From an uncultured Actinomycetes bacterium (lineage in GTDB: Bacteria; Actinomycetota; UBA4738; HRBIN12), in contig CAVTOC010000005.1 in the NCBI GenBank assembly GCA_963736335.1, positions 506,428 through 570,427 of the forward strand: 64,000 bases of DNA, in the 5' to 3' direction. The position numbers were made by a program, and so were the translations under genes. Each line of letters opens with the position of its first letter. Position 1 is the stretch's first letter. The notes under the pieces are model-generated. The model was not told where the DNA came from. It did no database searches and was given only the letters and a program-made list of their open reading frames with translations. Below, piece by piece: positions 1 to 64,000 of this stretch.

Positions 1-2
1 GG

Positions 3-200
3 ATCGCCGGCGTCGCGGAGGCCGCCGAGATCATGGGGTGGGACAAGCGCCGCGTGGTGACGTACCTCGACCGCGGGCAGTTCCCCGAGCCGCTGACCAC
101 GCTCGCCTCCGGCCGGATCTGGCTCCGTGAGGACATCGAGGCGTTCGCGGAGGAGTGGCGCCGCGACCATCCTCGTCCGGGTGGAGCATCGTCGGGATGA
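3..200 (+). CDS. AlpA/excisionase-like HTH DNA-binding protein, 5'-truncated by window edge
   Basis: Not in ORF track. Frame 3 reads IAGVAEAAEIMGWDKRRVVTYLDRGQFPEPLTTLASGRIWLREDIEAF...*, typical of AlpA/MerR-like Xis HTH. TGA at 198-200 overlaps next ATG (ATGA). Confidence 0.7.
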   Translation: MAGVAEAAEIMGWDKRRVVTYLDRGQFPEPLTTLASGRIWLREDIEAFAEEWRRDHPRPGGASSG

Positions 201-905
201 GCCGCGTGCTCTATCTGATCCGGCATGGCCGATCCGATCCTCGGCTCCGTCGAGATGTCCCCGACGGCACGGGGGGATCAATGGGATCCACCCTTGTCCG
301 AGGAGGGGCGACGCCAGGCGCAGGCGCTCGCGGCGCGTCTGCGGGTGATGGAGCTCGATCGCGTGACGGTCTGTTGCTCGCCGCTCCGCCGGACGCGCGA
401 GACCGTCGCGCCGTGGGCGGACGCCGCCGGGATCGACGTCGTGTTCGACGAGGATCTGATCGAAGCGCACATCGGGGGGTGGGAGGGCCTGCCGTTCGAA
501 GAGATCGTGGCGAGCGACGCGACCCTGGTTCACCGGATCCGCAACCAACAGGCGATCTGGAGCCATGCGCCGGGTGGCGAGAGCGAGGGCAACTTCCGAG
601 CTCGGGTCGTCGGCGCCGTCGATGCGATCTTGGCGGATCACCCCGACGGGGACGTCGTCGTCGTCGCGCACGGTGGCGTGATCAACGCGTTCTGCGGCGA
701 GGTCCTCGGGTTGTCGAACGCGATGTTCTTCCTGCCCGAGAACACGTCGATCAACAGCGTGGTCGTGGACGGGGACCGCCGGACGGTGCGGTTCCTGAAC
801 GACATCGGGCATCTCACGGACCCGCAGCTGTTCGGGGGCCATGGGGAGCCGTCGTTATACTCGGCGGGCGCCCGCGAGGCCCTCGAACCCGATGCGAAGG
901 AGTGA
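197..905 (+). CDS. Histidine phosphatase (phosphoglycerate mutase) family protein; frameshifted near 240
   Basis: MSRVLYLIRHG (RHG motif) from ATG 197, continuing in ORF 225..905 with DPPLS..G..QA, SPLRR..ET, VVAHGG, ENTSIN, LND..HL. Confidence 0.85.
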
Positions 906-908
906 TCC

Positions 909-1293
909 GTGGCTGTGAAGTTCCTGTCCGATGAGTGGGCGCAGGCCCTGAAGGCCGAGCTGAACGCGAGCGACGAGCTTCAAGGAAGCGGCGGCGGGCA
1001 AGACCGCGACGATCCAGCAGGTGATCGGTGGCGGGGAGGGCGAGATCCACTACTGGATCAGCATCGCCGACGGAGCGATCGACATGGGTATCGGCGATGC
1101 CGCGACGGCCGACGCCACGATCACCGAGACCTACGAGACGGCCGTCGCCCTCGCCAAGAGCGAGCTCTCGCCGGTCACGGCGTTCATGACCGGCAAGGTC
1201 AAGATCGCCGGCAACATGGGGATGCTCCTCGGCCTGCAGAGCGTGCTGGCGCTGCTTCCGGGAGCCATGGCCGCGATCGACGTCGAGTACTAG
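909..1293 (+). CDS. SCP2 sterol/lipid-binding domain protein; frameshifted near 980
   Basis: MAVKFLSDEW..ALKAELN N-terminus joined to ORF 1021..1293 with ADATIT and LSPVTAFMTGKVKIAGN, the SCP2 signature. Confidence 0.85.
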
Positions 1294-1718
1294 CCCGGCG
1301 GCCGTTCCTTGGTGACCGAGATCGTCGAGTGCGCCTTCGCGAGCAGCCGTCCTTCCGCGTCGGTGACGTCGGCTTCCGCGAACCCGAGCTGACTCCCGAT
1401 CTTGACCGAACGCCCGCGCGCGACGATCTTCCCGGGACGACCCGGCGAGAGGAACTCGACCCCGAGCTGGACCGTGACGTGTCGTCGGCCCGGCTGCAGC
1501 ACGGTCCGGACCGCCAACCCCATCGCCGTGTCCGCGAGCGTGGCGAGGATCCCGCCGTGCACCAAACCCTGCAGGTTGAGATGGTGCGGACCGGCCACGA
1601 ACGCGATCTCCACCAGGCCCGGCGACGCGTCAACGAGCTCCACGCCGGCCCATCGGTAGAACTCGCTGCCCTGCAAGCGACCTTGGAGATCTTGGATCAG
1701 CGTTCCGTGCTCGTCCAT
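1290..1718 (-). CDS. PaaI family (hotdog-fold) thioesterase
   Basis: C-terminal part of ORF 1290..2606: HLNLQGLVHGGILATLADTAMG, VTVQLGVEFLSP; start ATG at 1718. Confidence 0.9.
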   Translation of the reverse strand: MDEHGTLIQDLQGRLQGSEFYRWAGVELVDASPGLVEIAFVAGPHHLNLQGLVHGGILATLADTAMGLAVRTVLQPGRRHVTVQLGVEFLSPGRPGKIVARGRSVKIGSQLGFAEADVTDAEGRLLAKAHSTISVTKERPPG

Positions 1719-1761
1719 CCGCGGACCCCTCCGGGTGCGTAGTCTCCCACGGAAGAAGCGT

Positions 1762-1790
1762 TTGACGGTTCCCACGGCCGAACGCACAAT
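1762..1790 (+). promoter_or_regulatory. Putative sigma-70-type promoter of the nucleoside ABC operon
   Basis: TTGACG-17 nt-CACAAT upstream of a purine-rich RBS and ATG 1848. Confidence 0.6.
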
Positions 1791-1847
1791 CCGGAGCGCC
1801 GGGACCGGCTCACCGGTCAGGCAAGGGTACGGAAGGGGAGGGGAAGG

Positions 1848-2962
1848 ATGCGCAAAGGTTTCGTGCGGTTCGCTGTGCCGCTGGTCCTCATAGGGATGGT
1901 GTCGGCGGCGTGCAGCAACAACAACGACAACGCGGGTTCGAGCGGATCGACCGGTACGAGTGGTTCGACCGGCTCTCCGAGTGTGCAGTGCAACGCAGAC
2001 ATCAAGGTGGGTCTCGCCTTGGACGTCGGCGGCCTCGGTGACCAGTCGTTCAACGACGCGGCCAACCGTGGGCTTCAGCAGGCGATCGCGGACGGGCTCG
2101 TGTGCGAGGAGAACGTCAAGCTCGTTCCGGCCAATGCCGCCGGCTCGAACCTCGACAGCAACATCCAGGCGCTCGCGAGCGCCGGCTACCAGTACGTCGA
2201 GGGTGTCGGGTTCTCGTTCTCCCCGGGCGTGTGCAAGGTCGCTGGCGACTTCCCGAACACCGACTTCGCCGTGGTCGACGGGTACACCCAGTTCATCAAG
2301 GGGTGCGACCAGTTCCCCGAACGTCCTCGACCTGAGCTTCGCCGCGAACGAAGGGTCATACCTCGTCGGGATCGCCGCGGCGATGCAGGCACAGAAGGAT
2401 GGCTCGAACACCGTCGGCTTCCTCGGCGGACAGACCGGTCCGTTGATCGGGTCGTTCGAGGGCGGGTACGAAGCAGGTGTCGCGAGCGTCGACAAGAACA
2501 TCAAGGTGCTCGTCGAGTACATCGGTGACAGCACCCAGGCGTTCGTCAACCCGACCGCCGGCAAGGCCCTGTCCGAGAAGATGTACTCCGAAGGCGCCGA
2601 CGTCATCTACCACGCCGCCGGCCTGTCGGGAGCGGGGCTGTTCCAAGCGGCAGCCGAGAAGAGCAAGTACGCGATCGGCGTCGACTCCGACCAGTACCTG
2701 ACGGCCAGCGCGGCCGAGCAGAAGTGGATCATCACGTCTGCGCTCAAGCGGGTCGACACCGCGACGTACGACACGATCAAAGCCGTGGGCGATGGCTCGT
2801 TCAAGGGCGGCACGCAGACCTTCAACCTGGCCAACGATGGGGTTGGGTTCGCGACGAGCAACCCGACGCTGCTGACTTCGGACATGGTCGACGCGATGGA
2901 GGCCGCACAGAAGAAGATCATCGACGGGACCATCACCGTCCCCACCGGAGCCCCAGCAGTAG
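1848..2962 (+). CDS. BMP family ABC transporter substrate-binding lipoprotein (nucleoside-binding); frameshifted near 2315 and probably near 2946
   Basis: Lipobox SAAC; DVGGLGDQSFN, EGSYLVG, GADVIYHAAG, AIGVDSDQ, SALKRVD motifs over ORFs 1848..2528 and 1960..3039. Removing one G gives ITVPTEPQQ* ending at TAG 2962 (ORF track runs on to 3039). Confidence 0.85.
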
Positions 2963-2980
2963 TCCGACCGGAAGCGATCG

Positions 2981-4507
2981 ATGGAACGACGAACGAGCGG
3001 GGCGCGAGAGCGCCCCGCTCGTCGTGCTCGAAGGCGTGACGCAAGCGGTTCCCCGGGTGTCGTCGCGAACGACGATGTGTCCCTGGAGCTCCGTGCCGGG
3101 GAGATCCACGCGCTCGTCGGAGAGAACGGAGCGGGCAAGTCGACGCTCATGCGCGTGCTCTACGGCATCTATCCGGCCGACGGCGGGAGGATCCTGGTGC
3201 ACGGCAACGAGTTGAAGCTCTCGTCGCCTCGGGTCGCCATCGCCAACGGCATCGGGATGGTGCACCAGCACTTCGTTCTCGTGGATCCCTTCACCGTCAC
3301 CGAGAACATCATCCTGGGCGACGAGGGCGCCTGGCGTCTCGACCTGGGAGCGGCGAACGAGCGTGTGAGGGAGCTCGCGGAGTCGTTCGGGTTCACGGTC
3401 GATCCTGCCGCGAAGGTGGAAGACCTCTCGGTCGGGGAGGAGCAACGGGTCGAGATCCTGAAAGCGCTCTACCGAGGCGTCGAGATCCTGATCCTGGACG
3501 AGCCGACCGCGGTCCTCACCCCGCAAGAGACCCGGGAGCTGTTCGGCAACCTCCTGCGTTTGCGCGAATCACGGCAAGACCATCGTCTTCATCAGCCACA
3601 AGCTCGACGAGGTGCTGCGAGATCGCCGACCGGATCACGGTCCTTCGCCGCGGCAAGGTGGTGGGCGAGACGACGCCGGCGCAGACCTCGAAGGAGCAGT
3701 TGGCCGAGATGATGGTCGGGCGTCCGGTGCTGTTCCGGCTCGAGAAGCCGACGGTCGAGCCGGGCGAGCCCATCCTGCAGGTGGAGGGCCTCACCGGGGG
3801 CAGGCTCCACGGGATCGACCTCGAGGTGCGGGCCGGCGAGATCGTGGGGGTCGCCGGCGTCGAGGGGAACGGCCAGCGCGAGCTCGCCGAGGCGTTGGTC
3901 GGCCTGACCCCACCCGACGCCGGACGGATCCTGCTCGAAGGGAAAGACATCGCGGGATGGTCGGTTGACCAGGTCCGCGATGCCGGCGTCGCATTCATCC
4001 CGGAGGACCGGCACGAACAGGGGCTGGTGCTCTCCATGAGCCTGTGGGAGAACTCGGTCCTCGGACGCCAGGACGACGCCGAGTTCTCAGGACGTATCGT
4101 GCTCTTCATCCGCACGATCAAGGAGCTGGCGGCGGATCTCATCAAACGCTTCGACGTGCGAGCGCGGAACATCAACGTCACCGCCGGCACGCTGTCGGGA
4201 GGCAATCAGCAGAAGCTGATCCTCGCACGTGAACTGGAGACCGATCCGAGGCTCCTCGTCGCCGCCCAGCCCACCCGCGGGCTGGATGTCGGCGCGATCG
4301 AGTTCGTCTGGAAGCAGATCCTGGAGCAGAAGGCAGCAGGGCCGTGCCGTTCTCCTGATCTCCGCGGAGCTGGATGAGATCTACGCGCTCTCGGATCGGA
4401 TCGTGACGCTGTACGAAGGACGGATCACCGGTGAGTTCACTCCCGACGCGGCGCCGGAGGCGATCGGCGTCGGCATGACGGGAGCCCGGGCGGGGGACCC
4501 AGCCTGA
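2981..4507 (+). CDS. Nucleoside/sugar ABC transporter ATP-binding protein (two ATPase domains); several frameshifts
   Basis: [33 protein letters not shown]; second domain [36 protein letters not shown] across ORFs 2981..3712, 3658..4377, 4229..4507. Confidence 0.9.
2993..3022 (+). other. Perfect 13-bp RNA hairpin with GAGA (GNRA) tetraloop at the SBP/ATPase gene junction
   Basis: ACGAGCGGGGCGC-GAGA-GCGCCCCGCTCGT; no U-tract. Confidence 0.7.
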
Positions 4508-5665
4508 TGGCCACGCCGACGATCACCCGTGTGGCTCGTCGGGAGCAGCTGGCCGAGATCGGACTCCAGGTCGTGGCGTTCCTGATCGCGCTGGCGATCG
4601 CGCTCGGGATCGGATCGCTGATCATCCTCGGCTACCACGACAGCCCGATCGCGGTGTACTCGGCCGTCGTGAAGTTCTCGTTCGGGTCGCTGGACGGGTT
4701 CTCGCGGATGCTCGTCATCGCGACGCCGTTGATCTTCTCGGCCCTCGCGGTCGCCGTCTGCTACAAGGCGGCGATGTTCAACATCGGAGTCGAGGGTCAG
4801 TACCTGGTGGCGATGGGGGTGGCGACGGTCGCGGCCGCGCACTTCGGATTCCTCGGCGTGCTCCAGTTCCCCGCCGTGTTGATCTTCGCGATGATCGGAG
4901 GGATGGCGTATGCGGCCATCCCCGCCGTGCTCAAGGTGAAGACCGGGGCGCACGAGGTCGTCACCACGATCATGTTGAACGGCGTCGCGATCAGTCTGGT
5001 CGCGTGGGCGCTCCGGGGCCCGCTCAAGTACACCGACAAGGCCGGCGCGTTCAACATCAACCTCCGGTCCGACCTCTTCCCGGACAGCGCGATGGCCCCG
5101 AACCTGGGCCATCTCTTCGGCGTGGGCACCGACGTTCCGCTCAACCTGCTGCTTCCGATCGGGGTCCTCTGCTCGGTGCTGGTCTGGTACTTCCTGAAGC
5201 GGATGCGTCTGGGCTACGAGGCCCGCGCCGTCGGTTCGTCGCCGGGGTCTGCGCGCGCAGGTGGGATCTCCATCGGCGCGGTCCAGATCAAGGTCTTCCT
5301 GATCTCGGGGGCGTTGGCCGGGTTGGTGGGCATGCAGCAGATCCTGGGGCTCAACAACTACCTGCCGTTGAACTACGAGGCCGGGCTGGGGTTCACCGGT
5401 ATCGCCGTGGCGTTCCTGGGTCAGAACAACCCGTTCGGCATCATCGCGGCCGCGATCATGTGGGCGGTGCTGGCGCGCGGTCAGGACGCGATCCTCATCG
5501 AGACCACGGTCCCGCGTCGAGATCATCATCATCCTGCAGGCGATCTTGATCCTGACGGTCGTGATCGCCTTCCAGGTCGCCAAGCGGAGGATCGCCCGCC
5601 GTCGGCTCAGGCTCGCAGCGGTGCAGGATCAGGATTTCGAGGACGCGGACCAGGAGGCAGCTTGA
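4507..5665 (+). CDS. Nucleoside ABC transporter permease 1; frameshift near 5515
   Basis: FNIGVEGQ, GAHEVVTTIMLN, GFTGIAVAFLGQNNP. Corrected frame stops at TGA 5663-5665, overlapping the next ATG. Confidence 0.85.
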
Positions 5666-6604
5666 TGTTCTCCAACCTGGGGAGTGCGTTCGCCACGGCG
5701 TTCGAGTACTTCACGATCATCTACCTGACCGGGCTGGGCGGCTTGTTCAGCGAACGGTCGGGCATCGTGAACATCGGTCTCGAGGGGATGATGATCATCG
5801 GGACGGTGTCCGGCGCCTACGGGGTCGTGCACTGGGGGCCGGTGGGCGGATTGGCGTTCGGGTTCCTCTGCGGCGCGCTCTACGCGTTGATCCACGCCGC
5901 CGCCACCGTGACGTTCAAGGTGGACCACATCGTCTCGGGGGTCGTCATCAACCTCGCCGCCGTTGGTGTGGCCCGGTTCCTGTCCCAGCTCTGGTTCGGA
6001 CAGGCCACGCAGTCCAATCCGGGGGAGCCGCACCTCCACCCGATCGACATCCCCTTACTCTCGAAGCTTCCGTGGGGTCTCGGCAACGCCTTCCAGAACA
6101 TGTCGCCGATGGTGATCGTCGCGTTCCTGCTGGTCTTCCCCGTGTCGTACGTGCTGTATCGGACGCGGTTCGGCCTCCGCCTCCGCTCGACCGGCGAGAA
6201 TCCCGAGGCAACGCGTTCACTGGGTGTCGCGGTGGCCCCGATCCAGTACGTGGCGGTCATGCTGTCCGGCGCCTTGGCGGGGATGGCGGGAGCGTTCCTC
6301 GCGTTCGAAGTCAACGATCACTGGCGCGAGGGGCAGACGGTCGGCCTCGGGTTCATCGCGCTGGCCGCCCTTATCTTGTCGAACTGGGATCCGAAGCGGC
6401 TTGCTCGCGGCGGCGATGCTCTTCGGGTTCGCGCAGGCGATACCGTTCTGGCTGAACGACGCCCCGATCATCCGGTTGCTGCCACCGGAGTTCATCCGGA
6501 TGATCCCGTACGTCGTGACGATCGTCGCGATCGCCGGGTTCGTCGGGAAGGTCAGACCGCCGGCCGCCGCGGGCAAGGCTTACGAAGGCGGCAGCGCACT
6601 CTGA
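5665..6604 (+). CDS. Nucleoside ABC transporter permease 2; frameshift near 6408
   Basis: SERSGIVNIGLEGMM, RTRFGLRLRSTGENP, GFIALAALI; C-terminus PYVVTI...RPPAAAGKAY in ORF 6224..6604. Confidence 0.85.
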
Positions 6605-6608
6605 GCCG

Positions 6609-7229
6609 TCATTCGGTCCCGTACAACCGGTCCCCGAAATCGCCGAGGCCCGGCAGGATGTACGCGTTCGCGTTGAGCTGACGGTCGAGCGCGCCCGCCA
6701 CGATCGGGACGTCCGGATGATCGGCCTCCATGCGGGCGATACCCTCAGGTGCCGCCACCACGCAGACGAACGTGACTCCTCGCGGTCCGGCCGCCTTCAC
6801 GTACGCGGCCGCGGCGGAGCCCGAGCCGCCCGTGGCGAGCATAGGATCGAGCAGCAGCGCGTGGCGTCCGCCGAGCGGGGGGAGCTTCGCGTAGTAGTCG
6901 CGTGGCTCGTGCGTCTCCTCGTCACGCTCCATGCCCAGGTAGCCCACCATCGTGTCGGGATACAGGTCGGTGACGGCGTCGAGCAATCCGAGACCGGCTC
7001 GGAGGACGGGGATCGCGACCAGGTCGACGCCGAGGGCGGAGCCTGTGAACGGCTCCAGCGGCGTTCGGACCTCGGCGGGCACGACGGGGAGGTCCCGGGT
7101 GGCCTCGACCACCAGGATCGCGCCCAGCCGCCGGGTCAAGGACCTGAACTCCACAGGTCCGGTTCGCTCATCGCGCAGCCGCGTGAGCAGATCGGCGGCG
7201 AGCGGATGGTCGACGACGGTGAGCGACAT
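6609..7229 (-). CDS. upp: Uracil phosphoribosyltransferase
   Basis: VDHPL, LRD, PVLRAGLG, RDEET, LLDPMLATGGS, YILPGLGDFGDRLYGT. Confidence 0.95.
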   Translation of the reverse strand: MSLTVVDHPLAADLLTRLRDERTGPVEFRSLTRRLGAILVVEATRDLPVVPAEVRTPLEPFTGSALGVDLVAIPVLRAGLGLLDAVTDLYPDTMVGYLGMERDEETHEPRDYYAKLPPLGGRHALLLDPMLATGGSGSAAAAYVKAAGPRGVTFVCVVAAPEGIARMEADHPDVPIVAGALDRQLNANAYILPGLGDFGDRLYGTE

Positions 7230-7306
7230 GTGGTGCATCTTACGTATCGCCCGTATCGTCGACTCCCCGATGCAGGGCCGGTCGCTCGACCGCCGGCGAC
7301 GTTCGA

Positions 7307-7969
7307 CTAGGCAAGAAGTCGGAGGACGGCTTCGAGTCCTCGAGACTCCAGGGCGTGCTGTGCCGGGAGGATCAGCGTGGGGATGCCGATCGATGCCGCA
7401 CCGCCATCGTGTGAAGCTCGATCGCCAACCATGAGCGCCTCGCATGCTTCGATGTCCAACGCGTCGAGTGCCAGAGTGAACATCCGCGGATCCGGTTTCT
7501 GGATGCCGTGCTCGAAGGACAACACGTAGGTGTCGATGAGGTGCCCGACCCCGTCCTCGGCGAGGTCCACGCGCAGGTCGAAGTGGATATCGCTGACGAG
7601 TGCGATCTTGACGCCGAGTTCTTTGATCGCGGCCAGCACCTGGGGGACGTCTGGATAGAGCGGATGACTCGCGGGATCGAAGTCGAGGAGATAGAGAGCC
7701 TCCGCGAGTTCGGTGTCGAGCCCTCCCCGATCGAACCAGAGCATCATCGAAGAGCGGTTGAGCTCGGCCGACCGATCTGCTCCCAGCTCAGCTTCCAGGA
7801 CTTCTGGACGCTCACCGGCTACGGTCAGACCGGCAACGGCGACCTCCACCGTGTGGGGATCCGCTGCGCGGCCGAGCGACTCGAGGGCGCGACGGATCCA
7901 CCATTCGAGCGGGGGGTCCCACGCCAGCGTGCCTCGCCAATCGAACAGCACCGCACGGTAGCGAGCCAT
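7307..7969 (-). CDS. HAD-superfamily hydrolase
   Basis: VLFDWRGTL (motif I variant), LVSD, QKPDPRMF, MVGDRASHDG. Confidence 0.85.
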   Translation of the reverse strand: MARYRAVLFDWRGTLAWDPPLEWWIRRALESLGRAADPHTVEVAVAGLTVAGERPEVLEAELGADRSAELNRSSMMLWFDRGGLDTELAEALYLLDFDPASHPLYPDVPQVLAAIKELGVKIALVSDIHFDLRVDLAEDGVGHLIDTYVLSFEHGIQKPDPRMFTLALDALDIEACEALMVGDRASHDGGAASIGIPTLILPAQHALESRGLEAVLRLLA

Positions 7970-8009
7970 GAACGGATCCTCCCACGGACCGAGGGTTCGT
8001 TGACGAGGC

Positions 8010-8039
8010 TTGTCACTCTCCGCCGTTCGGTGGCAGGAT
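8010..8039 (+). promoter_or_regulatory. Putative promoter of the leader peptide-DAHP synthase transcript
   Basis: TTGTCA-18 nt-CAGGAT, ending 9 nt before the leader ATG. Confidence 0.45.
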
Positions 8040-8048
8040 GACCGCCAC

Positions 8049-8102
8049 ATGCAGGACTTCTTCTACGGCCGGTTTACCTACGACGGGCGCGGCCCGGCGT
8101 AG
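8049..8102 (+). CDS. Phe/Tyr-rich attenuator leader peptide (MQDFFYGRFTYDGRGPA*)
   Basis: 17 codons, 3 Phe + 2 Tyr including tandem TTC TTC TAC; immediately followed by a terminator hairpin and the DAHP synthase gene. Confidence 0.75.
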   Translation: MQDFFYGRFTYDGRGPA

Positions 8103-8129
8103 TCGCCTACCGTAGACGAGCGGACAGCG

Positions 8130-8155
8130 ACCCCGGGCCGGACCCGGGGTTTTCT
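8130..8155 (+). terminator. Intrinsic terminator of the attenuator
   Basis: ACCCCGGG-CCGGA-CCCGGGGT followed by TTTCT, lying upstream of (not after) the downstream gene. Confidence 0.8.
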
Positions 8156-8208
8156 CATCCCTGGGTGGCCCGTGGTCCCGGGATATGCCAAGAGAAACGG
8201 GGAGCGAC

Positions 8209-9228
8209 ATGGTCGTCGTGATGAAGGCAGACGCAACCGACGCGGACATCGAGGCCGTGGCGGAGAAGGTGCGCGCCGCGGGCGGCGAGGCATTCGTCTC
8301 GCGTGGGACGGTCCACACGATCATCGGTCTGGTCGGGGACACCGCCAGGTTCCAGACGATCCCGTTCAAGCAGATGCCGGGCGTCGATCACGTGATCCAG
8401 GTCGGCAAGCCTTACAAGATGGTCGCGCGCGACCTGCACCCCGAGACGACGACCGTGAAGGTGGGGACCACGCCCGTCGGCCGCGACTCGTTCACGATCA
8501 TCGCGGGGCCGTGCGCGGTGGAGTCGGAGGAGCAGGCGTTCACGGCGACGCGGGCGGCCAAGGCCGCGGGCGCCACGATCCTGCGCGGCGACATCTACAA
8601 GCCGCGGACCTCTCCCTACTCGTTCCAGGGACTCGGCGAACGGGGGTTGGAGATCCTGGGGGAGTGTCGCCGCGACACGGGCCTGCCGATCATCGTGGAG
8701 GTCGTCGACGTGTCGCAGGTGGAGGGCGTCGCCGAGGTGGCCGACTGCATCCGGGTGGGCACGCGCAACGCGCAGAACTTCGAGCTCCTGAAGGAGGTCG
8801 GCCAGACCCACAAGCCCGTGATGCTGAAGCGCGGTCTGGCCATGACGATCGACGAGTGGCTCCAGGCCGCCGAGTACGTGGCGCAGCGCGGGAACTCGGA
8901 GATCATCCTGTGCGAACGCGGCATCCGGACGTTCGAGCCCTCGACCCGCAACACGCTCGACCTGGCGGGGATGGCGGTCGCGCAATCCGAGACGCACCTG
9001 CCGGTGATCGTCGACCCGTCCCACGCCGTCGGGAAGCACGACCTGGTCGCGCCGATGGCGCTCGCGTCGGTCGCGGCCGGCGCCGACGGCGTGATGATCG
9101 ACGTGCATCCCGATCCGGAGCAGGCGCTCTGCGACGGACCGCAGGCGCTCACGCCGGACGAGATGGTGTTGCTCGGTCACGAGCTGGAGGCGGTGGCGGC
9201 GGCCGTCGGCCGTCCCGTCAACCGGTGA
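8209..9228 (+). CDS. aroF: 3-deoxy-7-phosphoheptulonate (DAHP) synthase, type I-beta with N-terminal ACT-like regulatory domain
   Basis: MVVVMK N-terminal domain, IAGPCAVES, KPRTSPYSFQGLG, RNAQNF, LKRG, LCERGIRTFE, VDPSH, CDGPQ. Confidence 0.93.
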   Translation: MVVVMKADATDADIEAVAEKVRAAGGEAFVSRGTVHTIIGLVGDTARFQTIPFKQMPGVDHVIQVGKPYKMVARDLHPETTTVKVGTTPVGRDSFTIIAGPCAVESEEQAFTATRAAKAAGATILRGDIYKPRTSPYSFQGLGERGLEILGECRRDTGLPIIVEVVDVSQVEGVAEVADCIRVGTRNAQNFELLKEVGQTHKPVMLKRGLAMTIDEWLQAAEYVAQRGNSEIILCERGIRTFEPSTRNTLDLAGMAVAQSETHLPVIVDPSHAVGKHDLVAPMALASVAAGADGVMIDVHPDPEQALCDGPQALTPDEMVLLGHELEAVAAAVGRPVNR

Positions 9229-9233
9229 GGGCG

Positions 9234-10017
9234 TCACACCGCGACGTCGGGCGTGAGCTCGACGATGTCCGCGGTCTTGCGCCACCGTGTCAGCGACTCG
9301 GCGGGGGCGCCGGCGCGGCTCTTCCGCTTGTCGACCAGGAGCTTCGCCGCCTCTTCCCACTCCGGGCCTTCGAGCCGTCGCTGCGCGGCGTAGAACTCCT
9401 CGAGCTCGGTGTCGCGCAGCTTCCGCCGGGTGATCACCAGGAGCTGGTTGGCGTCGGGCACGCCGGGGATGGTCTGCTCGTCGGGACCCGGCTCCTTCTG
9501 CGACAGGACGTAGATCTTCCCGTTCTTGTAGGCGAACCATGCCGGCACCGTCCGGCGGTGCCCGTTCGGCGACTCGGTCCCGACCCAGATCACGTCGGAC
9601 TTCTTCAAACCGTCCTCGGTCTCCTTGGGGAGCTTGGCGGGCGCCGACTGGACGTAGACGGGCACCTCGATCTCGCCCACGATCTCGCCGTTCAGGATGA
9701 ACGACGCGACGAACGAGCCGGTCTCGTCGATCACGGCGTCCTCGACGGTGTCCACCTCGGTGGTGAGGTCCATGGCGCCGGCCATACGGCGAGGCTCTGG
9801 GCCCCATCGATAGATCGTGCGCCCGGACGGCCCGATCAGCCGGATCTCTTCGCTGACGAATCCGGTCGGCACCTTCCAGGCTCGGAACAGCACGAACGGA
9901 AGCGCCGGGCCGGGTTGGCCGACCAGGTAGATGCCGTCGCTGGCCTTGTTCGCCGTACGCCTCCCAGACGCGCTCGTCAACGACGGCGGCGGCGACCAGC
10001 TCTCCGATGTTGCTCAT
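9234..10017 (-). CDS. Hypothetical two-domain protein; C-terminal half resembles pyridoxamine-oxidase-like split barrel; frameshift near 9950
   Basis: ORF 9234..9980 with good coding bias. N-terminus MSNIGELVAAAVVDERVW in adjacent frame from ATG 10017; VIWVGT..GHRRTVPAWFAY..GKIYV. Confidence 0.55.
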
Positions 10018-10063
10018 GCGCGGGCAAGGATATACGACCCGGGGGTGCGCACAGGCGTGCGGC

Positions 10064-10822
10064 TCAGGTCGATACCGCGGTCGCGGCGATGTGGACCAGC
10101 CTGGCGATGTCCCGATAGGGAGGGCGACGCCCGGCCTCCCGTTCCAACCGGAGGAGTTGCTCGAACGCTTCGTCGGTGAGGTCGTCGACCGCGGGGTCGG
10201 AGAAGAGCCGGATCCCCACGACCGAGTCGAACCGCCAGCCGGCGGCATCGAGCAGCTCGTGCCATTCGCCGAGCGAGCGCGACCGGTTCTGGATCCCGAG
10301 GTTCCCTGCGGCTACGGGGTTGTCCAGGACCCTGATGGCCTCTTCGAAGTCGCCGCGGAAACCCGGCCGCAGGGCGAGACCGTCGCGGTTCTTCTCGAGC
10401 AGCGACAGGATCGCTCCGTCGCGAGCGACCGAACGGAGGACCTTCAGGGCGGCTCCGGCATCGTCCACGTACATCAGCACCGCGTGGCAGCAGACGGCAT
10501 CGAACGCGTCCTTCGTCAACCGTGGGACGTCCTCGATCGAGCCGTGGATCAACCCGATGTCGGCTCCCCCCGCCGTCACGCGGTCCCCGGCCACCCGCAG
10601 CATGCCTTCGGAGGGGTCGATCACCGTGACGTCGTAGCCCTCCTGTGCCAGCGGGATCGCGACCACGCCGGTACCGCCGCCGACGTCGAGCACGCGGGCG
10701 GGAGGCGGAGGAAGGGTCTCGCGGAGACGCTCCAGCACCAACGCCAGCCGGATGCGGCCACGCGTGGTCGTCGCGTAATGGGCGTCGAACCACTCGGCCT
10801 TCTCGTCGAACGTCGGAGCCAC
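10064..10822 (-). CDS. Class I SAM-dependent methyltransferase (SmtA/CmoM-like)
   Basis: VLDVGGGTG, IDPSEGML, FDAVCCHAVLMYV, GRIR at N-terminus. Confidence 0.85.
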   Translation of the reverse strand: MAPTFDEKAEWFDAHYATTTRGRIRLALVLERLRETLPPPPARVLDVGGGTGVVAIPLAQEGYDVTVIDPSEGMLRVAGDRVTAGGADIGLIHGSIEDVPRLTKDAFDAVCCHAVLMYVDDAGAALKVLRSVARDGAILSLLEKNRDGLALRPGFRGDFEEAIRVLDNPVAAGNLGIQNRSRSLGEWHELLDAAGWRFDSVVGIRLFSDPAVDDLTDEAFEQLLRLEREAGRRPPYRDIARLVHIAATAVST

Positions 10823-10856
10823 GGCCGGCGAGTGTACAGACGGTGGCCCGATCGAC

Positions 10857-10879
10857 GATACCTCTGTTACAGAGGTATC
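10857..10879. promoter_or_regulatory. Perfect inverted repeat, probable MarR operator
   Basis: GATACCTCTGT-T-ACAGAGGTATC (11-bp arms), overlapping the -10 hexamer TATCCT (10876-10881) of the MarR gene. Confidence 0.75.
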
Positions 10880-10887
10880 CTGAGCGG

Positions 10888-11361
10888 GTGACGTCCACGC
10901 AGCAGTCGGTCAGGGATCGAACCTCCGGCAACGTGCCGGGGGAGCTGATGGAGATCGTCCTGCGCCTGCGGCGCGGCGTCCGCCGGCGCGTTCACCGCGA
11001 CTGGTCGTACCGGCCTCTGACGGAGTCCGAGGTCGAGCTCGTGGTGCTGCTCCACGATCGTCCCGGCACGCGGGTGGGGGAGGCCGCCGAGGCGCTCGGT
11101 CTCGTGCCCAACACGGTGAGCACGCTCGTCGGTCGCCTGGTCGACGCGGGACTCGTCTCGCGTCGACCCGACCCCGACGACGCCCGGGCCGCGCGGCTCG
11201 AGCTCACACCTGCCGCGCGGCGACGCATCGCCGATCGGCGGGACCGCCGGCGCCAGGTCGTGCAGCGCGTGATGGCAGAATTGGATGCGGCGGACCGACG
11301 TGCGATCGAGGTGGCGCTCCCCGCGTTGCGCCGCCTGTCCGATCTGGTCGGTGAGTCGTGA
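10888..11361 (+). CDS. MarR family transcriptional regulator
   Basis: wHTH VGEAAEALGLVPNTVSTLVGRLVDAGLVSR.PDPDDAR...LT; GTG start 10888. Confidence 0.9.
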   Translation: MTSTQQSVRDRTSGNVPGELMEIVLRLRRGVRRRVHRDWSYRPLTESEVELVVLLHDRPGTRVGEAAEALGLVPNTVSTLVGRLVDAGLVSRRPDPDDARAARLELTPAARRRIADRRDRRRQVVQRVMAELDAADRRAIEVALPALRRLSDLVGES

Positions 11362-12197
11362 GCGGTCTGCCGATGCCCGTGGAACCCATCCCACACCGCG
11401 ACGGCGCCCCGGCCGTCGACGCCGTCGACCTCCGGTATGCGTTCGGCGATGTTCGCGCGGTCGACGGTGTGTCGTTCTCCGTGGGGACCGGAGAGGTGTT
11501 CGGCCTCCTGGGTCCCAACGGCGCGGGCAAGACCACGACGATCCGGATGATCACCACACTGCTGCGGCCCGCGGGTGGCCGGATCGAGGTGTTCGGAACC
11601 GATGTCGTGCGGTCGCCGATGCAGGTACGCCGGCTGCTCGGATACGTGCCCCAGCAGCTCTCGATCGACGGACAGCTCACCGGCTACGAGAACGTGACGC
11701 TCTTCGCGCGCCTATTCGATGTGCCGCGCCGCGAGCGACGGGCGCGGGCGCTCGACGCGCTGCAGCTCGTAGGGCTCGACGCTGTGGGCGATCGGATGGC
11801 ATCCACGTACTCGGGTGGCATGATCCGCCGGCTCGAGCTGGCGGAGGCGCTCGTGAATCGTCCCCGCATGCTCGTGCTCGACGAGCCGACCATCGGCCTG
11901 GACCCCGTCGCCCGCGAGGGCATCTGGGGCCGGCTCCTGTCGCTCCGCAAGGAGCTGGGCATGACCGTCCTCCTCACCACCCACTACATGGAGGAGGCCG
12001 ACGAGCTCTGCGACCGGGTCGGCATCATGCACCGTGGTCTGCTCCGCGTCCTCGGTCCGCCGAAGGATCTCCGCGAGGCGATGGGCCCGGATTCGACGCT
12101 CGAAGACGTCTTCCGTGCGCATGCCGGCGACATCGAGGAGGAAGGAGGGCTGCGTCGTGTCCGCGATACCCGCCGAACGCTCAACCGACTGGCCTGA
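11358..12197 (+). CDS. DrrA-type ABC exporter ATP-binding protein
   Basis: GPNGAGKTT, YSGGMIRRLE, LVLDEPTIGLDP, LTTHYMEEA. Confidence 0.92.
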   Translation: MSGLPMPVEPIPHRDGAPAVDAVDLRYAFGDVRAVDGVSFSVGTGEVFGLLGPNGAGKTTTIRMITTLLRPAGGRIEVFGTDVVRSPMQVRRLLGYVPQQLSIDGQLTGYENVTLFARLFDVPRRERRARALDALQLVGLDAVGDRMASTYSGGMIRRLELAEALVNRPRMLVLDEPTIGLDPVAREGIWGRLLSLRKELGMTVLLTTHYMEEADELCDRVGIMHRGLLRVLGPPKDLREAMGPDSTLEDVFRAHAGDIEEEGGLRRVRDTRRTLNRLA

Positions 12198-12981
12198 GGG
12201 CGGAGGTCCGCTCGGCTCCGTTCGGCTTCTCTGGCGTCGCACGTCGGCGCTGTGCCTGTCCGAGCTGTGGCGGATCCGTCACGACCGCACCGAGCTGTAC
12301 ATGCGCGCGATCCAACCGGCGCTGTGGCTGCTGATCTTCGGTGAGACGTTCACGAAGATCCACGTGATCCCGACCGGCAACGTCCCGTACCTCGACTACC
12401 TGGCGCCGGGGATCATGGCGCAATCGGCGCTGTTCATCTCGATCTTCTACGGGATCCAGATCATCTGGGACCGCGACGCCGGCATCCTGACCAAGCTCAT
12501 GACGACGCCGACGCCGCGCGCGGCGCTGGTGACGGGCAAGGCGTTCGCGGCCGGCGTTCGTTCGATCGCTCAGGTCTTCGTCGTCCTCGTCCTCAGCACG
12601 ATCCTGGGGGTCACGTTCGATTGGAACGTTGCGCACATCGCGCTCGCGGTACTGGCCGTGGTGCTGGGTTCGGCGTTCTTCACGACGCTGTCGGTCTCGA
12701 TCGCCGGGCTCGTCCTGACGCGCGATCGGCTCATGGGGATCGGTCAGGCGATCACGATGCCGCTGTTCTTCGCCTCGAACGCGCTGTACCCGGTGGCGCT
12801 CATGCCCGGATGGGTCCGGGCGGTCGCGCTGATCAACCCGCTCAGCTACGAGGTGAACGCCTTGCGGCGGCTGCTGCTCGGGATGCCGGGCAACCTGTGG
12901 CTCGACTTCGGGGTCCTGACGTTCGCCGCGATGCTCGGCGTGACCGTCGCCTCATCGCTCCTCGGCCGGCTGGCCCGCTGA
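12157..12981 (+). CDS. ABC-2 type (DrrB-like) permease
   Basis: YLDYLAPGI, PLFFASNALYP, INPLSY; about six TM segments. Confidence 0.88.
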   Translation: MSAIPAERSTDWPEGGGPLGSVRLLWRRTSALCLSELWRIRHDRTELYMRAIQPALWLLIFGETFTKIHVIPTGNVPYLDYLAPGIMAQSALFISIFYGIQIIWDRDAGILTKLMTTPTPRAALVTGKAFAAGVRSIAQVFVVLVLSTILGVTFDWNVAHIALAVLAVVLGSAFFTTLSVSIAGLVLTRDRLMGIGQAITMPLFFASNALYPVALMPGWVRAVALINPLSYEVNALRRLLLGMPGNLWLDFGVLTFAAMLGVTVASSLLGRLAR

Positions 12982-12990
12982 CCGTTCGCT

Positions 12991-14166
12991 TCAGGCGCTG
13001 CGGGCGAGCCAGAGGCGGGGCTCTTCGATCTCGGGGAGCGAGGGCATGGCATCGGGCGAGTCCCACATGGTCGCGAGCGTCGCCTCGTCGGTCAGCTCGA
13101 CCACGGTGTCGCAGAACGCGCCTCCCTGCACGTACTGCTCCCGCTTCATCTCGATCCCGAGGAGCCGCTCGAACACGGGGTCGCCCGCCTCGCCCTCGCG
13201 GTAGCGGCGCATCGCTTCCTGGATGCGTCCGAACGACGGGAGGAGCTCGCGTCCGAGCGCCACCATCACGTGGTCGCCGTAGCCCTCCGCCGCCGCCATG
13301 AACGCCTGGATCCTTCCGAGCTTGATCCGCTGTTCGTCGTCGAGCACCGCGCCGAACAATCCCTCTTCGGACTCCATCAGCGACTGCATCGCCTCCGGAT
13401 CCGAGGCGTCGAGCACGGACAGGCGCTCCTGCATCGCGGCCGCGTCGATCTTCAGCGTCGACAGGAAGTCGCGGAGCAGCTCGGCGAACCGTTCGCGCGC
13501 CCACGGGCGCGCGAACTCGAACCGGTGCGTCACCTCGTGCATCGCGATGAACGTCCGGAAGTCGGTGGGATCGAGGGACCAGTCCCGCTCGAACTGCGCG
13601 ATGTTCGACACGACGAACAGCAGCGATCCAGGACCCGATCGCGGGATCGCGATGTCGTACTGGCCCATGACGCGCTGCCCGAGGAAGCCCAGCACCGTGC
13701 CGACCTGCGCCCCGAGCAGCAGGGGCGAGAGCTGTTCGAACATCCCGCTCATCGCCTGCATCTCCCCGGGGACCTCCGGGCCCATCGCCTCTCGGGTCGC
13801 CTCTCCCATCGCGGCGGCGATCCGCTGCGCGGCCGGCTCCAGCAGCTCGCGAAGACCCTGGGTGTTGGCGCTCACCCAATCGGCGCGGCGCACCGGCTTG
13901 ATCTCGACGACGTCGGTGGGTGCCTCGAGGCCTGTGAACCGCGCCACGTGCAGCTCGGCGATGCGAACGACCTCCCCGAACATCCGGTGGTCATCCGGCG
14001 TCGGTGCGGGGTCGTCGCGACCCTCCTGGGCGTTGGCGATGCCGATCTGGCGTGCCATCTCCCAGTTCACCGGGCCGGACGACGACGACATCACACGCTG
14101 CAGCTCTCGGAAGAGCGGCGCGTCGGCGAACGCGTCGGGGTCGCCGGATCCGAACGGGAAGTCCAT
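12991..14166 (-). CDS. Zinc-dependent metalloprotease (Zincin_2/DUF2342 family)
   Basis: GPVNWEMARQ, GQYD, HEVTH zincin motif, EGYGDHV, KREQY..G. Confidence 0.88.
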   Translation of the reverse strand: MDFPFGSGDPDAFADAPLFRELQRVMSSSSGPVNWEMARQIGIANAQEGRDDPAPTPDDHRMFGEVVRIAELHVARFTGLEAPTDVVEIKPVRRADWVSANTQGLRELLEPAAQRIAAAMGEATREAMGPEVPGEMQAMSGMFEQLSPLLLGAQVGTVLGFLGQRVMGQYDIAIPRSGPGSLLFVVSNIAQFERDWSLDPTDFRTFIAMHEVTHRFEFARPWARERFAELLRDFLSTLKIDAAAMQERLSVLDASDPEAMQSLMESEEGLFGAVLDDEQRIKLGRIQAFMAAAEGYGDHVMVALGRELLPSFGRIQEAMRRYREGEAGDPVFERLLGIEMKREQYVQGGAFCDTVVELTDEATLATMWDSPDAMPSLPEIEEPRLWLARSA

Positions 14167-14205
14167 GTCTCAAGGGTACGACCGAGCCCCGATAGGATGA
14201 GGCAC

Positions 14206-14631
14206 GTGTCCGATCATGCCCTTGTTCGCGTGACATCCGATCCGCTCTCCGTGGACGAGGCATTGGCCTCGGTCGCCGACGACGGCGCGGGGGGAACCTG
14301 CGTGTTCGTCGGGACCGTTCGAGACCATTCGAACGCCGGAGACGTGACCGGCCTTCGATATGAAGCGTGGGACGAGCTGGCCGTGGCGCGCCTGCACGAG
14401 ATCGCGGGCGAGCTGTTCGAGAAGTGGCCGGTCCGCAAGGTGGCGATCCTGCACCGGACGGGCGACCTTCGCGTCGGCGAGGCCAGCGTGGTGATCGCGT
14501 GCTCGGCGCCGCATCGGAGCGACGCCTTCGAGGCATGCCGCCACGGCATCGAGCGGCTGAAGGAAGACGTTCCCATCTGGAAGAAGGAGTCCCTCGTCTC
14601 CGGCGACGCCCACTGGGTCATGGGCAGCTGA
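14206..14631 (+). CDS. moaE: Molybdopterin synthase catalytic subunit
   Basis: FVGTVRDH, LRYEA, HRTGDLRVGE, PHRSDAFEAC, LKEDVPIWKKE, HWV. Confidence 0.93.
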   Translation: MSDHALVRVTSDPLSVDEALASVADDGAGGTCVFVGTVRDHSNAGDVTGLRYEAWDELAVARLHEIAGELFEKWPVRKVAILHRTGDLRVGEASVVIACSAPHRSDAFEACRHGIERLKEDVPIWKKESLVSGDAHWVMGS

Positions 14632-15641
14632 TGGGGCGGGACCTCGCGATCGACCTGGGTACCGCGAACACCCTGGTCTATCGGCAAGGAGACGGGATCG
14701 TCTTCGATCAGCCGACGGTTGTCGCGCTCCACGGCGGTACCGGCGCGGTGCTCGGGATGGGCGATGAGGTCTGGGACCTGATCGGCGGCGATTCCGGCAG
14801 CGTGGTCGCGGTTCGCCCGCTCCGCGCGGGAGCGATGACGGAGTTCGACATCACGCAACGCATGCTCGAGGTCGTCGTGAAGCGTTCGATCTCCACCCGC
14901 TTCCCCAAACCGCGTGTCCTGGTCGCGGTTCCGTCGATGAGCTCCGAGGTGGAGAAGCGTGCGATCGAGGAGGCCGTCCGGTTCGCCGGCGGCGGGCGCA
15001 GCGTGACGCTCGTCGAGGAGCCGCTCGCGGCCGCGATCGGAGCGGGACTGCCGATCCACGAGCCGATCGGCAACCTGATCGTCGACATCGGGGGTGGGCG
15101 ATCCGAGATGGCGGTCGTGTCGATGGGCGGCGTCGTGAGCGGGCGCTCGATCGCGCTCGGGGGATTCGACCTGGATGCGGCGATCCAGGACCACATCCGC
15201 GAGCGGTACGGCGTCGCGATCGGCGAGACCGCAGCCGAGGAGATCAAGATCGCCATCGGATCGGCGTTCCCGAGTTCCACGGGAACGGCCGCCGTGGTCA
15301 CGGGGCGGGAGCTCGCCGGAGGGAACACCGTCGAGGTCAAGGTGACCGAGGACGAGGTCCGACAGGCGATGTCCGCCACGGTGCGCTCGATCGCCGACAT
15401 GGCTCGTCTCTGCCTGGCCGAGGCGCCCCCCGAGCTGACGCACGACATCTTGGAGACGGGGATGTTCCTAACGGGCGGAGGGAGCATGCTGCGCGGACTG
15501 GACATGTTGTTGGCGCAGGAGTGTGAGGTGGCGGTCCACTCGACCGAGCGGCCGCTCGAGACGGTGGTGATCGGTGCGGGCCGCATGCTCGAGCACCTGG
15601 CCGACTACCAGACGGCGTTCCAGCTCGTACGACGGAGGTGA
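14631..15641 (+). CDS. mreB: MreB/Mbl actin-like rod shape-determining protein
   Basis: DLAIDLGTANT, VRPLR.G, EEPLAAAIGAGLPI, VDIGGG, AEEIKI.IG, LTGGGS; ATG overlaps moaE stop (TGATG). Confidence 0.88.
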   Translation: MGRDLAIDLGTANTLVYRQGDGIVFDQPTVVALHGGTGAVLGMGDEVWDLIGGDSGSVVAVRPLRAGAMTEFDITQRMLEVVVKRSISTRFPKPRVLVAVPSMSSEVEKRAIEEAVRFAGGGRSVTLVEEPLAAAIGAGLPIHEPIGNLIVDIGGGRSEMAVVSMGGVVSGRSIALGGFDLDAAIQDHIRERYGVAIGETAAEEIKIAIGSAFPSSTGTAAVVTGRELAGGNTVEVKVTEDEVRQAMSATVRSIADMARLCLAEAPPELTHDILETGMFLTGGGSMLRGLDMLLAQECEVAVHSTERPLETVVIGAGRMLEHLADYQTAFQLVRRR

Positions 15642-15665
15642 GTCGCGCGATGCCGTCCGCGACGC

Positions 15666-16022
15666 CTATGAGGCGTAGTCGCTGATCAGCCTCGCTATGA
15701 GCGAGCCGCCCTGGTACAGCGAGAAGGCCAGGAGTGCCGCCGCGAGCGTCACCGCGATCAGCAGCCCGAGGACGCCGACCGTCCGCGTCTGCCACGAGCG
15801 CCGATCCGTGGCGACCGGCACGTAGGTCCTGCCCTCCTCCAGCGATGCGGCGTAGGACGTCGCGTAGCTGTACCCCCCGGCCTCGTCGGGGGGCTCGGGC
15901 ATGAAGCCGCCACCACGCTCGATCGAGGCGTCGTAGGGCTCGACCCGGCCGGCGCGGAGCGTCAACCAGTACACGAGGGCGCCCGAGACGAGCGCCGCGA
16001 GGAACACGATCACATAGGCCAT
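15666..16022 (-). CDS. Hypothetical two-TM membrane protein
   Basis: 118-aa ORF with hydrophobic N- and C-terminal segments filling the intergenic gap. Confidence 0.6.
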   Translation of the reverse strand: MAYVIVFLAALVSGALVYWLTLRAGRVEPYDASIERGGGFMPEPPDEAGGYSYATSYAASLEEGRTYVPVATDRRSWQTRTVGVLGLLIAVTLAAALLAFSLYQGGSLIARLISDYAS

Positions 16023-16115
16023 GGGGTTGGTCGTCCGGGGCGAGCGTACCGCCGAACGCGCTCAGATGTGTGCAACGGCGCTGACTGCAACCTCCCGTAC
16101 GATGGATGTCCGCCC

Positions 16116-17138
16116 ATGTCACGAACCAAACGCTTCATCACTGGGTTCATCTTCGTGCTCGGCCTCGGCCTGGCGTTCTTCGCCGGATGGGTGCGGCTCC
16201 CGTATTACTCGCTCGGGCCCGGACCGGCGCGCGAGGTGCAACCACTGATCAGTGTCAGCGGAGCCCAGGAATACCCGTCACAGGGCAAGCTCATCATGAC
16301 CACGGTCAGCTTCCGGGGCCTGAGCGCGGTGGGGATGCTGGTCGCATGGCTCGATCCACACCTGGCGGTGGTCTCGCAGGAAACGCTCTTTCCGCCGGGA
16401 GAGACGGCCGAGCAGGAGCAGCAGCGGTCGCTCTCGCAGATGGACCAGAGCAAGATCGACGCTACCGATGTGGTGCTGCGGCGGCTGACTGACTACCCGA
16501 AGGATCACGGCGACGGGGCGCTCCTGGAGTTCGTGTATCCGGGATGTCCCGCGGAAGGGAAGCTCTTCGCCGGCGACCTGGTCGAGTCGATCGACGGGAC
16601 GCCGGTGCATTCGGCCAACGATGCCTCGAGGGCGCTCGATGCGGTTCCGGTGAAGGACCCCATCACGTTCGATGTGATGGCGGCGAGCAAGACGCACGAG
16701 ATCACGCTCACGCGAGAGCGATGCCTTCCCGACGTCGACGCCCCCCGGGTCGGTATCAACCTCATCGACCCGTTCCCGATCGATGTGCGCATCGCGAGCG
16801 GCGACGTGGGTGGCCCCTCCGCCGGGCTGATGTGGGCCGTCGGTCTCTACGACCTCCTGACGCCGGGCGACATCACGGCGGGGAAGACGATCGCGGGGAC
16901 CGGGACGATCGACACGAAAGGACGCGTGGGCCCCATCGGAGGGATCGAGGACAAGGTCGTGGCGGCGGAGCGCGCCGGAGCGACGGTGTTCCTGGTCCCC
17001 GCGGACAACATGAAGGAGCTCGCCGGCGTGGACACGGGAGACATGCAGCTGATCTCCGTCTCCACGTTCCAGGAGGCGCTCGACGCCCTCCAGAAGCTCG
17101 GGGGCATGGGGATCCAACCGCAGACCGCCGGATCCTGA
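16116..17138 (+). CDS. PDZ domain/Lon-like S16 peptidase (YlbL family)
   Basis: N-terminal TM, LPYYSLGPG, PDZ region, VGGPSAGLM (catalytic Ser), IAGTGTI, VGPIGGIEDK (Lys). Confidence 0.9.
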   Translation: MSRTKRFITGFIFVLGLGLAFFAGWVRLPYYSLGPGPAREVQPLISVSGAQEYPSQGKLIMTTVSFRGLSAVGMLVAWLDPHLAVVSQETLFPPGETAEQEQQRSLSQMDQSKIDATDVVLRRLTDYPKDHGDGALLEFVYPGCPAEGKLFAGDLVESIDGTPVHSANDASRALDAVPVKDPITFDVMAASKTHEITLTRERCLPDVDAPRVGINLIDPFPIDVRIASGDVGGPSAGLMWAVGLYDLLTPGDITAGKTIAGTGTIDTKGRVGPIGGIEDKVVAAERAGATVFLVPADNMKELAGVDTGDMQLISVSTFQEALDALQKLGGMGIQPQTAGS

Positions 17139-17228
17139 ACCGGGCATCCACGCGGCGTTACCCACCGCATGCGTTAGGCTTGGCTGCTCGCGGCAGATGC
17201 GCTGCGTGGGGAGGGAACGAGCACCACC

Positions 17229-20112
17229 ATGATGCGCGTGAACATGCCGGCGGGCACCCGCCGGTGGCCGATCATCGTGATCGCCGTTCTCATCCTCCTG
17301 TTCATCGGCTTCACGGTGATGTCGGGGTTCTACGTCGACCTCCTGTGGTTCCGCGAGGTCAAGCTCTCGAGCGTCTTCTGGACCGTGCTTCGAACCAAGG
17401 TGATGCTCGGCGTGATCTTCGGGCTGCTGTTCTTCGCGCTCATCTACGTGAACCTGCTGATCGTCCGCTGGCTCACGCCTACGACCAGGATCCTCACCCC
17501 CGAGCAGGAGGCCGTCGACCGGGTCCGCCAGGGCCTGGAGCCCTACCTGCGGTGGCTGATCCCCCTCGCGTGCGCAGGTCTCGCCCTCATCGTGGGGCTC
17601 GGCGTCTCCCGTGAGTGGCAGTCGTTCCTGCTGTGGCGGAACGGCTCCGGGCTCTCGTTCGGCACCACCGAGCCGCTCTTCCATCGAGACCCGGCGTTCT
17701 ACGTGTTCTCGTTGCCGTGGCTCCGCTTCGTGCAGGGGTGGCTCTTCTCCTCGCTCGTGGGCGTGACGCTGATCGTGGGTATCGCCCACTTCGTGTGGGG
17801 TGGGATCCAGCCGCAGGCGCCCGCGTTCGCCGACAAGGTCGATCCGGCGGTGCGTGCCCATCTGTCGGTCCTGCTCGGCCTGATCATGCTGACGAAGGCG
17901 TGGGGCTACTACCTGGGCAGGTTCGATCTGCTCACGTCCCCGCGCGGCGTCGTCGAGGGGGCGTCGTACACCGACGTCCACGCGCAGCTGCCGGCGCTGA
18001 ACTTCCTGGCGATCGTCGCCGTGATCTGCGCGGTGCTGTTCCTGGTGAACATCCGCGTGCGGCTGTGGAGCCTGCCGGTGATCGCGGTCGGCTTGCTCGC
18101 GTTGGTCTCGGTCCTCCTCGGCACGGCGTACCCGGCCTTCGTGCAACAGTTCAGCGTCAAGCCGCAGGAACAGCAGCGCGAGACCCCGTACATCGCGGAC
18201 AACATCACCGGGACACGCAAGGCGTTCGCGTTGGACAAGATCGACATCTCCCAGCGTCCCGCGGACCCGAACGTGTCGACGCAAGCGCTCAACGAGAACT
18301 CGGCCACGGTGTCCAACATCCGCCTGTGGCGCCCGTCGGTGCTCTTGGAGAACTTCCAGTCGCTGCAGCGGATCCGCCAGTACTACGAGTTCCGGGACGT
18401 CGACGTCGATCGCTACGACGTCTCGGGCTCGCCGCGCGTCCTGATGGTCTCGGGTCGCGAGATCAGCCAGAGCGGCATCCCGGCGGGGGGCCAGACGTGG
18501 CAGAACACGCACCTGGTCTACACGCACGGCTTCGGCGCGGTCGCCGCGCAGGTGAACACGGCGACGACCGAGGGCGCGCCGCTCTTCACCGCTCCGCGAC
18601 ATCCCTCCCGTGGGTACGCCGACGATCGACCAGCCCCGGATCTACTTCGGCGAGCTCAAGACCGTGCCGTTCGTCGTCACGAACACGAAGTCGAAGGAGC
18701 TGGACTACGAGGGCGCGTCGCAGGAGCAGGACACGACCTACACCGGGACCGGAGGCATCCCGATCGGGAACATCTTCCAGCGGGCGCTGTTCGCGTGGCG
18801 GTTCAAGGACATCAACCTGCTGATCTCCAGCCTGATCGACTCGAACAGCCGGATCATGATCTACCGGGATCTCGCGGAGCGCGTGCCCAAGCCGGCGCCG
18901 TTCCTGAAGTTCGACGGCGATCCCTTCCTCTCGATCGTCGACGGCCGTCTCACGTGGATCTGGGACGCCTACACGACGACGAACGAGTATCCGTACTCCC
19001 AGTCGATGAACCTGTCGGATGCGACCCAGGGAGCTATGTCGGGGAACGCGAACTACATCCGCAACTCCGTGAAGGTCACCGTCGACGCCTACAACGGCGA
19101 CATCAAGTACTACATCTGGGACGACCAGGACCCGATCGTCCAGGCATGGGCGAAGGCGTTCCCGGGCATGTTCCTGCCCAAGAGCGCCGCGTCGGCGGAC
19201 CTTCAGGCCCACGTCCGCTACCCGGAGAACCTCTTCCAGATCCAGGCGTCGCAGTACGCGACGTACCACGTGACCGACACCGCGGTGTTCTTCCAGAAGC
19301 AGGACGTGTGGCAGATCCCGACCGATCCCACGGTCGCCGCGAACGTCCCGCAGGCCGGGACGGCCGCCCCGGTGACGGACCAGATGCGTCCGTACTACTC
19401 GTTGATGCGGCTGCCCGGTGCCAGCGATGAGCACTTCATGCTGATCCTTCCGTTCACGCCGCTCGGGCGACAGAACATGGTCTCGTGGATGGCCGCCGAC
19501 TCCGACCCCGGGTCGTACGGCAACACCGTGGTCTACACGTTCCCGAGCGGTCGCAACGTCGACGGCCCGACGCAGGTGTTCGCGCAGATCAACCAGGACC
19601 CGGTGTTCTCCGCCCAACGGACGCTGCTCGGTTCGGGGGGTTCAACGGTGGTGTTCGGCGACTTCCTGGTGATCCCGATCAACGATTCGTTGTTGTACGT
19701 GCAGCCGGTCTACGTTCGTTCGACGCAGGCGAGCTCGATCCCGGAGCTCAAGCGGGTGATCGTGGTGAACGGCGACGAGGTCGGGATCGGGAACAGCCTG
19801 TCCGAGGCGTTGACCGCCTCGACCTCAGGACAGACCGGCGGCGGCCACGGAGGTGGCGGCGGGACACCCACCGGCACCGTCGATCAACAGATCCAAGATC
19901 TGCTCAACCAGGCCCTGCAGCACTTCGCCGCCGCCCAGGCGGCGCTGACCGCCGGCAACCTCGGCACGTATCAATCCGAGCTCGACCAGGCGCAGGCGCT
20001 GGTGCAGCAGGCGAACGACCTGGCGGCCCAGCAGGCCGGGACCGGCGGCACCTCCGGCTCGCCGACCCCTTCGCCGATCCGCGTCAGCATCGTCGCCAGT
20101 CCGTCACCGTAG
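17229..20112 (+). CDS. UPF0182 family membrane protein; frameshift near 18595
   Basis: DLLWF, DP.FYVF.LP, GASYTD, NIRLW, DVDVDRY, HLVYTHG, QPRIYFGE, NYIRNSVK, RYPE across ORFs 17229..19430 and 18610..20112. Confidence 0.92.
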
Positions 20113-20146
20113 CTCGGCGCCGAGCCTCGGCTGCTAGCATGCGCCG

Positions 20147-20566
20147 ATGCGGACACCGGGCAGACTCGCTTGGCTCGTCGTGCTGATGCTGGTGCTATCC
20201 CTCTCCGCGGCCGCGTGTGGGGGAGGGGGAAGCGACTCCGCCGACGCGTGCTCGGCCGCGAAGGACTTCACCGACTCGGTCACGGCACTCAAGGCGGTCG
20301 ACCCTGTAACGGACGGCACAGATGCCTTGAAGACCGCGGCCCAGAACGTGGCGGACGCCGCCGGTGCGCTTGAGACGGCCGCCAAAGATCAGTTCGGGTC
20401 GCAGGCCTCCGCGGTGAAGGCCGCGTATCAACAGTTGGCCGACGGCCTCGCGAACGCGGCGGACCCGGCCAGTGCGGCACAGGCGCTGACATCGGGCATC
20501 GCGAACATCCGTAACCAACAGGCTGCGCTCGAGGAAGAGATCGCGAACGCCTGTCCCGCCAGCTAG
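20147..20566 (+). CDS. Hypothetical lipoprotein
   Basis: Signal peptide with lipobox AAAC, Ala-rich helical body with a Cys pair. Confidence 0.7.
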   Translation: MRTPGRLAWLVVLMLVLSLSAAACGGGGSDSADACSAAKDFTDSVTALKAVDPVTDGTDALKTAAQNVADAAGALETAAKDQFGSQASAVKAAYQQLADGLANAADPASAAQALTSGIANIRNQQAALEEEIANACPAS

Positions 20567-20574
20567 CTCGCCGA

Positions 20575-22143
20575 TCAGGCCGGGTGGGGGTCGTCGTCGA
20601 TCCGGTAGTCGGTTGCGTCGATCTCGGCCACATCCATCTGTGCCTTCTGCAAGCGGCCCGAGTAATCCCAGTTCATCGCCTGCCAGCGCGTGAACTGATC
20701 GAGCACCCAGATGCCCGACTGCCGCGAACCGTTGCCGCTCTTGCCGTTGCCGCCGAACGGCAGATGGGCCTCCGCGCCCGACGTCGAGTTGTTCACGCTC
20801 ACCATGCCGGCGGTGACACGTTCGCGGAACCGGAACGCATGCAGCGGATCCCGCGTGTAGATCGAGCTCGACAGGCCGTATCCGTGGCCGTTCGCGAGAT
20901 CCATGGCTTCGTCGAACGTCTCGAACGAGCTGACCGCGACGATGGGGCCGAACGTCTCGGTCGAATAGAGCTCGTCGCCCATCGTGACGCCGTCGACGAC
21001 GGTCGGGTGGCAGAACAGGCCCGCATCGGGGTCGCCCACGAAGCCCTCGCGCGGGTTGCTCGCGGTGATGCGGCCGGTGCCGGTCGAGCCGCCGACGTGA
21101 TGGTGCGGCCGGATCAGCTCCAGCCACGTGAGGAAGCGGTCCATGAACCGCTCGCTGATCATGGGGCCGTAGAGGACGTCCCGCGTCGGATCGCCGATCG
21201 CCGCCTCACCGACCGCCTTGGCGTAGCGGGCCATGAAGTCGTCGTGCACGTCGGCATGCACGATCGCGATCCCGAGCGACGTGCACCGCTGGCCGGCGGT
21301 GCCGAAGCCGCTGAAGAGCGCTCCCTCGACGGCCAGGTCCAGGTCGGCGTCGGGCATCACGACGAGCGGGTTCTTCCCACCGAGCTCGAGGCACGGAGAT
21401 TGGAGATGCCGACCGCAGAGCTCGCCGATCCGCCGGCCGACGTCGGTGGAGCCGGTGAACCCGACCTTGTCGATCAGATGCTCGTCGAGCGCTCGCTCGA
21501 GCCCGGCGAACGTCTCGGCACCGTCGGCGAGCACCATGTTGAACGCGCCGACGGGGAACCCCGCATGCAGGAAGAGTTGTGCGAACGCCTCAGCCGTGGC
21601 GGGGGTGTACTCGGCGGGCTTCCAGACGACCGCGTTCCCGCAGAGCAACGCCGGAACCAGGTACCACGACGGGACGGCGACCGGGAAGTTCCCGGCCGTG
21701 ACGATCGCCGCGACGCCGACCGGCGTGCGGAACGTGAAGAGCTGCTTGTCCGGCATCTCGGACGGCACGGTCTGCCCGTAGAGCCGGCGTCCCTCGCCCA
21801 GGAAGAAGTTGCACGTGTCGATGACCTCCTGCACCTCGCCTCGCGACTCCGCGATCGGCTTCCCGATCTCGCGGGTGAGCAGCAGTGACAGCGCCTCCTT
21901 GTTCTCCTCGACCAGCCGCCCGAGCTGTTGGACCGCCCGGCCGCGGACCGGCGCGGGCACGGCTGCCCATCCGGGCTGGGCGGTTCGAGCGGCGCGACAT
22001 GCATCGACCAGGGTCGCGGCGTCGCCCAACAGGGCCTCGGCCACCGTGTGCGAAAGATCCGACGGGTTCGGCACGCTGAGGCGGCCGCCCGGAGCGTCGC
22101 TCCGCGTCACCCCTCCGATGATCGAGGCCACGGTTGGAGTCAT
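20575..22143 (-). CDS. Aldehyde dehydrogenase family protein
   Basis: GNFP, WKPAE, FTGSTDVG, LELGGKNP, AGQRCTS, ETFGP, PFGG; start ATG 22143. Confidence 0.93.
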   Translation of the reverse strand: MTPTVASIIGGVTRSDAPGGRLSVPNPSDLSHTVAEALLGDAATLVDACRAARTAQPGWAAVPAPVRGRAVQQLGRLVEENKEALSLLLTREIGKPIAESRGEVQEVIDTCNFFLGEGRRLYGQTVPSEMPDKQLFTFRTPVGVAAIVTAGNFPVAVPSWYLVPALLCGNAVVWKPAEYTPATAEAFAQLFLHAGFPVGAFNMVLADGAETFAGLERALDEHLIDKVGFTGSTDVGRRIGELCGRHLQSPCLELGGKNPLVVMPDADLDLAVEGALFSGFGTAGQRCTSLGIAIVHADVHDDFMARYAKAVGEAAIGDPTRDVLYGPMISERFMDRFLTWLELIRPHHHVGGSTGTGRITASNPREGFVGDPDAGLFCHPTVVDGVTMGDELYSTETFGPIVAVSSFETFDEAMDLANGHGYGLSSSIYTRDPLHAFRFRERVTAGMVSVNNSTSGAEAHLPFGGNGKSGNGSRQSGIWVLDQFTRWQAMNWDYSGRLQKAQMDVAEIDATDYRIDDDPHPA

Positions 22144-22242
22144 GACATCGATGCTACCGAGGTTGGCCTTGGGCGTGTTCCGGGAACGGACTTCAGGGTT
22201 GCGGCCTCCCCGACCGATGGTAGAGCGAGGGGAGGAGCACGC

Positions 22243-22947
22243 ATGCTCGTTCAAGGGTTCGAACCGCTGCGCATCTTGGCCGGCCTCCGGTCGCACGGGG
22301 TGTCGTTCGTACTGGTCGGAGGGTTGGGAGCTGCCGTGCGCGGCGGTCCCGTCGAGACCGACGACGTCGACATCGTCCTCCCGGACGACCCCGAGAACCT
22401 TCCCCGTCTGGCGCTCTCGCTCCAACAGCTCGGCGCGCAGCTCGATGCCCCCACCTCCGCGACCGACGATCGCGTGTCCTACGACACCTCGTACGGCCGA
22501 CTCGACTGCCTGGAGCTCCCGTCGGAGTTCGCCTCCCTCAACGCGAACGCGGCGGAGCTGGATGTGGGCAACGGCGTCACCGCCCGCGTGGCGTCGCTCG
22601 AGGACCTGGCTCGCTTGAAGCGAACGACTCCGGACCTCGAGGGTGCGGTGCGACTCCATGCGCTCGTCGGCGCGGCGTCACCGACGTACGTGGCTCCCGT
22701 TCCCCAGCCCGCGCACCATGTGGCTCCCGTTGCCCAGCCGGCGCACAAGGACGTGACAGCGCAGTTACGCGAGGAGCTCGCGCCGCAGTGGACGCGCGAG
22801 GAGCTGACCTCGCCGGTCGACGCCGACCCGGAACCGAACGGCCGTATCGATCGGATCCTGGCGAAGCTCGCGAACGTCGATGTGTTCCTCAACGAGGTCA
22901 ACCGAGGCGAGCGCCCGCTCCGCCGCAAGAAGCGGTCGGAAGACTAG
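22243..22947 (+). CDS. Pol-beta-superfamily nucleotidyltransferase-like protein with Pro-rich linker and C-terminal extension
   Basis: FVLVGGLGAAVRG...ETDDVDIV, GRLD, VASLEDL..LK; RBS GGAGGAG before ATG. Confidence 0.6.
   Translation: MLVQGFEPLRILAGLRSHGVSFVLVGGLGAAVRGGPVETDDVDIVLPDDPENLPRLALSLQQLGAQLDAPTSATDDRVSYDTSYGRLDCLELPSEFASLNANAAELDVGNGVTARVASLEDLARLKRTTPDLEGAVRLHALVGAASPTYVAPVPQPAHHVAPVAQPAHKDVTAQLREELAPQWTREELTSPVDADPEPNGRIDRILAKLANVDVFLNEVNRGERPLRRKKRSED
22690..22749 (+). repeat. 30-bp tandem duplication (VAPVPQPAHH / VAPVAQPAHK)
   Basis: GTGGCTCCCGTTCCCCAGCCCGCGCACCAT followed by GTGGCTCCCGTTGCCCAGCCGGCGCACAAG. Confidence 0.85.
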
Positions 22948-23041
22948 CGGCTTCGACGCAGCGTCCGGAGCCGATATCGGCACCGGTCCGCAGGAATGAC
23001 TTCCCTTTTCCTGCCCCATGTGTGAAAGGGTGGGGGGTCAC

Positions 23042-23692
23042 ATGTGTTTCTCCCCAGAGGCCGACCTCGCTGCCGGCGTATTGGTCAGCGTGGTGGGCAT
23101 CGACGCGATCGGACGAGCACGAACTCCAGAAGAGCTCCCTCTGGCTGCATTGCCCTTGTTGTTCGGCGTGCATCAACTGATCGAGGCGTTCGTCTGGTGG
23201 GGTCTGGCGGGCAAGGTGCCGGCGAGCCTCGGGGATACGGCGACCTGGGTCTATCTCGCGATCGCGTTCCTGCTGCCGTTGTGGGTTCCCCTCGCCGTTC
23301 GAGGGGTCGAGCCGTCTCCCGGCCGGCGTCCGATCATCACCGTCCTGGTGGGGGTCGGACTCGTGGTGTCGCTCGTCCTGCTGGGGAGCATCGTGTGGGG
23401 TCCGGTCGATGCAGCCGTCGTCGGGCACCACATCGCCTACTCCGTCGACATCCCGGGCGGAGGAGCCATCGGGGTCCTCTACGTCGTGGCGACGTGCGGG
23501 GCGTTGCTCATGTCGAGCGACCGGTGGATCCGCTACTTCGGGATGTCGAACGTCGCGGCCGTCGTGGTGTTGGTCTGGCTGACCGTCGGGGGACTGACGT
23601 CACTGTGGTGCGTGTGGGCCGCCGTCACCAGCGTGGCGATCGACCTCTTCCTGCGTGACGAGGAGCGGCACCTGAACGTCGTCCCCGCCTGA
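23042..23692 (+). CDS. Multi-pass membrane protein (DUF6629-like)
   Basis: MCFS start, P.LFG.HQ.IE.FVW, TSLWC.WAA. Confidence 0.7.
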   Translation: MCFSPEADLAAGVLVSVVGIDAIGRARTPEELPLAALPLLFGVHQLIEAFVWWGLAGKVPASLGDTATWVYLAIAFLLPLWVPLAVRGVEPSPGRRPIITVLVGVGLVVSLVLLGSIVWGPVDAAVVGHHIAYSVDIPGGGAIGVLYVVATCGALLMSSDRWIRYFGMSNVAAVVVLVWLTVGGLTSLWCVWAAVTSVAIDLFLRDEERHLNVVPA

Positions 23693-23721
23693 GGACGGAA
23701 CCGGTTGCGTCACACATGTCG

Positions 23722-23777
23722 TGTGCGCGAGATCACTCATCCCTCGACTTGCCAGGTGGCGCGGCGGCGGTCAGAGT
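23722..23777 (+). promoter_or_regulatory. Putative promoter with upstream CRP-like site for the RAM-protein/cyclase operon
   Basis: TGTGC-N6-TCACT (23722-23737; 8/10 match to TGTGA-N6-TCACA), then TTGCCA-17 nt-CAGAGT (23749-23777). Confidence 0.4.
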
Positions 23778-23824
23778 AGCCATGCCCGCTCCCCGATGCG
23801 TTGCATCGGAGTGAGGAGGAAACG

Positions 23825-24400
23825 ATGACCGGACCGTACGAAGGCGTGCACGGGTTCCTGTTCCTCCATGACGAGGACGAAACACCGCCGGAGGAGGTGA
23901 TCGAGGGGCTCAGCAAGCTCGTCGACCGGGAGAACGGTCCGGTGTTCTTCGCATCGCTGTTCGACGGAGCCTTCGCGGGGTTCGTCCACTACGCCGCCGA
24001 CGATCTTCCGGCGCTCGGTCGGTTCGTCAACAACGAGCTGTTCGAACTCGGGCGTCCGCTCCGACAATTCGACCGAGGCCGTCGTCCACACCGACGGCAT
24101 GACGACCCATGGGTCCGAAACGACACAGTCCACGCTTCTGCGGGATCTGCCGGGTCCGCACGACCGAGAAGCCCCTGACCGTCATGGAGGCCATCGGGGA
24201 AACGTTCGGGAACGGGGAACCGCTCATCGGCGCGTCCTTGGTCATCGGCCGGTTCTCGCTGTTGGTCGAGCTCGGGTCCGACGACATGGACGAGCTCGAC
24301 GCGGCGATCGAGCAACTTCGCGGCGTCCCGGGGCGTCGGCGACATCCGCGTTGGGACGGCGGACACCGGAGCAGAAGAGGCTCGCACGTCGGGTGCCTGA
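23825..24400 (+). CDS. Tandem Lrp/AsnC ligand-binding (RAM)-like domain protein lacking HTH; about 3 frameshifts
   Basis: RBS GAGGAGGA. Repeat 1 LFDGAFAGFVHYAADDLPALGRFV..EL; repeat 2 VIGRFSLLVELGSDDMDELDAAIEQLRGVPGV. Corrected frame ends ...RTSGA* at TGA 24400. Confidence 0.6.
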
Positions 24401-27400
24401 GACCCGTGGAGAGCGCAAGCTCGTCACGCTGCTCTTCACGGACCTCACCGGGTACACGGCCCTCGCAGCGTCGCTGGACCCTGAGGAGGTCTTCGCGTTC
24501 ATCCGGCCGACGATGGCGGACCTCCAGCGGGTGGTCGAGGATCACGGGGGGACCGTGCCGCAGGTCCAAGGCGACGGCTTCATGGCCGTCTTCGGGGTTC
24601 CCGTCGCGCACGAGGACGACGCCGAGCGGGCCGTACGAGCCGCCCTCGCCGTTCGCGAACGCATCCGCGAGCTGAACGAGGGCCGTTCCGGTCTGTCGAT
24701 CCCCGAGGTTCACTCGGGCGTCAACTCCGGCGAGGTGATGGTGGGCCCGGCCCCCGAGGCGTCCGGGTATCGCGGTGGTCGGCGACGTCGTCAACACGGC
24801 ATCGCGCCTGGCCGATCTCGCTCCGGCCGGCTCGGTCCTCGTCGAGGAGCGGACCTGGCGTCGGACGAGGCACGCGATCCGTTACGGACGGCGGGGCTCG
24901 TACGTCGCGAAAGGGCAAGTCGGAGCCGGTCGTGGCGTACGAGGCCCGGGCGCCGCGCACCTCGTTCCCGGCGGGGAGAGCGTCGCCCCTCGTCGGCGCC
25001 GAGTTCGTGGATCGCGAAGCGCCGCTCGAGCGGCTGTCGGCGGAGTTCCGAGCCGTCCGGAGGGACGGTCGGGCGCGCGTCGTGATCGTCAGCGGCGAGG
25101 CCGGCGCGGGCAAGACGCGGCTGGCGTCGGAGTTCATCAAGCGGCATCCGGACGCCCTGGTGCTCGCCGGGCGTTCGACCGCGTACGGCAAGCAGGTCGC
25201 GTTGTCGCCGCTTGGCGAGCGCCATCGGCGAGATCGCCGGCATCACGCCCGGATCGGCGACCCCGTCGGGCCGCCGGCGGATCCAGGCGCTCGCCGAACG
25301 CGTGGCGACGGGCGACGATGCGCGCCGAGTCGCCCGAGGACTCTCGCTGCTCTTCGAGCCTCGACGAGCGTGGGGAAGGGCGCGGGTCGCCCGGCGACCG
25401 GGGACGCGCTCGACGCGGCTCGGATCGGTGCTCGAAGGACTCGCACGCGAGCGACCGGTCGTCGTCTTGCTCGACGATCTCCATTGGGCGGATCCGGCGG
25501 TCGTGGACGCGCTCGGCTCGTTCCGTTCGCACCCGTGGTCCGGGCCGCTCTTGATGGTCGGCATCACGCGGACCGAATCGCTGCATCGGCTGAAGGCGCA
25601 GACCAGGGTCGAGCTCGACGCGATCCCCGATGACGCCATGGGCGAGCTGGCCTCGCTCGCTCTGGGCAGGAAGGCGTTCACGCCCGCGCTCCGCAGCGTC
25701 GTCACCCGGGCGGGCGGGAATCCGCTGTTCCTCGAAGAGAGCTTGAGCATGCTCGTCGAGGCGGGGGCGCTGGTCTCGACCGCTTCGGGCTGGATCGTCG
25801 CCGATCCGCAGATGCTCGAGCGGGTTCCGACGACGGTGCGCGCGATGATCGCCGCCCGACTCGACGGGTTGCCTCCGGACGAGAAGCGGCGTGCTCCAGT
25901 GCGCCTCCGTGTCGGGTGAGCTCACGTGGGACCGCCTGCTCGAACGGCTGGCGCCGGGGATCGACGTCCCACGGGTGCTGCGCAGCATGGTCTCGCGCGA
26001 TCTCCTGCGACGCCGCCGGGGGTCGCGGGCACAAGGAGTCGAACGAGTTCATCTTCAAGCACGCGTTGATCCGAGACGTCGCCTACGGGTCGCTCCCGAA
26101 GGGAGAGCGCGCCCGTCTCCATCATCGACGTCGCCGATTGGCTGCGGGACGACGCGAACATGCCGCGCGAGCCCGTCGACGACCTCGCGATCCACTACGC
26201 GGAGGCATGGCGGCTGTCGCGCATCGATGACCGCCGCGCGAGCTCCGGAGGGGCTGGCCCGATCCGCGGCGCTGTACCTCGGGCGGTGGGCCGACGAGAC
26301 GATGGCGCGCCAGGCGCTGCTGGCCGAATCGCTGTACGCCCGGGCGCTCGAGGTGGGGGACGAGGCCCCCGGAGAAGTGGACCCGGAGCTGCGCGCCCGC
26401 CACGCCATCGGACGAGCCGAATGCCTGATCGAGCTCGGACGCCATCAGGAGGCGCGGGAGGCCGCGACGTACGCCCTCGAGCTGGCGGAAGGCCTCGAGG
26501 ACGAACAGCTGGCAGCTCGGGCGCTCGTCGCGCTGGGGACGCGTCGAATCCGACACGGGAGACGACGTCCTGGCGAGCGATCTGCTGGGTCGAGCCCTCG
26601 CGTCCTTCCGGTCGGTCGGCGACGTGTCGGGTCAGGCATGGGCGACCCACCGGCTGTCTGAGATCGCGACCAAGACCGACTACCTGTCGGCGCTCGACCA
26701 CCTCCGCACGGCGCACGCGCTATTCGTCGAGGCAGGGGATCGCTGGGGGCAGGCGATCGCCGCGCAGGATCTCGCCTACATGCTCAGCACGATCGGCGGT
26801 GCGGAGTTCCGCGATCGGTATCGAGAGGCGAAGCAACTCATCGAGGGCGAGGGCGATCTGCGTTCGCGAGCGGCGCTGCTGCGCACGCTCGGGTACTACC
26901 GCTACTACTGCGGGGAGCACGTCGACGCCATCGCGATCATGCGGGAGGCGCGCCCGATCGCGATCGCCGCGGGGGACCGCTACGCCGAGGCCGACTCGCT
27001 GCTGATCGAGGCGCTCGCCGCGGCCGCGACGCGTTCGCCGAAGGAAGCCGAACGTGCGTCGGCAGCGGTCGTCGCGTTCGGCCGGCGAGATCCACTCTGT
27101 CCGCGTGCAGTCGCTGGGAAGGGCCGCGGGTGCACGGGCGACGCTGCGTTCGGGCGACCCGCGCGGCGCGGCGCGGCGTCTGGAGTCGTCTCGTCGGGCC
27201 CTCGAACGGTGGGGAGCGCGGACGGAGATGCTCGAGGCCGATCTGTTGGCCGCGGAGATGTTCCTCGATCGGGGAGCATGGGATCGGGTTCGCGACCCGG
27301 CGGAGGCGGGGGCGGCGGCCGCGCGCGCGAGCGGCGAACGACTGATCGAACCGGTCGGTGCGCTGGTGATCGGCCGCGCCGCGCTCGGCGCGGGACGGCT

Positions 27401-27839
27401 GCCCGACGCGACGACGTCTCTCGGCGAGGCCGTCGCCATGGCGCGTGTCGCGGGAGCGACCGGCACGCTCTCGGTGGCGCGAGCGGCATTCGACCAGGCG
27501 TTGCTCCTGTCGGGTCGCCGACCCCGATGGCGCCGGCCGCTGGGCTCCGGCATCGCGTTGGAGGCCATCGAGGCCGAGAACAACGGGCTGGCATCGATGA
27601 TGGCCGACGGGAACGAGGAGGCGGTCGCGTCGTTCCGGGACGCGGTCGAGCTCTGGCGGGTCCTCGGATGGACGGTCTGGCTCGCTCGCGCACTCGCCAT
27701 GCAGGGGGAGGCGCTCCGCCGATCGGGCGACCGGCGACGGGCGGCGTCCGCGTTCACCCAGGCGCGGAAGGTGCTGGACCGGCTCGAGACGCCGGCCTCG
27801 AGTCGCGATGCGGTCCTGGCTCCGATCGGTTCCGGGTGA
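24393..27839 (+). CDS. Class III nucleotidyl cyclase - STAND/AAA ATPase - TPR-like repeat protein; multiple frameshifts
   Basis: GERKLVTLLFTDLTG, GDGFMAVFG, HEDDAERAVRAAL, GDVVNTASRL; Walker A GEAGAGKT, Walker B LLDDLHWAD, GGNPLFLEE, FKHALIRDVAY; Ala-rich helical repeats to TGA 27839. Confidence 0.85.
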
Positions 27840-27849
27840 GGATCGACCC

Positions 27850-28621
27850 CTAGCCGAGCTGGGCGCAGATCGCGCGAGGGTCGCCGTCCTCGTCGGCCAT
27901 GACGTCGATCCCTTCGAAGCCGACGTCCCGAAGCAGCCGTTCCATGACCGAGGCTTGGTCGCCTCCCAGCTCCAGCAGGAGCCAACCGTGGGGCTTCAGC
28001 CAACGTGTGCTTCTCCGGGCCACCTCCACCAGGAGGTCGGTGCCGTCGGCGCCGCCGTCGAGCGCGAGCCGAGGTTCGAACGCCTGGACATCGCGCGGGA
28101 GCAGGCGGAGCGAGTCCGTCGGGACGTACGGCACGACGGCCGTCAGCACGTCGACGCGATGCTCCAGCTCGTGCGGCAGCGGATCGTCCAGGAAGCCCTC
28201 GAACACCTCGACGCCGTTCCGCCGGGCGCATCGCGCCGCATCCTCGTCGAGCTCGGTCGCCAGGACCTGCGCCGTCGGCACGGCCGCGGTCATCACGGCC
28301 GCGATCGCGCCGACGCCCGTGCAGAGATCCACGGCCACGCCGGCCGGGGGGAGGAGCGTCGCGGCCCGTCGCGCCAAGGGCTCGGTCTGCCTGCGCGGCA
28401 CGTAGACGCCCCGGTGCGACGAACAGGCTGAGGCCGCAGAACGTGACGGTGCCCGTAAGCCATGCGAGCGGCTCGCCTTCGGCGCGGCGGGACACCATGT
28501 CCTCGAGCACGCCGTCATCGCCCGCGGCAGCCTGGATGAGCTCGTCGGCCTCCGCGCTCGCGGCGATGCAGCCTGCCTCGGCGAGCATCCGCGTCACCGA
28601 TGCACGATCCAGCGACGTCAC
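27850..28621 (-). CDS. HemK/PrmC-like methyltransferase (second, unknown-substrate type); frameshift near 28415
   Basis: LAEAGC..A.AEA.EL, RRAEGEPL.WLTG...FCG, VYVPR..TE, VDLCTGVGAI, VPYVP, FEPRLALDGG.DG, LLE.G.DQ. Confidence 0.85.
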
Positions 28622-28703
28622 GCAACCTCTTCTCGCACACTCATCTCCCATCTCCGAAAGAAGGGGGCACCCGACGGTACCTTTTCGTGTATGGAGTTCA
28701 CCT

Positions 28704-29267
28704 ATGACGACCGGCCCGCGCTGTCGTGCTGGTCGAAGGGCTGAGTGATCGGCGCGCGCTGGAGGCGCTGGCCGCACGTCGTGGCCGAGACCTCGCTGCC
28801 GAGGGCGTTTCCGTCGTGTCGATCGACGGCGCGACGAACATAAGGAGTCGCCCTCGACGTCTTCGGCCCCCGAGGGCGCGACGTCCAGCTCGCGGGTCTG
28901 TGCGACGCCGCTGAAGAAGGCGACTTCCGGCGCGGTCTCGAACTGGCAGGCCTCGGCGTCGATCTCACCCGCGATGGCATGGAAGATCTCGGTTTCTACG
29001 TGTGCGACGCGGACCTCGAGGACGAGCTGATCCGTTGCCTCGGTGATGAGGCCGTCGAAGGGGTCCTCGAAGCGCAGGGCGAGCTGGTGTCGTTCCGCAC
29101 CTTCCAGAAGCAGCCCGAATGGCGAGGAAGGTCCACAGAAGAACAGCTCCGCCGCTTCATGGGCACAGGCAGCGGTCGCAAGATCCGCGCGGCGGCCCAG
29201 CTCGTCGAGGCGCTGGATCCTCACTCGCGTGCCGCGGCCCCTGGATCGTGTCCTCGCGCACGTGTGA
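28704..29267 (+). CDS. Stand-alone TOPRIM (OLD-nuclease-type) domain protein; several frameshifts
   Basis: VVLVEGLSD, VVSIDGATNI, LAGLCD, DLEDELIR pieced from ORFs 28726..28914, 28979..29344 and 29043..29267. Confidence 0.7.
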
Positions 29268-29271
29268 GGCC

Positions 29272-29300
29272 TTGTCGGTTACGGGGGTGGCCGATAGCAT
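29272..29300 (+). promoter_or_regulatory. Putative promoter of tRNA-Met
   Basis: TTGTCG-17 nt-TAGCAT, ending 5 nt before tRNA position 1. Confidence 0.6.
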
Positions 29301-29305
29301 CGTCG

Positions 29306-29379
29306 TGCGGGGTGGAGCAGTCCGGTAGCTCGCTGGGCTCATAACCCAGAGGTCACAGGTTCAAATCCTGTCCCCGCGA
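29306..29379 (+). tRNA. tRNA-Met(CAT), initiator type; CCA not encoded
   Basis: Acceptor TGCGGGG/CCCCGCG + discriminator A; D arm GAGC..GCTC; anticodon arm CTGGG-CTCATAA-CCCAG with three consecutive G-C pairs; T arm ACAGG-TTCAAAT-CCTGT. Confidence 0.96.
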
Positions 29380-29393
29380 CGAGAGAAGGGAGG

Positions 29394-29433
29394 TCAGGAG
29401 GGGTCTCGCGAGATCGCGCGAGGCCCCTCTTGA
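29394..29433 (+). terminator. Long hairpin downstream of the tRNA (probable terminator)
   Basis: TCAGGAGGGGTCTCGCG-AGATCG-CGCGAGGCCCCTCTTGA; about 17 bp with two G.U pairs. Confidence 0.65.
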
Positions 29434-29436
29434 TAT

Positions 29437-31385
29437 GTGCCTCCCGATGGGAGGCCGACAGTCCCTACCATCCGCGAGCGCGCACTCCTACGTTTCGGCT
29501 GGAGGGCACCGCCGGTGGACGATGCGTCCAGCTCGACGAGGATCTGGGTTTGGGTTGCCGTCGCCCTGACATGGTTCGTCCTGTCTGAGTGCATCCGCAT
29601 CTTGTTCCCTCTTCTGTACCACGTGCGGGAGACGACCGGGGCGGCGGTGATGATCGCGATCGCGCTGATCGTGTTCCTCTCACCGGCTCTCGCGGGTCCG
29701 ATCGCACGATCGATCAGTCTTCCTGGTGCCTTCCTCTCGTCCGTGTTCGTGCTCGCGATCGGTCGGGTCGCGATGGGCCTCGTGCATCCGATCCCCCTTT
29801 GGATGGCTGGCGTCGCGACCGCGTTCGGGCTCGTCGCGATCACGCTCGAGGATCTTCCGCCGGCTGGATGCGCTCCGCTCCGCTCGTGGCGGCGGTGCTC
29901 GTCGGCCTGTCGGCGGACGCCGCGGTCCGCGGAGCGTTCCAAACCTGGGACGCCATCTGGCACGCAAGCGTCCTGTCGGCGGGTGTCGGGTTCGCGATCG
30001 GGGCGGGCCTGCTCGCTTCAGCGTGGGTCGTCGGCCGTCTTGATCGGGAGCCCGTTGATGCATCCGGCTCCGGGGCGGTGGCCATCGGTCCGTTCCTGCT
30101 GCTCGAGCTCTTGTTCCTGCAGAACCCCGCGTTCGCGGCCTCCGCGACCGGCCTCGCGATGCCTGTGGCGGTCGCGTTGGTGCTCTTCGGCGACGTGGTG
30201 GCTATCGCAGCGGTCGCATCGGCGCGGGGTACCGGCATCGAGCGAGCGATCGCATCGATCGTCGTCGTCGGGGGCACGGCGGTGCTCACGATCGGGGGCG
30301 GCGTTGCTGTGGGTATCGCTCTCCCGGTAACGCAGGCTTCCGCCGCCACGCTGCTCGTGTGCGCGCTCACCCGCGGGGGCGGTCATGTCGAGGGTGCGGT
30401 CGCACGGAGCGGGCTCGCGGCTGCCCTCGGACTGGCGCTCTTCGTTGGGCTCGCGTTCGCGTACCAGATCCAGATCGACGTCCCACTGCCGATCCCGCGG
30501 CCGGTGTGGCCCCTGGCCGGAGCCGCGATGCTCGCGCTCACAGCCGCGCGTCGCGCGTCGCGGGAAGTCGAGCGCGGGCGGGTTCCGTGGCCCACCAGCC
30601 TCGTCCCGCTCGTCGGTCTCGCGATCGTGCCCGGCGCACTGGCGCTCACCGGGCATCTGGCTGTTGAGGCTCCGGTGAGTCGGGAGCCCGTCATCCTCAT
30701 GGACTGGAACGTGCACTCGGCCGTGAACGCGGACGGCCAGATCGATCCGGAAACCATCGCACGCGTCATCGACGCGCGGCACGCCGACATCGTGGTCCTG
30801 GAGGAGATCGGCCGCGGATGGCCCATCGGCGGCGAGGTCGACCTCGCCCAGTGGCTGTCCCGCCGGCTCGGGATGTCGTACGCGTGGTCGCCCGCCGCCG
30901 ACGATCAGTTCGGCAACCTGGTGCTCAGCCACCTCCCGATCGAGGCTGTGTCAGCCGCCGATCTCCCGTACGGGGAAGGGCCGCAGCATCGCAGCTACGT
31001 GCGGGTCGTGCTGCAAGTGGCCCCCGGGCGCACGTTGACGGTATTCGGAACCCACCTGCAGGACGGCGACCGCCCGACGACGAACGCAGCGCAGATCCGG
31101 ACACTCCTCCGAGCGTGGGATGGGGAGCCGGCCACGATCATCGCCGGGGACATGAACGTCCAACCCACCGAGCCCAACGCAGACCTCTTCGCCGCAGCCG
31201 GGCTCGTGAGTGCCCAGGATGTGGCGGGTCGCTCGGAGGCGTCGACGGCGCGCGACCCGAACTTCCCCGGGGACCGGGTCGACTGGATCTTCGGCTCGTC
31301 CGACGTGGCTCTCTCCGGGTTCGAGATCTACCCGAGTGCCGCATCGGACCATCTGCCGCTCGTCGTGCGAGTGACGATCGGCTGA
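29437..31385 (+). CDS. Polytopic membrane protein with C-terminal endonuclease/exonuclease/phosphatase (EEP) domain; frameshift near 29870; start uncertain
   Basis: Many TM segments, then WNVH, DIVVLEE, GNLVLS, GTHL, IAGDMN, VDWIF, ASDHLP. Confidence 0.8.
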
Positions 31386-31407
31386 CCCCTCGCGTTTGCG
31401 GATCCGG

Positions 31408-31959
31408 TCAGGGGTGATGAGGCGACGGGCGTTCATGCTCGGGGCCGCGCGGGGGCCGATGCTCATGCGGTGGCGGTGGGATCGACTCGATGCCGGGAGG
31501 CTCGTCCGGCCACACCAGGAGCACGGCGCACGGCGCGTGGTCGACGACGAACCGGGTCGAGTGACCCAGGCTGTGCGGGCCGAGGCGCGACCGGTCTCCG
31601 TCGCGTGCCGCGATGAGCAAGTCGACGTTCTGGACGACCGCGCGGATCACCTCTTGCTCCACACGGCCTCGAAGAAGGAGTCGCTCGGCGTCCTCGCGAC
31701 CCAGCCTCGACGCGGCCGAGGCGAGCAACTCCGACGCAGCCTCGTCCGCGACGTCCTCCATACGACGGGTCGGCTCCCGCACATCGCGGGCGCGGCCCAT
31801 CAAGCCGGCCGACGCGATCTCCGCCGCCGCGACGACATCAGACGGTGTCACATGGAGGAGAGCGACCTCCGCTTCGGCGGGGATGATCCCGGCGGCCGCG
31901 TCGACGCATCCCTGCCAGGTCCCTTCGACCAGCCATACGACGACCCGCACGTGGCTCAT
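31408..31959 (-). CDS. Universal stress protein
   Basis: LLHV, GRVEQEVI, DLLIAARDG, SLGHSTRFVVDHAPCAVLLV; Pro/His-rich tail. Confidence 0.88.
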   Translation of the reverse strand: MSHVRVVVWLVEGTWQGCVDAAAGIIPAEAEVALLHVTPSDVVAAAEIASAGLMGRARDVREPTRRMEDVADEAASELLASAASRLGREDAERLLLRGRVEQEVIRAVVQNVDLLIAARDGDRSRLGPHSLGHSTRFVVDHAPCAVLLVWPDEPPGIESIPPPPHEHRPPRGPEHERPSPHHP

Positions 31960-33212
31960 CATCCCATCATGCGGAGCGAGAGCCAGAGCGCGAGTGTCGC
32001 CGCGATCGAGCACCGGCGGGACGGTGATCGCGCCGAGACGAAGGAACTCGGCGGTGGAGACCTCGGTCCCTCGCTGCCGGAGGATCCGGAGCCACAGGAG
32101 CGTGGCGAGCGAGCCGACGTACGTTGAGGTTGCGGCCGGTGTTGACGCCGATGAGGACGGCGAGCACCGCCCCCGGTCCACCAGGCGGCCGCGGCCGGGA
32201 GGAGCAGGAGGGACAGGCCGGCAGGTTGTTGACCAGGTTGGCGAGCACCGCGGCCACCAGCGCGATCACCAAGAGCGAACCGAGCGACGTACCGCTGGGC
32301 ACGAGCCGGACGACGAGCGACCCGAGCCCGTGGATCGAAACGGCCTTGACCACCAGGCCCAGCGACAACACGAACGCGAGGAAGGGGATGTCCAGCGCGG
32401 CTCCTATATCTCGGGGCGACGCCTCGCCGGCTCGCGAGCGCGGAACGGCGAGCGCGACGGCACCGCGGCGCAGCGAACGCCGGGCTGATATCTAGGACGG
32501 AGGTCACGAAGAACCCGGCGAGCGTCAGCGCGACGACCGTGAGCGCGAAGACCCGGACAGGCGAGGGTGCCTCGACGACGACGTCCGATCGGCCGACGGG
32601 ATCCGTGGCGAAGAACCTGTGCAGCACCAACCATTCGACGGCGATAGCGGCGGCCCACGGCAGCGCCATGGTTGCTCCGAACCGAGCGAACGAGAGCCCG
32701 CTCGCTTGGAACGCCAGGAGGTTGGTGAGGTTCGAGACGGGAAGGAGCAGGGACGCCGAGTTCGCCAGGTGCGTGCAGGCGTAGACGTGCGGCTTGGTCC
32801 GCAGCCGCAACCGAGCGACGGTGGCGAACACGACGGGGGTCAGCAGCACCACCGTCGCGTCGAGGCTGAGCACCGCGGTGACCGCGCTCGCGACGACGAA
32901 GACCAGCCCGAGGAGCGCGACCGGCCGGCCGCGGGAGCCGGCCGCGATCCATCGTCCCGCGGCGCCGAACAAGCCGTACCGCTCGCAGAGGTCGGCGAGG
33001 ACCAGCACGGCGGCGAGGAACCCGATGGTCGGACCGAGGCTCTTGGCCTCCGCCTTCGCTTGCGCGATCGGCAGGACGCCGACGAGGAGCAGGAGAACGG
33101 CGGCCGGAACGGCGACGACCGCCTCGGGCAAGCCCTTCGGGCGCGCCACGGCGAACCCGAGCGTGGCGACGAGGAGCACGAGTGCGAGCGACTCAGCGAT
33201 CAGGCGAGGCAC
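31959..33212 (-). CDS. ArsB/NhaD (IT superfamily) permease; several frameshifts
   Basis: RPKGLPEA, LSLDATVVLLTP, ANSASLLLPVSNLTNL, ANLVNNLPA, TYVGSLATLLW. Confidence 0.85.
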   Translation of the reverse strand: MPRLIAESLALVLLVATLGFAVARPKGLPEAVVAVPAAVLLLLVGVLPIAQAKAEAKSLGPTIGFLAAVLVLADLCERYGLFGAAGRWIAAGSRGRPVALLGLVFVVASAVTAVLSLDATVVLLTPVVFATVARLRLRTKPHVYACTHLANSASLLLPVSNLTNLLAFQASGLSFARFGATMALPWAAAIAVEWLVLHRFFATDPVGRSDVVVEAPSPVRVFALTVVALTLAGFFVTSVLDISPAFAAPRCRRARRSALASRRGVAPRYRSRAGHPLPRVRVVAGPGGQGRFDPRARVARRPARAQRYVARFALGDRAGGRGARQPGQQPAGLSLLLLPAAAAWWTGGGARRPHRRQHRPQPQRTSARSPRSCGSGSSGSEGPRSPPPSSFVSARSPSRRCSIAATLALWLSLRMMG

Positions 33213-33292
33213 GACGTCGCAGAGCCTAGCCGGGCGGGGTCTTGCCCCACCGCGACCAAGGTGTTCGCAGGCCCGTGGGTAGACTCGACGCG

Positions 33293-34640
33293 ATGAGGTG
33301 GCGCCGAGCGTTGCTGTCGATCTCGCTCCTCCTCGCGCTCGCTCAGCGAACCCTCGATCGCCGCGGCTCGCACGTCGACGGTCATCCGCAACCCGGGCTC
33401 TCCCGCATACGTCGTCTCCCTCCGCGGCGACGCGCTCGGACATTCGTGGCATGGGCGAGAGTCGATCACGTTCACGAACCTGGATGCGGATCCGCTGTCC
33501 ACGATCTGGCTCCGCCTCTGGTCGAACGGCGTGAAAGGTTGCGGTGCACGGGCGATCGTCGTCACGGACATGCACGGCGGCACCGCCGGCGCGCTCTCCA
33601 GAGATTGCACGGCGCTCCCCGTCGTCCTCGACTCGCCGGTCCCGCACGAGGCCGAGGCCACGATCTCGATGCGCGTCGCGATCGATCTGCCGCAGAAGAA
33701 CGATCGGTTCGGATACCACGGCGGGCTGGCGCTGCTCGGCACGGCGTTGCCGACGCTGGCGATCCACGACGACCTGGGCTGGCACCTGGACCCGTTCGTG
33801 GACCTGGGGGAGAGCTTCTACTCGATCGTCGGCGACTACCAGGTGACCCTGAACGTGCCGTCGGCGCTCCGCACGCCGACCACCGGCGTCGCGGTCGCGT
33901 CGCAGAAGGCCGGGCCCCGGCGCATCACCACGTACGTCGCGCACGACGTCCGGGACTTCGAGTGGGCGGCGGGCCGCTTGGCGACGGTTCGCGGCCGGTC
34001 CGGAAGCACCGAGGTGGTCGTGTCCTACCGGCCGCGAGACGTGACGCGACGGGCCGCGACGACCGCTCTCGGATACTCCCTGAGATCGTTGAACACCTAC
34101 GCCGCCGCGTTCGGCGCGTTCCCGTATCCGGAGATGGACGTCGTCCTCACCAGCTTCGCCACGTTCAGTGGGATGGAGTATCCGACGATCATCTTCACGA
34201 ACCCGGGCAAGATCACGATCTCGCACGAGCTGGGGCATCAGTACTGGTACGGGATCGTGGGCGACGATCAATTCTCGGCGCCGTGGCTCGACGAGTCGTT
34301 CGCCACCTGGACGTCGTACCTGCCGTTCGGTGGATGGAAGAAGTGCCCCCAGTACCGTTGGCCGGCAGACGATGCGCGGATCACGAACGACATGGCGTAC
34401 TGGAAGACGCATCCATCCGAGTACGACACGATCTACGGCGGAGGCGGGTGTCTGCTGGCCAACCTGGCGCACCTGTTCGGTCTGGATCGCTTCGTGGGGA
34501 TCCTCCACGACTACGCGCAGGATCACTGGCTCGGTGTCACGCGCACGGAGGACTTCAAGAACGCGATCGAGACGGCCGCGACCGCCGACGGCGTCGCGTT
34601 CGATCCCACCTCGTACTGGGCCACCTGGCGGGTGGACTGA
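33293..34640 (+). CDS. Secreted M1 family (gluzincin) aminopeptidase; frameshift near 33345
   Basis: Signal peptide MRWRRALLSISLLLALA; SGMEYP, HELGH-x18-E (WLDES), YGGG. Confidence 0.88.
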
Positions 34641-34722
34641 GCGACGTCCGTCCGGGTTAGGATTCGCCTCGAGGTTCGACGGCCCCGACGCACGGGCGCC
34701 GCGCCGCGGAGGGGAGAGAGCC

Positions 34723-35148
34723 GTGACGACGACGAAGGACACGGTGAGCCAACTCGCCAAGGTGCCGCTGTTCTCCGATTGCTCGCAGCGAGACCTCCTG
34801 ACCATCGCTCGCGTGGTGCGCGAGATCCCGCACGAGGCGGGAACCGTCATCGCGAGAGAGGGCGAGCCCGGCGTCGGCCTGTTCGTCATCCTGGACGGGA
34901 CGGCGGACGTGTCGATCGGCGGCAGGAGGAAGGCGACGCTCGGCCCCGGGGACTTCTTCGGCGAGATCGCGCTCCTGGATGGCGGGCCGCGGACAGCCAC
35001 CGTCACCGCGAGGTCCGACGTCGCGCTCTTGGGCCTGACGGAATGGGTCTTCCGCGGGTTGATGTCCGAACACCCGTCGATCGCCCTGAAGACGCTGCAA
35101 CAGATGGCGGCGCGGCTGCGCAGCGCCACCAAGGCCGCGACCGCCTGA
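34723..35148 (+). CDS. Stand-alone cyclic-nucleotide-binding domain protein
   Basis: [39 protein letters not shown]; no HTH. Confidence 0.9.
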
Positions 35149-35185
35149 CCCCCCAAGGCTCGAGCCTCGTCCGGAGGCGTTGCGC

Positions 35186-36145
35186 GTGACCGATGTGCCG
35201 CGAGAGGTCCACGACCTGGCCGAGGAGCGCGCCGAGCGGCGTGCGGCCAAGGACTTCGCGGGAGCCGACGAGATCCGCGACCGGATCGCGGACATGGGAT
35301 GGTCGGTGGTCGACGAGCCCGACGGCTGGCGGCTGGAGCCGATCGAAGTCTCCGCCCAGGATGTCCTGCGGCCGATCCGCGCACAGGATGTCGGATCGGT
35401 CCTCGACGAACCCGCCACGGCCGACGTGTCGATCCACTGGGTCGTCGAGGGTTGGCCGCCCGACGTTCGCCGCGCGATCGATTCGTTCCGTGCGAACGCC
35501 GGAGGCCGGGACGTGCAGTACGTCGTCGCCGACGTCACGGGGGAGTCGGACGCGACCTGGGGCGACGATGTCGAGGTCGTTCGGCTCGAGCCCGGGACCG
35601 GCTGGGGTGCGGCACGCAACGCCGGACTGAAGCGGTCGCGGGGCAGGATCGTCCTGGCGATGGACGGCTCCGTCGAGGCGACCGGCGACGTCCTCGGTCC
35701 CCTCGAGGCGGCGCTCGCCGATCCCTCCGTCGGCGTCTGCGGACCGTTCGGCATCGTGACCCCCGACCTCCGAGAGTTCGACGCGACCGACGGTCCGGAG
35801 GCGGATGCGATCGAGGGCTACTGCATGGCGTTCCGGCGCGGGATCCTCACGGAGGCCGGGCTGTTCGATGAGAAGTTCCGCTGGTACCGGACGGCGGACA
35901 TCGAGTACTCGTTCCGGATCAAGGATCTGGGGCTCCGCGCCGTCGTCGTTCCGGTTCCGGTGGAGCGTCACGAGCATCGGATGTGGTTCCAGACGCCGCC
36001 CGCGGATCGCGCGAGGTGGTCGAAGCGGAACTTCTACCGGTTCCTCGATCGCTGGCGCGACCGGTACGACCTCACCGTGTCGGGGGAACCACCGCCGGGA
36101 CACGAACACGGCGGGCACCACGATCACGACGATCTCGGTCCGTAG
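35186..36145 (+). CDS. GT2-like glycosyltransferase with N-terminal CysRS C-terminal-like domain
   Basis: N-term [37 protein letters not shown]; GT-A motifs [35 protein letters not shown]; RBS GGAGG. Confidence 0.75.
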
Positions 36146-36155
36146 CCGAGGTGGA

Positions 36156-38156
<2,001 letters not shown>

Positions 38157-38242
38157 TCGGCCATCTTCCCACCCACCTCGGAGATATGACAGCAATCGTG
38201 CCTGTAGGCTCGCCGGTTGTCGCATCGGGGATACTGGCCGCC

Positions 38243-38842
38243 ATGACCGTGACCGGAGGGACCGAGACGCCGACGGACGACGCCGCGCTCCGCGAACGCT
38301 TCGAGCGCGACGTCCTGCCGCTGCTGCCGAACCTGTATGCGGCAGCCCTGCGGATGACGCGCAACCCCGCCGACGCCGAGGATCTGGTCCAGGACACGTA
38401 CCTCCGCGCGTTCCGTGGGTTCTCGGGCTTCAAGGAGGGAACCAACCTCAAGGCGTGGCTCTACCGGATCCTCACGAACAGCTTCATCAACACGTACCGC
38501 AAGAAGCAGCGTCAGCCGCAGACGGTCGAGGGTCCGGACGACATCGACGAGTGGTACCTCTTCGACAAGCTCGGCGGCCGCAACGTCGAGCTGTCGGCCG
38601 AGACCGAGGTGCTCGACAAGATCCCGGACGAGGCCGTGAAGGGGGCGCTGGAGTCGCTCCCCGAGAACTTCCGGCTCCCGGTCCTGCTTGCCGATGTGGA
38701 AGGCTTCAGCTACAAGGAGATCGCCGAGATCATGGACACGCCCATCGGAACCGTGATGTCCCGCCTGCACCGGGGAAGGAAAGCGCTCCAGAAGGCGTTG
38801 TGGGACACGGCGAAGGAGCGAGGATTGGTCGATGATCGATAA
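38243..38842 (+). CDS. sigH: ECF sigma factor, SigH/SigR type
   Basis: [78 protein letters not shown]. Confidence 0.88.
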
Positions 38843-39083
38843 GCCAGGCTGCATGGAGGCGCTCAAGGAAGTCGAGCGGCTCCTGGACGGCGAACTGGAA
38901 GGTGAGCTCCGGATCAAGGTGGAGAAGCACCTGACCGGCTGCAGCCCCTGCATGGACCGAGCGGAGTTCCGTCGTCACCTCAAGGTGATGATCGCCGCCA
39001 AGTGCACCGGGGACGCGCCGCCACCGGCGTTGCTCATCCGCGTGCGAGCGATCATCGAGGAACGTGACGTCTCCTCCCCCTGA
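38832..39083 (+). CDS. rsrA: Zinc-binding anti-sigma factor, RsrA/RshA type
   Basis: C.EAL....[12 protein letters not shown] (HxxxCxxC), KC...AP..L; overlaps the sigma gene. Confidence 0.85.
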
Positions 39084-39128
39084 TGCCCTACCATTCCGTC
39101 CCGTCGCGGTAACGAAAGGTTCGATGGG

Positions 39129-39843
39129 ATGGACGACCTCGGAACGATCCTCGGCGTCTGGGCGCATCCGGACGACGAGACGTACCTGACCGCCGGGCTG
39201 ATGGCGCAGGCGGTCCGTGACGGACGGCGCGTCGTGTGCGTGACCGCCACCCGGGGCGAGGGCGGCTCCATGGACGAGGATCGCTGGCCGTCCGCCACCA
39301 TGGGGAAGGTCCGCGAGGCCGAGCTGATGCGCTGTTTCGAGATCCTCGGCGTCACCGAGCATCACTGGCTCGACGAGCTGGACGTCGACATGGACACCCC
39401 ACTGCCCGACGACGGGTACCGCAAGGTGCGCGCCATCATGGAGGACGTCCAACCGGACACCGTCCTCACGTTCGGCCCCGACGGCATGACCGGGCACGTC
39501 GCGCACATGTCGGTGAGCGAGTGGGCCACGCGAGCCCTCGCGGAGGTCGGCAAGCCCGGCGCCACGGTTCACTACGCGACCAACACGCAAGAGTGGGCGG
39601 ACGAGTTCGTGCCGATGTACAACCGGTTCGACGTGTTCCGGCCCGGGACGCCTCCCGTCACCCCGCGCGAGCGAGCTCTCGATCGACTTCCTCCTTCCGC
39701 CGGACCTGCTCGAGCTCAAGCTCCAGGCGATCGCGGAACACGAGAGCCAGGTCGGCGGCATGGTCGAGGCGTTCGGCCAGGACATCTTCCGGCGAGCCAT
39801 GAAGGCCGAGTGGTTCCGGCTGGGTGCGGTGAAGGCATCGTGA
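39129..39843 (+). CDS. PIG-L/LmbE family deacetylase; frameshift near 39675
   Basis: AHPDDE, ATRGEGG, REAEL, TFGPDGMTGH..H, K..AI..H.SQ; stop TGA 39843. Confidence 0.88.
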
Positions 39844-41355
39844 CGATCGAGCGCCCGTCGCCGGTGACCGATCTCGACTGGGACCCGGAGCGCGCGCGCG
39901 CGTTCGCCGATCGGGCGGTGGACCTGTGGCAGGAGCTCCTCGAACGCCTGCCGGACATGCCGGTCTCCGGCGCGGTGGACCGCGAAGGAGATCCACGACG
40001 CGGTCGCGATCGACGTGCCCGACGGGCCCATGCCCGACGACGCGCTCTTCGCGTACCTGCACGACGTCATCTTCGAACGCTCCGAGCTGTCGGGGCATCC
40101 GCGCTTCATGGCCTACATCTCCGGGGCGGGCACCGTGCCGGGCGCCGTCTCCGACCTGCTCGCGGCGGGGCTGAACGCGAACGTCGGCGGGTGGCAGCTC
40201 TCGCCGGCCGCATCCGAGATCGAGCTGCATCTCATGCGGTGGTTCGCGACCGAGCTCTTCGGGTTCCCCGACGGTGCCGGCGGGCTCGTCTTGTCGGGCG
40301 GCGCCATGGCGAACTTCGTCGGCCTGAAGACCGCGCGCGACCATCGGGCCGGCTGGAACGTGCGGACCGAGGGACTCGCCGGCCATCCGCCCCTCTCGAT
40401 GTACATGTCCACCGAGACCCACGTCGTCAGCTCGCGGGGCGCCGACATGCTGGGGATCGGAACCGAGGGCGTTCGGCTGATCCCGGTGGGAGACGACTAC
40501 CGGATCCGCGTCGACCTGCTGCGGGCCGCGATCGAGGCCGATCGCGCGGCGGGCCGCGTGCCGTTCGCCGTCGTGGCGTCCGCGGGAACGGTCTCCACCG
40601 GTGTGGTCGATCCGTTGCCGGAGATCGCCGACCTCTGCGCCGAACAGGAGCTGTGGATGCACGTGGACGGCGCGTACGGCGGCCCCGCGCTGTTGGCCGA
40701 CGACCTCCGTCCGATGTTCGCGGGGATCGAGCGGGCCGACTCCGTCGCGTTCGACCCGCACAAGTGGCTGTACACGCCGCTCGCCGGTGGGTGCGTGGTG
40801 GTGCGGCGCATGGCGGATCTCGCGGAGTCGTTCGACGCCGACGCGAGCTACATCGTCCAGGACAAGGAGTACACGCAGCACGGGCTGGACCTCGGCCGGC
40901 ACGGGCCGCAGTTCTCCCGGAGCTTCTGGGCATTGAAGGTGTGGGTCTCGCTGCTCGCGCACGGGCGTCGGGCGTACGCACGCCGCATCTCGCACGACGC
41001 CGCGCTGGCGCGATACCTGGGCGCGCGGGCCGAGGAGCGTCCGGAGTTCGAGCTGGCGACGCCGGTCGGATTGTCGATCTGCTGCTTCCGTTACGTCCCG
41101 CCGGACCTTCCGGACGGCGCGGGCCGCGACGAGTACCTGGACGACCTCAACCACCGCCTCATGACCGAGATCCAGCTCGACGGCCGCGTGTACGTCTCCA
41201 ACGCGGTGCTGGGCGAGCGGTTCGTGCTCCGCGCATGCATCGTGAACTTCCGGACCGAGGCCGACGACATCGACGCGGTCCTCGATGTCGCCGCCGAGCT
41301 CGGAGCTGCACTCGACGCGGAGCTCCGGCCGGTGGCGCTGGGCGGCTCGGCATGA
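39840..41355 (+). CDS. Group II PLP-dependent amino-acid decarboxylase; frameshift near 39970
   Basis: HPRFMAY, SGGAMAN, SAGTVSTG.VDPL, HVDGAYG, DPHKWL (PLP Lys), LRACIVNFRT. Confidence 0.9.
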
Positions 41356-42082
41356 GCGCGTTCGGCCTGCTCGGGTCGGGGGAGTTCGAGCCGTGGTCGG
41401 CGGAGGTGGATCGCGCCCTGCTGGCGGGCGCCACCGGTGACGGCCGGGTGTTGATCCTTCCCGCGGCGTCGGCGAGGGAGGGCGACGAGGTCTTCGACGG
41501 ATGGGGCTCGAAGGGGCTCGGGCACTTCGCATCGCTGGGTGTGCCGGCCGAGGTCGTTCCGATCAAGACCCGAGAGGACGCCGCGCGCGACGATCTGGTG
41601 GCCAAGGTGGACGGGGCGTCCGTGGCGTACTTCTCCGGAGGGAACCCCGCCTTCCTGGCATCCGTGCTCGCCGACACCCCGTTCTGGGACGCGCTCGTGA
41701 AGGCGATGGGGCGCGGGCTCGCCTACATCGGCTGCAGCGCGGGCGTCGCGTGCCTGGGCGATCAGGCGCCCGACAGCGACGCCCTCCGAGTTCGCCGACG
41801 GCGTCTGGCAGCCGGGGCTGGGCGTGTTCCATCGCACCTGGTTCGGACCGCACTGGGACGCGGTCGATACCTACGTGCCCGGTCTCGGCGAACTTCATCG
41901 TTTCCTCGGTGCCGGCGGGCGACACGTTGTTCGCGATCGACGAGAACACGGCCGCGGTGGGCGACGGTGAGGCATGGTCCGTGAAGGGCGTGGCGGGCGT
42001 GCACATCTACCGCGACGGCGAGTGGGCGCACCACGAGGCCGGCTCGTCGTTCTCGCTCGACATCTCGCGGGACGGCGGCTGA
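41352..42082 (+). CDS. Peptidase S51 (cyanophycinase/PepE-like) protein; frameshifts near 41790 and 41888
   Basis: LLGSGEF, ILPAAS, YFSGGNP, GCSAG nucleophile motif, GPHWD, IDENTA. Confidence 0.82.
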
Positions 42083-42191
42083 CCTACCCGCTCGCCGGAA
42101 GTCGAACGGGGGAACGGGGACCAGCGAACCGGACGTGACGTGCACGACGGCAGTATGGGCGTCGCCGCCGACACACCGTAGGGTGTGCGCC

Positions 42192-42854
42192 GTGACGCCG
42201 AAGACCGCACTCACACGCACGAGCCCGATCGAGGAGCGAGCGCCCGAGATCATCAAGCGGCTCTCGAAGGCGTACCCCGACGCCCACGTGGCACTCAACT
42301 TCACGAACCCGTTGGAGTGCCTGATCGCGACGATCCTGTCGGCGCAATGCACCGACGAGCGCGTGAACATGGTGACCAAGACGCTGTTCGCGAAGTACCG
42401 GACCGCGAAGGACTACCTCGAGGTGCCCGAGGCGAAGCTGGCGGCCGATATCAAGCCCACCGGGTTCTTCAACCAGAAGACGAAGTCGATCCGCGGCGCG
42501 TGCGCCAGGATCGTCGAGGTGTACGGCGGCACGGTTCCGAACACCATGGAGGACCTGATCACGCTGCCGGGCGTCGCCCGCAAGACCGCGAACATCGTGC
42601 TCGGTAACTCCTACGGCGTCGTCGAGGGCATCGCGGTGGACACCCACGTTCGCCGGCTCGCCGAGCGGCTCGGGTTCAGCGCCGAGAAGGACCCCGACAA
42701 GATCGAGCGCGACCTGATGCGCCTCGTCCCGAAGAAGCGATGGTTCGACTTCACGTACGTGATCATCGACCACGGCCGGGCGATCTGCGTCGCTCGCACG
42801 CCCCGATGCGCCGACTGCCCGGTGAACGACCTCTGTCCGTCGAGCCTGGTGTGA
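42192..42854 (+). CDS. nth: Endonuclease III
   Basis: LIATILSAQCTD, HhH LPGVARKTAN, VDTH, CxxxxxxCxxCxxxxxC [4Fe-4S] motif. Confidence 0.95.
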   Translation: MTPKTALTRTSPIEERAPEIIKRLSKAYPDAHVALNFTNPLECLIATILSAQCTDERVNMVTKTLFAKYRTAKDYLEVPEAKLAADIKPTGFFNQKTKSIRGACARIVEVYGGTVPNTMEDLITLPGVARKTANIVLGNSYGVVEGIAVDTHVRRLAERLGFSAEKDPDKIERDLMRLVPKKRWFDFTYVIIDHGRAICVARTPRCADCPVNDLCPSSLV

Positions 42855-42859
42855 CGGCG

Positions 42860-43153
42860 CTATCGGGCGCCGACGGTCGTCAACGCTCGCCGGCGCCGTC
42901 GCCGGAGCTCGCGACGTTCGTCCTCATCGAGCCCGCCCCACACGCCCGCATCCTGAGCGGTCACGAGCGACCACTCGAGGCACTCGTCGCGGACCGGACA
43001 CGCCAGGCACACCGCCTTCGCGCGCGCCGTCTGCACGGTGACATGCCCCGGGGGTCCCATCGGGAAGAACAACTCCGGATCCTCCCCGATGCAGGCCGCA
43101 CCCGCGATCCAGGTCGTCTGGTCCGGGTCGTGCCTGAATCTTCGTTCAATCAT
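42860..43153 (-). CDS. WhiB family transcriptional regulator (WhiB1-like)
   Basis: AAC..EDPELFFP, AKAVC..CPV...CL, GVWGGLDEDERR. Confidence 0.92.
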   Translation of the reverse strand: MIERRFRHDPDQTTWIAGAACIGEDPELFFPMGPPGHVTVQTARAKAVCLACPVRDECLEWSLVTAQDAGVWGGLDEDERRELRRRRRRALTTVGAR

Positions 43154-43229
43154 GCGACACCGTTCGGTGCGGTCGGCAGTCGCCGGATGGGACGCCGAGT
43201 GAGTTACGGACAGGAACTGGGCGAGCGTA

Positions 43230-44015
43230 GTGTCTGAACGAAGATTCAGTCAAGAGGACGGAAGGCTCGTCGTCGCGCATCGCGGCGACTCCGCGCACGA
43301 GGCCGAGAACACGATCCCGGCGTTCGAATCAGCGATCGCGGCAGGTGCCGACGTGGTCGAGTTCGACGTGCGGATGACCGCCGACGACGTGGCGGTGGTC
43401 ATGCACGATCCCGATGTCTCGCGGACCACGGACGGCGCCGGTCTGGTGCGCGACCTGCACCTCGTCGAGATCAAGCGCCTGCGCATCCGCACCACCGACG
43501 GGGGCGACACCGAGGTCCCGACCCTCGAGGAAACGCTGCGGTGCCTGTCCGGCCGGGCGGCCGCCGACGTGGAGATCAAGAACATCCCCGGAGAGCCGGA
43601 CTTCGAGGGCTCGAGGGAGCTCGCCGTCGAGGCGACGCTGCATGCCCTGGAGACGGTCGGCTTCGAGGGGTTCGCGCTGATCTCGAGCTTCAACCCGCTC
43701 TCGATCGCGCGCTCACGGGAGCTGGCGCCCGACGTCCCCACGGGGTTGTTGACGACCGAGGACGTGGAGGCCCGGGTCGCGCTCGGGTTCGCGCACGGCC
43801 AGGGGCACGGCTGGGTGCTGCCGTACACGGCCGCCGTCCTGGCCGCTGGCCCGTCGCTCGCGCAGGACACGCACGATCTGGGCATGCGGCTCGGGACGTG
43901 GATCACGGACGATCCCGTCCTGGCGATCGAGCTGATGCGGGTCGGCGTGGACGCGGTGGCCACGAACGATCCGGCCGCCGTCGTGGCCGCCCGGAGCGAG
44001 GCGTTCGCCGAGTGA
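43230..44015 (+). CDS. Glycerophosphodiester phosphodiesterase
   Basis: AHRG, ENT, EFDV, HD, PTLEE, EIK, ISSF, TNDP. Confidence 0.92.
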   Translation: MSERRFSQEDGRLVVAHRGDSAHEAENTIPAFESAIAAGADVVEFDVRMTADDVAVVMHDPDVSRTTDGAGLVRDLHLVEIKRLRIRTTDGGDTEVPTLEETLRCLSGRAAADVEIKNIPGEPDFEGSRELAVEATLHALETVGFEGFALISSFNPLSIARSRELAPDVPTGLLTTEDVEARVALGFAHGQGHGWVLPYTAAVLAAGPSLAQDTHDLGMRLGTWITDDPVLAIELMRVGVDAVATNDPAAVVAARSEAFAE

Positions 44016-44416
44016 TCCTGCGTCGCAGGCGATCCACGGCGGAGGTCCAGTCGTCGTTCGCGGCCTTCCACGACGTGCTCGCGCACCTGGAGCCGGCCAA
44101 GGCCGCGCTCACCGAGGTCATGCCCACGACGCGGATGCCCGGACGCCCGCTCCCCGACGCCCTCGCGGAGTTCGAGGAAGGTCTGGATCGCTCGCAGGCC
44201 CTCATGCCGGCGTGGCGCGCGGCGGCGATCGAGCCTGAGTGGATCGCGTGCGAACGGGGGCTGGCGCAGGCGCGTGACCGGGCACGCCGGTTCCGGGAGG
44301 ATGCCCCGGAGCTGGGCGGGTTCGAGGGCCTGATCTGGGCCGTGGAGGAGCTGATGGCTCCGCTCGACGCGTTCGCGACGGCGGCGGAACGCTTCCGCGA
44401 GCTCGGCGCCCGCTGA
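44012..44416 (+). CDS. Hypothetical helical protein
   Basis: GTG overlapping upstream stop (GTGA); C-terminal part of ORF 43541..44416 with good coding bias. Confidence 0.55.
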   Translation: MILRRRRSTAEVQSSFAAFHDVLAHLEPAKAALTEVMPTTRMPGRPLPDALAEFEEGLDRSQALMPAWRAAAIEPEWIACERGLAQARDRARRFREDAPELGGFEGLIWAVEELMAPLDAFATAAERFRELGAR

Positions 44417-44516
44417 GGGTCGGGAAGCCACGGCCGCGATAGCCTTCCCCGCCGAGTCCTTCCGGGACGTCGACGAACATCAAGCCGAAGACCAGCCATC
44501 GACCAGGAGGAACGCG

Positions 44517-45833
44517 GTGCCCACGATCGAGATGAAGACCGAGCTGCCCGGTCCGAAGTCGCGCGCCATCATCGAGCGGAAGGAACGGGTCGTGTGCGAC
44601 CCGCTCGACCTGCACGTGAACGCCGTCATCGACCATGGGTTCGGCGCCGCGGTCACGGACGTCGACGGCAACACCATGCTCGATCTGTCGAGCGGCCTCG
44701 GCTGCCTCATGGTCGGCCACTCGCACCCGAAGGTCGTCGAGGCGGTCCAGCGGCAGGCCGCGAAGTTCTCCCACACCGATTTCTCCGTGGTCCCGTACGA
44801 GGTCTACGTGGACCTCGCCGAGCGGCTGGTCGATCGCGTCGGGCCGGGGCGGAAGGTGGCGCTGTTCAACTCGGGGGCGGAGGCCGTCGAGAACGCCGTC
44901 AAGTTCGCCAAGGCGGCGACGGGCCGGCCCGCGGTGATCTGCTTCGAGGGCGCGTTCCACGGACGGACGCTGCTCACCATGAGTCTCACCAGCCGGCACA
45001 CGCCGTACAAGCGGGGGTTCGGGCCGTTCGCGGCGGAGATCTACCGCGTGCCGTTCAGCTACCCCTACCGCGACGACGATCCGAGCGGCCGAGCAGCCCT
45101 GGCGGACGTCGAGCGAGCGTTCACGACCGTCGTCGATCCGAGCTCGGTGGCCGCGGTCATCTTCGAGCCGGTGCTGGGCGAGGGCGGGTACGTCGTCCCG
45201 GGACCGGAGTTCCTGCCGGGGGTCGAGGCGTTCTGCCGCCAGCACGGCATCGTCACGATCGCCGATGAGATCCAGTCCGGGTTCGGCCGCACGGGGAAGT
45301 TCCTGGCGGGCGACCACTTCGGCCTGGAACCCGACATCGTGGTCCTCGCGAAGGCGCTCGCCGCCGGATACCCGCTGTCCGCCGTGGTCGGCCGCGGCGA
45401 GATCATGGACGCGCCCGGCCCCTCGGCGATCGGCGGCACGTACGTCGGGAACCCCGTCGCCTGCGCCGCCGCGATCGCGGTCCTCGACGTGATCGAGGAG
45501 GAGGGCCTGGTCGAACGCGCGGAGGTCGTCGGCAAGGCGATCCGCACGCGGTGGGAGCAGCTCGCGGTCGACATCCCCGAGATCGGCGACGTCCGCGGCC
45601 TCGGATCGATGATCGGCGTCGAGATGGTGGCCGACCGCGGAACCAAGGTACCCGATGGGGCATACCTCGGTCGCCTGTTGGGCGAGACGCAGCGTCGGGG
45701 GCTCATCACCGTGTCGTGCGGCGTGTATCACAACGTGCTGCGCCACCTGCCGCCGCTCGTGATCACCGACGACCAGCTGGACGAGGCGTTGGACGTGCTG
45801 GCGGACTCCGCCCTCGCGGCGCGGGGGACCTGA
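44517..45833 (+). CDS. gabT: Class III aminotransferase, 4-aminobutyrate aminotransferase-like
   Basis: DVDGN, NSGAEAVENAVK, FHGRT, EPVLGEGG, DEIQSGFGRTG, AK, GGTY.GNP; RBS AGGAGG. Confidence 0.8.
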   Translation: MPTIEMKTELPGPKSRAIIERKERVVCDPLDLHVNAVIDHGFGAAVTDVDGNTMLDLSSGLGCLMVGHSHPKVVEAVQRQAAKFSHTDFSVVPYEVYVDLAERLVDRVGPGRKVALFNSGAEAVENAVKFAKAATGRPAVICFEGAFHGRTLLTMSLTSRHTPYKRGFGPFAAEIYRVPFSYPYRDDDPSGRAALADVERAFTTVVDPSSVAAVIFEPVLGEGGYVVPGPEFLPGVEAFCRQHGIVTIADEIQSGFGRTGKFLAGDHFGLEPDIVVLAKALAAGYPLSAVVGRGEIMDAPGPSAIGGTYVGNPVACAAAIAVLDVIEEEGLVERAEVVGKAIRTRWEQLAVDIPEIGDVRGLGSMIGVEMVADRGTKVPDGAYLGRLLGETQRRGLITVSCGVYHNVLRHLPPLVITDDQLDEALDVLADSALAARGT

Positions 45834-45836
45834 TCC

Positions 45837-46527
45837 GTGCAGGCGGACGAACGACCCGTCGGCGAGCCGGTCGGGACGACGCCCGCGAAACGGCCCGCCC
45901 GTGCTCCGCTGGAGGGGAGGTTCGTCACGCTCGTCCCCGTGGACCCGGAGGCGCACGCTCACGGGCTGTTCGCGTCCTCGCACGACGGCAGCGACGAGGC
46001 GGCGCACGTGTGGACGTACCTGGCGTACGGGCCGTGGCCGGACGAGGCCGCGATGCGCACGTGGCTGGACCTCTTGCCGGCGTCGGAGGACCCATTGTTC
46101 CTCACCGTGATCGGAGCGTTCGACGGGCGATCCCGTCGGCATCGTCACGTTCATGAGCGTCGATCCGGCGATGCGGCACCTGGAGCTCGGCAACATCTGG
46201 TATTCGCCGCGCGCGCAGCGGACGCGCGCGAACACCGAGTCGGTCTACCTGATGCTCCGCGAGGCATTCGGGGAACTGGGCCACCGGCGGGTCGAATGGA
46301 AATGCGATGCGCTGAACGCCCGGTCCCGCGCGGCGGCCGAGCGGCTGGGCTTCACGTTCGAGGGGATCTTCCGCCAGCACATGATCATCAAGGGCCGCAA
46401 CCGCGACACCGCCTGGTACTCGATGCTGGACCACGAGTGGCCGGCCGTACGCGCGAACCTCGAGCGGTGGCTCGACGAGGATCCGCCGCCTTCCTTGCGC
46501 GAGCTGAACGCCGCGCTCCGATCATGA
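45837..46527 (+). CDS. GNAT family N-acetyltransferase (RimJ/RimL-like); frameshift near 46125
   Basis: LEGRFVTL, WTYL.YGP, ELGNIWYS, RRVEWKCDALN..S..AA.RLGF.FEGIFRQH, RNRDTAWYS. Confidence 0.87.
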
Positions 46528-48167
46528 CCACGCTCGCGGCCCTCGTCGGCGTCGAGAAGTCGTTCGGCTCGTGGACGGTCTTCAAGGAGCTCGACTTCGA
46601 GGTCGTCGATGGCGCGCGGATCGGCATCGTCGGTCCGAACGGTGCCGGCAAGTCCACGCTGCTGCGGCTCCTCGCCGACCTCGAACAGCCCTCGGCCGGA
46701 GAGGTCGTGCGCCGCCGTGGACTGGTGGCTGCGTACCTGGACCAGAACCCCGACGGCGACGAGCGCACCGCGGAGGCGACGGTCATGGCCGCGCGCCCCG
46801 ACGTGGCCGAGCTGGACGGCCAGCTCCGCGCGGTGGAGCAGGAGCTCGCCCGCCCCGACGTGATCGCCGACCTTGCGCGGATGGACGCGCGTCCTCGAGC
46901 GGCAGCAGGGATTGCTGGATCGGTGGGTCGAGATCGGCGGACCCGGCCTGGCCGGGCAGGTGCGCAGCCAGCTCCTCTCGCTCGACATCCCCGAGGAGGA
47001 CCTGGCGTTGCCGACGAGCCAGCTCTCCGGCGGCCAGCGGAAGCTCGTCGCGCTGGCGGCGTGCCTGATCACGCAGCCGGACCTCCTGCTGCTGGACGAG
47101 CCGGAGACCCACCTGGACGCCGATCGTCGCGGCCAGCTCGAGGAGCTGATCGCCGCCTTTCCGGGCGGTGTGGTCGCGGTGTCGCACGACCGCTACCTGC
47201 TCGACGACACCGTCGACCACATCGCCGAGCTCGACAACGGGAAGATCACGATGTGGCCGGGCAACTACTCGGCGTTCGCGGTGGCGAAGCAGATCGCGCT
47301 GCATCGCCAGCAGCAGCTGTACGTCACGCAGCAGAAGGAGATCGCGCGCCTGGAGGAGGCGATCGCCCGGTTCAAGCTGTGGGCGAGCATCGTGGTCAAC
47401 GAGCGCCACATCAAGCAGGCGCGGAACAAGCAGCGGCAGATCGACCGGATGGACAAGATCGACCGGCCGGTGTTCGAGCGGCGGAAGATCGCCCTGGAGA
47501 TGCGGTCCGCGCAGCGCGGCGGACAGAAGATCGTCGAGCTCCGCGACGTCACGATGGCGTTCGACGACGACCCGGTGCTGCTGGACGTCGACCTGACGAT
47601 CACGCGTGGCGAGCGGGTCGGGGTGATCGGCGCGAACGGTGCGGGCAAGAGCGTGCTCGGGCAAGGTCCTGGAGGGACAGATGGAGCCGACCGCGGGCGT
47701 GCGATGGGCCGGGCCCTCGGTCGTGTTCGGCTACCTGGCGCAGGGGCACGAGACCGAGCCGCCGCACCTCACGCCGATCGAGTTCGTCCGCAACGCGAAG
47801 CCGATGTACGAGGAAGATGCCGTCTCGCTGCTCGGACGGTTCCTGTTCCGGTACGAGCAGATGCGGCAACCGGTCGGCACGCTGTCGGGCGGGGAGCGGA
47901 CGCGTCTGCAGCTCTGCCTGCTGATGCTCGGCGGCGCGAACTGCCTGCTCCTCGACGAGCCGACGAACCACCTGGACATCGAGAGCATGGAGGTCCTGGA
48001 ATCGGCGCTGGAGTCGGTTCGACGGCACGGCGATCGTGATCTCGCACGACCGCTACCTCCTGGATCGCATCCCGGACCGGATCATCGAGGTGCGCGACGG
48101 ACAGGTGACGAGTCACATCGGCGGCTACGACGACTGGGCGGCCGCTCGCGCTGTCCGTTCATCGTGA
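46524..48167 (+). CDS. ABC-F family ribosome-associated ATPase; frameshifts near 46888, 47660, 48017
   Basis: Two ATPase domains without TMs: [34 protein letters not shown]; GANGAGKS, LSGGE, LDEPTNHLD, ISHDRY. Confidence 0.88.
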
Positions 48168-48185
48168 GCGGTACGCTCGCGGGGT

Positions 48186-48860
48186 ATGTCCCTGGATGAG
48201 CTGCTCGCCACGCTGGATCACGAGTGCCGCCTCTTCATCGCCGTCGCGGCCGAGCTGCCGCCGGACGCGTTCATGCGACCGACCCGATGTTCCCCGTGGG
48301 ACGTGCGGATCCTGGTCGGGACAGTGGTGCGGGACCTGGACCGCGTCCTCACCTACCTCGACGAACCGGCGCCGGACATCGCGATGAGCGATGCCATCTC
48401 GTACTTCCAGAGCTACGACGCGCGCGCCGAAGGCCCGGCCATCACGGCGGGATCGACGGAGGCCGCCGATCGGTTCGGGTCGACGGGGGAGTTGGTGCGA
48501 GGCCTCGGTGAGACGTTGCAGCGATGCGTGGAGGTGGCCGGTGCGAACGAGCCAGGGAGGCTGCTCCGGACCCGCCTCACCACGATCCGGCTCGACGAGT
48601 TCCTGAAGACGCGCGTCCTCGAGGTCGGCGTCCACGGACTCGACCTGGGGGAGGCGATCGGTCGCGACCCGTGGCTCTCGCCGGCCGCAGCGGTGACGAT
48701 CCTGGCCATATTGACGGGACTGCTCGGCGAGGACCCTTCGGCGTCACTCGGTTGGTCCGACCTGACGTTCATCGAGACCGGGACCGGGCGGCGCCCGCTC
48801 ACGAGCGCCGAGCGGTCGTTCCTGGGAGGCCGGTCGGACCGGTTCCCGCTCCTGGCATGA
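48186..48860 (+). CDS. Mycothiol-dependent maleylpyruvate isomerase (MDMPI/DinB-superfamily) protein
   Basis: [23 protein letters not shown]. Confidence 0.75.
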
Positions 48861-49550
48861 CCGCAGGGGAGCTCGGCCGGATCGAGGCCGACGTCATCGC
48901 GTGCCGGGCGTGCCCGCGACTGGTCGACTGGCGCGAGCAGGTGGCGCGCGTGAAGGTCGCACGCTTCGCCGATCAGGAGTACTGGGGCAGGCCGGTGCCG
49001 GGGTTCGGCGATCCTCAGGCGCGCCTGCTGATCCTCGGGCTCGCGCCGGCGGCGCACGGCGGCAATCGCACCGGCCGGATCTTCACCGGCGATCGCTCGG
49101 GCGACTTCCTCTTCGCGTCGTTGCATCGGAGCGGCCTCGCCAACCACGCGACGTCGGAGGCGCGCGGTGATGGTCTCGAGCTGAGGTGCGCGTACATCAG
49201 CGCGGTGAACCGCTGCGCGCCGCCGGGGAACAAGCCGACGCCCGGAGGAGCGCGACACCTGCCTGCCGTTCCTCGAACGGGAGATCGCGGCGCTCGAGCG
49301 GTTGCGTGTGATCGTGGCGCTCGGCGCGTTCGCGTGGGACGGCGCGCTGCGGGCGCTCGCCGCGCTGGGCCACCCGACGCGGCCGAAGCCACGGTTCGGC
49401 CATGCCGCGGAGGTCGAGGTCGGCCGGTTCACGCTGGTGGGCTGCTTCCATCCCAGCCAGCAGAACACGTTCACCGGCAGGCTCACGCCGGCGATGCTCG
49501 ATGACGTCTTCACGCGTGCGCTCGACCTGGCGGGCTGTCGCGGTGTTTGA
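48857..49550 (+). CDS. Uracil-DNA glycosylase, family 5 (UdgB-like); frameshift near 49245
   Basis: [57 protein letters not shown]. Confidence 0.9.
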
Positions 49551-49607
49551 CCGAGGGCCGGTGCGTCGATACCGTGCCGGCGACCGACACGGGAGGGTAA
49601 CCGGCTG

Positions 49608-50147
49608 ATGCGAACGTTCCGCGCGATCGCGGCCGCGGCTGTCGTGCTGCTCGTCTGCTTCCCGATCGGGTCGAGCGGAGCGGCGAGCCATCACGAGGGC
49701 CGTCACAACTGCACGATCACGGGGACGCCCGGTCCCGACACGTTGACCGGCACGACAGGTCACGACGTGATCTGCGGTCTCGGCGGGCGCGACGTCATCC
49801 ATGCCCGATCGGGAGCCGACACGGTGTTCGGCGGGGCGGGGAACGACACCATCTTCGGCGGCGGCGGCAACGACAGGCTCTACGGCGGCGCCGACCGCGA
49901 CCTGGTCCGCGGCCTGGGCGGGGACGACCGGGTCTTCGGCGGTCCGGCCTCCGACTTCCCGCTGACCGGCGACTTCGGCTCCGACGTCGTGAACGGGGGA
50001 GCGGGCAACGACGTCTGCGTCTCGGGCCTGGACGAGACCCACGGCAACGACACCGTGATCGGCGGTCCCGGCATCGACCACTACGAGCTCGATACCGGAG
50101 ACGCGCACAGCTCCGCCGAGATCCTCGGCTTCTGCATCAACGAGTAG
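49608..50147 (+). CDS. Secreted protein with hemolysin-type (RTX) Ca2+-binding nonapeptide repeats
   Basis: Signal peptide; CTITGT.G.D.L.GT.G.DVICG.GG.D and GGAGND/GGGGND repeats. Confidence 0.85.
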   Translation: MRTFRAIAAAAVVLLVCFPIGSSGAASHHEGRHNCTITGTPGPDTLTGTTGHDVICGLGGRDVIHARSGADTVFGGAGNDTIFGGGGNDRLYGGADRDLVRGLGGDDRVFGGPASDFPLTGDFGSDVVNGGAGNDVCVSGLDETHGNDTVIGGPGIDHYELDTGDAHSSAEILGFCINE

Positions 50148-50179
50148 CCGTATCACCGCTCGCCCGTATCCTGGGACGC

Positions 50180-52179
50180 ATGGGTCGTCACGGTCACTTC
50201 TTCGCCGCCCCGCTGTCCGAGGAGGACAAGCGCCCGATCTCGCGCACGACCGTCCGCCGCGTCGTCGCCACCTTCCGCCCGTACCGGCGGCGGGTCGCCG
50301 TCGTCGCGATCGCATCATCGTGATCCTCGGCGCTGGGCGTGGTCAACCCGCTCCTGATCAGGCAGGTCTTCGACAACGCGCTGTTCGGAACCCAGCACCG
50401 GGCCAACGCCGACTGCCGGGAGCCCATGCCCGACCTCCGCGCTCCTGTACCTTCTGGTCGCCCTGATGATCGCCGATCCCGATCATCACCGAGCACGATC
50501 GGCGTCGGGCAGACGTACCTGTCGAACCTCGTCGGCCTCCAGGTGATGCAGGACCTCCGCAACTCGCTCTACAAGCATCTGCAGTTCATGCCGCTCCGGT
50601 TCTTCACGACCACCCGGACCGGCGAGATCCAGTCGCGCCTGGCCAACGACGTCGGCGGCGTGCAGTCGGTCGTCACGACCACCGCGGCGAGCGCTCCTGG
50701 CGAACGTCGTCATCATCATCAGCACGCTCATCGCGATGCTGCTGATCTCGGTGCAGCTCACGGTCCTGTCGCTCTGCATCACGCCGATCTTCATGTGGCT
50801 GACCGTCAAGGTGGGACGCGCCCGCCGCGAGGTCGCCACCAGCACGCAGCAAGACGCTCGCGGACCTGACCGCGATCACGGAGGAGACGCTGCAGCGTCA
50901 GCGGGATCCTCCTGTCGAAGTCGTTCGGACGCCAGCGGCACGAGATCGGTCGCTATCGCGAGGAGAACGAGCGGCTCACCGGGCTTCACGATCCGCCAGA
51001 CGATGATCGGGCAGTCGTTCTTCGCGGTCGTCGGAACGTTCTTCTCGATCATGCCCGGCGCTCGTCGTACCTCGTCGCCGGCTGGGTGACGTCGAACAAC
51101 CCGGCGGCGATCACCGCGGGCGACATCGTGGCGCTTCACCACCCTGCAGTCGCGCATCTTCTTCCCGATCGGTTCGATGCTGCAGATCTCGAACGACGTG
51201 CAGACCTCGTTCGCGTTGTTCGACCGGATCTTCGAGTACCTGGATATGCCACAGGACATCCAGGACGATCCCGAGGCCGTGGTCATCAACCCCGAGCAGG
51301 TCCGCGGGCAGGTGCGCATGCGGCACGTCAAGTTCCGCTACGACACGCCGCCTCCCGATCAGATCCCCGTGTCGCCGTCCGACGAAGCGGCGACGCTGGC
51401 CGTCGACCAGGACGGGCCGCGGCCGTGGACGCTGGACGACGTCGACCTGGAGATCCTGCCCGGTCAGCTCGCGGCGCTCGTCGGCCCGAGCGGCGCCGGG
51501 AAGACCACGATCACGTATGTGGTTCCCCGCCTGTACGACGTGCAAGGAGGGCGCGGTCGAGATCGACGGCATCGACGTGCGGAAGATCGCGCTCGAGTCG
51601 CTCGGCGACATGGTCGGCGTGGTCACGCAGGAGACGTACCTGTTCCACACGACGATCCGCCGCAACCTGCTGTACGGCAAGCCCGAAGCGACCCAGGAGG
51701 AGCTGGAGGCCGCCGCTCGAGCCGCGAACATCCACGACCGGATCGCCGAGCTGGCCGAGGGGTACGACACGATCGTGGGTGAGCGCGGGTACAAGCTCTC
51801 CGGCGGCGAGAAGCAGCGCCTCGCGATCGCGCGCGTGGTCCTGAAGGACCCGCGGATCCTGATCCTCGACGAGGCCACGTCCAGCCTCGACACCAACTCG
51901 GAGCGCCTGGTGCAGGCGGCGCTGGAGCCGCTCATGGAGGGACGGACGACGATCGCCATCGCCCACCGGCTCTCGACCATCCTGAAGGCCGACGTGATCT
52001 TCGTGATCGACCGCGGCCGGGTCGCGGAGCGCGGTTCGCACGACGAACTCCTGGAGCAGGGCGGCCTGTACGCACAGCTCTACCAGCAACAGTTCAAGGG
52101 AGGGCTGGTGCAGGCGGAGTGCGAGGACGGCGTGATCCTGGCGGACGGGCAGGTCGTGCGGACGAGCAGCCTGCCGTAG
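50180..52179 (+). CDS. Fused permease/ATP-binding ABC exporter; many frameshifts
   Basis: [27 protein letters not shown]; [42 protein letters not shown]. Confidence 0.85.
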
Positions 52180-52194
52180 CGGCCGACCCCGCGG

Positions 52195-52683
52195 TCAGAG
52201 CTGCTTCGTGTACCCGAGCAGGACGAACCCGTCGGGGAACACGCGGTCCTCGGACCGTGCGTAGCCCAACGACGTGTACATCTCACGCGCGGCGCGCATC
52301 AGCGTGGTCGTGTGCAGCGTCATCCGCGTCCGGCCGGCGGCCCGTGCCCGCGCTTCGCAGGTAGCGATCAGCTGTTTCCCGACTCCCGCCCGGCGAATAC
52401 CGGGATCGACGCCGAGCATCCGGATGTGCGCCTCGTCGGGTGCGAGCGGCCCGGCGTCCTGGCTGGTCCGGCCGTCGAGCTCGAGCGTGGCTGAGCCGAC
52501 GATGCGATCGCCTTCCACCGCGACCAGGATCGTCGTCCTCGGTGCTCGTCCGGCAACGTCGGCGATCTCCTCGAGATACGTGTGCGGTTCGGTCTCGGAG
52601 AAGAACTCCCGGTAGGCGTTCGCCGTCACGACGCCCGTCTCCCCGTACTCCTCGGGACGCGCTTCACGGATCTCGATCGTCAT
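52195..52683 (-). CDS. GNAT family N-acetyltransferase
   Basis: IRMLGVDP..RRAGVGK.L, LHT...M.AA..MY..LGY. Confidence 0.88.
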   Translation of the reverse strand: MTIEIREARPEEYGETGVVTANAYREFFSETEPHTYLEEIADVAGRAPRTTILVAVEGDRIVGSATLELDGRTSQDAGPLAPDEAHIRMLGVDPGIRRAGVGKQLIATCEARARAAGRTRMTLHTTTLMRAAREMYTSLGYARSEDRVFPDGFVLLGYTKQL

Positions 52684-52756
52684 CTCGGTAGGCTACCCCG
52701 GCAGGATGGTCAGGTTGATTGACCATCGAGCTCCGGCGAGAGAGGATGGTGGCGAC

Positions 52757-53191
52757 GTGACCGACATCGACCTCTCCCGGCTGCTCCTCGAATCGCATCG
52801 CGTACTAGCCTCCGAGCTGGCCGCTTCGCTCGAGGAACGCGGCTACCTCGATCTGCGGCCCGGCCATTCCGCGGTGTTCCTGTACGTCGACCGCCGGTCG
52901 GGGACGAGGCTCACCGAGCTCGCGCGCCGGGCACGCGTCACGAAGCAGGGCATGATGCTCGTCGTGGACGATCTGGAGTCCCGCGGCTACGTCCGGCGGG
53001 TGCCGGATCCGGAGGACGCGCGAGCCAAGGTCGTGAAGCTCACCGCACACGGGCGCAGGGCCGCCGCGGAGTGCCGGCGCGTGGTCCAGGCGTTGGAGAC
53101 GCGCACGCGCCGCTCGCTCGGCGAGCGGCGCTACGAGGCGATGCGCGAGGGGCTGGACGAGATCGTGTCGGCGGGAGAGCGTCCGGTCTGA
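52757..53191 (+). CDS. MarR family transcriptional regulator
   Basis: GTRLTELARRARVTKQGM...VDDLE..GYV.R.PDP.DARAK.V.LT. Confidence 0.9.
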   Translation: MTDIDLSRLLLESHRVLASELAASLEERGYLDLRPGHSAVFLYVDRRSGTRLTELARRARVTKQGMMLVVDDLESRGYVRRVPDPEDARAKVVKLTAHGRRAAAECRRVVQALETRTRRSLGERRYEAMREGLDEIVSAGERPV

Positions 53192-53205
53192 GCAGCAGAC
53201 CGAGA

Positions 53206-54381
53206 TCAAGCGTCGAACGCGCGATCCATCATGTGGCGTCGCATCCACGGGCGGTTCGCGCGGAACGCGTCGAGCCGCAGCGCGATCGGTTCCCCCGTCG
53301 CCATGTCCGCCAGGATCTTCCCGATGAGCGGCGCGAACTTGAACCCGTGCCCGCTGCACGGCGATCCAACGACGATCGGCCCCAACCGATCGAGCAGGAA
53401 CTCGCCGTCCGGCGTGTTGGTGTACAGGCATGTCTCCGGCGGCCGCGCCTCCACCAGGGGCAGGAAGCGCTTCGCGGCCCAGCCTGCGAGCCGGTCGAGC
53501 CGCTCGGGGTCGGGGTCGAAGGAGCGATCGTCGGCATCCACGTCGGGGCCCGACCGGTCGAGCGCCATCTTGATCGAGCCGGGCTCCTCCGGGTTGGGCA
53601 GCGCGTAGGGCGCGTTCGTGGTTCCGTCTCCGTCGCTCGGGAGACCGAGGGTCGACACGCCGGTCCAATCGGTGATCGTCGGGAACGGCAGCGGATCGCC
53701 GGCCAACCGGCAGTACGTCACCTGCTCGAACGAAGGCACCAGCGGGAGGTCGATCCCCGCCGTCCGCAGGAGCCGCCCGGCCCACGGCCCGGCCGTGACC
53801 ACCACCACGGCCGCGCGATACGTCTGGCCGGCGGTGGTCGTGACCTCGACGGCCGCGCCGCCAGGACGGATCGCCTCCACGGCGGTCTCCTCGCGCACGG
53901 TGGCGCCGGCCTCCGCGGCGAGACGCGCCTGTGCGCGGACCGTCCGCTCGGCCATGCAGACGCCGCCCGACTCCTGCATCAGCACCGGCGTCCCTGCCGC
54001 GATCACCAACCCTGGCCACCGCTCCATCGTCGCCTCGGCCTCGAGCCACGCGAACGGTGCACCCGCCGCCTCGAGCGCGTCCGCGGACCGCCGCGATCCC
54101 TCGCCGATATCGATGCCGCCGGTCGTGTGGAGCAGGCGCTCGCCGGCGAGGTCCTCGAGCTCGCGCCATGCGTCGAGCGCGGGCCCGGCCATGCGCACGT
54201 AGTCCGGATGCTCGTACGTGAACCGGAAGATCCGGGTCGGACCGCCCGAGGAGCCGCGAGCGTGCCCGAACGTGAAGCGTTCGAGCAGCAGCGTGTTCCT
54301 GCCTCGCACGGCGAGCTCATGGGCGGCGGCCGTCCCCATCACGCCGCCGCCGACGACGATCGCGTCGAACGTCTCGCTCAG
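53206..54381 (-). CDS. FAD-dependent amine oxidase, monomeric sarcosine oxidase/SolA family; apparent start codon CTG
   Basis: VVGGGVMG, GSSGGPTRIFR, TAGPW, CLYTNTPD (covalent-FAD Cys), CSGHGFKFAP. Confidence 0.87.
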   Translation of the reverse strand: MSETFDAIVVGGGVMGTAAAHELAVRGRNTLLLERFTFGHARGSSGGPTRIFRFTYEHPDYVRMAGPALDAWRELEDLAGERLLHTTGGIDIGEGSRRSADALEAAGAPFAWLEAEATMERWPGLVIAAGTPVLMQESGGVCMAERTVRAQARLAAEAGATVREETAVEAIRPGGAAVEVTTTAGQTYRAAVVVVTAGPWAGRLLRTAGIDLPLVPSFEQVTYCRLAGDPLPFPTITDWTGVSTLGLPSDGDGTTNAPYALPNPEEPGSIKMALDRSGPDVDADDRSFDPDPERLDRLAGWAAKRFLPLVEARPPETCLYTNTPDGEFLLDRLGPIVVGSPCSGHGFKFAPLIGKILADMATGEPIALRLDAFRANRPWMRRHMMDRAFDA

Positions 54382-56495
54382 GTCGTCACCTCGATCGTCT
54401 CGATCCGCGCCGGCCCGAGCACAGCATCGTTCCCGTCGACGGTGACGTGCACCGGTGCGTCGGTCCGCGGGTTCCAGAGCCGAACCTCGAGCACCCCGTC
54501 TCGGCGGCGGACGTTCGACAGCATCGTATCGCCGGACACATCGAGCAGCGATCCGGTCGCCGGCAGGGCGCCGCCGCCCGCGGTCACGCCGGACGTCAGC
54601 GGCAGCGCGAACCGTTCCCACTGGCGAAGGAGTCCGTGGACGTCCGCGTCCGGCCAGATGCCGATGCAGAACGCGGTCTCGCCGATCATCTGCGCGAGCG
54701 GTGTGGGGACGCCGGGCCCGGCGGGGAACGGCCGCGTCGCCATCTGTTCCCGGCTGATCGTGCCGACGCAGCGGAGCAACGTCACCGCGATGGCGCGGCC
54801 GTCCACCACCTCGTACTCGAACACGCCCTCGTGCAGCACGGCCGTGTCCGCCGCCATCGCGACGCCCCGTGCCGGCCACGTCGGCGAGGCCGTTTCGAGG
54901 TCGCTGCCCTCCGACACGAGCGGACGCTCGACCAGCTCGAACGGCGATCCGGCGATGGATGTGGTCGCCGGACCGGGAAGCGTCACGTGCAGCCGCAGCC
55001 GATGGTTGGGCCGACCGTTGCGGATCGTGCCTTCGAGGCGGATGAACGGCTCGTCGGCGCGGCGCGTGATCCGCATCCGGATCTCGAGCGCGCCGTCGAA
55101 CCACGCGCGAACGTCGTCGCCCTCCACGTGGATCTCCGCCGGTCCCCAGGGGACCTGATCCACCTGGTCGTAGCAGAAGTTGTAGAGGTCGCCGACGTCC
55201 GGCTCGTCGAGCAGGACCAGTTCGAGGCCGTCGGCGAGGATCGCGCCGTCGTGGCCCTCGCGGAGCGCGACCGGCGCCATCGGCGGTGCGTCGGCGGCCC
55301 CGACCGCCCACCCGAGCCCGGGCACGCCGTCCCGTTCGAACGGGGACGGGTTGAAGCGGATCGCGCCCGCCGTCCCGACCTGACCGCCGAGTGACCCGAG
55401 CGCGTCGGCGACGATGCCCTCGCACGTCGCCCGGGCCTCCACGAACCGTTCGTCCACGTCCAGCGCCACCTGGTCGTGCGAGCAGCCGCACGACGAGTCG
55501 TGGGCGCCGTTCCACAGCAGCAGCGTCCAGACGCGGGCAAGCTCGTCGGCCGGCCATCGGTACCCGGGGACGAGCGCGGCCAACGGCTCCGCGTAGCGCT
55601 CGACCAGCGACTCGACCCTGCCTCGTTCGCGCTTCTGGTGGACGCGGGCCGAGTACACATTGGGCAGGAGATGTGCGCGCGCGGAGGACCGGAGCTCACC
55701 TCGCCACGTCGGAGGATCCGTCGTGATCGCCTGACCCGCCAGGTGGTCTCCCAGGCCGCCGATGGCGGGCCGGATCTCGTCGAGGATCCCGGCCGCCCCG
55801 GCGAGGCGCTCCACCAGCGACGGATCCGGTCCGGCGTGGTCGTACCCGACCATGACCAGCACCCGGTCGCTCGCCATGAACGGTCGCTGACGGTCGACGG
55901 CACCGGTCAACGCCTCGGCGAGCTCTTCCGGTCCCGTCGCCTTCTCGAACGACGCGCCGTTGAAGTATCCGAACGCCATGTACTCGGTGAGGACGCGGCT
56001 CCCGTCCGGGGACTCCCACCAGAACGCGTCGCGATCGATCGACGCCGGCACGCCACGCCACACGACCGCGTGTTCGACGCCGCCGTGTCGAAGGATCTGC
56101 GGCATCTGTCCCACGTGGCCGAACTGGTCCGGCATGTACCCGACCTCCAGCGCGCGCCCGAGCGCCCGGGCCCGGGACAGTCCGCGCTCGAGGTTGCGGA
56201 TGTGCGACTCGCCCGACGTGAGGAACTCGTCCATCTGCGTGAACCACGGACCGGCTGAGAGCTTCCCGTCGCGCACCAGGCGCCGCACGTCCTCGGCTCG
56301 CTCCGGGCGCATGGCGAGGTAGTCGTCGATCATCGCGGTCTGCCCATCCAGGTGGAAGTGCGGGAAGCCCGCCTCGATCACCTCGACGAGCGTGTCCATC
56401 ATGGCGAGCAGCCGTTGCGAGAACACGCTGAACGGCTCGTACCACTCGCGATCCCAGTGCGTGTGCGGGACGAGCGTCACCGGTGTCGGATCCAT
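54378..56495 (-). CDS. Glycoside hydrolase family 38 (alpha-mannosidase/MngB-like)
   Basis: VPHTHWDREWY, LDGQ, GPW, E..IRNL, YMPDQFGH, WRG, HDS.CGCS.D. Confidence 0.9.
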   Translation of the reverse strand: MDPTPVTLVPHTHWDREWYEPFSVFSQRLLAMMDTLVEVIEAGFPHFHLDGQTAMIDDYLAMRPERAEDVRRLVRDGKLSAGPWFTQMDEFLTSGESHIRNLERGLSRARALGRALEVGYMPDQFGHVGQMPQILRHGGVEHAVVWRGVPASIDRDAFWWESPDGSRVLTEYMAFGYFNGASFEKATGPEELAEALTGAVDRQRPFMASDRVLVMVGYDHAGPDPSLVERLAGAAGILDEIRPAIGGLGDHLAGQAITTDPPTWRGELRSSARAHLLPNVYSARVHQKRERGRVESLVERYAEPLAALVPGYRWPADELARVWTLLLWNGAHDSSCGCSHDQVALDVDERFVEARATCEGIVADALGSLGGQVGTAGAIRFNPSPFERDGVPGLGWAVGAADAPPMAPVALREGHDGAILADGLELVLLDEPDVGDLYNFCYDQVDQVPWGPAEIHVEGDDVRAWFDGALEIRMRITRRADEPFIRLEGTIRNGRPNHRLRLHVTLPGPATTSIAGSPFELVERPLVSEGSDLETASPTWPARGVAMAADTAVLHEGVFEYEVVDGRAIAVTLLRCVGTISREQMATRPFPAGPGVPTPLAQMIGETAFCIGIWPDADVHGLLRQWERFALPLTSGVTAGGGALPATGSLLDVSGDTMLSNVRRRDGVLEVRLWNPRTDAPVHVTVDGNDAVLGPARIETIEVTT

Positions 56496-56569
56496 GGCGC
56501 GGAGTGTGCCACGGCGCATGCATGGTGGAAATCGCCCTGTACCGGGTAGAGACTCGCGACGGTGAGCCG

Positions 56570-57790
56570 ATGAGCGACGAACGCGCGCGCGACGACTGGC
56601 ATCACCGTTGGCCGCCCATGACGTACTGGGTGAAGGTCACGGTCGTCGTCCTGCTCACCTACATGGTCCTGCAGGCGGCGACGGTCGTCTCGAGCATCCT
56701 GTTGCTCGTCGTCATGGCGCTCGTGATCGCGGTGGGCCTCGATCCCGCGGTCCGGTACCTCCAGCGGTTCCATGTGCGGCGCGGGACGGCCACGGCGTTG
56801 ATCATCCTCGGGGTGATCGCCTTCCTCGCGTTGTTCGTCCTGCTGCTCGGCCCGCCGCTCGCCCGTCAGATATCCGACCTGGCCGGTCACATCCCCGACT
56901 ACGTCCAGAAGCTGGCCAACCGCAACGACGCGATCGGGAAGTATTTCCGCGACCACGACGTCACGCAGAGCGTGAAGGACTTCGTGGAGAACATCCCGTC
57001 GAAGATCGCGCACTCGTTCGACACGGTCCTGGGCATCGCGGGGAAGCTTGGCAGCCTGGCGTTCCAGCTGGTGACGATCGCCATCCTCACGATCTACTTC
57101 ATGCTCGCGCTCCCGAGCATGCGCCGGACCGCCGTGATCGTGTTCGCGCCCGAGCATCGCGAACGGGGCGAGAACGTGCTGAACCGCGCCGTTGAGAAGA
57201 TCGGCGGTTACGTCGGCGGCAACCTGGTGACGTCGGGCGTGTGCGGGCTGGCGTCGATGTTCGCCTTGCTCGTCCTGGGCGTGCCGTTCGCCATCCCGCT
57301 CGCGATGTGGGCCGGCGTCGCCGATCTGATCCCGCAGTTCGGCTCGTACCTGGGGGCGGCGCCCGCGGTGTTGATCGGCTTCCTCCAGTCGCCGATCAAG
57401 GGCGTGCTCGTGCTCGCCTACTTCATCCTCTACCAGCAGTTCGAGAACTACTTCCTGGTGCCGCGCGTCATGAAGGACGCGGTCGACCTGTCGCCCGCGG
57501 CGGTCATCATCAGCACGCTGATCGGGGGCAGCCTGTTGGGATTCGCGGGGGCGTTATTGGCGCTTCCGGTTGCGGCGACGATCAAGGTCGTGATCTACGA
57601 CGTGTGGCTCCACGACCGTGTGCAGGCCGGTGACGAGCTGGCGCGGGAGCACGTGGAGGGGAAGGCGGAGGCGGAGGCGGAGGCGGAGGCCGTGGCGGAA
57701 GCGCGTGCCGAAGCTCGCAAGGGCGCGCTCGCGAAGCTCATGGGGCGCCGTCGGAAGGGGAGCGACGACCCCGGCGGGAAGGACGGCTGA
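56570..57790 (+). CDS. AI-2E family transporter
   Basis: LDPAV, LIPQFG..LG, YQQFENY.LVPRVM, GG.L.G..GALLALPVAA. Confidence 0.9.
   Translation: MSDERARDDWHHRWPPMTYWVKVTVVVLLTYMVLQAATVVSSILLLVVMALVIAVGLDPAVRYLQRFHVRRGTATALIILGVIAFLALFVLLLGPPLARQISDLAGHIPDYVQKLANRNDAIGKYFRDHDVTQSVKDFVENIPSKIAHSFDTVLGIAGKLGSLAFQLVTIAILTIYFMLALPSMRRTAVIVFAPEHRERGENVLNRAVEKIGGYVGGNLVTSGVCGLASMFALLVLGVPFAIPLAMWAGVADLIPQFGSYLGAAPAVLIGFLQSPIKGVLVLAYFILYQQFENYFLVPRVMKDAVDLSPAAVIISTLIGGSLLGFAGALLALPVAATIKVVIYDVWLHDRVQAGDELAREHVEGKAEAEAEAEAVAEARAEARKGALAKLMGRRRKGSDDPGGKDG
57665..57688 (+). repeat. In-frame hexamer microsatellite (GCGGAG)4 encoding (AE)4
   Basis: Four perfect copies in the C-terminal tail of the AI-2E gene. 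Confidence 0.85.
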
Positions 57791-57809
57791 GCGGCAGTAG
57801 CATGACGTC

Positions 57810-58301
57810 ATGCCCGAAGAGGCCGTCGGCAAGACGGGTATCCCCAGCGAGAAACGGCAGAAGGCCGAGCGTCCGCGCGACCGGCTGGGCCGTCCGCAGG
57901 CGTGGGGAGCGGAGAACCAGCTCCACATGCCGAACTTCGACGAGATGACCCTGGAGGAGAACCACGAGCTCGGGCGCCGCTACACGCGTGAACGCGATTT
58001 CTTCCCGGCTCACGAGGCCTGGGAGACGGCGTGGAAGCAGGCCCGGGGCACCCACGACGCCGAGTTCTTCAAGGGGCTCTCGCAGATGGGGGCGGGGTAC
58101 GTCCATCTGATGCGGGGGAACGCGCACGGCACCGTGACGTTGCTGCGGCGAGCATCCAGCCGCGTCGGCCGCTATCCCGACGGGCATCGGGGGATCCACA
58201 CGCTGGCGCTCCGGGACAAGCTCGAGGCGGATGCGGCCCGGGTCGTGCGGGGCGCGTTGGTGCCCGGAGAAGACGCCGCGTTCGAACCGCCCGACGTGTA
58301 A
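57810..58301 (+). CDS. DUF309 domain-containing protein
   Basis: RPRDRLGRP, FFPAHEAWE.AWK, KGLSQ.....H..RGN..G. Confidence 0.85.
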   Translation: MPEEAVGKTGIPSEKRQKAERPRDRLGRPQAWGAENQLHMPNFDEMTLEENHELGRRYTRERDFFPAHEAWETAWKQARGTHDAEFFKGLSQMGAGYVHLMRGNAHGTVTLLRRASSRVGRYPDGHRGIHTLALRDKLEADAARVVRGALVPGEDAAFEPPDV

Positions 58302-58310
58302 CCTGTTCGT

Positions 58311-59030
58311 ATGAGCCAGGTCGCACCCACGGAGATGGAGTGGAAGGGACGCACGGGTCCGTTCACCATCCTGTTGAACCCCGGGGTATTCAGCCCCACC
58401 CACACCAGCCGGACGATCGCCGACGCGCTTGACATCGGTCCGGACGACACCGTGATCGATGTCGGTTGCGGCAGCGGCGTGCTGTCGTTCGTCGCGGCGC
58501 GCATGGGAGCCAAGCGCGTGGTCGGCTGCGATATCTCCGAGGAGGCCGTCGAGGCGGCAACGCGGAACGCGAAGCGCCTCGGGTTGGACGATCGCGTCGA
58601 GTTCCGGGCGGGCAGCCTGCTCGACCCGGTCCGCGACGTGAGGGCGTCGGTGCTGATCGGTGACGTGTCCGGGATCCCGGACGAGATCGCGCAGGTGACC
58701 GGCTGGTTCCCCGACGGGCGCGCGGGCGGGCCCACCGGCGCCGAACTGCCCAGTCTGATGCTCCAGAGCATCGGCGACACGCTCGCCGTGGGCGGCCGGT
58801 TGTACCTGCCGACCGGCACCATCCAGGACGAGAAGTCCATCATCGCCGCCGCGCACCTGATGTTCGGCGACAACATGGAGCCCGTGATCGAGCGCGAGTT
58901 CCCGCTCCCCGACATCGTGGGCAAGTCCGTCGCCGTCGCCCGCATGATGAAGGAAGGGCTGCTCAACCTCCACCGCCGCGGCAGCCGCTGGCTCTGGCGC
59001 CTGCAGATCTGGCGCTGCGTCCGCACCTGA
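58311..59030 (+). CDS. Class I SAM-dependent methyltransferase
   Basis: PGVFSPT, VIDVGCGSGVL, GCDIS, N...LGL...VEF..GSL. Confidence 0.85.
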   Translation: MSQVAPTEMEWKGRTGPFTILLNPGVFSPTHTSRTIADALDIGPDDTVIDVGCGSGVLSFVAARMGAKRVVGCDISEEAVEAATRNAKRLGLDDRVEFRAGSLLDPVRDVRASVLIGDVSGIPDEIAQVTGWFPDGRAGGPTGAELPSLMLQSIGDTLAVGGRLYLPTGTIQDEKSIIAAAHLMFGDNMEPVIEREFPLPDIVGKSVAVARMMKEGLLNLHRRGSRWLWRLQIWRCVRT

Positions 59031-59038
59031 TACGACCG

Positions 59039-59647
59039 GTGTCCCGGCGTCGTTGGCTCCGGGACGTGGCGCTGCTCGTCGTAGGTTCCTCGGGCTTCGC
59101 GCTGACCGCAAGCCTCGCCGCGCGCGGAGGGATCGACGAACGCGAACGCGGCGCGTTCCGCGCGGCGAACGGCGCATCCCTCGACTACCGCGCGGTGTGG
59201 GTCCCGATGCAGTACGGCACGTTCGCGACCGTGCCCGCGCTGGCGGGCATCGCCTTCGCGTGGCGGCGCCCCCGTCTCGGGACGGGACTCCTGCTCGCCG
59301 GCACGTCCGCGTACGCCCTCGCCAAGGTCGCCAAGCGATACGTCGGACGAGGTCGCCCGGCGACCGAGTTGGAGGACGTCGTCATCCGCGGCAAGGAGGA
59401 GGGCGACCTCGGGTTCCCGTCCGGCCACGCCGCGGTCTCCGCGGCGCTCTCCACCGCCGCCGTTCCCTTCCTGCCGCCTCCTGTTCGGATGGCGGCCGCC
59501 GGTCTGGCCACGTTCGTGTCGTTCGCGCGCGTCCATGTCGGAGCGCACCTGCCGCTCGACGTCGCGGGCGGGGCGTGCCTGGGCGTCGCGCTCGGCTCCG
59601 CGATCAACCTGGCGCTCGGGTTCGACCGCGATCGCCCGCGGCCGTGA
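59039..59647 (+). CDS. PAP2 family phosphatase
   Basis: K....R.RP, FPSGH, RV.VGAH.P.DV.GG. Confidence 0.9.
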   Translation: MSRRRWLRDVALLVVGSSGFALTASLAARGGIDERERGAFRAANGASLDYRAVWVPMQYGTFATVPALAGIAFAWRRPRLGTGLLLAGTSAYALAKVAKRYVGRGRPATELEDVVIRGKEEGDLGFPSGHAAVSAALSTAAVPFLPPPVRMAAAGLATFVSFARVHVGAHLPLDVAGGACLGVALGSAINLALGFDRDRPRP

Positions 59648-59750
59648 CCTCGCTCGACCCCCGGACTCAACCAGCCTACGGTTGCGCGACGATACCGTTG
59701 CTGCTACGAACATCTCAGCGGGTCACCGCGCGCAAACGCAGGGGGTCAGC

Positions 59751-61148
59751 ATGGTGAAGGCCGAAGGCGCCACGGAGGCAAAGAAGACGATCGCTCGCGA
59801 GCGGAAACTCTCCGCCGAGGAGCGGATCGCGCGCGGGAAGGCCGCTCGCGAGAAGACACCTCGCGCGAGCCACGCGAAGTGGCAGCCGTCGCCCGACCGA
59901 CCCGACCTGATCTCGCTGCTCAAGGAGCAGGCCGTGACCAGGCTGCCCGAGTTGATCGCGATACGGCACGGCCGGATGTCCGCTTCACCGTTCACGTTCT
60001 ACCGAGGGTCGGCGATCGTGATGGCCGACGACCTGGCCGGGACGCCGGTCAGCGGGATCAGGGCGCAGATCTGCGGGGACGCGCATCTGTCGAACTTCGG
60101 CGTCTTCGGTTCGCCGGAGCGCCGGATGATGTTCGACCTCAACGACTTCGATGAGACGCTCCCCGGGCCGTGGGAGTGGGACGTGAAGCGGATGGCCGCG
60201 AGCTTCGTGGTCGGGGCGCGCGCGGTCGGGTTCCCGAAGGGCACGGGACGGCAGGCGGCGATCGCGGCGGTTGAGTCCTATCGGGCTCGGATGGCCGAGT
60301 TCGCCACGATGCGCGACCTCGACGTCTGGTACTCCCACATCACGTCCGACGAGATCCTGGCCGCGACGACCACCGCCAGGATGCGCAAGCGCACCGACGC
60401 GATGATGGCGAAGGCACGCACGAAGGACAGCCTGCAGGCGTTCGCGAAGCTCACGACCGTCGTGGACGGCAGGCCGCGGATCGTCGACGATCCACCACTC
60501 ATCATCCGTGTGGACGCGGCCGAGCTTCCCGTCGAGATCGAGACCCTCCTGGCTCAGTACCGTCGCACGCTGCAGGACGATCGCAAGCATCTCCTGGAGC
60601 AATACGAGTTCGTGGACCTCGCGCGGAAGGTGGTCGGGGTCGGGAGCGTCGGCACCCGCTGCTTCATCGCGCTCCTCGCCGGCCGTGACGACGCCGATCC
60701 CTTGTTCCTCCAGGTGAAGGAGGCCCAGGGCTCGGTGCTCGAGCGGCACCTTCCCAAGAGCCGGTTCCGCAACCACGGCCAGCGGGTCGTCGCCGGTCAG
60801 CGCTTCATGCAAGCCTCGAGCGACATCTTCCTCGGTTGGATCCGCGCCCCCGCAGGCATCGACTACTACTGGCGTCAGCTGCGCGACATGAAGGGCTCGG
60901 CGGTGGTGGAGGAGATGGTCCCGGACGGCTACAGGGCCTACGCCGGTCTCTGCGGCTGGGCGCTCGCCCGCGCGCACGCCCGTTCGGGCGACCGGATCGC
61001 GATCGCCGCCTACCTCGGCAAGAGCGACGTCTTCGCGAAGGCGATCGCCGACTTCTCGGAGACCTACGCCGACCAGACCGAGCGGGACCACCAGACGATG
61101 CTCGACGCCATCGCCAAGGGGCAGATCGAGGCCGAGGTGGGCGTCTGA
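59751..61148 (+). CDS. DUF2252 family protein (kinase-like fold)
   Basis: RHGRM..SPF.FYRG.A, CGDAHL.NFG, FD.NDFDE, GPWEWDVKR, KVVGVGSVG, LQVKEA, RQLRDMK, LARAHARSGD. Confidence 0.9.
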   Translation: MVKAEGATEAKKTIARERKLSAEERIARGKAAREKTPRASHAKWQPSPDRPDLISLLKEQAVTRLPELIAIRHGRMSASPFTFYRGSAIVMADDLAGTPVSGIRAQICGDAHLSNFGVFGSPERRMMFDLNDFDETLPGPWEWDVKRMAASFVVGARAVGFPKGTGRQAAIAAVESYRARMAEFATMRDLDVWYSHITSDEILAATTTARMRKRTDAMMAKARTKDSLQAFAKLTTVVDGRPRIVDDPPLIIRVDAAELPVEIETLLAQYRRTLQDDRKHLLEQYEFVDLARKVVGVGSVGTRCFIALLAGRDDADPLFLQVKEAQGSVLERHLPKSRFRNHGQRVVAGQRFMQASSDIFLGWIRAPAGIDYYWRQLRDMKGSAVVEEMVPDGYRAYAGLCGWALARAHARSGDRIAIAAYLGKSDVFAKAIADFSETYADQTERDHQTMLDAIAKGQIEAEVGV

Positions 61149-61152
61149 CGAC

Positions 61153-62511
61153 CTACATCGCCGGTGGCGCGGCGACGTCGGGACCGCCTTCGGCGAGCCA
61201 ACGCATGCCCAATTCGTAGAGCACGACCAGCGCCCCGAGCACGATCACCGAGACCCAGGACAGGCCGACGAAGAACAACAGCACCACGGCGACGATCGGT
61301 CCGGCGAACCGGATGACATCGCCATGCGCGCGGATCCAGACGGCGAACGGTCGGTCGGACGCGGCCACGTCCCTCCCTGCGCCGTAAGCCCGGGCCGCCT
61401 GCCTCCGTGCCGCGTCGAGCCATTCGCGCTTGCCCATGAGGAACGCGACCACCGCGACGATCAGCGCGATGACGAACAGCCATCGGGTGAAGCCCCGGAG
61501 GCTCCCGAACGCGTCGTCCAAGACGGCTTTCGCGGCTCCTCTGTTCTGCGACGCGATCGAGTTCACGACGTCGGTCGAGACCTTCTTGATGATGAGGCGC
61601 GCGATCAGCACGCCCACGATCGTGCCGACGGCCAGCTGCACCGCCGTCCGGCGCCGGTTGACCGACAGGACCATCGTTATGGCGATCAACAGCAGCGAGA
61701 ACGCGATCAGCACGTACGTGAGCGTGTCGAAGAGCTTGACCGCGTTCTGAGCCGCCTCGAGGTCGGCCGACTGGAAGATCACGATCTGTCCGAAATCCGG
61801 CGGGAGCGGCCGGCCGAGCGCGGATGAGAGCGCCGCGATCGCGCTGCTGACCTGCTCCGTGCCGGTGACCTGCGGCAGCGTGATCCGATCGCCCAGCAGC
61901 CCCTGCGCGACGGACTGGATCTGCTGCAGGATCGCCGTGATCGCCGGAAGGAGGTTCAACGTGACCTGCCCGTTCTCGATGCTGAGGCTCGGGCCCTGGC
62001 GGCCGCGGAGGATATTCACGATCGTCTCGTGCGCCAACCGGTTCGCCTCCGTCCAGAGGGTCGCCCACGTCGGCGAGTTGAAGAAGGCGAGCAGCTTGTC
62101 GTGGACGAAGCCCTGGATCGCGTTCGTGATCGGACCCGCGAGGAAGGCCGCTTGCGGCGCCGCCTGTTCGAGCGCGGTCTGCGCCCGCGCCTGGAGATCC
62201 AGCGTGGTAACGATCTGATCCGTCACGTAGTTGGCCAGCGCGGCCGTCACCTGCGGATCGGTGCCGAGCGGCGCCACCGTCTCGACCCACGCGTTGGTGT
62301 TCAGCAACGTCCGGTGCGCCCAGGTGTCGACGGTGGTCACGGTGACCGAGAGGATCGTCAGGACGACCATCACGCCGACGAGGATCTTCCGCATATTGAC
62401 CCTCTTCACGCGCTTCTCGCCTTCGTACTTCTCCAACTTGTGCTGGAGCTCTTGGTTCTCGACGACGAGCGCCGCGGGGTCCGGGGTCTGGTCGATCGGT
62501 GTGTCGCTCAC
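61153..62511 (-). CDS. Hypothetical integral membrane protein
   Basis: 452-aa ORF, RBS GGAGG, N-terminal TM, large soluble domain (L..W..AN..AH), five C-terminal TMs. Confidence 0.75.
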   Translation of the reverse strand: MSDTPIDQTPDPAALVVENQELQHKLEKYEGEKRVKRVNMRKILVGVMVVLTILSVTVTTVDTWAHRTLLNTNAWVETVAPLGTDPQVTAALANYVTDQIVTTLDLQARAQTALEQAAPQAAFLAGPITNAIQGFVHDKLLAFFNSPTWATLWTEANRLAHETIVNILRGRQGPSLSIENGQVTLNLLPAITAILQQIQSVAQGLLGDRITLPQVTGTEQVSSAIAALSSALGRPLPPDFGQIVIFQSADLEAAQNAVKLFDTLTYVLIAFSLLLIAITMVLSVNRRRTAVQLAVGTIVGVLIARLIIKKVSTDVVNSIASQNRGAAKAVLDDAFGSLRGFTRWLFVIALIVAVVAFLMGKREWLDAARRQAARAYGAGRDVAASDRPFAVWIRAHGDVIRFAGPIVAVVLLFFVGLSWVSVIVLGALVVLYELGMRWLAEGGPDVAAPPAM

Positions 62512-62551
62512 GATGCCTCCGTTCGTCTCACGGGTTGCGCGGGTCGAGCGC

Positions 62552-63301
62552 TCACCCGTTGCCCCTCACCCTGGCCAGCAGGTACAGGATCTCCAGATAG
62601 AGCCACACGAGCGTCGTCTGCAATCCGAACGCCGCGTACCACTCGAACGCCGCAGGCGCGCCGGCCTTCACGCCCGTCTCCACGACCGCGAAGTCGGCGA
62701 TCAGGCTCATGGCCGCGACGATGCAGATCACGACGCTGATCGCGATGCCGGTGGTCGAGCCGTTGTAGAGGAAGTTCAGCCGGACGCCGAAGATGCTCAC
62801 GAACCACCCGAACAGGTACAGGAACGAGATCCCGACGATCGAGATGAAGAGCACCCGCACGAACTTGCCGGTGACGCGGATGACGCGGAACGAATACAGG
62901 AACAGGCACGCGATGAACACGCAGACCGTCGTCAGGAGCGCCTGCCCCACGATGCCCTGGTAGTAAGCCTCGTAGATCCGCGAGATCGATCCCATCCACG
63001 TGCCCATCAACGCGGCGTACACGATCCCCGCGACCGCGGCGATGCGCGGGTTGTTGACGGCCGCGAACGTGAGGGCGATCAACAGGATGTACCCGAGGAA
63101 GAACCACATCCCGGACGTGGTCGCGACACGCGCCGCCCACTGCCAGCCGACCGCGGCGAACCCCAGCGTGATGATCACGAGGAACAACGAGCGCACGATG
63201 GTCCCGCCGTAGGTCATCGACTTGGTAACGGGTCGACCGCCGGTCAGCTCCTGCACGTGCGCGGGAGAGTAGGTCTGTTCGTTCAATACCTGTTTGGACA
63301 A
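62552..63301 (-). CDS. Bax inhibitor-1/YccA family membrane protein
   Basis: MTY.GT, YAAL.G, YQGIV.QA, EWYAAFGL..TLVWLYLEIL; TTG start with AGGAGG RBS. Confidence 0.87.
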   Translation of the reverse strand: MSKQVLNEQTYSPAHVQELTGGRPVTKSMTYGGTIVRSLFLVIITLGFAAVGWQWAARVATTSGMWFFLGYILLIALTFAAVNNPRIAAVAGIVYAALMGTWMGSISRIYEAYYQGIVGQALLTTVCVFIACLFLYSFRVIRVTGKFVRVLFISIVGISFLYLFGWFVSIFGVRLNFLYNGSTTGIAISVVICIVAAMSLIADFAVVETGVKAGAPAAFEWYAAFGLQTTLVWLYLEILYLLARVRGNG

Positions 63302-63366
63302 CCGGGCCCTCCTGAGGTTCGTATGGGACGGGATCTCTGGTGTCTTGTAGCACGAACGGTTGCCAT

Positions 63367-64000
63367 TCAGCGCACGGGCCGGATCCGGCCTAGCTCCCGG
63401 CGCCGTAGTCGAGGCTCCGCGGAGCTCTGCTGTTCCGGGGCGTCGTGAGGCCACGTGGAGGAGCGCCGTCCGAAGGCTGCGGCGAGCGGCCGGGCCGAGA
63501 CCCCGTGTAGCACGACGGACATCAGGATCGTCCATGTGGCGGCGTTCGCGATCGTGTCCGCGACGGTTGAGCCGTGGAGCGTCTCGATCGTGACGAGCGT
63601 GAACACGACCGATGCCAATCCCCGAGGTCCGAACCACCCGATGAACGCAATCGTCTCCCGTCGCAGGCCGGCTCCGGCGAGAGAGACGGCGACGGGAGCC
63701 ATCCTGATCAAGGTCAGGCTGAGGATCCCGTAGACGATCGCGGCGATCGAGATCGCGCTGGTGAACGTCGAGCCGACGAACAAAGCGCCGAAGACGAACC
63801 AGACCAAGAACGATGCGTACAGCGACAACGTCTCGGTGAACTCGGTCGCCCGGTGCAGCGCACGATCCGTGACGGCGCCGAACACGATCCCTCCGACGAA
63901 CGCGGCGACGAACCCGTTCCCTCCGATCGTGAGAGAACCGGCGTACGAGCACACCGCCAGCGCCAGCACCGCCAGCTCCTCTGAAAGGCTCGACGTCCAG
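63367..64000 (-). CDS. CPA1 family cation:proton antiporter, 5'-truncated by window edge
   Basis: GGNGFVAAFVGG, SLT.IRM.PV, FIGWFGPRGLASVVF, SVVLHG.SA. Confidence 0.88.
   Translation of the reverse strand, partial: WTSSLSEELAVLALAVCSYAGSLTIGGNGFVAAFVGGIVFGAVTDRALHRATEFTETLSLYASFLVWFVFGALFVGSTFTSAISIAAIVYGILSLTLIRMAPVAVSLAGAGLRRETIAFIGWFGPRGLASVVFTLVTIETLHGSTVADTIANAATWTILMSVVLHGVSARPLAAAFGRRSSTWPHDAPEQQSSAEPRLRRRELGRIRPVR

Follow-up and report, generated by a model that had tools for sequence, protein, structure and literature searches.

The window examined here, a stretch of 64,000 nucleotides, comes from a lineage of uncultured soil Actinomycetota represented by MAGs only. It harbours a gene for a DAHP synthase of type I-beta, and the region in front of this gene contains a short open reading frame (ORF) and several potential RNA hairpins, arranged as follows.

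8010-8015, + strand: -35 box TTGTCA, with the TTG invariant in alignment A1
8034-8039, + strand: -10 box CAGGAT, with A at position 2 and AT at positions 5-6 invariant in A1
8049-8102, + strand: leader ORF of 17 codons, MQDFFYGRFTYDGRGPA, with ATG at 8049 and the stop codon TAG at 8100-8102
8058-8073, + strand: helix A, 5' strand, spanning codons 4-9 including FFY; pairs with 8105-8120 in the minimum-free-energy (MFE) fold
8078-8102, + strand: hairpin B (regions 1:2), CUACG.CGGGC / GCCCG.CGUAG, ending on the stop codon; -15.5 kcal/mol
8090-8106, + strand: region 2, the antiterminator 5' strand; pairs with 8127-8140, -31.2 kcal/mol
8105-8120, + strand: helix C, the 3' strand closing the leader hairpin onto helix A (MFE fold)
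8127-8140, + strand: region 3, the antiterminator 3' strand and terminator 5' arm (folding, covariation)
8129-8156, + strand: predicted intrinsic terminator with a 9-bp G+C-rich stem, a 5-nt loop and a UUUUCUC tail (folding, conservation)
8159-8165, + strand: region 5, CCCUGGG, of putative role; can pair with region 4 (8143-8149) if region 3 is taken, -12.5 kcal/mol
8199-8204, + strand: Shine-Dalgarno GGGGAG of the DAHP synthase gene, read from the sequence
8209-9228, + strand: DAHP synthase, type I-beta, with an N-terminal ferredoxin-like regulatory domain (PF18152 and PF00793)

The protein encoded at 8209-9228 matched the Pfam families PF00793 (E 1e-78) and PF18152 (E 5e-20), scored 465 bits against NCBIfam NF006421 (cut-off 335) and aligned end to end with PDB 1rzm/3pg9 over residues 1-338 (E 4e-100). 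Its N-terminal domain is presumed to be allosteric. In the genome, which is 87% complete, it was the sole match to PF00793, and no match to PF01474 (type II DAHP synthase) was found in this 87%-complete sequence; the Corynebacterium glutamicum control was matched. The Shine-Dalgarno sequence of the gene is GGAGG-like in most relatives.

Five of the 17 codons of the leader ORF specify Phe or Tyr (F4, F5, Y6, F9 and Y11) and none specifies Trp, as a preliminary description of the locus had read from the sequence. We found no Shine-Dalgarno sequence upstream of this ORF. The -10 box is positioned 18 nt past the -35 box and 9 nt ahead of the ATG, and a promoter-like element (TTGnnn-N17/18-nAnnnT) ending 7-11 nt ahead of the ATG was present in 97 of the 98 distinct leaders. 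Because this conserved element ends so close to the start codon, the leader ORF is likely to be near-leaderless, as already suspected in the preliminary description, and the transcript would start at about 8044-8047, a few bases ahead of the ATG. A scan for consensus promoters and terminators called no sites in 7800-8400, its rules (TTGACA/TATAAT; 5 T in 8 after the stem) being a poor fit to the signals of the host. One RNA-library contig ends at 8044, a weak hint for the transcript start. Contigs of this kind cannot indicate transcript starts, ends, strand or level, and the libraries can contain DNA; the ends observed here (8044, 8033 and 8004) do not coincide. Contigs from close relatives span the leader, terminator and gene (8044-8630 in X13 and 8110-8309 in X20), and the leader and gene of close relatives were seen in four soil metatranscriptome libraries. 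The RNA-library contigs gave no cover over 7600-7998, which carries no evidential weight.

The RNA structures of the window were then compared with those originally proposed. In the MFE fold, helix A:C and hairpin B (-30.9 kcal/mol combined) form a leader hairpin at 8058-8120 that holds codons 4-17 and the stop codon, and the competing upstream helix proposed earlier, 8062-8068 with 8110-8116, is part of this fold. The antiterminator pairs 8091-8097 with 8133-8139 and 8102-8106 with 8127-8131 proved to be correct, with folding extending them by two pairs, C8090-G8140 and G8099-C8132. The terminator, initially placed at 8130-8155, was predicted as a hairpin and U-run at 8129-8156, in which a stem of 8129-8137 with 8143-8151 encloses the loop 8138-8142 (-17.9 kcal/mol). 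The antiterminator and the terminator both use 8129-8137 and are therefore mutually exclusive. For the window sequence by itself, the folding z-score was modest (-1.76): of 200 shuffled versions, 10 folded equally well. When 7000-9500 was searched by Rfam cmscan with E values up to 10, neither Phe_leader, Trp_leader nor any of the other 4227 models gave a match, apart from a spurious one to an lncRNA (E 5.6).

The preliminary description had proposed aligning the upstream regions of orthologous genes. This revealed a covarying leader helix, examined below, and an F/Y/W-rich ORF of 17-20 codons at the same site in every one of the 30 orthologous loci of the relatives (17 codons in 26, 18 in three and 20 in one). 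The ATG, frame and stop position are fixed in all 30, with indels only in multiples of three, and the same ORF, hairpins and terminator precede the orthologous gene in each case. Taking into account this recurrence together with the covariation, the arrangement of ORF and hairpins is more than chance. In a larger set of 80 named MAG loci, 76 had the leader ORF. Three of the 80 lack the aromatic ORF, and in two of these (L095 and L124) both promoter and terminator hairpin persist, an observation that fits poorly with efficient termination by the hairpin. A covariance model built on the leader (R1, 109 positions) matched 122 of the 151 genomes in a sample of the class. In two further families of the phylum, more divergent leaders stand before the gene for this enzyme, keeping the aromatic run and not the sequence; beyond the class of the window and these two families, the model gave weak matches or none. 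Several secondary matches were rejected as false positives: L164, L169, L171, L172, L156 and L157 fall on terminator-bearing 3' ends of protein genes, L154 is internal to a DAHP synthase gene, and L159, L160, L162 and L163 resemble terminator hairpins but have no DAHP synthase in their vicinity. A genome-wide scan for a leaderless small ORF followed by a terminator returned eight candidates, among which only the DAHP synthase leader and a leader before trpE were convincing. The latter contains a W-T-W ORF and a terminator with the same promoter layout, and one relative has a WW leader before trpE.

We next considered the coding properties of the leaders. Their aromatic fraction is 0.314, whereas reading this DNA in its two remaining frames yields 0.022 and the DAHP synthase protein has 0.038. 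The rare codons TTT and TAT are enriched: TTT accounts for 18 of 89 Phe codons in leaders and 0 of 206 in DAHP synthase genes, and TAT for 8 of 44 and 3%, respectively. Across relatives the aromatic residues are retained via synonymous codons, and positions outside the aromatic and RNA-constrained ones vary freely in the per-position table. The conserved reading frame suggests that the ORF is translated. In the C-terminal half of the peptide, the constraint acts on the RNA or nucleotide level, and not on the amino-acid level. The codon of Pro-2 is CCG in 28 of 28 leaders (background 56%) and that of Gly-5 is GGG in 27 of 28 (background 31%), and the residue preceding Pro can be G, S, C, R or D, yet its codon is always xxC. 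As for the amino acids concerned, a Trp codon is present in 78 of the 98 distinct leaders, and most relatives carry a W-F-F-Y run at codons 8-11. Codon 8 is CGG in the window and TGG in relatives (alignment A1), and the species of the window has lost its Trp codons. The dual control by Phe and Tyr put forward in the preliminary description would be a trait of this species and a few close relatives, whereas Trp would be sensed as well across the family.

Pairing was evaluated across the alignment of relatives. From a MAFFT alignment, RNAalifold retrieved nothing beyond the hairpin B core and the terminator, and hardly any covariation. As the variable helix A:C differs in register by one column from lineage to lineage, we counted covariation on a structure that we had specified, not on the RNAalifold consensus, and used a cross-pairing test. 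In the terminated structure 89.2% of cells pair, compared with 35-53% when partners are slid, and in helix A:C seven of nine counted pairs change on both sides. The covariation score of the terminated structure was reached by 0 of 500 shuffles, and a leader's own A:C partner outperformed permuted partners in 5000 of 5000 permutations; owing to the kinship of the sequences, which are not independent, all shuffle counts and p-values given here overstate the support. In the antiterminator, 92.8% of cells pair (25-54% when slid), and two of five pairs in its lower helix change on both sides. Between regions 2 and 3, covariation links the first base of the former to the last base of the latter (GC 61, AC 16, AT 11, GT 4, GA 1 and CG 1 of 94; Fisher p 1.5e-4), and in 10 of the 11 leaders with A-T here, A is also the initial base of region 4. 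Thus, as far as the aligned sequences indicate, the leader helix covaries and the antiterminator exhibits some compensatory change, in part only. The terminator stem is paired in 100% of cells, with seven of its nine pairs never varying, and hairpin B is paired in 92.8%. Since the terminator, the hairpin B core and the upper antiterminator helix display almost no variation, their pairing rests on complementarity and conservation at the nucleotide level; CCCGGG is palindromic, so that any two copies are able to pair.

The effect of a ribosome on folding was examined in 30 leaders with an assumed leading edge of 13 nt. At equilibrium the terminator was retained in 26 of 30 leaders with the A site on Y11, and we therefore examined all A-site positions as well as transcripts cut before the terminator 3' arm. 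In the cut transcripts, the 5' arm of the terminator was paired upstream with a mean probability of 0.79-0.91 when the A site was 16 to 7 codons ahead of the stop, and of 0.28-0.51 when it was 6 to 0 codons ahead. Among the full-length MFE folds of the 30 leaders, 29 contained the terminator when no ribosome was placed; an A site at -13 to -8 lowered this number to 12-20, whereas one at -7 to 0 left it at 29-30, and a ribosome on or close to the stop codon preserved the terminator in all 30. A stall at equilibrium flipped the MFE fold in only 10-18 of the 30 leaders, and in none, given the assumed 13-nt edge, when the A site occupied the best-conserved aromatic codons (-7 and -6). Even without a ribosome, the cut transcript shows upstream pairing of the 5' arm, with a mean probability of 0.57 across leaders and 0.91 for the window, and default termination would therefore depend on folding kinetics.

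Taken together, we consider it probable that the leader is a classical ribosome-mediated (leader-peptide) transcription attenuator of the trpL/pheL type, controlling the sole DAHP synthase gene found, whose product, the first enzyme of aromatic amino-acid synthesis, acts in the cognate pathway; the 1:2/2:3/3:4 logic originally proposed for this type I-beta gene is supported by the comparative data. The transcript would begin just a few bases upstream of the ATG (8049), leaving the leader ORF leaderless or nearly so. With plentiful Phe-tRNA and Tyr-tRNA, the ribosome would reach the TAG at 8100-8102 and cover region 2 (8090-8106), region 3 (8127-8140) would pair with region 4 (8143-8151), and RNA polymerase would terminate at the U-run around 8150-8156. 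Termination would also be expected without translation, as the long leader hairpin (A:C and B, 8058-8120) would sequester region 2. Under a shortage of charged aromatic tRNA, stalling would occur at F4 F5 Y6, F9 and perhaps Y11, or in most relatives at the W-F-F-Y run of codons 8-11, and the stalled ribosome would melt helix A together with the 5' half of hairpin B. The freed region 2 would then pair with region 3 (-31.2 compared with -17.9 kcal/mol for the terminator), no terminator would form, and the DAHP synthase gene would be transcribed.

A more elaborate version, which we regard as speculative and rather improbable, is that the leader exceeds a two-state switch, with 8159-8165 gating translation as well and the sensed amino acids being retuned in nature by single-base changes. 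The partly conserved fifth segment would pair with the 3' arm of the terminator if antitermination has freed it, and not otherwise; the transcripts that are read through would then also be those with an open ribosome-binding site, and one stall would gate both transcription and translation. The change of TGG to CGG at codon 8 would remove Trp sensing in the species of the window, which has the separate W-T-W leader before trpE. If so, the leaders that have lost Trp and the relatives with a deleted ORF would constitute a natural series of specificity and loss variants.

We also weighed the possibility that the ORF senses aromatic tRNA charging with an output in translation, by exposing or hiding the ribosome-binding site, or in mRNA stability, 8129-8151 being a poor terminator. 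The U-run is indeed short (UUUUCUC) and interrupted in many relatives, the region 5 motif begins 9-12 nt past region 4 in 50 of 97 distinct leaders, and the two natural variants that have lost the ORF retain the hairpin. Moreover, the Shine-Dalgarno sequence was predicted to be more open with region 4 free (mean 0.47 vs 0.35; higher in 23 of 30 leaders). In the window, however, its accessibility did not differ (0.38 vs 0.41), so that sequestration was discarded as a weak trend across leaders and none in the window. The ribosome-binding site is situated about 50 nt beyond the hairpin in poorly conserved sequence, whereas the hairpin and U-run are the best-conserved element, with a T-run after the hairpin in every row of alignment A2. 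An output of this kind is therefore unlikely in our estimation.

We give much less credit to a structured RNA, either a riboswitch or a protein- or tRNA-binding leader, in which the ORF would be incidental. The strong hairpins and the nucleotide-level conservation of the 3' half of the ORF would suit such an RNA, but the ATG, frame and stop are retained in all 30 loci with indels in multiples of three, the aromatic excess occurs in one frame only and is held through synonymous codons, and the distant versions keep the aromatic run and not the sequence; the Rfam search provided no family (best E 5.6, spurious). Least credible of all is a functional micropeptide whose transcript is merely ended by the hairpin. 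The ORF is conserved and has its own promoter and terminator, but only its aromatic character and RNA-constrained positions are kept, the same biosynthetic gene invariably follows it directly, without a visible second promoter, and an RNA-library contig continues from the leader into the gene.

The attenuator reading can be set against characterized systems. In E. coli trpL and pheL, the leader ORF overlaps region 1, its stop codon places the ribosome on region 2, regions 2:3 form the antiterminator, and 3:4 with a U-run form the terminator. The leader in the window follows the same four-region logic. It differs in giving no match to an Rfam leader family, in its near-leaderless ORF where trpL and pheL use a Shine-Dalgarno sequence, in that one leader would sense two amino acids (three in most relatives), and in its target, the entry enzyme of the common pathway rather than a branch operon. 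In the actinobacterium C. glutamicum, aroF encodes a type I-alpha enzyme, in contrast to the I-beta enzyme with a ferredoxin-like domain found here, and there is a second, type II DAHP synthase (PF01474 match), whereas one DAHP synthase was found in the genome of the window. The closest described case is C. glutamicum aroR, which passages of Mentz et al. 2013 (PMC4046766) and of a review (PMC11802643) describe as a short leader ORF with Phe/Tyr codons (F-Y-F) upstream of the DAHP synthase gene aroF. Readthrough at aroR-aroF reportedly rises under Phe limitation via ribosome stalling. The review summarises Neshat et al. 2014 and also names the trpL and pheL attenuators of E. coli; the leader is also mentioned in PMC3890552. 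The systems share an actinobacterial host and a Phe/Tyr-codon leader ORF before a DAHP synthase gene, the likeness being one of arrangement as described. Unlike C. glutamicum, the present host is an uncultured soil lineage, and most leaders of this type carry Trp codons in addition. With aroR-aroF already described, the statement in the preliminary description that such control was not known for an actinobacterial DAHP synthase claimed too much. The leader family itself was not described in the openly accessible main texts covered by full-text searches, and term look-ups in PMC1262725, PMC2965389 and PMC4833913 gave no mention of aro genes or DAHP.

What is new is thus a well-supported further example of a textbook mechanism, and with an actinobacterial precedent a specialist would not be surprised. 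The DAHP synthase is very probably made only when aromatic amino acids run short. At the one entry to the shikimate pathway in a widespread group of uncultured soil Actinomycetota, the attenuator would be the sole visible form of transcriptional control, adding to the presumed allosteric domain of the enzyme. The covariance model defines an RNA family absent from Rfam that can be used for annotation, and the leader would mark the DAHP synthase gene as being under aromatic amino-acid control in organisms not yet grown. The near-leaderless ORF, the rare TTT and TAT codons and the variants lacking Trp codons or the ORF may provide handy material for studying the coupling of leaderless translation to transcription.

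The spacer at 7970-8208 separates two divergent genes, and the elements around it are arranged as follows.

7969, minus strand: start of a HAD-family hydrolase gene
8010-8015, plus strand: -35-type box TTGTCA (TTGnnn pattern)
8034-8039, plus strand: -10-type box CAGGAT (nAnnnT pattern)
8049-8102, plus strand: leader ORF MQDFFYGRFTYDGRGPA, read from the sequence (ATG at 8049, TAG at 8100-8102)
8199-8204: Shine-Dalgarno sequence of the DAHP synthase gene
8209-9228, plus strand: DAHP synthase gene, encoding a DAHP_synth_1 barrel with a ferredoxin-like domain N-terminal to it

The DAHP synthase passes the cut-off of NCBIfam NF006421, and PDB chains 1rzm and 3pg9, which we take to be the Thermotoga maritima enzyme, align to its residues 1-338. 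It is the single match to PF00793 in the window's genome (87% complete), in which no match to the type II DAHP synthase (PF01474) was found.

The leader ORF, the hairpins and the predicted terminator noticed in the preliminary description were confirmed in the sequence. The minimum free energy (MFE) fold of 8040-8165 consisted of a long, imperfect hairpin (8058-8120) that holds codons 4-17, and a G+C-rich hairpin of 9 bp (8129-8151) followed by UUUUCUC. The first comprises helix A:C (8058-8073 with 8105-8120) and hairpin B (8078-8102, regions 1 and 2). Region 3 (8127-8140) can pair either with region 2 (8090-8106) as an antiterminator, or with region 4 (8143-8151) as the terminator. Energies in the window were -30.9 kcal/mol for A:C plus B, -15.5 for B alone, -31.2 for the antiterminator and -17.9 for the terminator. 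Taken alone, the fold of 8040-8165 was unremarkable (z -1.76), and a consensus scan for promoter and terminator called neither at this leader.

Using the enzyme as a query against the genomes of 41 relatives, we obtained matches in 38, and 30 loci (L001-L030, protein identity 64-100%) were taken. The conserved Phe/Tyr-rich ORF that a leader peptide predicts was found in all 30, initiated by ATG, ending 84-108 nt upstream of the enzyme start, rich in F/Y/W and terminating in G-x-x-P-A/G. It has 17 codons in 26 loci, 18 in three and 20 in one. Of 355 candidate stretches from a scan of named-species genomes, 305 coded for a relative; the best 80 were all MAGs titled uncultured Actinomycetes, Actinomycetota, Actinobacteria or 'bacterium', and 76 of them carried an aromatic ORF (at least three F/Y/W) with a terminator hairpin. 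Among the best 80, L127 kept an ORF with two aromatic codons. L095 (the same place as L168) and L124 retained promoter and terminator hairpin, with the aromatic ORF and region 1 deleted, and in L098 the whole leader element was missing.

From the 30 leaders we derived a covariance model, R1, whose single real match in the genome of the window scored 110 bits (remaining matches E >= 0.13). In a class-level sample R1 matched 122 of 151 genomes, distributed over families as f1 107/115, f6 6/6, f2 3/3, f3 2/2, f5 1/1, f8 2/13 and f7 0/10. At phylum level, 28 of the 151 genomes sampled gave a match with E <= 0.01, and 21 of these 28 lie outside the class. In six of 13 inspected out-of-class loci (families f16 and f18), a different aromatic ORF, such as MRRYFWFYGTSGTPGAGAC or MKTNNGWYFFFGAFTRPAGVRLR, is followed by a hairpin with U-run and then by a DAHP synthase sharing 60-64% identity with that of the window; the other seven were false positives. 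In the assembly of one relative, a short contig has at its end a second, different leader copy with a 16-codon ORF, MRETFGFWFYGGRCPA (L167, G055:C62:2842-2944); this copy could be a paralogue or stem from a different strain that was placed in the same bin. Unpublished genomes are included in these counts: L007 (G008) and L027 (G029) are rows of both leader alignments (A1 and A2), and G008, G029, G037, G056, G109, G110 and G115 enter the enzyme-search and the R1 class and phylum tallies. No conclusion rests on them.

Distinct leaders, 98 in number, were chosen from the fetched loci by stop-codon context and terminator motif. In 97 of the 98, a promoter pattern (TTGnnn, a 17-18 nt spacer, nAnnnT) ends 7-11 nt (mode 9) 5' of the ATG. 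As this leaves no space for a Shine-Dalgarno sequence, the leader ORF is probably translated from a leaderless or near-leaderless message, which agrees with the preliminary description. Leaderless mRNAs are common in Actinobacteria.

The aromatic fraction was 0.314 in the 98 leaders, compared with 0.022 in the other two frames and 0.038 in the enzyme. F and Y occur in all 98, and W in 78. Codon 8 (8070-8072) is CGG (Arg) in the window and in the near-identical L002, L004 and L005, and TGG in same-genus relatives such as L003; this single T-to-C difference from L003 removes the sole Trp codon of the window's leader. Across L001-L030, TTT accounts for 18 of 89 Phe codons in the leaders versus 0 of 206 in their DAHP synthase genes, and TAT for 8 of 44 Tyr codons versus 3%. 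This over-use may make the leaders more responsive to tRNA charging, or may reflect constraints of RNA structure. From codon 13 on, the leader is conserved at the nucleotide level. Among 28 distinct leaders, 27 use GGG for Gly-5 (31% in enzyme genes) and all 28 use CCG for Pro-2 (background, 56%). The intervening codon specifies G, S, C, R or D and always ends in C, and 27 of the 28 leaders stop with TAG. These bases coincide exactly with regions 1 and 2, and the sequences thus indicate that one half of the leader is read as protein and the other as RNA.

The terminated structure was specified by hand on alignment A2, and standard pairs were counted against partners slid by 1-3 columns. It was paired in 89.2% of cells (slid, 35-53%), and its covariation score was reached by none of 500 shuffles, a significance that, as in all our covariation and permutation tests, is overstated because the sequences are related. 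In helix A:C both sides change in seven of nine counted pairs, UCUACGG:CCGUAGA of the window being replaced elsewhere by GGCUAC:GUAGCC or UUCGGC:GCCGAA. Pairing A with its own C gave -15.5 kcal/mol versus -12.6 with the C of another sequence, and none of 5000 permutations equalled the own pairing. Hairpin B was paired in 92.8% of cells and the terminator in 100%, with seven of its nine pairs invariant. The antiterminator was also paired in 92.8% (slid, 25-54%); its upper helix is nearly invariant, and two of five pairs in the lower helix change on both sides. In 94 distinct leaders, the base preceding CCCGG of region 2 was associated with the one following CCCCGGG of region 3 (G-C 61, A-C 16, A-T 11, G-T 4, G-A 1, C-G 1; Fisher p 1.5e-4). 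Region 4 also starts with A in 10 of the 11 A-T leaders, a pattern that competition of regions 2 and 4 for region 3 would predict.

The effect of ribosome position was modelled on transcripts cut just 5' of the terminator 3' arm, with 28 nt blocked around each A-site position. The terminator 5' arm was paired upstream with a mean probability of 0.79-0.91 for A sites at a distance of 16 to 7 codons from the stop, falling to 0.28-0.51 at 6 to 0 codons; the value without a ribosome was 0.57. In full-length MFE folds the terminator formed in 29 of 30 leaders without a ribosome, in 12-20 with the A site at codons -13 to -8, and in 29-30 at -7 to 0. The direction of these predicted shifts is that of attenuation, as the preliminary description would have it, and equilibrium folding does not decide the switch. 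Given the assumed footprint, the best-conserved aromatic codons (-7 and -6) lie at the edge of the effective stall range.

Region 5 (8159-8165), a CCC(C/U)GGG motif 9-12 nt past the terminator, occurs in 50 of 97 distinct leaders and is predicted to be able to pair with the terminator 3' arm (4:5 hairpin, -12.5 kcal/mol). Across the 30 relatives, predicted openness of the Shine-Dalgarno sequence was 0.47 with this pairing allowed versus 0.35; no effect was predicted in the window itself.

Parts of the stretch are represented in six soil metatranscriptome runs. Among aligned contigs from four of the six, one of 587 nt is unbroken over 8044-8630 at 97% identity; a second metatranscriptome contig spans 8110-8309. 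Leader and gene of close relatives thus co-occur in RNA libraries, and nothing beyond this follows.

E. coli trpL and pheL follow the same logic as this leader. The preliminary description knew of no such attenuator at an actinobacterial DAHP synthase, which was wrong: PMC4046766 gives an aroR leader (F-Y-F) before aroF of Corynebacterium glutamicum, predicted from RNA-seq, and PMC11802643 summarises Neshat 2014 as finding that aroR responds to Phe and not to Tyr. As far as these sources go, aroR-aroF is the nearest described case. The present leader family has no matching Rfam family, and no description of it was found in the main text of openly searchable full-text articles; aro and DAHP terms are absent from Seliverstov 2005, Naville 2010 and Korolev 2016.

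A genome-wide scan also revealed leaderless-type short ORFs rich in Leu, Val and Ile with downstream hairpins in the window's own genome.

G000:C4:16353-16403, plus strand: MSTNLLFERSVLVLIR
G000:C6:1179110-1179157, minus strand: MRVRTWTSQVIVLRR

Outside the window, the same genome holds a candidate leader of the anthranilate synthase component I gene (trpE).

G000:C5:798055-798260 (L173:2960-3200), minus strand: trpE leader candidate with ORF MRMHGMTWTWREGSRSPVPTRS (W-T-W)

Its promoter, TTGACG...CACAAT, ends 9 nt before the ATG, a layout as in the DAHP synthase leader, and a G+C-rich hairpin with U-run lies between MRMHGMTWTWREGSRSPVPTRS and trpE. In one relative, trpE is preceded by a WW leader. 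Conservation, covariation and folding shifts support a leader-peptide attenuator upstream of the DAHP synthase gene, a well-conserved case of a known switch type with an ordinary mechanism, and the trpE leaders in the window's genome and in the relative suggest that leader-peptide control is habitual in this lineage.
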